NCBI GenBank assembly: GCA_964498735.1
Contig: CAZCHJ010000002.1
Span: forward strand, 1 to 36,943
DNA from: an uncultured Gammaproteobacteria bacterium
GTDB lineage: Bacteria; Patescibacteriota; Patescibacteriia; Magasanikbacterales; UBA922
DNA length: 36,943 bases
Direction of reading: 5' to 3'
Shown here: piece by piece, positions 1-36,943 of the stretch
How the letters are laid out: each line of letters starts with the position of its first letter
How positions within the stretch are numbered: position 1 is the stretch's first letter
Notes under the pieces: generated by a model
The model's database searches: none
What the model saw: the letters and a program-made list of their open reading frames with translations, nothing else
Told to the model about the DNA's origin: nothing
Translations under genes and position numbers: made by a program

Positions 1-107
1 GGCCTTTTTGCACCTCTTCCACACGTTTATTCACAACTTGTCTTCTTGTTTTTTACTTGTCGCGATATACTGATCATCGACGCGCGATCGAGTACGTCGT
101 TTTATAA

Positions 108-156
108 GTCTTGTGTTCTCCGCTTTCCCTCTCTCTCACAAGACGAGAGGGAGAGC
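108..156 (+). promoter_or_regulatory. Leader RNA structure with two interlocking stems (108-115/137-144 and 122-133/145-156) upstream of the first CDS
   Basis: GTCTTGTG/CACAAGAC is an exact inverted repeat. GCTTTCCCTCTC/GAGAGGGAGAGC gives a 12-bp pairing with one G-U. Checked by hand. Confidence 0.35.
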
Positions 157-172
157 AGAGAAAAAATCAAAT

Positions 173-883
173 ATGAAAATAAGTAACATCGAGGTACCTT
201 ACGCCCAAATACCAAACGGCGTGCTCTTCGATCCAACGCTTTCTTGGAAAGCAAAAGGTGTATGGGCGTATATTCAAGCAAAACCGAATGATTGGGATTT
301 TTCTTCCGAACGTATGGCCGGAGATTCAATCGACGGAGTTCGCGCTACGAGATCGGGTATCGACGAACTCATTGAAAAAGGATATCTTGTCGCTCGACGT
401 TTACAGTCGGGAAGAATGGAATACTCTCTCACCGAAAAAGCCATAAGTACAAAAAGCCACAATGCTAAAACCGCACTGTGCCAAAACAGCACTGATAATA
501 AAGAAAGAATTATTACAAAGAAAGATACTAAACAAACTACTCCGGCAAAGCCGGAGAGCGACGAACTCTTTCTTTCTTTTTGGGAATCATATCCAAAGAG
601 GAAACGTGATCGAGAGCTATGCCGTAAAAAGTTTTTGAGTTTTGAGCTTGAGCTTCAGAGAAAGATAGTCGAAGACGTTCGTACTCGTCGAGTGAAGCAT
701 ACCGATTGGGTAAAAGAAAATGGCCGCTTTGTATGTGCTCCGATCGTATACCTTCGCGGTAAACGTTGGGAAGAAGAGATCGACAACGCTGGACTTCAAA
801 AGATCTCGAATGTTCACCACAACGAGCCGGTCGCTGGAAAGAAAAGTGCCGCCGAAAAATTAAAAGCTAAACAAGAAAAATAA
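173..883 (+). CDS. Replication initiator / replisome organizer (DnaD-like winged helix plus conserved phage C-terminal domain)
   Basis: Lies in ORF 113..883; I prefer the ATG at 173 (MKISNIEVPYAQIPNGVLFD). wHTH-like segment GVRATRSGIDELIEKGYLVARR. The C-terminus FLSFWESYPKRK...YLRGKRWEEE resembles the conserved phage replication-protein C-terminus. It sits directly upstream of a DnaC-like loader. Confidence 0.6.
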   Translation: MKISNIEVPYAQIPNGVLFDPTLSWKAKGVWAYIQAKPNDWDFSSERMAGDSIDGVRATRSGIDELIEKGYLVARRLQSGRMEYSLTEKAISTKSHNAKTALCQNSTDNKERIITKKDTKQTTPAKPESDELFLSFWESYPKRKRDRELCRKKFLSFELELQRKIVEDVRTRRVKHTDWVKENGRFVCAPIVYLRGKRWEEEIDNAGLQKISNVHHNEPVAGKKSAAEKLKAKQEK

Positions 884-885
884 TC

Positions 886-1407
886 ATGCAAAAATACAAA
901 GAAGCTTCGATCGATAAGATCGACAAAAAACTTCACGCGAAAATAAAGAAGCTCGTCGAAGTAAACGAAAAGGAGAAGAAGATAGTTTTCTCGAAAGGTT
1001 TGTTTCTCTATGGAGGCACCGGCACCGGAAAGACATACATACTCCAAGCAATAAAAAATCGAGTGAGAGAGATCTCTCACCGCACCGGAATCGTGTATGA
1101 AAATTGGGTGGATCTTTTGATCGATCTCCGTTCCGATTTCAATATGCTCCGATCTCGTATCGACGATATCACTTCGAAGGACGTGATCATGCTCGATGAT
1201 CTCGGATCGGAAAAGCAAACGGAATGGTCTCAAGAGATCCTTTATGCGATCGTGAATAAAGCTTACAACACCGAAAAAAGGATCTTCCTCGCGACGAATC
1301 TTTCTCTCCAACAGTTCGAGGATAAGTACGGCGATCGCATTTTGTCGAGGTTGGGAGAGACGTGCGAAATGCTTGAAATTAAAGGGGAAGATCGCCGTCT
1401 CGAATAG
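886..1407 (+). CDS. DnaC/IstB-like AAA+ ATPase (helicase loader)
   Basis: Walker A GLFLYGGTGTGKTY and Walker B VIMLDDLGSE. Size and position after the initiator are typical. Confidence 0.75.
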   Translation: MQKYKEASIDKIDKKLHAKIKKLVEVNEKEKKIVFSKGLFLYGGTGTGKTYILQAIKNRVREISHRTGIVYENWVDLLIDLRSDFNMLRSRIDDITSKDVIMLDDLGSEKQTEWSQEILYAIVNKAYNTEKRIFLATNLSLQQFEDKYGDRILSRLGETCEMLEIKGEDRRLE

Positions 1408-1423
1408 TTTTTCCACAAATCAC

Positions 1424-1452
1424 TTGCTTTTATCTTGCGATTTTTCTATACT
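1424..1452 (+). promoter_or_regulatory. sigma70-type promoter TTGCTT-17 nt-TATACT
   Basis: -35 at 1424-1429 and -10 at 1447-1452. Only 6 nt separate the -10 from the ATG at 1459, which predicts a leaderless transcript. Confidence 0.5.
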
Positions 1453-1458
1453 GTTTAC

Positions 1459-1677
1459 ATGGCAAAAAGAGAACTAACTTCAAAGGAAAGAGAGGCTCTT
1501 GCCGAAAAGCTCGATCGATTAGTAGCTCCGGCAAGATCAAAAAAGATCTTTCGCTCGTGCTACGGATTGAATGACGGAATCTCGAAAAGCAACGCCGAAG
1601 TCGGGAAGCGATTCAAGATCACCGGCGAAGCGGTTCGTCAGACGGTCGCAAAGATCGAGGTGCTATTGCAAAAATAA
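1459..1677 (+). CDS. Free-standing sigma70 region 4 (4.2 HTH)-like protein, 72 aa
   Basis: RSCYGLNDGISKSNAEVGKRFKITGEAVRQTVAKIEVLL parallels RpoD region 4.2 [39 protein letters not shown] (recalled from memory). No region 2 or 3 is present. Confidence 0.55.
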   Translation: MAKRELTSKEREALAEKLDRLVAPARSKKIFRSCYGLNDGISKSNAEVGKRFKITGEAVRQTVAKIEVLLQK

Positions 1678-1728
1678 TTGTCGGGTATATGCCACCTTAC
1701 GGCTAGATTCAACGCGAACAAAATCAGT

Positions 1729-1953
1729 ATGCAAAATACAATCAACAACATCTTCACGTTTATCATCATCGCTCTTCTCGTGGTTATTACCGCGCAGATC
1801 TTCGGTGAAGGAATGAAGCGTGAAGAGATCGTCGAGTGCAATAAGTGGGAAAAGCAAGCGGAAACTTTTCCGAGTTTCTATCTCACTAAATGGCAAGACG
1901 ATCAATGCCGCGCACACGGTATCGTGATCAATACGACAGTCATCGAAAAGTAG
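1729..1953 (+). CDS. Small membrane protein
   Basis: Internal ATG of ORF 1678..1953. One hydrophobic helix, IFTFIIIALLVVITAQIF. Confidence 0.4.
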   Translation: MQNTINNIFTFIIIALLVVITAQIFGEGMKREEIVECNKWEKQAETFPSFYLTKWQDDQCRAHGIVINTTVIEK

Positions 1954-1974
1954 TCCTTTCGAGCTGTCTTTTTT
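1943..1974 (+). terminator. Weak hairpin plus T-run after the 1729..1953 CDS
   Basis: TCGAAAAG...CTTTCGA forms a 7-bp stem with one bulge, followed 5 nt later by TTTTTT. Confidence 0.25.
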
Positions 1975-1994
1975 ATTGTTTAATTTTAGAAACT

Positions 1995-2825
1995 ATGCAA
2001 ATTACCAAAACGACGGACGCGGCTTCAAAGCCTTCGCTCGTCATGCTTGTATACGGAAACGGTGGTGTCGGAAAGACAACGTTCGGAAGCACGGCTCCGA
2101 AACCTCTTCTTGTCGATTGCGAGAACGGAGCGAAATACTTCGGTCTTCGCGGTATCGAAATGGACGTCGCAAAGATTTCGAAATGGGAAGACATTCAAGG
2201 TCTCCACGAGATCGCACGAAGCGGAGATTATGAGACGATCATCATCGATCCGATCGGTGAGCTTATGGAGAAGCTCAAGGTGTACATGGTCAGCCTCAAG
2301 AATCCGAAAAACGTAATGCCGGACGGATCTCCGACAATGGCCGGTTGGGGTTGGCTCAAGGACGCAATGAAGTCAATGCTCAAGCAACTTCGCGATACCG
2401 GAGTGAATATCCTTCTCGTCGCGCACGTCGAAGAAAAAGACGTCGAAGGAACACTCGTGAAGCGCCCGAAGATACTCACGAAGATCTCCGAAGATCTTAT
2501 CGCTTTCGTGGACGTTGTCGGCTACATGCAAGCCGTAACTGTGAATGAAGACAATCAGCCGGTAACGAAGCGTATTATCCGTGTACAGCCTTCGGAGACG
2601 TATGAAGCGAAGGATCGCACGAATCAGCTTGGCGCAATCATTCCGCCGAACTTCTCCGAGATCATCGAAGCAACAAGCGGAACGAAGACGTTCAAGTGGT
2701 CAAAGAACGCTGAAGCCGCCCCAAAAAAGGAAGAGAAGAACGAAGAGACAACTCCTTCCAAAAAAGACGGCATGAAAGACAAGCTCAATGCCGCCGCAAA
2801 AAAGGGAGCTAAATCCAAGAAGTAG
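1995..2825 (+). CDS. Sak4-like / AAA_24 RecA-fold ATPase (recombination)
   Basis: Starts MQITK inside ORF 1890..2825. P-loop LVYGNGGVGKTTF, then PLLVDCENG and a Walker B-like TIIIDPIGEL. Lys-rich tail. Confidence 0.75.
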   Translation: MQITKTTDAASKPSLVMLVYGNGGVGKTTFGSTAPKPLLVDCENGAKYFGLRGIEMDVAKISKWEDIQGLHEIARSGDYETIIIDPIGELMEKLKVYMVSLKNPKNVMPDGSPTMAGWGWLKDAMKSMLKQLRDTGVNILLVAHVEEKDVEGTLVKRPKILTKISEDLIAFVDVVGYMQAVTVNEDNQPVTKRIIRVQPSETYEAKDRTNQLGAIIPPNFSEIIEATSGTKTFKWSKNAEAAPKKEEKNEETTPSKKDGMKDKLNAAAKKGAKSKK

Positions 2826-2828
2826 TCT

Positions 2829-3011
2829 ATGGAAGAACTCTCATTCAATTTTCCTGCAATAAGCCTTCCGGTGCATGTTCAAGTCGGGAAGGCGAATTAC
2901 ATCGACGTTCCTGATTTTGAGATTGTGATCAATGCCGAGACGAATGAAGTCGTCGGCGTCCTTTCTCCGAAACAGATCGCCGTCGGTAAGACACTCAAAA
3001 AAAATGGCTAA
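2829..3011 (+). CDS. Hypothetical protein (60 aa)
   Basis: Fills the gap between neighbouring genes in the + orientation. No motif recognised. Confidence 0.35.
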   Translation: MEELSFNFPAISLPVHVQVGKANYIDVPDFEIVINAETNEVVGVLSPKQIAVGKTLKKNG

Positions 3012-3924
3012 AACAAAAGACATGAAACCATACGTTCCAAAAGGTGAAGTCGTCTCGTTCTATGGCGGCAAGGTGCAGATCGAAAAAAAGCCGTGGGGAG
3101 AAAGTTTCAGGTACATCAAGATCGAAACAGGCGTCGGCGGAATACTTTCCGCCACCGCTTGCACCGGAAAACTCAACAAACCGGCTTTGATAAAATGGGC
3201 GGTAGATCTCTCGGCTGATCACATGATCGCCCATTTCTCTCAAGCGTGCGCCGAAAATCCAAAGACATTCGCTCTCGAAGAGATCATTGCGGTTGCGGAG
3301 CAAGCTCGAAACAAACACGAAGAGAAGAAGACTGAAGGCGGAGAAGCCGGAGATATCATTCACAATTACGCGCACGATTTCGCAAAAGCTGTGATTGCAA
3401 AGAAACCTCTTCCAACATTCGACCACCTCGACGAAAAAAACACCGTCGAGAATCGCGCCCTCAACGGAATCAATGCTTTCCTTTCTTGGTACAATCTTCA
3501 TCACGTCGAGTTCCTCGCAATGGAAGAGCTTGTGTACTACAACTCATATCTCGCCGGTGATACGAAGGCCGGTGAAGACATCATCGAGTACCTCGGAATC
3601 ATGGACTTGCTCGCTCGCATAGACGGAAAGATCGAAGTGATCGATTACAAGTCTTCCAAAGGGGTATATAACGATCAGCGCTATCAAGTATCAGGGTACT
3701 TCAATGCTCACAATTCAAACGCTCTCCGCGATCGAAAAGCGAGTGGCGCTCGAATCGTAAACTTCAGCAAGGACACCGGAGATCTCATTGAGAAAGCCGT
3801 TCCGGCCGAAGAAGTGATGAAAGATTATCGAGCTTTTATTGGGTTGTTCATGGTAGCAACGCGAGAAAAAGAACTCGACGCGGAATATCGCGCATTACAA
3901 AAGACAGCTAACAACAAAGAATAA
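3004..3924 (+). CDS. PD-(D/E)XK (RecB/Cas4-like) exonuclease
   Basis: Starts MAKTKDMKPY inside ORF 2932..3924. Nuclease core MDLLARIDGKIEVIDYKSSK, followed by a QVSGY (QxxxY)-type motif. Flanked by Sak4 and SSB. Confidence 0.65.
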   Translation: MAKTKDMKPYVPKGEVVSFYGGKVQIEKKPWGESFRYIKIETGVGGILSATACTGKLNKPALIKWAVDLSADHMIAHFSQACAENPKTFALEEIIAVAEQARNKHEEKKTEGGEAGDIIHNYAHDFAKAVIAKKPLPTFDHLDEKNTVENRALNGINAFLSWYNLHHVEFLAMEELVYYNSYLAGDTKAGEDIIEYLGIMDLLARIDGKIEVIDYKSSKGVYNDQRYQVSGYFNAHNSNALRDRKASGARIVNFSKDTGDLIEKAVPAEEVMKDYRAFIGLFMVATREKELDAEYRALQKTANNKE

Positions 3925-3928
3925 TTCT

Positions 3929-4459
3929 ATGAATCTCAACAAAGTACACCTCATCGGGCGCCTTACTCGTGATCCTGAATTGAAAGCTCTTCCGAGCGGA
4001 TCGAAAGTTGTGAGTTTTTCAATCGCAACGACGCGCGTGTGGCTCGACGAAAACAAGGCAAAGCAAGAGGCGACAGATTTTCACAACCTCGTCGCCTTCG
4101 GCCGCCAAGCAGAAACGCTCGCGCAGTACACGAAGAAAGGACACTTGATCTATCTCGAAGGGCGTATGCAAACTCGCTCATGGGAAGACGAATCGAGCGG
4201 TAAAAAAATGTACCGTTGCGAAGTGGTCGTCGAAGGTTTTCAGTTTGCTCCAAAAGCGGCAAATGCCGGAGTGAGTGAAGGATCTCAAGACGTAGCGTTT
4301 CCGGAAGAAGATCGTCCGGCACGCGCACCGGCTCGCGGTGCATACGGAAAGGGCGGTGCGAAAAAGAAGACGACGACAACGAAACGAGCAACGCCGTCCG
4401 GAGGGGATAGTGTCGATTACCCTTCCGATGATATCAACGCAGAGGACATTCCTTTTTAA
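3929..4459 (+). CDS. ssb: Single-stranded DNA-binding protein
   Basis: OB-fold N-terminus MNLNKVHLIGRLTRDPELKALPSGSKVVSFSIATTRVW, a Gly/Pro-rich linker, and the acidic tail DDINAEDIPF. Confidence 0.9.
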   Translation: MNLNKVHLIGRLTRDPELKALPSGSKVVSFSIATTRVWLDENKAKQEATDFHNLVAFGRQAETLAQYTKKGHLIYLEGRMQTRSWEDESSGKKMYRCEVVVEGFQFAPKAANAGVSEGSQDVAFPEEDRPARAPARGAYGKGGAKKKTTTTKRATPSGGDSVDYPSDDINAEDIPF

Positions 4460-4463
4460 TCAA

Positions 4464-4661
4464 ATGTGGAAAATAGACGGTATTCTCATAAAAGACGAAG
4501 AGGCTCTCCGCGAGCATTGTGCGAATAACATCACGCAATCCGGAAAGCCCTTCAAACAGGATTTCCGTGTGGCGGCAAATGCTTACCGCATGGCACCAAG
4601 CGATCTTCTTGCCCTAGTCGAGCACCTCGGTCATACCGTGGAGAAGGTCGAGGAAGAATAG
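4464..4661 (+). CDS. Hypothetical protein (65 aa)
   Basis: Internal ATG of ORF 4338..4661, placed just after the ssb stop. Confidence 0.4.
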   Translation: MWKIDGILIKDEEALREHCANNITQSGKPFKQDFRVAANAYRMAPSDLLALVEHLGHTVEKVEEE

Positions 4662-4662
4662 T

Positions 4663-4980
4663 ATGCAGATTACACAAAAACAAATTGAAGAGCAGTTCGC
4701 ACAAATGGCACCGCTCGGCAAAGTAAATAGAGAAAAATCGATCTCGAATTACGAAAAGATCGAGACGATTATGAAGGAAGCTTTGCCGAAGAAAATATGG
4801 TGGTTTGCGTATGAGTTCGTCGGCCGCACGCAAACGATGAAACACGGAGAAGTATTCATCAGCTACGAGATCTCCGCACGTTTGGCTGAAATGGTCGATG
4901 AAGGATTAGTGATAACCGCGAGATCGGAAGGCAAGCTCAATCTATATCGATTACCGGATCATGTTCTCGTTTCGAGATAA
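4663..4980 (+). CDS. Hypothetical protein, possible winged-helix
   Basis: ORF abuts its neighbours. The segment ISARLAEMVDEGLVITARSEGKLNLYRL looks wHTH-like. Confidence 0.4.
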   Translation: MQITQKQIEEQFAQMAPLGKVNREKSISNYEKIETIMKEALPKKIWWFAYEFVGRTQTMKHGEVFISYEISARLAEMVDEGLVITARSEGKLNLYRLPDHVLVSR

Positions 4981-5315
4981 TGAATCACATTCCGAAGTGG
5001 CTCAATGATTCTTTCAATGATGATCCCTATTACAAAAAATGTTGTCTCGCTTTCCTCGGAGGTTGTAATGGGAGGATCGAAAGACACCACGCTTTGATCT
5101 TCGCAGGGCGACAAGTGCAAGCTCGATTCTGTATTCTTCCGGCGTGTCATGCTCATCACGAACTTGCTCGCCGGAAAGATATCAAAGAGCGCTTCGATTG
5201 GATCCTCTTGAATCGTGCGAATATGGGCGAATTACTAGCGATAAGTAAGGCCGAAAATTACGTCGCAATAAGAGATCGGCTCAATGAAAAATATGGCGCA
5301 TACAAATACCGGTAG
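4980..5315 (+). CDS. Cys/His-rich HNH-like zinc-binding protein
   Basis: CCLAFLGGCNGRIERHH...FCILPACHAHH fits the C..C..HH...PxCxxHH pattern of small His-Me finger proteins. Confidence 0.4.
   Translation: MNHIPKWLNDSFNDDPYYKKCCLAFLGGCNGRIERHHALIFAGRQVQARFCILPACHAHHELARRKDIKERFDWILLNRANMGELLAISKAENYVAIRDRLNEKYGAYKYR
5228..5238 (+). promoter_or_regulatory. Copy of the recurrent motif CGAATTACTAG
   Basis: This exact 11-mer is also found at 14407 and 22062. Here it lies inside a CDS, 45 nt upstream of the ATG at 5284. Confidence 0.35.
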
Positions 5316-5868
5316 ATACATTCTTGCAATCGTTGTGATCGGCATTTCTTCGCTCATAGTGTTATCATTATTTTCGAAGCACCCCTCCATTCTTCCGGCG
5401 TCTCGGGCGCCTGAAAATCCGGAGGTAAAAGTGCCGATCGAAGTGCCGGTCGTGGATTTCACGGACGCACAAGATCAGCCGGTAAAAAAACCGGCACCAA
5501 AAGCCGAGCCGAAAGTCGAATCTCCGGCACCGGCACCATTACAAAATAATCAGGTAGATCCGAAACCGGAAGAAACGCAACCAACGACGATCGTGAATAT
5601 AACAACTTCACCGACGACGGTGATCGTAAATACTCCGGCTCCGGAAACGCCACAAGCACCAATGCCAACGAGCGCAAAAACGTACAACATCACGAAAGGC
5701 ACAGAGCCTTTCAAGCAGAATCTTACCGAAGCAGAAGTTCGAGAGTTCGCAGGATCTCTCAACAACTATGTGAAGTGGAAGAAGCAAATGAAGGAGGCCG
5801 ATCTTGAGATCGTCTTCGGTGCTCTCTCATCAAACGGTTATGCAGTTCAAGAAAACGATCCGCAATAA
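5284..5868 (+). CDS. Membrane-anchored Pro/Thr-rich protein
   Basis: N-terminal TM helix YILAIVVIGISSLIVLSLF followed by a Pro-rich spacer. An alternative ATG is at 5293. Confidence 0.5.
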   Translation: MKNMAHTNTGRYILAIVVIGISSLIVLSLFSKHPSILPASRAPENPEVKVPIEVPVVDFTDAQDQPVKKPAPKAEPKVESPAPAPLQNNQVDPKPEETQPTTIVNITTSPTTVIVNTPAPETPQAPMPTSAKTYNITKGTEPFKQNLTEAEVREFAGSLNNYVKWKKQMKEADLEIVFGALSSNGYAVQENDPQ

Positions 5869-6199
5869 ACCCGTCGGCGAGAAGGAAAGCGACGTTCAAA
5901 ACACGATATGCGAATATCTTGAATTGAAACGTCGCTGTTTCTTCCGCCTCAACAACATTCCAGCTTTCAATCGCGGTGGTGAAGGAGGATTCACGATGAG
6001 ACGTCTTCCAAAGTACACACCGAAAGGGCTTCCGGATATTATCGTGATCGCCGGAGGACTGTTCTTTGGTCTCGAAGTGAAGAAGTCGGACGGCCGACAA
6101 TCACCGGATCAAAAAGCTTTCGAGAAATGGGTGAAAGATCACGGCGGCCGATACCACGTCGTCAGATCGGTCGAAGACGTAAAAGCTATCGGGTTATGA
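5804..6199 (+). CDS. VRR-NUC domain nuclease
   Basis: GLPDIIVIAGGLFFGLEVKKSDGRQSPDQKAFEKWVKDHGGRYHVV contains the D...ExK core and the Q of VRR-NUC. The TTG start at 5804 has AAGGAGG 6 nt upstream. An alternative ATG is at 5840. Confidence 0.7.
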   Translation: MRSSSVLSHQTVMQFKKTIRNKPVGEKESDVQNTICEYLELKRRCFFRLNNIPAFNRGGEGGFTMRRLPKYTPKGLPDIIVIAGGLFFGLEVKKSDGRQSPDQKAFEKWVKDHGGRYHVVRSVEDVKAIGL

Positions 6200-6342
6200 A
6201 TATAAAAAACTTGCGCGAATGGCTGATCTATAAAAAAGGAGAAGTGAGCACCGCAGTAAATCGAGAAGCAACGATCGGGGAGCTAATGCAGGTCGTCGAG
6301 CTTCTTGTTGAGAAGGAGGAAAATGAAAACAAAGATCATTAA
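6196..6342 (+). CDS. Hypothetical protein (48 aa)
   Basis: ATGA overlap with the VRR-NUC stop. Sequence begins MNIKNLREWLIYKKGE. Confidence 0.35.
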   Translation: MNIKNLREWLIYKKGEVSTAVNREATIGELMQVVELLVEKEENENKDH

Positions 6343-6730
6343 AAAACGTCCTCCGTTTTGGAGAATCCTGAAGATCTTTTTTCCGGAGTACGATCCGGAC
6401 GGAACGGTCTCCGTCGCTTTCGGCCGAACGATCTACACAAACCAAGAGATCCCGAAGGACTACATCGTGCACGAAGAACAGCACCTCAAGCAACATTGTC
6501 ATTCGTACACGATCGCGGTGCTTTGGTGGATCATGTATTGCCTCTCGAAGAGCTTCCGTTATTCGCAAGAGCGAGACGCCTTCCGTACTCAATTCAAATG
6601 GATCATGGAGAATGAGCCGTGGACGCGAGCACGCAAGATCGTCGAACTCGCAAAAGGTCTCTCGTCTCCGCTCTATGGATCAATGGTCGATGAGCGACAG
6701 GCACAAAAAGAATTGCTCATGTATGAATAA
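6323..6730 (+). CDS. Small HExxH-motif protein (putative zincin)
   Basis: ATG at 6323 is preceded by GAAGGAGGAAA. Motif IVHEEQHLKQH. Confidence 0.45.
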   Translation: MKTKIIKKRPPFWRILKIFFPEYDPDGTVSVAFGRTIYTNQEIPKDYIVHEEQHLKQHCHSYTIAVLWWIMYCLSKSFRYSQERDAFRTQFKWIMENEPWTRARKIVELAKGLSSPLYGSMVDERQAQKELLMYE

Positions 6731-7199
6731 AAAAATCAAAAAGCAAAAGCATACTCGCACAAAGCGAGCGATCGAGCCGGACGAGATCGTGGAGACGAAA
6801 GACTTCGCCGCGACGGTTGTGCTCAAAGACGGAAAGAAAGGATTTCAAGTCGATTCTCCGGCGTGGTACCAAACGCAAATGAATAAGTTCAAGGAGGGCG
6901 ACAAAGTCTCGATCTATATCTCGACACGCCGTCCAAAGCGCACGCTTCGACAGAATCGTTTCTATTGGAAATATCTCACGATGATCGGAGAGGAAACCGG
7001 AGAGCGTAATACCGAGAGCCTTCACAAGCTCTTCTCCGGAATGTTTCTCACCGAAGAGATCAAAGAGGTGCTCGGCCGTCAGGTTCGTATTGTGAAGAGC
7101 ACAACGACGCTCTCAAAGCATGATTTTGGCGAGTACATCGACAAGATCCACGCCGAAACCGGTATCGATCTACCGCCAACGGCCGACGAATTGGACTAG
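6723..7199 (+). CDS. NinB/Orf-like recombination mediator
   Basis: Starts MNKKIKK inside ORF 6612..7199. RRPKRTLRQNRFYWKYL parallels lambda NinB RNRSLDQNRKLWACL, and STTTLSKHDFGEYIDKIHAETGIDL parallels STSRMRVGEFAELLELIQAFG (recalled from memory). Confidence 0.6.
   Translation: MNKKIKKQKHTRTKRAIEPDEIVETKDFAATVVLKDGKKGFQVDSPAWYQTQMNKFKEGDKVSIYISTRRPKRTLRQNRFYWKYLTMIGEETGERNTESLHKLFSGMFLTEEIKEVLGRQVRIVKSTTTLSKHDFGEYIDKIHAETGIDLPPTADELD
7187..7199 (+). promoter_or_regulatory. Variant copy of the recurrent motif (CGAATTGGACTAG)
   Basis: CGAATTGGACTAGCAAG compares with CGAATCATTACTAGCAAG at 21812. Its TAG is the stop codon of the NinB-like gene. Confidence 0.3.
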
Positions 7200-7253
7200 C
7201 AAGAAAAAAACAAGTTTATCCACACCGGCCGAGTGGAGATCTCTTTCCGGAGG

Positions 7254-7262
7254 TGGTAAAAT
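7254..7262 (+). promoter_or_regulatory. Extended -10 element TGGTAAAAT
   Basis: Member of the TGGTAtAAT family seen at 11060, 16363, 18846 and 27887. It lies in the 109-nt gap before the ATG at 7309. Confidence 0.35.
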
Positions 7263-7308
7263 TAGGAGGTCAAAGGCTCAAATTATTATTTAATTTTTAA
7301 GAAAAACT

Positions 7309-7752
7309 ATGTTTGAAGCGATCATGTTCATGTTATTCGGGAAGCGTTGGGTGAAGTATCAAATGCTCACCGGTCTCAAGGGTGCAATCTTCGTAAACGA
7401 AATGGAGGTTGCAATGGATAAGGAAAAATACAACAAGGCAGTCGCCGCGAAAGAACAGCTTGAGAAGGATTACGCGGCTCTTCTTGAAACACCTCTCACC
7501 GATCCGAAAGAACTTCTCTCCGAAGAAGACTTGAAGAGTGAGAAAATGGTGTACGACATTCGAAAGAAGCTTGAAGCAGAACGTAAGGAGGCCGTCGAAG
7601 CTTTCAAGGTGAAGATCAAGGAGGCAACCTCCGAAGTCTCCGTCGCTGAAGCCAATATGGATCGTACTTACGGAATCTCTTACAGCAACCGTCGAAAGTT
7701 TGATTTTATCAGGGGCTATAAAATTGTTCCGACATACGCGGACAAGAAGTAA
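7309..7752 (+). CDS. Hypothetical coiled-coil protein
   Basis: Long + ORF with a Glu/Lys-rich heptad-like sequence. A later in-frame start is possible. Confidence 0.45.
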   Translation: MFEAIMFMLFGKRWVKYQMLTGLKGAIFVNEMEVAMDKEKYNKAVAAKEQLEKDYAALLETPLTDPKELLSEEDLKSEKMVYDIRKKLEAERKEAVEAFKVKIKEATSEVSVAEANMDRTYGISYSNRRKFDFIRGYKIVPTYADKK

Positions 7753-7757
7753 AAGTT

Positions 7758-14797: not shown

Positions 14798-16332
14798 AAA
14801 CAGAGCTACCATACAATCCGGAACAAGTGCGCGACATGGTCGCGAGCATGTACAAGAATCAGGACGGCACACCGCACGTCCTCGTTCCTTCGCAGATCGA
14901 TATCTTCGCGGAGATCTCAATGCGCTTGCACCCTCGCGTTCATTGCATGACACACACGCGCTTCGGTAAGTCGGAGACGGCCGGTCTCGCGGTGCTTACT
15001 CGTGTCGCTTCGTTTCCGGAGAAGTGGGCGATTGTTTCAGGATCCAAAGAGAAAGCGAAGATCATTATGAATTATGTGATCGCGCATATCTTCGACAATG
15101 AGTTCACGGCCGCACGTTTCCGTCTCGATAAAGGAGACAGCGCTGAAGCAATCAAGCGCCACCGTAATAAGAATCACCTCACCTTCGACGTCGGCAATGG
15201 CCTGATATCGGAGCTTTTTATTGGATCAGCAAAAGAGGCGATCGGTTTCGGTGCTCCGAATGTTCTCGCCGATGAAGCTTCCCTAATTGATGATCCTGAT
15301 TGGGCGCTCGTTATGCGTATGCTAAACGACAATCCGGACGACAACTTCCTCTTTGAGATCGGAAACCCTTTTCGACGCAATCACTTCCTCGATGAGAGTG
15401 AAGATCCTCTTTTTCATAAAATCAATATCGATTGCTACAAGGGAATGAAAGAAGGCCGTCTCACACAGGAAGCGATCGATGAAGCGAAAAAGTATAAGTT
15501 CTTCAGCGTGCTTTATGAAAACAAGTTCCCTCGCGCTGAAGACGTGGACGAGAAAGGTTGGTCATATCTTATTCCTCGCGAAGATCTTCAGGGTGCAATC
15601 AAACGCTTCGGATCAGCCGAGCATTATGGAATCAAGCGTCTCGGCTTGGACGTCGCGCGGTCAGGACGAAACTTCAACGCATGGGTACTTCGTGGAGACA
15701 ATTACGCGAAGCTTCTCCGAAAATCTTCAGAGACGGATCTCATGGAGGTTGCACGTCTCACGAAGAACATTATGAAAGAGCACGGTATCGATCCAAAGTA
15801 TACGTTCGTCGATGATACCGGCATGGGTGGAGGCGTTACCGATCGATTGAAAGAAGACGGTATTCACATCATTCCGGTCGTAGAAGGTGCGGCCGCGACA
15901 GAGGTTCGTATCGTTCGAGAACAAGATCCGAAGGATAAAACAAAGTTCAAGGACGTCGTAAAAAAAGAATATGCCAACATGCGAGCGCAGATATACGCCG
16001 GATCCGAAGGCCTTTCGAATTGGCTCAAGCGTCAAGGATCTCTTGAAGACATTGATATCGAGATCGATAACGGTCAGGGTTGGGACGAGGCGCTTGAGAT
16101 CCGATACAAGAAAAATGATCAAGGCCTCACGGTGATCGAGAGCAAGATCGATATGCGTGCTCGCGGAGTAGAATCTCCGGACGTGATCGACGCACTTGCT
16201 CTCACGTTTGCACCGACAGCAGTAGCAGAGCCGGTCAAAACATTTCACGCACCGGATCCGACAGCAATGCTTCAGCAAGGAGAAAGAATTGGATTCGGTA
16301 TCAACCGGCGAAGATATCCGGATCGAAAATAG
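14794..16332 (+). CDS. terL: Terminase large subunit
   Basis: Walker A-like THTRFGKSET, Walker B NVLADEASLI, coupling motif EIGNP. C-terminal RNaseH-like nuclease with LGLDVARSG, VDDTGMGGG and DVIDALAL. Confidence 0.9.
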   Translation: MKTELPYNPEQVRDMVASMYKNQDGTPHVLVPSQIDIFAEISMRLHPRVHCMTHTRFGKSETAGLAVLTRVASFPEKWAIVSGSKEKAKIIMNYVIAHIFDNEFTAARFRLDKGDSAEAIKRHRNKNHLTFDVGNGLISELFIGSAKEAIGFGAPNVLADEASLIDDPDWALVMRMLNDNPDDNFLFEIGNPFRRNHFLDESEDPLFHKINIDCYKGMKEGRLTQEAIDEAKKYKFFSVLYENKFPRAEDVDEKGWSYLIPREDLQGAIKRFGSAEHYGIKRLGLDVARSGRNFNAWVLRGDNYAKLLRKSSETDLMEVARLTKNIMKEHGIDPKYTFVDDTGMGGGVTDRLKEDGIHIIPVVEGAAATEVRIVREQDPKDKTKFKDVVKKEYANMRAQIYAGSEGLSNWLKRQGSLEDIDIEIDNGQGWDEALEIRYKKNDQGLTVIESKIDMRARGVESPDVIDALALTFAPTAVAEPVKTFHAPDPTAMLQQGERIGFGINRRRYPDRK

Positions 16333-16362
16333 TGTGGATAACGTGCTTGCAATAATAAAAAA

Positions 16363-16371
16363 TGGTATACT
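16363..16371 (+). promoter_or_regulatory. Extended -10 element TGGTATACT
   Basis: Lies in the 76-nt gap after terL, 37 nt before the ATG at 16409. Confidence 0.4.
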
Positions 16372-16408
16372 GTTTGCATTAAAAACCTAGCGCATATTTT
16401 TTACATGA

Positions 16409-17122
16409 ATGGCAAGATTTCAAACGTTCGCAGATCTTCCGATCGCTGATCAGCAAGAGCTTACTCGCGTTAGCGCGATAGCTTCAGCACAGCGAAACAC
16501 GGTCGAAGCCGAGTACATCGCGAATCGATCGGATTACCTTTACAACGAGATCCTTCTCACTAACGACGCGAACGAGATCATTCTCGCGAAAGGTCGTACT
16601 CTTCCGGCTACCGGAACATCAGGATTTCAAACCGGTGCTTACTTTATGATTGAGAACGCGGCTTCAACCGCGAATCCGACGTACAAGAACGTTGGATCTT
16701 CTTCGTCCGCTTTGTGGGTACAGAGCGACGCAACGATCGTTCCGGTAGCTCTTACGAGCGCACAGATCAAGGCTCTCAATACAACTCCGGTTGAGATCGT
16801 AGCCGCACAAGGCGCCGGAAAAGTTTTTGTCGTCGATTTCATCTTGCTCAAAATGAGCTTCCTCACGGCCGCTTACACCGGATCAAATGCTATTGAGGCT
16901 CGCTATACCGACGCTTCAGGGGCAAAGGTAACGGCAGACTTCCCGACATCAGGATTCCTCAACATTTCTTCGGGTAGTGCTTACTCACTCAATCGCGCAG
17001 TCGCAACCGCTCTTGTTGCACTCGCGAACGCTCCGATTGTTCTTGCCGTTCCTACCGCAGATCCGGCCGCCGGATCAGGTACAATCTCCGGCTTTGTTTT
17101 CGGTCGCGTCATAACTCTTTAA
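16409..17122 (+). CDS. Hypothetical (probably structural) protein, 237 aa
   Basis: Ala/Thr/Ser-rich ORF with a GAATGGC start, located between terL and the portal gene. Confidence 0.5.
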   Translation: MARFQTFADLPIADQQELTRVSAIASAQRNTVEAEYIANRSDYLYNEILLTNDANEIILAKGRTLPATGTSGFQTGAYFMIENAASTANPTYKNVGSSSSALWVQSDATIVPVALTSAQIKALNTTPVEIVAAQGAGKVFVVDFILLKMSFLTAAYTGSNAIEARYTDASGAKVTADFPTSGFLNISSGSAYSLNRAVATALVALANAPIVLAVPTADPAAGSGTISGFVFGRVITL

Positions 17123-17128
17123 TTTTGA

Positions 17129-18844
17129 ATGGCTGAATCAGCAACCCTCACAAAAACGTATAGTCTCGAAGAGAATCGCGCGGCACGAGTACATCAATAC
17201 CGCGAGGGTGCTTTCAACGATCAGCAACGCCGACATGAAGATTGGAGAGAGAACTATTCTCTTTACCGCGATCGAGTATTCACAAACCGTCTCACACAGC
17301 GACAGAGCGTGAATGTGCCTCTTATGAAAGAGACGATCCGCACTATGCTCTCAAAGACGGACGAGTTTACGGATATCTATTTCGAATCACTCTCCGGAGA
17401 CAAACAGAAAGAGATCTTCGCGAACGCATATTGGGATTACTTCTATCACATCGACAACCTCGAATTGAAGGATATCGTCGATAAGAAACAAGTCGGCCTT
17501 TACGGTCGCTCAATAATGAAACTCAACCTCTTCGACGGTCGCCCGACAGTCGAAGTTCTTGAGCCTTATGATTGGCTTTGTGATCGATATGCGGATCCGG
17601 CCGACATCAGCAATACCGCGAACTATCAGGCACACATCAATATCTTTCAGACGATCTCCGAGATCGAAAAGAATCCGCTTTATGATCAGGCGGCCGTTAC
17701 TCGTTTGCGTGAAAAATACGCGCAAGCAATGGGGCTTGCACTCTCGGAAGAGAACGTGAAAGCGCTTCAGGCAAAGAATGAGCGTATGCAAGATCTCGGC
17801 CTCTTCGACGTAAATAATCCTCAAGTCGGCGAAACATACGTCGAGATCAATGAGCACTATGTTCGCCTTTGGTGTGAAGAGGACAAGGATCTTCGGATCT
17901 TCCTCCGCATTACGGCCGACGGAGAATTGCTCTTCGAGAAGAAGCTCAAAGATTATCTCAATATTGATTTCTATCCATTCATCACTTGGGCGGACGATAT
18001 CGAGAAGACGGATATTTGGAGCGACGGTCTCGCTGATATCGTTCGAACTCCGAACAACGTTCTCAATTCTTGGTACTCGCAAATGGTAGAAAACCGCACA
18101 CTCCGAAACTTCGGTATGCACTTCTACGACGCGACACAGGGAGACGGTAAATGGGTACCGCAGTCATACGATCCGGCTCCGTGGGGATTCTATCCGGTTG
18201 CCGGAAACCCGAATGACGTCGTGAAGCAAGTCGAGATTCCTGATCTCTCCGAGAGCATGGACGAAATGAACTTCGTTATCGGAATGGTAGAGCGTGCAAC
18301 CGCAACAACCGCAACTGAAAAGGGATCCGAAACAAAGGGAGACGTTACGCTCGGCGAGGTGAAGATCATGCTCGCGAACTCGAATCAGCGTATCGTTTCA
18401 GTCGCGAAGTTTTACCGTCTTGCTCGAATCGAACTCGGTGAGAAGTGGTACAAGTTCGTCATGGCAAATGAGAAATGGATCAAGCCGGTCGATCTCTTCA
18501 AGAAGTCTTCAGTTTCCGGAAAATACTACAAGGAAAACGTCGGAACGGCTGATTGGAAAGACGAAGTCGGATATGCTTGTAAGGTCATTTCAACCGCAGA
18601 GCGCGAACAAAAGACGATTGAATCGATCACCAAGCTTCAGGCAGTCTCCGCAATGTTTCCCGACAACGTTCCTCTCAAGAAGATCCTCCGAAAGAAAGCG
18701 ATCGATATCCTCGATCTCACTCCGGAAGAACAGAAGGAAGTCATGGATTTTGAGCCACAAGCTCCGACGATGATGAATGAAGCAACGCCTTCTCCTTTAT
18801 CAACACCGACGGCACCGGTCGCGCCTACCGCACCGGCCGCGTAA
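17129..18844 (+). CDS. Portal protein (by size and position)
   Basis: 571 aa, following terL and preceding the scaffold and coat genes. Pro/Ala-rich C-terminal tail. No motif-level proof. Confidence 0.6.
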   Translation: MAESATLTKTYSLEENRAARVHQYREGAFNDQQRRHEDWRENYSLYRDRVFTNRLTQRQSVNVPLMKETIRTMLSKTDEFTDIYFESLSGDKQKEIFANAYWDYFYHIDNLELKDIVDKKQVGLYGRSIMKLNLFDGRPTVEVLEPYDWLCDRYADPADISNTANYQAHINIFQTISEIEKNPLYDQAAVTRLREKYAQAMGLALSEENVKALQAKNERMQDLGLFDVNNPQVGETYVEINEHYVRLWCEEDKDLRIFLRITADGELLFEKKLKDYLNIDFYPFITWADDIEKTDIWSDGLADIVRTPNNVLNSWYSQMVENRTLRNFGMHFYDATQGDGKWVPQSYDPAPWGFYPVAGNPNDVVKQVEIPDLSESMDEMNFVIGMVERATATTATEKGSETKGDVTLGEVKIMLANSNQRIVSVAKFYRLARIELGEKWYKFVMANEKWIKPVDLFKKSSVSGKYYKENVGTADWKDEVGYACKVISTAEREQKTIESITKLQAVSAMFPDNVPLKKILRKKAIDILDLTPEEQKEVMDFEPQAPTMMNEATPSPLSTPTAPVAPTAPAA

Positions 18845-18845
18845 G

Positions 18846-18854
18846 TGGTATAAT
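18846..18854 (+). promoter_or_regulatory. Extended -10 promoter TGGTATAAT
   Basis: Eleven nt separate the -10 from the ATG at 18866. Confidence 0.45.
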
Positions 18855-18865
18855 TTGATCATCGA

Positions 18866-19222
18866 ATGAAAGAACTTCTCGCAAGAATGGGAATAAAAGA
18901 AGAGGATCTCAATAAGCAAGAGATCCAAACTCTCAAGGCATGGGCGGAGGCTCTTGAGAAAAACATTCTCAAAGTCGAAGACATCAAAAAGTACCTTGAT
19001 AAAATGATCGTTTCCGTCGAGAAAGAGATCTCCGGTTACGATTACCCGAAAGACTTTTCATCAATGCTTTTCCGGAGACGACGTCTCCGCCACATGAAAG
19101 CTCGATTGTATAACTACATTATGCTTCGAGATTTCATCACGGCGCCGGAAGAGGCGAGGTCGTACATTGAAAAGCATATTAGCAACTTTAATCTTGAAAA
19201 GCTGAATGGCAACAAAAAATAA
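18866..19222 (+). CDS. Hypothetical coiled-coil protein (118 aa)
   Basis: + ORF with a GAATG start, located after the portal gene. Confidence 0.45.
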   Translation: MKELLARMGIKEEDLNKQEIQTLKAWAEALEKNILKVEDIKKYLDKMIVSVEKEISGYDYPKDFSSMLFRRRRLRHMKARLYNYIMLRDFITAPEEARSYIEKHISNFNLEKLNGNKK

Positions 19223-19409
19223 GAATCCAAAAGGCGGCAAGAAGTGTAAAACACCGAAAGGCACAAAGAAGTGCAAGACGCCGGTGAAGAAACTTCTCAA
19301 AGGCAAGAAGGCCAAGTCAAAAGCAAAGCCTCCAATGAAGACGGTCGCAATGGCACCGAAAGGCGCTATGCCTCCGATGAAGGGAGGTATGCCGATGAAG
19401 GTTATGTAG
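19206..19409 (+). CDS. Extremely Lys-rich small protein (67 aa)
   Basis: MATKNKNPKGGKKCKTPKGTKKCKTPVKKLLKGKKAKSKAKPP... with a GAATGGC start. An alternative frame (19271..) is also open across this region. Confidence 0.4.
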   Translation: MATKNKNPKGGKKCKTPKGTKKCKTPVKKLLKGKKAKSKAKPPMKTVAMAPKGAMPPMKGGMPMKVM

Positions 19410-19424
19410 TCGAATCATTATTAG
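19409..19424 (+). promoter_or_regulatory. Copy of the recurrent motif (GTCGAATCATTATTAG)
   Basis: Starts on the last base of the upstream TAG stop codon (19407-19409) and ends 20 nt before the ATG at 19445. Confidence 0.4.
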
Positions 19425-19444
19425 TTTCTAATTTTCACAATCGT

Positions 19445-19768
19445 ATGGACGCAGAATCAACAAAGATCCTCAACGAGATCCTCGCAGGGGACAAGGACAC
19501 AATGTCCGAAGAAGCAATGCACTTTGTTATGGCACGCCGCTCGTACCTCAATGACGAACAGCGTAAGCGTTTCGAAAAGGAGATCAAGCTCCACGAAGCC
19601 GGAAAACTTTTCCCTTTCAATAAGGAAGAAGAGGGCGACGGTCTCGAAGGAATGAGCATGAAAGATCTCGCGAAGAAAGCAAAGGAACTCGGAATCAAGG
19701 GTTACACCGGTATGGATAAGAAAGCTCTTATCCGCGCAATCGAAGCCGAGACAGAGGGCGACGAATAG
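19445..19768 (+). CDS. Protein with a C-terminal HeH / Rho_N-like DNA-binding motif
   Basis: Starts MDAESTKIL inside ORF 19271..19768. MSMKDLAKKAKELGIKGYTGMDKKALIRAIEA resembles the Rho N-terminal/SAP-like helix-extension-helix. Confidence 0.45.
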   Translation: MDAESTKILNEILAGDKDTMSEEAMHFVMARRSYLNDEQRKRFEKEIKLHEAGKLFPFNKEEEGDGLEGMSMKDLAKKAKELGIKGYTGMDKKALIRAIEAETEGDE

Positions 19769-19837
19769 TTCGAAAATGTGCGCCACTAATTCTTAAAATT
19801 ATGCCAAACCCTTGCTTGCAAGGACGGCAAGAACGAA

Positions 19838-20626
19838 ATGAGCGAAACACACACACCGCCAACCTCTCCAACCGGAGAGACGCCGGAGATTCCTACTCCG
19901 ACAACAAAGGAAACAGAGGTGCGAGAAGGGGAAGAGAATACTCCTACTCCACCGGCACCACAGCCTGAAGTACCGGCCGCTCCGGCGCCCGAAGTTACTC
20001 CACCGGCTCCGGCACCGGTTACTCCACCCGTCGATTACGCGAAGAAGTTCTCGGAATCGGCACGAAGGAATCAAATCGTGGAAGGCCAAAAGGCCGAACT
20101 CGAAAAAACTCTCGCGGACATTACTAAACAGGAACGTCCGACAGACGAGGAAATGCGTCAGGCAGAGCCGAATTGGGATTACCTTTCGGACTTTGAAAAG
20201 AATCAGGCGATCAAAACCGAGATTCTCACTCGCAAACAAGCGAAACGAGATCTCGAAGACGCCGCCAAGCGCAAGGCCGAAGAGGATCTCGAAGCTCTCG
20301 AAGCATATTGTTTCAACGAGCCGAAACTCAAAGGCAAAGAAGAAGAGTTTGCAAAGTTTGCGACGTCGAAGAAAAATCGCGGAGCACCTATGGAAGTTCT
20401 TCTCAACGCTTTTCTTTTTGAAGTAGGAGGTGCTACACCTCCGGCTCCGGCCGCAGATCCTACCCCTCCGCAACCTGAAACGCCTCCGAGCCTCAACCGC
20501 TCGACGCCAACAGGGGGGAATCCTCCGGTAGAGACGCCTAAAGGATTATCCGATGAAGACATCGAGCATATCCGAAAGACGGATCACAAGCGCTACAACG
20601 AAATGGTACGCACCGGACAGATCTAG
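19838..20626 (+). CDS. Scaffolding protein (by position and composition)
   Basis: Pro-rich N- and C-terminal segments flank a charged helical core. It lies immediately upstream of the coat gene. Confidence 0.55.
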   Translation: MSETHTPPTSPTGETPEIPTPTTKETEVREGEENTPTPPAPQPEVPAAPAPEVTPPAPAPVTPPVDYAKKFSESARRNQIVEGQKAELEKTLADITKQERPTDEEMRQAEPNWDYLSDFEKNQAIKTEILTRKQAKRDLEDAAKRKAEEDLEALEAYCFNEPKLKGKEEEFAKFATSKKNRGAPMEVLLNAFLFEVGGATPPAPAADPTPPQPETPPSLNRSTPTGGNPPVETPKGLSDEDIEHIRKTDHKRYNEMVRTGQI

Positions 20627-20662
20627 TCTTCGAAACGTTCCTCTCATTCACATTTTTTTTGA

Positions 20663-21751
20663 ATGGCTAACTACGGAACAAACGTGGGAGAGAAGTTCGC
20701 AAAGAACACTCTCAAGATCTTCTTCCAGCGAGCAATCGCACCTGATATCACGAATCAGGACTATGAGGGAGAGATCAAAGGTGGCGGTGCAGATCGCCTC
20801 AACGTGCTTACGTTCGCCGCTCTCGGCCTCAAGGATTACACCGGATCAGCAATGTCCGTGGACACTCCTTCGGAATCCGAAGCAACTCTCGTCGTCGATA
20901 AAAAGAAGGCTTACTACTTCCAGATCGAAAGCTTTGCGAAGTTCTCTTCTTACGTCGAAGACGCAAGCTCAACGCTCATTGACACCGCAGGAAAGACACT
21001 TGCTCGCACCGTGGATAACGGCGTGCTCGGTCTCTACGGCGACGTAGCGTCGGGCAACCGTGTCGGTACTGATTACACTACCGGAACGGTTACTGTGGAC
21101 GTTACTACCGGCGCCGTTACAGGATCCGGCACAACGTTCACTTCAGCAATGGTCGGTCTCGGCTTCAAGGCCGCCGGTCATTCTGTTTGGTACCGCGTCA
21201 AAACTTACTCTTCTTCAACGGCAATCGTCATTGAAGACGACAAGGACGACGTAGCTTCGGCTTACACCGGAGGCGCTATCGGTGCCGGTGCAACGTACAC
21301 GATCGAGGCAGTTACCGCGATCACGGTTTCGAAGACGACAATCTTCGATTACCTCGTCGATCTCAAGACTAAACTTGACGACGCAGAGATCCCTGAAGAG
21401 GATCGTTGGTTCGTAGCTCCGGCTATCGTTGCCAACCTCCTTCTCAAATCTTCACAGCTTCAGACAGCCGTTTCGACAGCTTACGAAGACGTGATCAAGA
21501 AGGGTATTCTCGGCTACGTTGCCGGATTCAAGATCTACTCTAACAAGCAGGTCTCCGGTAACAACACGACAGGTTACTACTGTCTCGCCGGTCATAAGTC
21601 CTTCATCACTATGGCAATGGCCTTCACCGAATCAGGTGTCGAGCCGTTCATCGGTGGTTTCGGACAGAACTTCAAAGGCCTCAACTGTTACGGTTTCAAA
21701 GTAGCAGACGAACGTCGCAAGGCTGGTGCTTACCTTTTTGCAAAGGTCTAG
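20663..21751 (+). CDS. Major capsid protein (P22-coat-like HK97 fold)
   Basis: The N-terminus MANYGTNVGEKFAKNTLKIFFQRAIAPDITNQDYEGEIKGGGADRLNVLTF is typical of P22-type coat proteins. 362 aa, located after the scaffold gene. Confidence 0.75.
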   Translation: MANYGTNVGEKFAKNTLKIFFQRAIAPDITNQDYEGEIKGGGADRLNVLTFAALGLKDYTGSAMSVDTPSESEATLVVDKKKAYYFQIESFAKFSSYVEDASSTLIDTAGKTLARTVDNGVLGLYGDVASGNRVGTDYTTGTVTVDVTTGAVTGSGTTFTSAMVGLGFKAAGHSVWYRVKTYSSSTAIVIEDDKDDVASAYTGGAIGAGATYTIEAVTAITVSKTTIFDYLVDLKTKLDDAEIPEEDRWFVAPAIVANLLLKSSQLQTAVSTAYEDVIKKGILGYVAGFKIYSNKQVSGNNTTGYYCLAGHKSFITMAMAFTESGVEPFIGGFGQNFKGLNCYGFKVADERRKAGAYLFAKV

Positions 21752-21777
21752 CTCTACTTTGAAGATATGATCTTCCT

Positions 21778-21803
21778 CTTTCTCTCTCTTCGGAGGGAGA
21801 AAG
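21778..21803 (+). terminator. Stable stem-loop with a TTCG tetraloop after the coat gene (no U-tract)
   Basis: CTTTCTCTCTC TTCG GAGGGAGAAAG forms 11 bp, including one G-U. Confidence 0.35.
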
Positions 21804-21809
21804 TGATAA

Positions 21810-21826
21810 GGTCGAATCATTACTAG
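21810..21826 (+). promoter_or_regulatory. Copy of the recurrent motif (GGTCGAATCATTACTAG)
   Basis: Intergenic. It ends 18 nt before the ATG at 21845. Confidence 0.4.
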
Positions 21827-21844
21827 CAAGCTTACAATCTTTCA

Positions 21845-22057
21845 ATGGCAAAAAACGAAATGGTATCGCGCAACGGTGCGGATCGTGCCGAGATCGAAGC
21901 AAAGCGAGGGATCTCTCGTGATGAGAACGGTAAAATCGTTTTCACGAAGGAGCAGAAGCTCGCTCGTATTGCTCACTTCGAAGCGAAGATCCTCGACTTC
22001 AAAACGCGCACTAAAAACGCGCAATCAGAGATCAAGAAGCTCAAAGCTTCTCTCTAA
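21845..22057 (+). CDS. Hypothetical coiled-coil protein (70 aa)
   Basis: + ORF bracketed by two copies of the recurrent motif. Confidence 0.45.
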   Translation: MAKNEMVSRNGADRAEIEAKRGISRDENGKIVFTKEQKLARIAHFEAKILDFKTRTKNAQSEIKKLKASL

Positions 22058-22059
22058 CC

Positions 22060-22073
22060 GGTCGAATTACTAG
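22060..22073 (+). promoter_or_regulatory. Copy of the recurrent motif (GGTCGAATTACTAG)
   Basis: Intergenic. It ends 21 nt before the ATG at 22095. Confidence 0.4.
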
Positions 22074-22094
22074 AAAATAATTTTTTGATTCTCA

Positions 22095-22517
22095 ATGGCA
22101 GACGTAATTTACAACAGCTTCAAGAAAAAGATCATGGACGGCTCGATCGATCTCGACACCGACACGATCAAGGTTGCTCTTGTTACTTCTTCTTACACGC
22201 CCGATCAGGACGCTCACGACTTCTTTGACGACATTACGAACGAGGTTTCCGGTACCGGTTATACGGCCGGAGGCGCTTCACTTTCGACAAAGACAGTTAC
22301 AGCCGACAACACGGACAACGAAGGAGTATTCGACGCCGACGACGTTTCATGGACTTCTTCCACGATTACGGCTCGCGGTGCAGTCATTTACAAATCGACA
22401 GGTACGGCTTCAACCTCACCTCTCATTTGTTACCTCGACTTCGGATCCGACAAGGTGTCTACAGCCGGAACGTTCACGATCTCGTGGAACTCCGAAGGTA
22501 TTCTCAACCTCAACTAG
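22095..22517 (+). CDS. Conserved-looking phage structural protein (140 aa)
   Basis: MADVIYNSFKKKIMDGSIDLDTDTIKVALVTSSYTPDQD...ITARGAVIYKSTG. Located between the coat and fibre genes. Function not recognised. Confidence 0.5.
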   Translation: MADVIYNSFKKKIMDGSIDLDTDTIKVALVTSSYTPDQDAHDFFDDITNEVSGTGYTAGGASLSTKTVTADNTDNEGVFDADDVSWTSSTITARGAVIYKSTGTASTSPLICYLDFGSDKVSTAGTFTISWNSEGILNLN

Positions 22518-22528
22518 AGCTTTCACTC

Positions 22529-22557
22529 GCACTCTTTCCGCCGCGCGGAAGGCGTGC
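22529..22557 (+). terminator. GC-rich stem-loop after the 22095..22517 CDS
   Basis: GCACTCTTTCCGC CGC GCGGAAGGCGTGC forms a 13-bp stem with one mismatch and one G-U. No clear U-tract. Confidence 0.3.
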
Positions 22558-22582
22558 GTGATGAGAGCTTTTGCTCCTATGA

Positions 22583-25570
22583 ATGGCATATTACTCACGA
22601 TCCATTACCATAGATCACACTAAATGCGGCTCTAGTAACAGCACGGATTTCCCTGTTCTTGTAAAGCTTTCTCACGCTGATCTTAAAACTATTGCGAACG
22701 GAGGTAAGGTTAGAGATTCAAGCGGATATGATATTTGTTTCTCATCAGATAGTGCCGGTGCTTCTCTCTACTCATGGGAAATGGTTAAATACGACGGTAC
22801 CAATGGCACCGTTGAAGCATGGGTAAAAATCCCGACAGTATCTTCTTCAACCGATACGGCCTTCTATATCACTTATGGCAAATGGGCGTCTTCATATTCC
22901 TTTCAGGGTGGATCTACCGGCGCGGCATGGAACTCCGCATACAAGCACGTTGTACACACCGGAGACGGAACGACGCTCGATCTCAACGACAAAACTTCAA
23001 ACGGAACGAACGGAACGAACTCTTCAGGTACGGCTACCACCGGAAAGGTGGGCGGCGGTATTGGCGTAACGGCCGGATCGAAGTACACCACTTCAGGAAA
23101 CCTTGCAAACATCATTGGATCATCAGCTACTCACACGATCGAAATGTGGGTGAAGTTTACGACACAGGGAGCAACGAACTATATTTGGGATCTTGATACA
23201 GGAAACGGTCTTGGTGCTTTCTGTAACCTCACCGCAACAACTCACGAATGGGGCTATGGAGGATCGTATCGTTCGTATACATCGATCAGCACGACAACCG
23301 GAACTTGGTACTATTGTGCTTGGGTGAAGACAGCTTCCGGAGACAACGGAAAGTTTTATATCAATGGTGTCGAGCAAACGAGTTACAGCAACTCTCTCGG
23401 CAACCCGAACGCTTCCGGCTCCGGTGGTCAGTTTGGCGCATACCACTCTTCAGGCGTGCTTTGTCTCGACGGTGTGATCGATGAAACTCGAATCTCCAAC
23501 GTTGCTCGATCGGCTGATTGGATCCTTACTTCATACAATAATCAAAACGACACCGGAAACATTGGATCAGCCGGTTTTTATACGGTTGGATCAGAATCAG
23601 TTATTACAGAAACTCGATATTGGGTTGGAGGTACCGCAACATGGAACTCAACCGTTGGCACAAAATGGGCTACTTCTTCAGGTGGTACCGGCGGCGCTCC
23701 GGTGCCGACGGCAGATGATAACGCGCGATTCGATTCGAGTTCGGGATCCGGTACGGTAAACATTGCCGACGACGACGTGAAGTTTTGTAAGGATCTCAAT
23801 TTCTCCGGCTTTACCGGAACTTTTCAATGTAATTGGGCTTCATCAGGAACAGGAGTTACCTTTGGCGGAGATCTTACTTTTGGATCCGGCATGACTGTAT
23901 CGGGCAATCCGTGGTTTGTAACTTCAACAAATGCCGTTACTCATGCAATCACAACGAACGGTCTTTCTATAAAAGGATTTTTCCTTCTTCAAGGCACCGG
24001 AGCAACATATAACTTCCAAGACGATTTTACGAATATCACGAATAGTGATCTTTTTGAGGGAGTACAACTCGATAACGGAACGCTCAATTCAAACAATCAC
24101 AATATGACAATGGTGAAGTTTGCTTCTTCTGGTTCAAATACGCGAGTATTGAATATGGGTACCGGAACATGGACGATCACCGGAACAGGCACCGCTTGGA
24201 GCATGGCAACAGTAACAAATCTCACTCTCAATGCAAGCACTTCAACGATCAAATTCACTAACACTTCAGGAACAGCCGTAACTTTCGCCGGTGGAGGAAA
24301 AACATTCAATAATCTTTGGTTTTCTCGTGGATCGAGCACGGCCGGAATTACGATCACCGGAGCGAATACATTCAACGAACTTAAAGACGACGGATCAGGC
24401 GCGCATACGATAACATTCCCGAACTCCACGACGACAATGACGACGTGGAATATCAATGGTACGGCAAGCAATACGATCACGATCCAACGTACCGGAGGAT
24501 CGGGATCTTTTACCGTTTCTCAAGCAAGCGGAACGGTCAATGCTCAATATCTTTCGATCTCTAACTCTACCGCAACCGGCGGTGCTACATGGAACGCTCT
24601 TTATTCAACCGACGGCGGAGGTAATAGTGGTTGGAACTTTGTTACGATTATTGCGGCAAACGTTCAAACAGCCACATTCTCGATTCCTTCATACACGGTG
24701 GACACAGTTCGAAATGTAACCATTTCAGCTTCAGTACAGTCAGCCACATTCTCAATTCCTTCTTACATCGTTTCGAATGACGCTTTGTATAATGCAACGG
24801 TACAGTCAGCGACGTTCTCCATTCCGGCGTATACGGTAGTTACTCCGGACGTAATTGCGGCGCCTTCAGTACAATCAGCGACGTTTACAATTCCGGCATA
24901 TACAGTTTCAGCTGAACGTTATGTTACGATTTCCGCTTCAGTAGTAAGCGCCACATTCTCGATTCCTACATATTCGGCCGGAACAGATATCACGGTTTCG
25001 ATGAGCACTCCGCCAAGCGCGGTTTTCTCGGCACAATCAAGTACCGTTACAGGCGGAGCGACGGTCGCACCTTCAGTTCAAACGGCAACATTCTCGATCC
25101 CTTCGTACAGCGTAGACGCGATACAGAATGTAACGCTCTCACCGTCGGCACAAACGGCAACGTTTTCGGTTCCGTCATATACGATCACAACGACACAGAA
25201 TCCGACGATCACTCCGACGGAACAGATTCTCACAGTTTCGATTCCGACTTATACGGTGATCGCACAGAGAAACGTTACAGTCTCCGCTTCCGTCGCGGCC
25301 GCAACATTTTCAATTCCGACATACGTTGCTTCAACGTCAGTCTCTATTGCGGCGACGGTGCAAGTTCTCACGGCCTCAATCCCGACATATACGATTACAG
25401 CGATCCGAAATGTTACAATAAGCGCAGAGGTTCTCGCTTTCATTGTTACGATTCCTTCGTATCGTGTGCGAGGCGATTATTGGCAAAATAACATTCTCAC
25501 CCGAACAAAATCTTGGAGCGACAATATCGATCCGGATCCTAAAACTTGGGTAGATCAAAACTTCTCTTAA
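22583..25570 (+). CDS. Tail fibre / receptor-binding protein: DUF2341-like N-terminus, LamG (Laminin_G_3) domain, beta-helix-like middle, tandem-repeat C-terminus
   Basis: YSRSITIDHTKCGSSNSTDFPVLVKL...EAWVKIPTVSS..AFYITYG follows the DUF2341 pattern. LDGVIDETRISNVARSADWILTSYNNQ is the LamG C-terminal signature. The middle is Gly/Thr/Asn-rich repeats. Confidence 0.7.
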   Translation: MAYYSRSITIDHTKCGSSNSTDFPVLVKLSHADLKTIANGGKVRDSSGYDICFSSDSAGASLYSWEMVKYDGTNGTVEAWVKIPTVSSSTDTAFYITYGKWASSYSFQGGSTGAAWNSAYKHVVHTGDGTTLDLNDKTSNGTNGTNSSGTATTGKVGGGIGVTAGSKYTTSGNLANIIGSSATHTIEMWVKFTTQGATNYIWDLDTGNGLGAFCNLTATTHEWGYGGSYRSYTSISTTTGTWYYCAWVKTASGDNGKFYINGVEQTSYSNSLGNPNASGSGGQFGAYHSSGVLCLDGVIDETRISNVARSADWILTSYNNQNDTGNIGSAGFYTVGSESVITETRYWVGGTATWNSTVGTKWATSSGGTGGAPVPTADDNARFDSSSGSGTVNIADDDVKFCKDLNFSGFTGTFQCNWASSGTGVTFGGDLTFGSGMTVSGNPWFVTSTNAVTHAITTNGLSIKGFFLLQGTGATYNFQDDFTNITNSDLFEGVQLDNGTLNSNNHNMTMVKFASSGSNTRVLNMGTGTWTITGTGTAWSMATVTNLTLNASTSTIKFTNTSGTAVTFAGGGKTFNNLWFSRGSSTAGITITGANTFNELKDDGSGAHTITFPNSTTTMTTWNINGTASNTITIQRTGGSGSFTVSQASGTVNAQYLSISNSTATGGATWNALYSTDGGGNSGWNFVTIIAANVQTATFSIPSYTVDTVRNVTISASVQSATFSIPSYIVSNDALYNATVQSATFSIPAYTVVTPDVIAAPSVQSATFTIPAYTVSAERYVTISASVVSATFSIPTYSAGTDITVSMSTPPSAVFSAQSSTVTGGATVAPSVQTATFSIPSYSVDAIQNVTLSPSAQTATFSVPSYTITTTQNPTITPTEQILTVSIPTYTVIAQRNVTVSASVAAATFSIPTYVASTSVSIAATVQVLTASIPTYTITAIRNVTISAEVLAFIVTIPSYRVRGDYWQNNILTRTKSWSDNIDPDPKTWVDQNFS
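24658..25469 (+). repeat. In-frame tandem repeat, about 12 units of 22-26 aa (period 66-78 nt), consensus VQSATFSIPSYTV plus a variable linker
   Basis: Unit starts were read at 24662, 24734, 24800 and 24869, and continue beyond. Units are VQTATFSIPSYTV, VQSATFSIPSYIV, VQSATFSIPAYTV, VQSATFTIPAYTV, VVSATFSIPTYSA, one degenerate unit, VQTATFSIPSYSV, AQTATFSVPSYTI, EQILTVSIPTYTV, VAAATFSIPTYVA, VQVLTASIPTYTI and VLAFIVTIPSYRV. Confidence 0.85.
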
Positions 25571-27598
25571 ATGGCAAACCAACTCAAACAAGAAATAATT
25601 GATTCATTCCGAGGATTCGGGAATCAGGCGATCTCCGATAAAGGAGAGTATTTTCAGTCTTCAAATATGCGCCGCTCGAAAGATGGAATCACCTTGTCCG
25701 GAGTACAGAGCCATTTAATCGATTCAAGCACTCTCACGGAGTTTTCAGGAACGTTCTTCAATATGTGTTACGGAAGAAGCCGTTCGGTTACGACGCAAAG
25801 TCAGGCTAATTACCTTATGGCCTCCGACGCGAACGGTTGTATCATTCAATCTTTTCTCGGTTTTTCTTCAGGATCCGGAGGTCAATATCTTCATCGAGCA
25901 ATGGCCGTAAACCATATCTACGCTATGGCTTTGCACGTCGATCCGAAAGGACGTCTCCTTTATGAGCAGGATCGATATCTTGGAATGTTCGATCCTTATG
26001 ATAGCGTTACGAACTATATTACCGGCACCGTTGCCGTTACAAACGGATCAACGGCCGTCGTTGGTACCGGTACAACCTTCGACGCCGGAATGGTTGGAAA
26101 AGCTTTTCGTGTGATCGGAACAAATGGAGGAAATAAGTTTTACCGCATTTCAGCATATACGGACGCGACGCACATCACGCTCTCTTCGGCTTTCACCGGA
26201 ACAACGTCTTCAGGAAATAGTTTTGTGATCAATGTTGCCTTTGATGATCAATGGAAAGATTTCGGCGCGGATATCAGCGCTTCCGGAGGTACGGCACCAA
26301 TGACGCCGATCGACAACTATGAAGATACGGTACTCTTTGGCCGAAACAATAAGATCACGACGCTCAATGTAACAACGGACACGGTAACAACGGACGCTTC
26401 TCCGGCGTTCGAGCTTCCTACCGGTTACGATATCGATCATATCGTAACGAACTCAAACGGAATCCTCATCGGTGCGAACATTCGCGGCCGAGGCGTTCTT
26501 GTTTTGTGGGACAACTTCTCCGATCGATCGATCGCTCCGTGGATATGGTTCGACGACAATATCTATTCGATATGCAAATGGGGTTCCGATTGGATCGTCA
26601 TTACCTCTCGGCAGATCATCAAAACAAACGGCTATTCTATCGAAGTGCTTGCTTCGAACTTCCTCAATACGCTTTCGAGCCGCCTTATGGATAAGTACCC
26701 GAAGAACTCGATTGTGATCGACAACGTCCTCCACTTTGGAGGCCTTCTCGGAACAAACGGTCTTCGTCGCGCAGTCTTGTATCGCTTCGATCTCACAACA
26801 AAACTTTTTGAAGCAACAACTCGCGCAGATATGAATCAGGGAACGATCTCTTTTAAGAGCATGGAGTATTCCTCGGAATCGTATCGCCTCTTCATCGGCG
26901 TTACTAATGGTGTCGGCCTCACAAACAACGGCGTCGAATGGTTCAGCCAAACAGTCGGAGCAAAATGCGGATTTTATATTTCGCCGGTTGTCGGAAAAGG
27001 AGTGAATAAAAAAATCGTGCGCGGTGTGCGTGTGCGCGTGAAGAAGTCTAGCTTTGGAACGACGGGCGCCGTATCGATTGGAACAAACTCATTTTCTTTC
27101 GATATTGCTTTGAAGATCTCAACGATGAAGAGAGATATCTTTTTGGTTGGAGCCGGTCTCAAAGCTGATAGTGCGAACAAACATACTCTCGCCGTCGATA
27201 ACGTGGGAGGTCAATTTGTTACTCCGCAGATCGGAGACGAGGTACAGTTCAACGGAGATTCCGGATCCGGTTCAAGCAACAATGCCGGATATGCTCGAAA
27301 TATCACATCGATTTCCGGAGCCGGAACAACGAATGAGGTGTGGACGGTAGATTCTGATTTCCCTGATACGCCAAAGCAAAATCAAATTGCGGTTGTTACG
27401 CCCTTCAAACTTGTCGATCGAAAGACAATTACCACCACCGGAGGGGATATTGAAGAGATCTACTTTGACGTGAAGAATCGATATCGATCTCGAAACTTCA
27501 TGCTCAAACTTGATATTGAAAACAACACGGTCGGTGTAGCACTTGAGATCCTTCCGATTGAGTTCGTGTATGAAGACGAGGGAGCAATCACAACATAA
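25571..27598 (+). CDS. Large tail-associated structural protein (675 aa), function unknown
   Basis: Starts immediately after the fibre stop with an AATGGCA context. It contains a module similar to an insertion in the coat protein (residues about 151-222). Confidence 0.5.
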   Translation: MANQLKQEIIDSFRGFGNQAISDKGEYFQSSNMRRSKDGITLSGVQSHLIDSSTLTEFSGTFFNMCYGRSRSVTTQSQANYLMASDANGCIIQSFLGFSSGSGGQYLHRAMAVNHIYAMALHVDPKGRLLYEQDRYLGMFDPYDSVTNYITGTVAVTNGSTAVVGTGTTFDAGMVGKAFRVIGTNGGNKFYRISAYTDATHITLSSAFTGTTSSGNSFVINVAFDDQWKDFGADISASGGTAPMTPIDNYEDTVLFGRNNKITTLNVTTDTVTTDASPAFELPTGYDIDHIVTNSNGILIGANIRGRGVLVLWDNFSDRSIAPWIWFDDNIYSICKWGSDWIVITSRQIIKTNGYSIEVLASNFLNTLSSRLMDKYPKNSIVIDNVLHFGGLLGTNGLRRAVLYRFDLTTKLFEATTRADMNQGTISFKSMEYSSESYRLFIGVTNGVGLTNNGVEWFSQTVGAKCGFYISPVVGKGVNKKIVRGVRVRVKKSSFGTTGAVSIGTNSFSFDIALKISTMKRDIFLVGAGLKADSANKHTLAVDNVGGQFVTPQIGDEVQFNGDSGSGSSNNAGYARNITSISGAGTTNEVWTVDSDFPDTPKQNQIAVVTPFKLVDRKTITTTGGDIEEIYFDVKNRYRSRNFMLKLDIENNTVGVALEILPIEFVYEDEGAITT

Positions 27599-27882
27599 TG
27601 GCAGATCCAAAAAAACAAAAAGAAAAAGAGAAAGTGGAGAGCGTAGAAGATACTTCAGCGCACACCACCGAAGATCCGAAACAGAATCAAGATCCGGCCT
27701 ATGTTTTCGCGCAGTATCTTGTTTTCCTTGAGGCAATGAAGAAGGTGAAAAAGAGTATTGATTACGCTCCGACGAACACGCCAAAAAACTTTTACGATCA
27801 ATTTCAGTTTTACGACGACGGTGTGGATTATAGGCTCTACTTATTCGTAAATGGTACTTGGAGGTATGTCGCCCTCACATAA
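27598..27882 (+). CDS. Hypothetical protein (94 aa)
   Basis: TAATG-coupled to the upstream gene. Confidence 0.45.
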   Translation: MADPKKQKEKEKVESVEDTSAHTTEDPKQNQDPAYVFAQYLVFLEAMKKVKKSIDYAPTNTPKNFYDQFQFYDDGVDYRLYLFVNGTWRYVALT

Positions 27883-27886
27883 AAAA

Positions 27887-27895
27887 TGGTACAAT
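27887..27895 (+). promoter_or_regulatory. Extended -10 promoter TGGTACAAT
   Basis: Eleven nt separate the -10 from the ATG at 27907. Confidence 0.4.
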
Positions 27896-27906
27896 AAAAA
27901 CATCGA

Positions 27907-28638
27907 ATGACACTACTTGAAGCAAAACAAAAACTTGCAAAAAAGCTTGATATCGATTACTCCGATATCGCAAACAACGATCTCTTTTCAGATGATGATC
28001 TTTCTGAATATCTTGCCGATTCTTGCCAAGAAGCATACAACTTCGCATTTTGGGATTACTCGGAACATTCAAAGATCGCAACGCTTGAATCGGACGATCT
28101 TACCGCCGGATATGTACCATACCCGAATGATATTCTTCCGTCTTCTCTTTGGTACTTGAAGATCAACGGTAAAGAGTTCAAAAGGAGATCTTTCACCGGA
28201 TATCAGCGATACTTCGAAGAGAATCCGACGGCAACAGATCGATTCTTTACCGAGTTTAAGCGAAGCATTTTCTTTAACGCGAACGCTACTTCCGCCGGTC
28301 AGTCTATCGAAGTATTCGGTAAGCGATCATGGCAGAAAATCTCGGCCGACGCCGATCTTATGCCTTTCTCTCCGGACACCGACGATCAAGAGAACTCCGG
28401 CAATTCCGCGATTGTTACACTCGCATATTCAAAAGCCCTCTCAAGTGAAAAGCTTAAAAACTCTACACAGGGAGCTATCGAGGAAAAGCGTGCGTATGGA
28501 ATCTTCGGAGCACTCAAGAAGCAAGTCGATGAGAGCCGAGCATTGGAGCAGTCGTCGAATACTCCTATGTTCAACGTTCCTGATTTTTTCAAAGGTAACA
28601 ACGGAGCTTCCGATCAAGGTCGCTTCTCTCGCAATTAG
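27907..28638 (+). CDS. Hypothetical structural protein (243 aa)
   Basis: + ORF in the tail gene block with a GAATG start. Confidence 0.5.
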   Translation: MTLLEAKQKLAKKLDIDYSDIANNDLFSDDDLSEYLADSCQEAYNFAFWDYSEHSKIATLESDDLTAGYVPYPNDILPSSLWYLKINGKEFKRRSFTGYQRYFEENPTATDRFFTEFKRSIFFNANATSAGQSIEVFGKRSWQKISADADLMPFSPDTDDQENSGNSAIVTLAYSKALSSEKLKNSTQGAIEEKRAYGIFGALKKQVDESRALEQSSNTPMFNVPDFFKGNNGASDQGRFSRN

Positions 28639-28641
28639 TAA

Positions 28642-30090
28642 ATGGCAAACTCACAAAGCTCAACAACTGTATTGAATCCGACGATCACGTCCGCAGACGT
28701 GGCCGATTACAATACTCGTCTTCAAAACATTCTCGGAGGAAACGCTCTTTCTTCAAATCTTTCTCCTTCATCAATCTCTTCGTCTCTCTATCCGACGACA
28801 CCAAAACCGGCCGCACCGGTTACTCCGATCTATCCGACACCGGACGGAAAGCCTATCCCAACAGCGACACCGGCACCGGCACCAACCGGAGCACCGGCCG
28901 TCGCACCGACAGGCGGAACGTACAAAGTCGTTGCCGGTGATTCTCTTTCGAAGATCGCCGCAAAAAATGGCATGACGCTTTCACAGCTTCTCGCCCTCAA
29001 TCCGGATTACAAAGCGAATCCGAATCTTGTGCAAATTGGCGCTTCGATCAATCTCGGAGGATCCGCCGCTCCGGTAAATAACGGAAGTGCTCCGACAGGA
29101 TCTCCAACCGGTACACCAACCGGAGGAACACCGAACGCTCCGGTACAAACTGATCAGCAAAAAGCGGACGCACTCGCGGCGGCCGCAGGAAAAGCCGGTC
29201 TTTCTGTTTCCGAATATCAGGCAATTCTCGATCGTGGTATCACGGTTTCAAAAGAAGAATCCGACAAGATCAAACAGGATCTTGGTATTCCGGCGCTCGA
29301 AACTGCCGTGTTCGCAAAGCCGTCAAAAACGAGCGAACAGCTTTTCACGGAAGCATACGCCACATCAGGCCTCGCAGATCTCAAAACGAAAATTGCGGCT
29401 CTCGATGATCAGATTGCAAAAGAGCGCGGTCTTCTTTCCGACGCAACCGGAGCGATCAATGAGAATCCATTCCTCACAGAAACTTCTCGCGTCGGCCGTG
29501 GAAAGCGCGTGCTCGATCAGGCAGAACAAAAGATCAATAACCTCATCGCACAAAAAACCTCATACACAGATCTCTACACGAACGGAATCAAAGAGATCAA
29601 TGATTCGATCCTTCGTCAGCAGAATGATTTCAAATTGAGCAACGATATGAGCGTCGCACAGCTCAACTATCTCGTGGCAAAGGCCGACAAGGAAGTGGCA
29701 ATGCTCAAGGATAAAAAGACGACAGCTTCGAATAATTCTCTCAAGGCATATCTTGATTCAGTCGCTTCCGGCAAGGCTCCGACAACGATCGGAAACTCGG
29801 AGAGTGGATTCTACAAATACGATCAGACGACAGGAAAGTTTATTCAGGTGATTGCTCCTTCAGCGCTCTCACAGGCGCAAACAGAAAAGGCAAAAGCAGA
29901 CGCGGCGAATGGTGGAGATAGTGGCGCGTTCAAGCCGACGGCTGATCAGAAAGCTCTTGTTGGCCGATTCGCAAACTCAACCGAAGGCGCGGCTCTTGGA
30001 TTCACCGCCGCCGACAAGGCTCGTCTTTATACCGATCCGAACTTCTTTTATTGGGCTTTGCAAAAAGCAAGTGAAGCCGGTTTTTACTAA
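28642..30090 (+). CDS. LysM-domain structural protein with a coiled-coil C-terminal half
   Basis: LysM motif YKVVAGDSLSKIAAKNGMTLSQLLALNPDYKANPNLVQIGASINLG (about nt 28918-29055), flanked by Pro/Thr-rich linkers. Confidence 0.65.
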   Translation: MANSQSSTTVLNPTITSADVADYNTRLQNILGGNALSSNLSPSSISSSLYPTTPKPAAPVTPIYPTPDGKPIPTATPAPAPTGAPAVAPTGGTYKVVAGDSLSKIAAKNGMTLSQLLALNPDYKANPNLVQIGASINLGGSAAPVNNGSAPTGSPTGTPTGGTPNAPVQTDQQKADALAAAAGKAGLSVSEYQAILDRGITVSKEESDKIKQDLGIPALETAVFAKPSKTSEQLFTEAYATSGLADLKTKIAALDDQIAKERGLLSDATGAINENPFLTETSRVGRGKRVLDQAEQKINNLIAQKTSYTDLYTNGIKEINDSILRQQNDFKLSNDMSVAQLNYLVAKADKEVAMLKDKKTTASNNSLKAYLDSVASGKAPTTIGNSESGFYKYDQTTGKFIQVIAPSALSQAQTEKAKADAANGGDSGAFKPTADQKALVGRFANSTEGAALGFTAADKARLYTDPNFFYWALQKASEAGFY

Positions 30091-30097
30091 AAAATGA

Positions 30098-33000
30098 ATG
30101 TCAGCATACGATCAATTTTTGAAAGAAACAACTCCGTCGGGCGGCACTCCGAAAGTGGTGCCTCCTTCCGTTGGTAGTCAGTCTCAACCTCCAACTCCGC
30201 CAACATCGGCAAGTTCGAAGTTTTCGAGTGAGACTTCAACGATTACTCCGACGCCGGTAAAAACTCCAAGCGCTCAACCAACGAGCGCTTATGATCGTTA
30301 CATGCAAGAAACATCAGGAACTCCGGCCGTTGTTACCCCTCCGGTGGCAACTCCGAAGGCTTCATTCATCGATCGCGTCAATGAAAAAGGACAGCGTCTC
30401 GGTGGATCTCTCGACGCTGGTGTGCTCGAAGGTGTGTCCGGAATCGTGAAAGGTTTTCAATGGGCTGGCGGCGCTCTCGCCGGTGCGTTTGGCGGAAACA
30501 AAATTACAGCGAAGGCAAGTCAGGAGGCGCTTCAGCAAAAGATCAATGATCAAACGAAGCTTCTCGATTTCATCAAAGAGCAAAAAAAGATCGGAACTCC
30601 GGAAGCGATCAACAAAGCAAATCACGCGCAAAAAACTCTCGATATCATCACAAAAGAACTTTCAAACAACACCGCGCAAGATTTTCCTATGAGTATGGAT
30701 TTTATAGCCGGAACTCCGAAGATCACAAAGACGGCCGACAAGATTCAGGCATGGGCGGACGCAGTAAAAAAATCAAACAACATCACTCCGGAGAATCAAA
30801 CATTCGCGGAGAAGGCTTTCGAAGGAGTAGGATCTTCGATTCCGTATTACCTTCCGGCTATCGGTATTGCTCGCGGTGCTTCAGTCCTCGCGAATGTTTC
30901 TCCGCGCGTTGCTATGCTTTTCGGAGGATCCGCTTCGGCCGCACTTGAATCAATGGGAGAAGCCGGTCAGGTATACGAAACAGTCAAAAAAGAGAAAGGC
31001 ATCGACGCCGCTCGCGACGCTTCAACAAAAACTTTTTGGGCGAACGCTCTTCTTCTTTCTCTCACAGAAAATCTCGGTGTATTCAATCCGGAGGTGAAAG
31101 GTGTTCTCAAAAAAGCCCTGATCTCCATGCCGATTGAAGGTTTTCAGGAATCAGTTCAGCAAGTGATCCAAAACGTAAACTCCGGTCGTCCTATTTGGGA
31201 AGGAGTAAAAGAAGCCGGTATCATCGGAGGAATCGTCGGTGGCGTTCTTGGAGGAACGACGGATCTTGTTGCTCCAAATGAGAATCCTGAAGTTCCACCG
31301 GTAAAAATCCCCGACGGCGAACGTGTTTCACAAGAAACACCGGCCACCGGATCAGCCTTTGAGAAGTTCCAAAACGAGACAAAAGGCATAGATCTCACTC
31401 GTCCGGCCGCAGAGATCCAATCACAGATCGAAGAGGCGGCTAGAAAGGGTGCGGCTGAAGCCGTGGCCGCGCAGGACAAGAGTTCGAAGGCCGATCAGGG
31501 AAAGGCGGCGGAAACAACTCAAAAGGCTTCTACGGCGAATATAGAGCGTCCGGCCACCTCAAAAGAGGCGGCTGATCGCTATTTCAAGGACGTCCTCAAG
31601 AACTCTCTTGAAGGCAACGCTTATGTTATCGGAGCCGACGATCTCAAGGATCATTTCGGCGGAGATTACGCGGACGCACGCCATACGGAGATCTATTCAA
31701 AAGCAACATTCGATCTCTATAAAAAAGGCCTCAAACTCAATAAGGGAGACAAAGTGATCCTTACCGGTGGAGGCGCCGGAGCAGGGAAAACGGAACTCGT
31801 AACTTCCGGCCTAATTGCCGGAGGTTTTGACGGCGTGCTCTACGATTCAAATCTTTCAAGTATTCAGGGGGCGAAAAACGCAATCGCCGAAGCTCGAAAG
31901 GCAGGGAAGGACGTCGAGATCTACGGCGTGCTTCCGAATCTTGAGAAGGCTCGCGGCTTCACGATCTCACGAGAGAATCGCACCGGCCGAGGTATCAGCG
32001 ACGAAACATTCGCTCGCGGTCATTCAGGTTTTCCGGCCGTCGTTCGTCAGCTTATTGAAGAAAAAATCATCAATCCGGACAACGTTCACCTTCTCGATAC
32101 TCGAAACATAAACACGTTTGAGGAAGCTTTCGATATGGTAGCAAATCAGCACTATGTCAAGGATCCTCTTGCCACAGTTAAAAGCTTGGGGTACACTAAA
32201 GAAGATCTACAAAAAAACTATGCAAAAGAACACTACGATACCAAAACAGCCGAACGTCGATCCGCAGTACCAAGCGGCGAAGGATCTCGTGGCACACCTT
32301 CACAAGATCGGGCAAATCAAGAAAATGCCAACGGAGGCGGAAATGAAAGCGTATTGGGCAAAAATAAAAGCGAAAAAATAAAAGAAGCCGAAGAGGTTCT
32401 CAAAAATCAAATTGGTGATATTTTTAAGATTGTCGAGCCGGTAGGCAATCTATGGAAGAGCAAAGGGAATGTTTTGTTCATTTCTCTAAAAACGGAAAAG
32501 ACGGGATTTGCCGCATGGCTCCGTCAGAAAAACTTTATCGTCAGCGCTCAAGAAGCAGGGAATAATATTTTCAAAGTCGAAGTCAAAGTTCCTGAAAAAA
32601 CACCAACAAACGGCATCGTTGGCGCTTCGATCGGAAAGTTCCGCGAAGAAGGCGGCGGCGATATCAAGCTCGGAAACTTCGAGCAGATCAAACCGATTGA
32701 GTTTCCGGAACTTCTCTCGTTCGCAAAGGATCTCTCCGGATCCGAAGTGTTCATCAAAAATTACAAATCCGCAAACGGTATGTTCTACGGCGCGGACGCA
32801 CGAATCGGCCTCAATCCGGATCTCTTTAAGGCCGGAAACATTCAACAACTTCAAAAGACAATGGCGCACGAGATCGGCCACTTGATCGATTACCTTCCGG
32901 AAAAAACTCTCGCACGCGGAAATGTTCTCGGACGCCTTGCGGTGCTCCGCGATTTCCATAAAGATTTTTATGCAAAGGCCGGAGCTTCTCGAACGAATAA

Positions 33001-36943: not shown

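Follow-up and report, generated by a model that had tools for sequence, protein, structure and literature searches.

A free-standing sigma domain 4 homologue in a phage of an ultra-small bacterium and its possible role as a repressor at tandem -35-like repeats

What use could a phage make of domain 4 of a primary sigma factor when the remainder of the factor is missing? In a complete sigma factor, region 4 contacts the -35 hexamer and the beta flap. The question is raised by a gene for a 72-amino acid (aa) protein on a 37-kb phage contig that belongs to a 986-kb bin, the phage being one of an ultra-small (CPR-type) bacterium; the whole stretch analyzed, 36,943 nucleotides in length, is called the window here. 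The gene lies in the replication module, between the gene of a helicase loader and those of a Sak4-like ATPase, an exonuclease and SSB, and the gene order around it is conserved in the related loci L003, L092-L095 and L005. The upstream neighbor is the loader, which is DnaC/IstB-like, the protein of the downstream neighbor is conserved, has two Cys residues and spans the membrane once, and a 512-aa ORF is found at 14794, about 13 kb downstream. The features that enter into the argument are collected in Table 1.

Table 1. Features of the window, with promoters, boxes and repeats as predicted from the letters.
Feature	Start	End	Strand	Details
Replication-initiator gene promoter	27	71	+	TTATTCACA 27-35; CTTGT at 37, 45 and 56; TATACT 66-71
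DnaA-box-like 9-mer TTTTCCACA	1409	1417	+	Fits TTWTNCACA; 5 nt 5′ of repeat 1
Tandem direct repeat CTTGC-N6-CTTGC	1423	1438	+	11-bp periodicity; proposed operator
-10 hexamer TATACT	1447	1452	+	No TG extension; 17 nt after TTGCTT, 6 nt before ATG
Sigma domain-4 CDS (P0001), 72 aa	1459	1677	+	ATG to end of stop; predicted helices 8-20, 25-35, 45-51, 56-71
Composite GCAAG-N6-ACAAG	7199	7224	+	Reverse-orientation pair abutting perfect DnaA box TTATCCACA
Extended -10 promoter TGCTATAAT	8865	8873	+	No -35; 7 nt from ATG 8881
Extended -10 promoter TGGTATAAT	11060	11068	+	No -35; 10 nt from ATG 11079
tRNA-Met promoter region	12455	12491	+	DnaA-box-like TTTTGCACA, GCAAG-N6-GCAAG (exact reverse pair), 6 nt, TATAAT
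Extended -10-like TGGTATACT	16363	16371	+	Gap before gene 16409; reverse DnaA box 16333-16341
Extended -10 promoter TGGTATAAT	18846	18854	+	No -35; 11 nt from ATG 18866
Extended -10-like TGGTACAAT	27887	27895	+	No -35; 11 nt from ATG 27907
Extended -10 promoter TGTTATAAT	36015	36023	+	After 1968-aa gene

The 72-aa protein is a true homologue of domain 4 of primary (group 1) sigma factors, comprising helix H1, region 4.1 and the helix-turn-helix of region 4.2, which is formed by helices 3 and 4. Taken alone, the protein gave a borderline score with Pfam PF04545 (Sigma70_r4), namely 19.1 bits (E 9e-4), which is below the gathering cut-off of 24.1 bits; this result is overridden by the profile and fold evidence. 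It was found that 10 of 16 family members matched Sigma70_r4 at E<0.01 (best 3.2e-6), and one member, P0032, bears a precomputed PF04545 match. The profile built from the 16 members matched SigA region 4 in the PDB (8h3v_G) with an E value of 2.5e-14 over profile positions 7-62, from the pre-4.1 helix through the recognition helix, and 58 PDB sigma sequences were matched at E<0.01. The identity to the C terminus of the bin's own RpoD was 42-45% (BLASTP E 9e-11), and the YGLxDG signature is common to the 72-aa protein and primary sigma domain 4. The AlphaFold (AF2) model consists of four helices with a pLDDT of 85.4, and its best Foldseek match in the PDB was domain 4 of S. aureus sigmaA (4g6d_A; TM 0.74/0.85, rmsd 1.6), the listed matches all being sigmaA domain 4 with TMq values of 0.61-0.74. 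Therefore, these results bear out the preliminary description in calling the protein a free-standing sigma domain 4, but its statement that the resemblance is to region 4.2 only was wrong, as the match spans the pre-4.1 helix, 4.1 and 4.2. The description was also right that regions 2 and 3 are missing, the 72 aa being wholly taken up by domain 4, and that a polypeptide from which region 2 is absent is no sigma factor on its own.

Position 1424, given previously as the start of the feature, is the first base of the TTGCTT hexamer and not the start of the CDS. An alternative TTG start at 1435, which would give 80 aa, was rejected because it is at the place corresponding to ATG 1459 that the homologues start, with MAKK, MANK or MIT.

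The family contains at least 63 clusters of proteins of 57-86 aa, mostly encoded on phage contigs of 34-38 kb. A tblastn search of cultured phages (INPHARED) yielded no close homologue and only weak matches of 36-45%, and these look like bacterial sigmaA in unannotated records. When residues were counted in 67 family members, the equivalents of two DNA-reading residues of sigma70 were found to be nearly invariant: E57 (E585 in sigma70) in 67/67 and R60 (R588) in 66/67. The equivalent of R554 (R26) is R or K in all 67, that of T583 (T55) is T or S in all 67, that of T572 (S44) is S or T in 65, the K593 equivalent is kept, and an extra Lys is invariant at the position of A556. The equivalent of R584 is replaced by G in 55/67 members and that of R586 by A in 60/67, that of Q589 is L or Q, and the protein of the window has C34 where the family has K or R. 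Specificity for the -33 G:C pair (the G of TTG) is set in sigma70 by E585 and R588, and R584 reads -31 (PMC2613000). This pattern of conservation suggests that the DNA-reading surface of the family is under selection, and the retention of the E585/R588 equivalents together with the loss of R584/R586 fits a motif that keeps CTTG and is without ACA.

Such a motif is found in the promoter of the gene itself. The geometry proposed for this promoter in the preliminary description was borne out (TTGCTT at 1424-1429, a 17-nt spacer, TATACT at 1447-1452 and then 6 nt to ATG), but the -35 cannot be called a good one, as TTGCTT fits TTGACA at 3 of 6 positions and the whole site fits the consensus at 8 of 12. 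A consensus promoter scan of the DNA omitted the site at 1424 and yielded no more sites than shuffled sequence, and the reality of this promoter is therefore judged from its conservation in homologous loci and not from a consensus match. In 15 diverged loci, the proteins of which are only 37-71% identical, the homologous gene was found to have the same layout, with CTTGC followed by 16-17 nt, TAnnnT, 6-9 nt and ATG. The conserved order of the full module is TTWTNCACA, CTTGC-N6-CTTG(C/T), 7-8 nt (19 in one locus), the -10 hexamer, 6-9 nt and ATG; the hexamers of the homologues are TATACT, TATGAT, TATTAT, TAGAAT, TACAAT and TAATAT, and DnaA boxes of the TTATCCACA type occupy the equivalent position in homologous loci. 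The conservation of the module, with its 6-9 nt from -10 to ATG, supports a -35-type promoter and a probably leaderless mRNA, in agreement with what had been claimed for this gene.

In the module of the window, repeat 1 contains the -35 hexamer and repeat 2 is inside the spacer. The 11-bp spacing of the repeats is invariant and the 6-nt linker is variable, and the C-T-T-G core is invariant at both repeats in 11/11 aligned loci, with the same pattern in four further loci. The motif CTTGC-N6-CTTG(C/T) was matched 19 times in 191 kb, compared to about 0.7 expected. No covariation was seen between recognition-helix variants (G/R at 56, Q/L at 61) and the sequence of the repeats. The repeat pair is phage-specific: the 986-kb bin has only two exact CTTGC-N6-CTTGC pairs, both of which are on the phage contig, and 4 of the 7 matches of the bin to CTTGY-N6-CTTGY are on that contig, all four in promoter gaps.

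The other occurrences of the pair are also at promoters. In the promoter of the replication-initiator (rep) gene, the CTTGT copies at 45 and 56 are 11 bp apart, and equivalent sites are present 5′ of rep in L003 (9170), L018 (1520), L092 (8610) and L094 (8497). The composite at 7199-7224 is upstream of the extended -10 sequence TGGTAAAAT (7254-7262), and composites of this type are found at the syntenic place in L003, L093, L094, L095 and G001. The tRNA-Met gene (12535-12606) is preceded by a pair in reverse orientation, and the tRNA-Met gene of the related phage G001 has its TATAAT 2 nt from a CTTGC-N6-CTTGA pair in forward orientation. Thus, at the rep and tRNA promoters the pair is 2-8 nt from the -10 in either orientation, and this combination of variable distance and either orientation is the behavior of an operator and not of a -35 element. 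The repeats are always beside DnaA-box-like 9-mers; TTWTNCACA is matched 6 times in the window (1.85 expected), and 5 of these matches are located in promoter gaps.

The gene is present in 7 of 63 related viral loci; it is accompanied by the strict motif in 6 of these and by a degenerate form in the other, and the motif is present in 0 of the 56 loci without the gene, a co-occurrence that is confounded by phylogeny in that the gene-bearing phages are the closest clade. The closest gene-less AAA_24 relatives have different upstream (replication) modules, and distant relatives of the initiator protein (24-39% identity) have neither gene nor motif and are too distant to inform.

A second class of promoters in the phage was evaluated by counting exact matches to TGnTATAAT. 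Four were found, compared to 0.43 expected, and 0 of 100 shuffles reached four; all four are on the coding strand and adjoin gene starts. Three further sites with one mismatch are in intergenic gaps, which brings the number of extended -10 promoters to seven. The earlier observation that most of the other promoter-like sites are -35-less TGnTATAAT elements therefore holds, and the phage has two promoter classes, a few -35-type sites and seven extended -10 sites.

Our tentatively preferred interpretation is that the 72-aa protein is a sigma-4-derived, DNA-binding autoregulator of early -35-dependent promoters, from which the seven extended -10 promoters escape. According to this model, a clade of approximately 36-kb phages of CPR-type bacteria keeps primary-sigma domain 4 as a stand-alone gene, the product of which would bind DNA sequence-specifically, as monomers arranged head-to-tail on (A)CTTG(C/T) repeats exactly 11 bp apart. 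These repeats overlap the predicted -35 and spacer of the early promoters of the sigma-4 gene, the replication initiator and tRNA-Met. The promoter of the sigma-4 gene would first be used by the sigmaA holoenzyme of the host, with a probably leaderless mRNA as the transcript. The accumulating product would then enter into competition at the TTG-containing -35, where sigmaA region 4 binds, or obstruct the spacer, such that early transcription would be shut down or autoregulated while the seven -35-less extended -10 promoters would continue to work. We infer that the repeats are bound by the 72-aa protein and by no other factor, and also that this binding represses; the sign of regulation is a guess, and cooperative tandem binding by the domain-4 monomers is assumed. 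Isolated sigma-4 domains bind DNA weakly. Isolated sigma70 region-4 peptides do bind promoter DNA, according to the work of Dombroski et al. as it is cited in PMC2613000. The preliminary description had suggested competition for -35 DNA and repression of the protein's own promoter, an idea that has thus gained indirect support, from the overlap of the repeat pair with the -35 and spacer and from the near-invariant E585/R588 equivalents. A fuller version is possible but more doubtful, namely that a captured sigma domain 4 acts as a stand-alone repressor on tandem -35 mimics (ACTTGC, 11-bp spacing) in direct competition with sigmaA for the -35 of the early promoters, and that together with host DnaA boxes upstream of nearly every phage promoter it sets the time at which early transcripts, leaderless and -35-dependent, give way to middle and late ones made from extended -10 promoters. 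As counterpoints to the autoregulator interpretation, the HTH_36 replication initiator, host DnaA or sigmaA could own the repeats, and repeat 1 is placed as an ordinary -35 in any case.

The preliminary description also proposed a region-4 decoy, and a decoy role at -35 DNA throughout the genome is not supported: the replacement of R584/R586 and the confinement of the tandem sites to the phage point to phage-specific operators. The RNA polymerase (RNAP) form of the decoy, in which the free domain 4 would sit on the beta-flap tip or on core or holoenzyme, displace sigmaA region 4 and globally disable -35 recognition while sparing extended -10 promoters, much as T4 AsiA or P23-45 gp39 do, is in our view unlikely. 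In its favor, the protein still has helix H1, along which L14, L18 and L21 form a conserved hydrophobic stripe; these correspond to L540, T544 and V547 of sigma70, positions that in the complex with gp39 are packed onto the flap-tip helix (PMC3950348). Furthermore, the few -35-type and seven extended -10 sites match the logic of gp39 of phage P23-45 (PMC3950348). However, helix H5 of sigma domain 4 makes hydrophobic contacts with the flap-tip helix (PMC3950348), and the 72-aa protein stops where H5 would start, which weakens the beta-flap idea. The free domain would also have to out-compete the tethered domain of sigmaA, and a pure protein-protein role leaves both the conservation of the E585/R588 equivalents and the conserved repeats unexplained.

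Activation instead of repression is just as unlikely. The protein, bound at repeat 2 or at upstream reverse pairs (7199-7214), could contact sigmaA region 4 or RNAP and give positive feedback, or it could replace sigmaA region 4 on the flap and retarget RNAP to CTTGC promoters, in a mechanism akin to sigma appropriation. This explanation shares all of the evidence for an autoregulator that represses, the pair is also present 5′ of an extended -10 promoter (7199-7224), and Tn916 Sig7-Sig8 and the LtrA-type phage regulators are sigma-4-like activators, including of their own promoter. However, the 72-aa protein cannot be a requirement of early promoters, which have to be active when no phage protein has yet been made, the overlap of the pairs with core promoter elements, at variable distances of 2-8 nt from the -10, is typical of occlusion and not of activation, and the protein is without an extra domain for RNAP contact.

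It is rather improbable that the repeats belong to another factor, whether as iterons of the HTH_36 initiator, as sites of host DnaA or a partner, or as tandem sigmaA -35 elements, with the sigma-4 protein having an unrelated role such as soaking up an anti-sigma factor, a regulator or a defense sensor that docks on sigmaA region 4. The constant company of DnaA-box-like 9-mers is in keeping with such a factor, as is the second repeat of L094, which is also 17 nt from a TATACT, and direct repeats are the classic form of initiator site when they are close to a rep gene. In contrast, the sites are dispersed over three or four promoters and not clustered as in an origin, and units of 5 bp, spaced 11 bp apart, are short ones for iterons. 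A search for iterons in and near the rep gene found only weak AAAGAAAGA repeats at 495-579, which are possible separate repeats within that gene. The invariant E585/R588 equivalents would again be unexplained.

Least probable of all, and very much so, is a split sigma factor, in which an unrecognized region-2-like partner elsewhere in the phage would read CTTGC(-35)/TATACT(-10) promoters jointly with the 72-aa protein: such factors exist, with region-2 partners that sequence searches can miss (bioRxiv 10.64898/2026.10.01.756105), and the motif in the gene's own promoter would permit positive feedback, but a genome-wide Sigma70_r2 search gave no match on the phage contig (C2) even at E<=1, its matches being confined to the host contigs C32, C17, C18 and C24, 24 other ORFs between 113 and 12451 were scanned with no PHROG transcription match, both neighbors are accounted for (the downstream small ORF was considered as a sigma-2 or anti-sigma partner, and the sigma-2 idea was rejected, as it is the membrane protein), the -10 is a standard sigmaA hexamer, and the later phage promoters are without any -35, such that no region 4 is needed there.

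What is new here is the promoter module conserved in 15 diverged loci; stand-alone sigma-4-like folds themselves are already present in viral databases. Phages are known to redirect RNAP by means of anti-sigma proteins (AsiA, gp39, P7), full or split sigma factors and ordinary repressors. If the autoregulator interpretation is true, the use of a free sigma domain 4 on -35-like operators would differ from these and be very economical, the phage turning the host's own -35 reader against -35-dependent promoters. In the fuller version of the model, a temporal switch would be built from a piece of the host promoter-recognition machinery and not from an anti-sigma factor. To our knowledge, almost nothing is known about transcription control in uncultured CPR bacteria and their phages, and a first map of cis-regulation that is concrete and testable is provided here for such phages, with two classes of promoter, probable leaderless starts, DnaA boxes and a putative repeat operator. 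With a 72-aa protein and a predicted site of 16 bp, the core claim can be tested without culturing the host.

Compared to domain 4 of primary sigma factors (SigA/RpoD, PF04545), the phage protein is homologous over H1, 4.1 and 4.2 with the same four-helix fold and keeps the equivalents of E585, R588, R554, T583 and K593, whereas it is complete at 72 aa without regions 1-3 and the C-terminal H5 tail, and its family has the R584 to G and R586 to A replacements and the extra Lys at A556. The LtrA family and RinA-type proteins are small regulators similar to sigma region 4 that have been proposed to recognize promoter DNA; their genes lie directly 5′ of terS in Gram-positive phages, and they activate the late operon (Quiles-Puchalt et al. 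2013, PMC3753634; Ferrer et al. 2011, PMC3152322). Their sigma similarity is described as limited, whereas the 72-aa protein is much closer to group 1 sigma factors, its gene is in the replication module and its motif overlaps early core promoters; it is by these descriptions that LtrA is set apart from it.

The split sigma factors (B. subtilis SigO-RsoA, Tn916 Sig7-Sig8, SPO1 gp33/gp34 and T4 gp55/gp33) likewise carry a region-4 or region-4-like function on a separate small polypeptide, and Tn916 Sig7 autoregulates its own promoter. The partner in such systems is usually encoded adjacently, whereas the neighbors of the phage gene are unrelated, a Sigma70_r2 search, which a very remote RsoA-like protein may escape, detected no region-2 partner and the -10 is an ordinary sigmaA one. 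Free-standing sigma-4-like folds of 62-142 aa are found among BFVD phage proteins named "Sigma70_r4 domain-containing" (for example, A0A6J5LKM7 of 94 aa and A0A8S5N585 of 76 aa), with 16-26% identity to the 72-aa protein; we know of none that has been characterized and none with a module of repeat, DnaA box and leaderless promoter.

T4 AsiA targets region 4 and thereby turns off -35-dependent promoters while extended -10 promoters are spared. In the same way, gp39 of Thermus phage P23-45 turns off -35-dependent promoters and leaves extended -10 phage promoters on (PMC3950348). The outcome predicted here is the same, and the phage has exactly those two promoter classes; however, AsiA and gp39 have unrelated folds, and in this phage the actor would be a sigma domain 4 itself, with DNA as its likely target.

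The assignment of the 72-aa protein to sigma domain 4 appeared borderline when judged from its own sequence, with 19.1 bits (E 9e-4) against the Pfam Sigma70_r4 cut-off of 24.1 and an E-value of 3.6e-4 for PHROG 351, "RNA polymerase sigma factor". The Sigma70_r4 comparison proposed in the preliminary description was thus borderline for the single protein, whereas a 16-member family profile compared with the PDB matched SigA/RpoD region 4 with an E-value of 2.5e-14. This alignment begins in the helix ahead of region 4.1 and reaches the recognition helix of 4.2, contradicting the earlier statement that only region 4.2 is represented. A HMMER scan of 1.8 billion representatives recovered about 12 relatives of 68-85 aa together with the C-termini of true sigma factors, and a profile search yielded at least 63 family clusters of 57-86 aa, each with at least 77 bits, cleanly separated from sigma fragments at 65 bits or less; most family members come from contigs of 34-38 kb. 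The structure prediction that had been suggested gave an AlphaFold2 model of four helices (pLDDT 85.4) that overlays domain 4 of S. aureus sigmaA (TM 0.74/0.85, rmsd 1.6 Å), and every PDB match listed for the model was sigmaA domain 4. The protein has the YGLxDG signature and is 42-45% identical to the RpoD C-terminus of the same bin (contig C35). Because of the family profile match, the superposition and the RpoD identity, the 72-aa protein is a genuine, complete group 1-type sigma domain 4. Even with the limit set at E≤1, nothing on the contig of the phage matched Sigma70_r2, and therefore, as originally described, this free-standing protein cannot be a sigma factor by itself.

The window is the entire contig C2 of the bin (986 kb, 95 contigs, 88% complete), and all of its long ORFs are on the + strand. 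The contig is a phage judging by its annotated ORFs, which include an HTH_36 replication initiator, a DnaC-like loader, a Sak4-like AAA_24 ATPase, an exonuclease, an SSB, a NinB-like protein and methyltransferases; the PHROG comparison covered 25 of about 45 window ORFs, all within 113-12451. The small genome and the binning point to a CPR/Patescibacteria host. The stop of the DnaC/IstB-like helicase-loader gene lies ahead of the promoter gap of the sigma-4-like gene. The gene directly 3′ of the latter, found in the same position in the related loci L003, L093, L094 and L095, specifies a conserved membrane protein of 68-89 aa with one membrane pass and two conserved Cys in the external domain (C..KW..QA...F.LT.WQ..QC...GI).

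Coordinates of features in the window
Feature	Position	Strand	Remark
Hairpin	115-165		initiator gene 5′ leader
AAAGAAAGA repeats	495-579		linker region inside initiator gene
Helicase-loader gene	886-1407		DnaC/IstB-like
-35-like TTGCTT	1424-1429	+	between loader stop and ATG 1459
-10 TATACT	1447-1452	+	17-nt spacer after TTGCTT; 6 nt to ATG 1459
Sigma-4-like ORF	1459-1677	+	72 aa: MAKRELTSKEREALAEKLDRLVAPARSKKIFRSCYGLNDGISKSNAEVGKRFKITGEAVRQTVAKIEVLLQK
Membrane-protein gene	1729-1953
tRNA-Met(CAU)	12535-12606
Exact extended -10 TGNTATAAT	8865, 11060, 18846, 36015	coding
One-mismatch extended -10	7254, 16363, 27887		in gaps
TTWTNCACA boxes	27-35, 1409-1417, 7216-7224, 12455-12463	+
TTWTNCACA boxes	16333-16341, 4465-4473	-
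Repeat-pair site	27-71	+	upstream of initiator gene
Repeat-pair site	1423	+	upstream of sigma-4-like gene
Repeat-pair site	7199-7224	reverse	abuts perfect TTATCCACA; upstream of extended -10 at 7254
Repeat-pair site	12455-12491	reverse	between DnaA-like box and TATAAT preceding tRNA-Met

The homologous gene and its upstream DNA were compared in 14 further distinct loci (15 with the window), namely L003, L005/L006, L007/L020, L018, L019, L021, L069/L070, L071, L072, L073, L092, L093, L094 and L095, the proteins of which are 37-71% identical to the window protein. The intergenic DNA is unalignable outside a shared module, with a layout common to all loci: a DnaA-box-like 9-mer (TTATCCACA in most, TTTTCCACA for the window), a gap of 5-18 nt, (A)CTTGC, a fixed 6 nt, (A)CTTG(C/T), 7-8 nt (19 in L094), TAnnnT, 6-9 nt and the ATG. 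Both pentamers keep their C-T-T-G core in 11/11 aligned loci (the first C of the second repeat in 10/11), and the 6-nt linker varies freely among them. The second repeat is degenerate in L019 (TTTGG), L092 has three repeats, and in L094 a TATACT is located 17 nt from the second repeat itself. Pentamer 1 is in the -35 position (TTGCAA, TTGCTT or TTGCTA) with a spacer of 16-17 nt, and no TG extension was found at the module -10s inspected, those of the loci other than L092-L095; for these reasons "-35-dependent" is a fair inference from the sequence. Because the -10 to ATG distance is 6-9 nt in 15/15 loci, transcription would start at, or within about 3 nt of, the A of the ATG, and the predicted leaderless mRNA is well supported by the comparison of loci. 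The promoter and the apparently leaderless start that had been proposed for this gene thus recur throughout. There are no Shine-Dalgarno sequences anywhere in the phage. Leaderless or near-leaderless starts were predicted at many phage genes and, given these, the phage-encoded tRNA-Met(CAU) could be an extra initiator tRNA favouring leaderless translation.

The earlier view that the other promoters are -35-less extended -10 elements held up: exact TGNTATAAT was found four times in the window compared to 0.43 expected (at least four in 0/100 shuffles), and neither the exact nor the one-mismatch sites have a -35 at the proper spacing. The next ATG is 7-11 nt away at several of these sites. Judged from the sequence, the phage has two promoter classes: a few promoters with a -35 and repeats, which belong to the early replication region or the tRNA, and about seven extended -10 promoters elsewhere. 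Two of the latter share the start context ...ATCGAATG (18855-18868 and 27896-27909), 11 nt past the -10. The DnaA-box consensus TTWTNCACA occurs six times (1.85 expected), and five of the six boxes are 20-35 nt upstream of -10 elements, in both promoter classes alike. DnaA boxes are also found upstream of promoters in related phages, including three ahead of the rep (initiator) gene of L003, and phage transcription may be gated by host DnaA.

The repeat pair is a phage-specific element and was not confined to the sigma-4-like gene. In the 986-kb bin, exact CTTGC-N6-CTTGC has just two copies, at 1423 (+) and 12464 (-) of this contig, and CTTGY-N6-CTTGY has seven, of which four are on the 37-kb contig (these two plus 45 (+) and 7199 (-)). 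All four are in promoter gaps adjoining a DnaA-box-like 9-mer. Over 11 loci (191 kb, both strands counted), 19 repeat pairs were observed against about 0.7 expected. The pair is present at the rep promoters of L003, L018, L092 and L094, the 7199-type composite recurs in L003, L093, L094, L095 and the related phage locus G001, and in G001 a forward pair lies 2 nt from the TATAAT of tRNA-Met. Because the 11-bp internal register is fixed while the spacing from the -10 ranges over 2-8 nt and even the orientation varies, the pair seems to behave as an operator and not as a -35 element. Of 63 viral loci that have a related AAA_24 gene preceded by sufficient sequence, seven have the sigma-4-like gene, with the upstream motif strict in six and degenerate in one, and the motif is absent from all 56 gene-less loci; such a distribution fits a gene-motif link, but it is inseparable from phylogeny and confounded by clade.

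The initiator gene has further features of its own. Its 5′ leader (about 95 nt) folds into a hairpin of very high stability (-38.6 kcal/mol, z -5.2). In L018 (1575-1625) the TCACAAG loop and the TGTGTTCT ahead of it are kept with a different stem sequence, and the hairpin may regulate as RNA or be bound by a protein. Within the gene, the short direct and inverted AAAGAAAGA repeats (D6, spaced by 17 bp, together with I4 and I11) form a candidate lambda-O-type replication origin.

A 67-member family alignment was mapped onto E. coli sigma70 numbering. The equivalents of E585 (E57, 67/67) and R588 (R60, 66/67) are conserved, as are those of R554 (R26; R/K 67/67), T583 (T55; T/S 67/67), T572 (S44; S/T 65/67) and K593 (K65; K/R 54/67), whereas R584 (position 56) is G in 55/67 and R586 (position 58) is A in 60/67. 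At the position of A556, K28 is K/R in 66/67, the Lys being specific to the family. In sigma70, E585 and R588 set recognition of the -33 G:C, and R584 reads -31 (PMC2613000). Given these roles, and because E585 and R588 are kept and R584 is replaced, the family would have kept the residues that read "TTG" in the -35 and lost the one that reads within "ACA".

The most economical reading, which we favour tentatively, is that the protein is a DNA-binding repressor or autoregulator at the early repeat promoters. Tandem head-to-tail monomers on one helix face would bind the TTG-containing pentamers and occupy the -35 and spacer of early promoters, including that of the protein's own gene, and the extended -10 promoters would be immune. 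We infer two of these steps, the binding of the repeats by this protein and the negative sign of the effect. Repression is favoured because core promoter elements are overlapped by the sites, and early promoters must fire when no phage protein is yet present; on the same grounds, an activator or sigma-4 surrogate at the same repeat sites is unlikely. A decoy for the beta flap or RNAP, as in the preliminary description, is likewise improbable. The hydrophobic stripe of helix H1 is retained (L14, L18 and L21, equivalent to sigma70 L540, T544 and V547, residues that in the complex with gp39 pack with the flap-tip helix; PMC3950348), but the protein ends ahead of helix H5, which makes hydrophobic contacts to the helix of the flap tip within holoenzyme (PMC3950348), and a decoy leaves the E585/R588 conservation unexplained. 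It is quite unlikely that some other factor owns the repeats and that the sigma-4-like protein has a different role. A split-sigma subunit is very improbable, as no Sigma70_r2 partner was found on the contig (E≤1) and the neighbouring genes encode the loader and the membrane protein.

The outcome of repression at the repeats would match that of T4 AsiA or P23-45 gp39, which shut off -35 promoters while sparing extended -10 promoters (PMC3950348), and would be reached via DNA and not RNAP. Free sigma-4-like polypeptides have precedents: the LtrA family of phage late activators has been described as sigma70_r4-like (PMC3753634), RinA has limited similarity to region 4 (PMC3152322), and split-sigma cases include Tn916 Sig7, B. 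subtilis SigO, SPO1 gp33/34 and T4 gp33/55 (bioRxiv 10.64898/2026.10.01.756105). BFVD holds several uncharacterised "Sigma70_r4 domain" phage proteins (62-142 aa, 16-26% identity), and a few members of the present family are labelled "sigma70/sigma32" by JGI. Tandem sigma-region-4-like units were also seen in large metagenomic proteins (P0012, 749 aa; P0017, 938 aa; P0019, 682 aa; P0023, P0025 and P0033), with 3-5 stretches matched in each and more in the full sequences; P0019 resembles a sigma factor with four additional copies of region 4 behind it. Relative to these systems, the new points are how close the protein is to group 1 domain 4, its minimal size of 72 aa, its gene's place in a replication module, the particular changes R584G and R586A and, chiefly, a conserved cis module of tandem -35 mimics, DnaA box and leaderless start, spread over several promoters in a defined clade of ~36-kb phages.

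Follow-up and report, generated by a model that had tools for sequence, protein, structure and literature searches.

The Start-Associated Sequences (SAS/ESAS) of Cluster K mycobacteriophages occur in 11-19 copies per genome and are suspected of a role in translation initiation (Pope et al., 2011, PMC3203893). In T4-type phages, promoter-early stem-loop (PeSL) cassettes combine strong sigma-70 consensus promoters with effective terminator stem-loops (Arbiol et al., 2010, PMC2839356). Here we describe a bipartite DNA word, GGTCGAAT + TTAYTAG, that precedes about ten gene starts on the coding strand of a 37-kb phage genome (hereafter the window, i.e., the whole stretch of 36,943 nt analysed). Based on the sequence and its relatives, we tentatively read it as a phage-clade-specific cis signal at independently expressed gene starts, which would work at the RNA level, in mRNA leaders or between cistrons. 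To our knowledge, almost nothing is known about gene expression in phages of ultra-small (CPR/Patescibacteria-like) hosts or of hosts that ignore Shine-Dalgarno (SD) sequences.

Recurrence and position of the motif

By itself, TTAYTAG is not enriched in the window (7 matches versus 3.7 expected). Yet C[GA]AA(T) precedes all six copies on the plus strand, either directly or 3 nt away, and the combination is not found on the minus strand (conditional p ~4e-7). The word CGAATTAC occurs five times on the plus strand (2893, 4745, 5228, 14407 and 22063) and never on the minus strand, with about 0.6 expected, and the exact CGAATTACTAG is found three times versus 0.02 expected from shuffles, none of 100 shuffles reaching three. 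With degenerate copies, the window total rises to about 10-11. Eight sites start 20-36 nt before an ATG (observed distances 24-34 nt) versus about 0.7 expected. The recurrence of the motif before gene starts is confirmed as real and orientation-locked.

The first-pass annotation of this DNA had placed an exact 11-mer at three positions; the count and the copies at 5228 and 14407 stand, and the third copy begins at 22063, one base away from the reported 22062. Its description also holds for the variants at 21810, 19409, 12609 and 7187 and for the distances from the final G of the motif to the ATGs at 12643, 14442, 19445, 21845 and 22095 (17, 24, 20, 18 and 21 nt, respectively). The copies in the window are the following:

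96-108, plus strand: variant GTCGTTTTATAAG, in the leader of the replication-initiator gene
2891-2904, plus strand: variant GGCGAATTACATCG, directly 3' of the hairpin CCTTCC...GGGAAGG and 27 nt before the exonuclease ATG at 2932
4745-4755, plus strand: CGAATTACGAA, within ORF 4663-4980, where an in-frame ATG (4771) lies 15 nt downstream; function uncertain
5226-5238, plus strand: exact copy GGCGAATTACTAG, inside the 3' end of gene 4980-5315, with rare Leu codons TTA-CTA
5251-5262, plus strand: degenerate second copy CCGAAAATTACG, 21 nt before the ATG at 5284
7187-7199, plus strand: CGAATTGGACTAG, with its TAG serving as stop codon of gene 6612-7199; doubtful member
7268-7296, plus strand: variant GGTCAAAGGCTCAAATTATTATT (7268-7290), then TAATTT (7291-7296), which ends 12 nt before the ATG at 7309
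12609-12625, plus strand: GGTCAAATTATTATTAG, starting 3 nt past the 3' end of tRNA-Met (12535-12606) and ending 17 nt before the endolysin ATG
14405-14417, plus strand: exact copy CCCGAATTACTAG, inside the 3' end of gene 14021-14449 and 24 nt upstream of the ATG of the IF-1 homolog, with rare Leu codons
19409-19434, plus strand: GTCGAATCATTATTAG (19409-19424), then TAATTT (19429-19434), which ends 10 nt before the ATG at 19445 of the Rho_N-domain gene
21768-21838, plus strand: conserved hairpin after the capsid gene (21768-21814), GGTCGAATCATTACTAG (21810-21826) and TACAAT (21833-21838), before the ATG at 21845
22060-22083, plus strand: GGTCGAATTACTAG (22060-22073), then TAATTT (22078-22083), which ends 11 nt before the ATG at 22095 of the phrog_644 gene

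The copy at 7187 is doubtful because it has neither the TTAY half nor comparative support. Stable RNA structure, be it the tRNA 3' end, hairpins or the replication-leader pseudoknot, adjoins about seven of the ten window copies, and none of the hairpins next to motif copies carries a U-tract. The copy at 96 lies 24 nt 3' of a canonical -10, TATACT (66-71), and directly adjoins a conserved pseudoknot-like structure (109-155), a layout repeated in the relatives g1 (GTCGCAAATTTACAAA) and g2 (GTCGAATTTATTTAATAG). Similarly, the copy at 7268 starts 5 nt after the extended -10 TGGTAAAAT (7254-7262), with the same layout at the orthologous site of g1.

Both the 5228 and the 14407 copies lie in coding sequence, where they spell Leu-Leu as TTA-CTA. 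TTA and CTA represent 2.7% and 3.0% of the Leu codons, and two of the 43 Leu-Leu pairs are spelled TTA-CTA, versus 0.035 expected, both of them within the motif. The presence of rare Leu codons at both in-gene copies indicates that these copies are selected as nucleotides.

Conservation in related phages

The first-pass annotation had counted a lack of conservation at equivalent positions in related genomes, along with a lack of associated RNA 5' ends or protein binding, as refuting it; the motif is conserved there, so that this refutation fails. Relatives from IMG/VR, which form one clade, carry the bipartite GGTCG[A/T]A, 0-5 nt, TTAYNAR at the same junctions, namely downstream of the capsid-gene hairpin, ahead of both the phrog_644 and the Rho_N genes, and within the leader of the replication gene. 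At the site following tRNA-Met, these relatives have the second half only (TTATCAA, TTTATTAA or ATTATAA directly 3' of the tRNA). In the close clade (224 kb), the composite motif is found 28 times on the plus strand and three times on the minus strand, and in distant relatives (749 kb) it is unenriched (18 and 19). The distant relatives have AAGGAG-type SD sequences at the same junctions; the motif is restricted to the sub-clade that lacks SD sites.

Between the two halves lie 0 or 3 nt in the window; in relatives the gap ranges from 0 to 5 nt, with a single case of 12 nt. The variants of the first half are uniform within a genome: the window, L001 and L015 have GGTCGAA, and L003-L006 and L009 have GGTCGTA. 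The capsid-junction hairpin, of which the AGGTCG of the 21810 copy forms the 3' base, is conserved in eight phages, and 8 of its 18 pairs are compensated by changes on both sides; its 3' strand is invariant and the 5' partner varies through G-U and C-G pairs. The gene at 21845, which encodes a 70-aa protein, sits between the copies at 21810 and 22060. It is missing in L011-L013, where one motif copy precedes the phrog_644 gene.

Gene-start signals of the host

No SD signal was detected in the host MAG, whose -10 element is TATACT/TATAAT, with TATACT located 8-10 nt from the ATG. Neither the halves nor the composite motif are enriched in 832 host upstream regions, and the complementarity of the motif to 16S rRNA is no better than that of shuffled motifs. 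The host MAG encodes a four-domain S1 protein and RNase III. Since host genes lack the motif, a purely host-read translation signal is unlikely and a phage factor must be assumed. Taking this one step further, the motif could be a phage-private, SD-independent translation-initiation signal on the mRNA, used as a landing or tethering site by such a factor, which we regard as rather unlikely. The factor would possibly work together with the phage IF-1 homolog and the initiator-type tRNA on internal cistrons, host ribosomes otherwise depending on near-leaderless 5' ends.

Relationship to promoters

The motif had been judged in the first-pass annotation to differ from a sigma-70 -10, and rightly so: its last position is R without T(-7), it has no TG, and the real -10 boxes are TGnTATAAT in the phage and TATACT/TATAAT in the host. 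The likeness to promoters of single-subunit RNA polymerases that was also noted fails, as no T7-like RNA polymerase was found and the spacing between the halves varies; halves lying 0-5 nt apart (12 nt in one relative) are unlike a rigid contiguous polymerase promoter. Neither a T7-like RNA polymerase nor sigma region 2 was detected in the near-complete genome of the window or in the 100%-complete relatives G001 and G002. PHROG and Pfam scans of the window proteins returned no RNA polymerase, and no match to a late-sigma PHROG was obtained in the window. There was no Sigma70_r2 match in G001-G004, a search that very divergent factors could escape, and no PF00940 match in G000 and G001-G004, a weak negative given the absence of a positive control. 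The only sigma-like match corresponds to Sigma70_r4 (E=1e-3), below the cut-off.

Downstream of some copies, there are words that look like a -10 element. TAATTT follows three window copies, ending 10-12 nt before the ATG (7309, 19445 and 22095), and TACAAT follows a fourth, 6 nt before the ATG at 21845. On the plus strand, 5 of 10 TAATTT are start-proximal versus 0.3 expected, and the canonical -10 boxes of the phage lie 11 nt before the ATGs at 18866 and 27907. The presence of such -10-like words at a distance similar to that of the canonical boxes counts, at those sites, for a promoter and against an RNA signal. Most repeated, orientation-locked intergenic phage motifs prove to be promoters, which also counts against an RNA signal.

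Quite conceivably, if with some doubt, the motif serves as the upstream element by which a promoter class peculiar to the phage is recognised; it would be used by the host RNA polymerase together with a phage activator or a sigma-appropriating protein. Candidates for the latter are an 80-aa sigma-region-4-like HTH protein (1435-1677) and a MarR-like protein (10690-11067). The weak -10 (TAATTT/TACAAT) would start short-leader mRNAs 3-6 nt before the ATG, as at the consensus promoters of host and phage, and hairpin and motif would together form stem-loop/promoter cassettes beside small exchangeable genes. The motif belongs to the phages and does not precede host genes, and its lineage-specific variants, homogeneous within each genome, suggest a co-evolving phage factor, both in line with such a promoter. 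In g1, several copies, and often the TTAYNAR half, read TATAAATA, which is the T4 late consensus read by gp55/gp33. The presence or absence of the 70-aa gene between two copies also resembles PeSL-mediated shuffling (PMC2839356).

Several observations speak against this promoter class. No sigma factor, gp55-like protein or RNA polymerase was detected in the scans, and 6 of the ~10 window copies (96, 2893, 4745, 5228, 12609 and 14407) lack a suitably placed -10-like box. Spacings vary throughout (0-8 nt from motif to TAATTT, 11-16 nt from GTCRAA to the -10-like box), and TTAYNAR has no conserved T at -7, the window 8-mers at the place of TATAAATA being TACTAGCA, TACTAGAA and TATTAGTT. A transcription start 7 nt past the motif of the replication leader would remove the 5' arm of a conserved covarying structure. 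Moreover, early and late regions alike contain copies, and copies also stand directly behind strong consensus promoters: TTAYNAR is often located 1-24 nt downstream of a consensus TGnTATAAT (window copies at 96 and 7268, L006, L009, L011, g1 and g2), which makes it part of the transcribed leader. The TTAYNAR-to-ATG distance holds at 15-27 nt on either side of a canonical -10. Against an RNA signal, in contrast, counts that the motif is found twice in g1 upstream of a consensus leaderless promoter, outside its transcript. The phage clade clearly has two separable sets of gene-start signals, near-leaderless extended -10 promoters and the bipartite motif.

A putative signal on the transcript

The motif is selected at the nucleotide level, absent from the host, flexibly spaced, located within transcripts of consensus promoters and part of a covarying RNA hairpin. 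Variable spacing between the halves fits recognition of single-stranded RNA better than recognition by RNA polymerase or of duplex DNA. The alternatives listed in the first-pass annotation, a regulator site, an RNA processing site and a translation enhancer, all stay in play, and the new evidence tilts towards a role at the RNA level. We infer that the motif functions in RNA, in translation, processing or stability, and narrowly favour a signal in the mRNA leader or intercistronic region over an activator-dependent phage promoter, the former being tentative and the latter slightly less probable.

The element would consist of single-stranded GGUCGAAU, a 0-5 nt spacer and UUAYNAR, usually ending 15-24 nt before the AUG, and its reader would be a trans factor encoded by the phage or the host. 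Internal cistrons that follow a hairpin, a tRNA or a long gap might in this way gain a usable initiation region. This initiation role is proposed because the host does without SD pairing and has mostly near-leaderless mRNAs. Equally possibly, the element could define a processed 5' end.

A short RNA word beside a hairpin could also be a boxA-like site that mimics the antitermination signal of host rRNA operons (a CU-rich hairpin, then boxA) and loads NusB/S10-type factors onto RNA polymerase for processive transcription through phage hairpins. In the 16S leaders of the host lineage, G[A/T]TC[A/T]TTACAAT comes after a conserved hairpin (TTTCTCTTTTTTCTTT...AAAGAAAAAAGG), and the 23S leader carries GATCGTTCACAATTT, which agrees with the E. 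coli boxA at 13 of 16 positions. The copy at 21813, CGAATCATTACTAG, likewise located 3' of a CU-rich hairpin, shares 10 of 12 positions with the host CGATCATTACAAT if one insertion is allowed; the host has NusB (PF01029 match on C31, E=5.6e-38), and several motif copies lie just downstream of promoters. However, the likeness to the host boxA, identified as GATCATTACAATT, is statistically weak (p ~0.01 at best and 0.05-0.5 for the remaining copies, with indels needed in all), and there is none to the 23S boxA. The short copies require a 2-nt deletion within the box, about ten copies per 37 kb far exceed the needs of antitermination, and the true boxA-like words of the phage (6334 and 33827) fall outside motif sites. 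No intrinsic terminator was predicted in intergenic regions on the plus strand, and Rho was not found in the 88%-complete host MAG. We consider a boxA-like function improbable.

An operator in duplex DNA, through which an HTH regulator of the phage would modulate or block transcription at gene junctions after the manner of the stoperators of L5-like mycobacteriophages, would account for an asymmetric short site in single orientation in short intergenic spaces near stop codons, and the phage does encode small HTH or wHTH proteins. Yet the 0/3/5-nt internal spacing is hard to fit with a rigid protein-DNA interface, and the position of the motif follows the downstream ATG rather than stop codons. 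Neither integrase nor repressor appears among the PHROG and Pfam matches, and there is no sign of lysogeny. We consider such an operator improbable.

An action on RNA would make the motif a rare example of an initiation or processing code particular to phages; as a promoter, it would define a new activator-dependent class without recognisable sigma factor. Either way, it offers a mutable handle, with about 30 sites across relatives, for experiments and for gene-start annotation in such phages.

Comparison with known systems

Like the promoters of T7-like RNA polymerases, the motif is about 17 nt long and orientation-locked, and its ...ACTAG end recalls ...ACTATAG. It differs from the T7 group by the lack of a detected polymerase gene, by its variable internal spacing and by far more variation from copy to copy. 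With the boxA of rrn operons and lambda nut sites, which binds NusB-NusE, it shares the layout of a short single-stranded RNA word beside a hairpin, downstream of promoters. Its partial resemblance to the host-lineage rrn boxA (GATCATTACAAT) is statistically unconvincing, and, unlike boxA, it can be aligned only with internal indels and recurs many times per genome, with no obvious terminators to read through.

PeSL cassettes and the motif both associate a stem-loop with a short conserved signal that recurs at the borders of small non-essential genes, and in both the stretch between two copies may or may not hold a gene (for the motif, the 70-aa gene at 21845). In contrast to PeSLs, the motif has no consensus -35/-10, its hairpins are devoid of U-tract, and the phage has separate consensus TGnTATAAT promoters.

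SAS include the SD core AGGAG and leave 3-7 bp to the start codon, whereas our motif ends 15-24 nt upstream, has no GGAG/SD core and belongs to a phage of a non-SD host. It also differs from SAS in being bipartite, with a variable spacer, and in occurring in early and structural regions. The inverted repeats of ESAS are without RNA covariation, whereas the capsid-junction hairpin described here covaries. Both signals are nevertheless short, asymmetric, nearly all in one orientation and tied to translation starts (PMC3203893). Both are conserved cluster-wide at genes of different families and virtually missing from the host genome, and both have an upstream paired or inverted-repeat feature beside about half of their copies.

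Phage contig and host

The window comprises the entire phage contig C2, part of a 986-kb MAG assembled into 95 contigs, and is collinear with the IMG/VR genome G001 (35.8 kb, rated 100% complete), at most a few hundred bases being missing from it. Its GC content is 47.8%, as against ~40% for the MAG, and all of its genes lie on the + strand. They include a replication/recombination module of lambdoid type (initiator, DnaC-like loader, Sak4, exonuclease, SSB, RusA-like protein and NinB), a methyltransferase, a tRNA-Met, an endolysin, TerL, portal, capsid and large tail proteins, together with:

1435-1677, + strand: 80-aa HTH protein
10690-11067, + strand: MarR-like protein
14442-14642, + strand: IF-1 homolog
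19445-19768, + strand: Rho_N-domain protein

The genomes of the relatives of the MAG that are >90% complete all measure 0.7-1.2 Mb, and the host is therefore an ultra-small, CPR/Patescibacteria-like bacterium. Almost no gene of C2 has a Shine-Dalgarno (SD) site, and an SD-like word is found in 10% of MAG genes, which is the background level, despite the canonical anti-SD (CCUCCU) at the 3′ end of the MAG 16S rRNA. The commonest hexamer upstream of host genes is the -10 element TATACT, which is most frequent 8-10 nt ahead of the ATG and thus points to near-leaderless mRNAs; a T occupies position -1 in 76% of host starts. Leaderless-type expression, as judged from these sequences, appears to be the norm in host genes. 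In the phage, starts very frequently lie in a TGAATG or GAATG context, also in places without the end of an upstream ORF, and 38 genes terminate with TAA (22), TAG (15) or TGA (1).

The + strand of the window also avoids short words in an extreme, strand-specific way (GACC 1 vs GGTC 95; CTGC 2 vs GCAG 101; TCTG 11 vs CAGA 133; GACCG 0 vs CGGTC 57; GATCTG 0 vs CAGATC 34). Such a bias is absent from host coding strands, and the avoided subset differs between related phage loci (GACC 0 vs 52 in L001; CTGC 3 vs 59 in L012; GGTC 10 vs GACC 72 in L025). The pattern resembles escape from a defence that depends on orientation, e.g., a Type III-like R-M system or a nuclease acting on RNA or ssDNA.

A bipartite motif selected at the nucleotide level

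The three copies of an exact 11-mer reported in the first-pass annotation were all recovered (0.02 expected). Among the longer variants listed with them, the copy at 7187 is doubtful, and further degenerate copies at 96, 2893, 4745, 5251 and 7268 bring the family to ~10-11 members. The second half, TTAYTAG, is not enriched in the window on its own; a first half, C[GA]AA(T), precedes all six of its + strand occurrences, 0 or 3 nt away, with no copy on the - strand (conditional p ~4e-7), and CGAATTAC occurs five times on the + strand and never on the - strand. Eight sites begin 20-36 nt ahead of an ATG (24-34 nt observed), where ~0.7 would be expected.

Both copies located within coding sequence encode Leu-Leu with the pair TTA-CTA. 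Of all Leu codons, TTA accounts for 2.7% and CTA for 3.0%, and the two copies supply the only TTA-CTA spellings among 43 Leu-Leu dipeptides; selection therefore acts on the nucleotides of the motif, not on a peptide. A peptide-coding reading (RSNHY*, RSNY*) was also rejected, as the contexts are incompatible and one copy follows a tRNA. The ORF 4663-4980 contains an internal in-frame ATG at 4771, 15 nt downstream of a CGAATTACGAA copy; its start may have been mis-called, or a shorter product may be made.

Conservation in related phages

The motif is real, selected, conserved in the clade and private to the phage. We retrieved 80 loci whose capsid proteins are related to that of the window. In the close clade, the junction downstream of the capsid gene always consists of a hairpin, GGTCG[A/T]A, 0-5 nt (12 in L011), TTAT[T/A/C]A[A/G], ~20 nt and an ATG. 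In the relatives, the motif also lies in the replication-gene leader and upstream of two genes, those of phrog_644 and of the Rho_N-domain protein; directly downstream of the tRNA-Met, only the TTAYNAR half is retained. The first-pass annotation had named a lack of conservation at equivalent positions as counting against its proposal, and this recurrence at equivalent junctions of close relatives removes that objection. The first-half variant is uniform within each genome and differs between genomes: the window, L001 and L015 carry GGTCGAA; L003-L006 and L009 carry GGTCGTA.

The composite motif occurs 28 times on the + strand and three times on the - strand in close relatives (224 kb), and 18 and 19 times on the two strands in distant relatives (749 kb), whose junctions carry AAGGAG-type SDs in place of the motif. 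Exact-word scans of IMG/VR gave matches at chance level only, and Rfam gave none beyond the tRNA. An identical phrog_644 gene is present on contigs from SRR6837570, SRR6837549, ERZ27282891 and ERZ27283040; none of the contigs carrying the phage in other assemblies ends at the motif.

Promoter-type readings

The likeness to promoters of T7-like single-subunit RNA polymerases, suggested in the first-pass annotation, is not supported, because no polymerase gene was found and the spacing between the two halves varies. Neither a T7-like RNAP nor sigma region 2 was detected in the window and complete relatives, the negative for PF00940 (RNAP) coming from a search without a positive control; the sole sigma-like match is a sub-threshold one, between an 80-aa HTH protein and Sigma70_r4. 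The same annotation was right that the motif is not a sigma70 -10, since it lacks the T at -7. It also differs from the host TATACT and from the abundant promoters of the phage itself (consensus TGnTATAAT, 6-15 nt before ATGs, at ~7254, 16363, 18846, 27887 and 36015). Most consensus extended -10 promoters of this phage clade have a DnaA-box-like 9-mer (TTATC[C/A]ACA, often AAGTTATCMACA) ~30-65 nt upstream of their -10:

7216-7224: DnaA-box-like 9-mer (TTATCCACA)
16333-16341: DnaA-box-like 9-mer, inverted
motif-positive relatives g1 and g2: many such 9-mers

A host promoter class served by either of the two alternative sigma factors of the host was rejected, as regions upstream of host genes show no enrichment of the motif, and so was the first half as a fixed -35, its distance to -10-like boxes ranging from 11 to 16 nt.

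That the motif belongs to an activator-dependent promoter is possible, if somewhat doubtful. Downstream of copies 7268, 19409 and 22060, a TAATTT stops 10-12 nt short of the ATG; copy 21810 has TACAAT at 6 nt. Consensus -10 boxes of the phage lie at a similar distance, namely 11 nt in front of 18866 and 27907, and of ten TAATTT words on the + strand, five are start-proximal (0.3 expected). The phage-private nature of the motif, its lineage-specific variants, the frequent form TATAAATA of the second half in g1 and the two copies flanking the 70-aa gene 21845, which L011-L013 lack while having one copy, all agree with such a promoter. However, a usable -10-like box is lacking at six window copies, every spacing is loose and initiation 7 nt past the motif would, at the leader of the replication gene, remove the 5′ arm of a conserved structure.

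RNA structures adjoining the motif

Tentatively, and by a narrow margin over the activator-dependent promoter, we prefer to read the motif as an mRNA leader or intercistronic element. About seven of ten window copies adjoin structured RNA:

109-155: pseudoknot-like fold (S1 109-115/137-143; S2 123-136/145-155) in the replication-initiator leader (ATG 173)
2850-2890, 7226-7256, 19380-19400 and 21768-21814: hairpins next to motif copies
12606: 3′ end of tRNA-Met, adjoining a motif copy

Eight phages share the capsid-junction hairpin, in which 8 of 18 pairs show compensatory changes; the motif first half forms its 3′ base, the AGGTCG strand being invariant and its partner variable. Read by eye, the pseudoknot-like fold follows copy 96-108 in the window, g1 and g2, the S2 arms being wholly different yet complementary and one S1 pair compensated. 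A consensus extended -10 is found 1-24 nt upstream of the TTAYNAR half in many phages, which places this half inside the transcript of that promoter. Whether it sits before or after such a promoter, the half keeps a distance of 15-27 nt to the ATG. The flexible spacing inside the motif was likewise counted for a role in RNA; an operator recognized as duplex DNA seems to us improbable. If the RNA-level reading is true, processed RNA ends would lie at or beside GGUCGAAU, or there would be none.

No hairpin beside a motif copy has a U-tract, and no + strand intergenic terminator was predicted in the window. All the intergenic hairpins (~2850-2890, 7226-7256, 19380-19400, 21768-21814, 22530-22560 and 123-155) have a pyrimidine-rich 5′ arm (CCUCC-like) and a purine-rich 3′ arm (GGAGG-like), never the reverse, and the conserved hairpin of the host 16S leader has the same polarity. 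Another conserved structured leader (GCCAAACCC-hairpin-GGACGGC, 19803-19828 in the window), whose stems vary, stands in front of the scaffold gene throughout the close relatives. The tRNA-Met (CAT; 12535-12606) overlaps ORF 12381-12629, which is thus spurious, and has its own -10 (GGTATAAT, 12484-12491) 43 nt upstream, so that the tRNA and the endolysin gene probably share a transcript.

Other RNA-level explanations fared less well. Pairing of ATTACTAGC with the conserved CUAGUAA region of 16S rRNA (host position ~1316-1326) was rejected, as duplex energies do not stand out from shuffled motifs (p 0.25-1.0) and the TTATAAG and TTATCAA of relatives lose complementarity. Mimicry of a T-loop or tRNA (GGTCGAAT vs GGTTCGAAT) fails because GTA variants disrupt the equivalent of the invariant A58, and a general pairing of GGUCG with upstream sequence is as probable as with shuffled flanks, except at the capsid junction.

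A boxA-like antitermination site is a minor and rather unlikely rival, which draws on the rRNA leaders of the host lineage:

C15:16950-17060 and C60:480-515 of the host MAG, and L087-L103: rRNA leaders with hairpin and boxA

In the 16S leaders, G[A/T]TC[A/T]TTACAAT comes after a conserved hairpin rich in C and U, and the 23S leader carries GATCGTTCACAATTT; the 21813 copy (CGAATCATTACTAG), also placed after a CU-rich hairpin, resembles this host boxA, and the host encodes NusB (its gene is adjacent to that of RNase III on C31). Against this, the similarity reaches p ~0.01 for the best copy and is lacking for most others, Rho was not found in the 88%-complete host MAG and antitermination would need fewer than ten copies.

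Candidate proteins and known systems

Five proteins are shared by the three motif-positive genomes (the window, g1 and g2) and missing from the motif-negative g3 and g4:

replication initiator
DnaC-like loader
194-aa product of 5284, whose gene is preceded by two motif copies
177-aa product of 11007
70-aa product of 21845

The 5284 protein has just 18 homologs, all distant, and no Pfam/family or PDB match; its single-sequence AlphaFold model (pLDDT 53) is unusable. No reader protein for the motif was identified among these candidates.

Among described systems, those nearest to the motif are the Start-Associated Sequences of Cluster K mycobacteriophages, for which a part in translation initiation is suspected (PMC3203893), and the PeSL cassettes (PMC2839356). 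The window resembles the latter in that gene 21845 sits between two copies of the motif and is absent where a single copy suffices (L011-L013).
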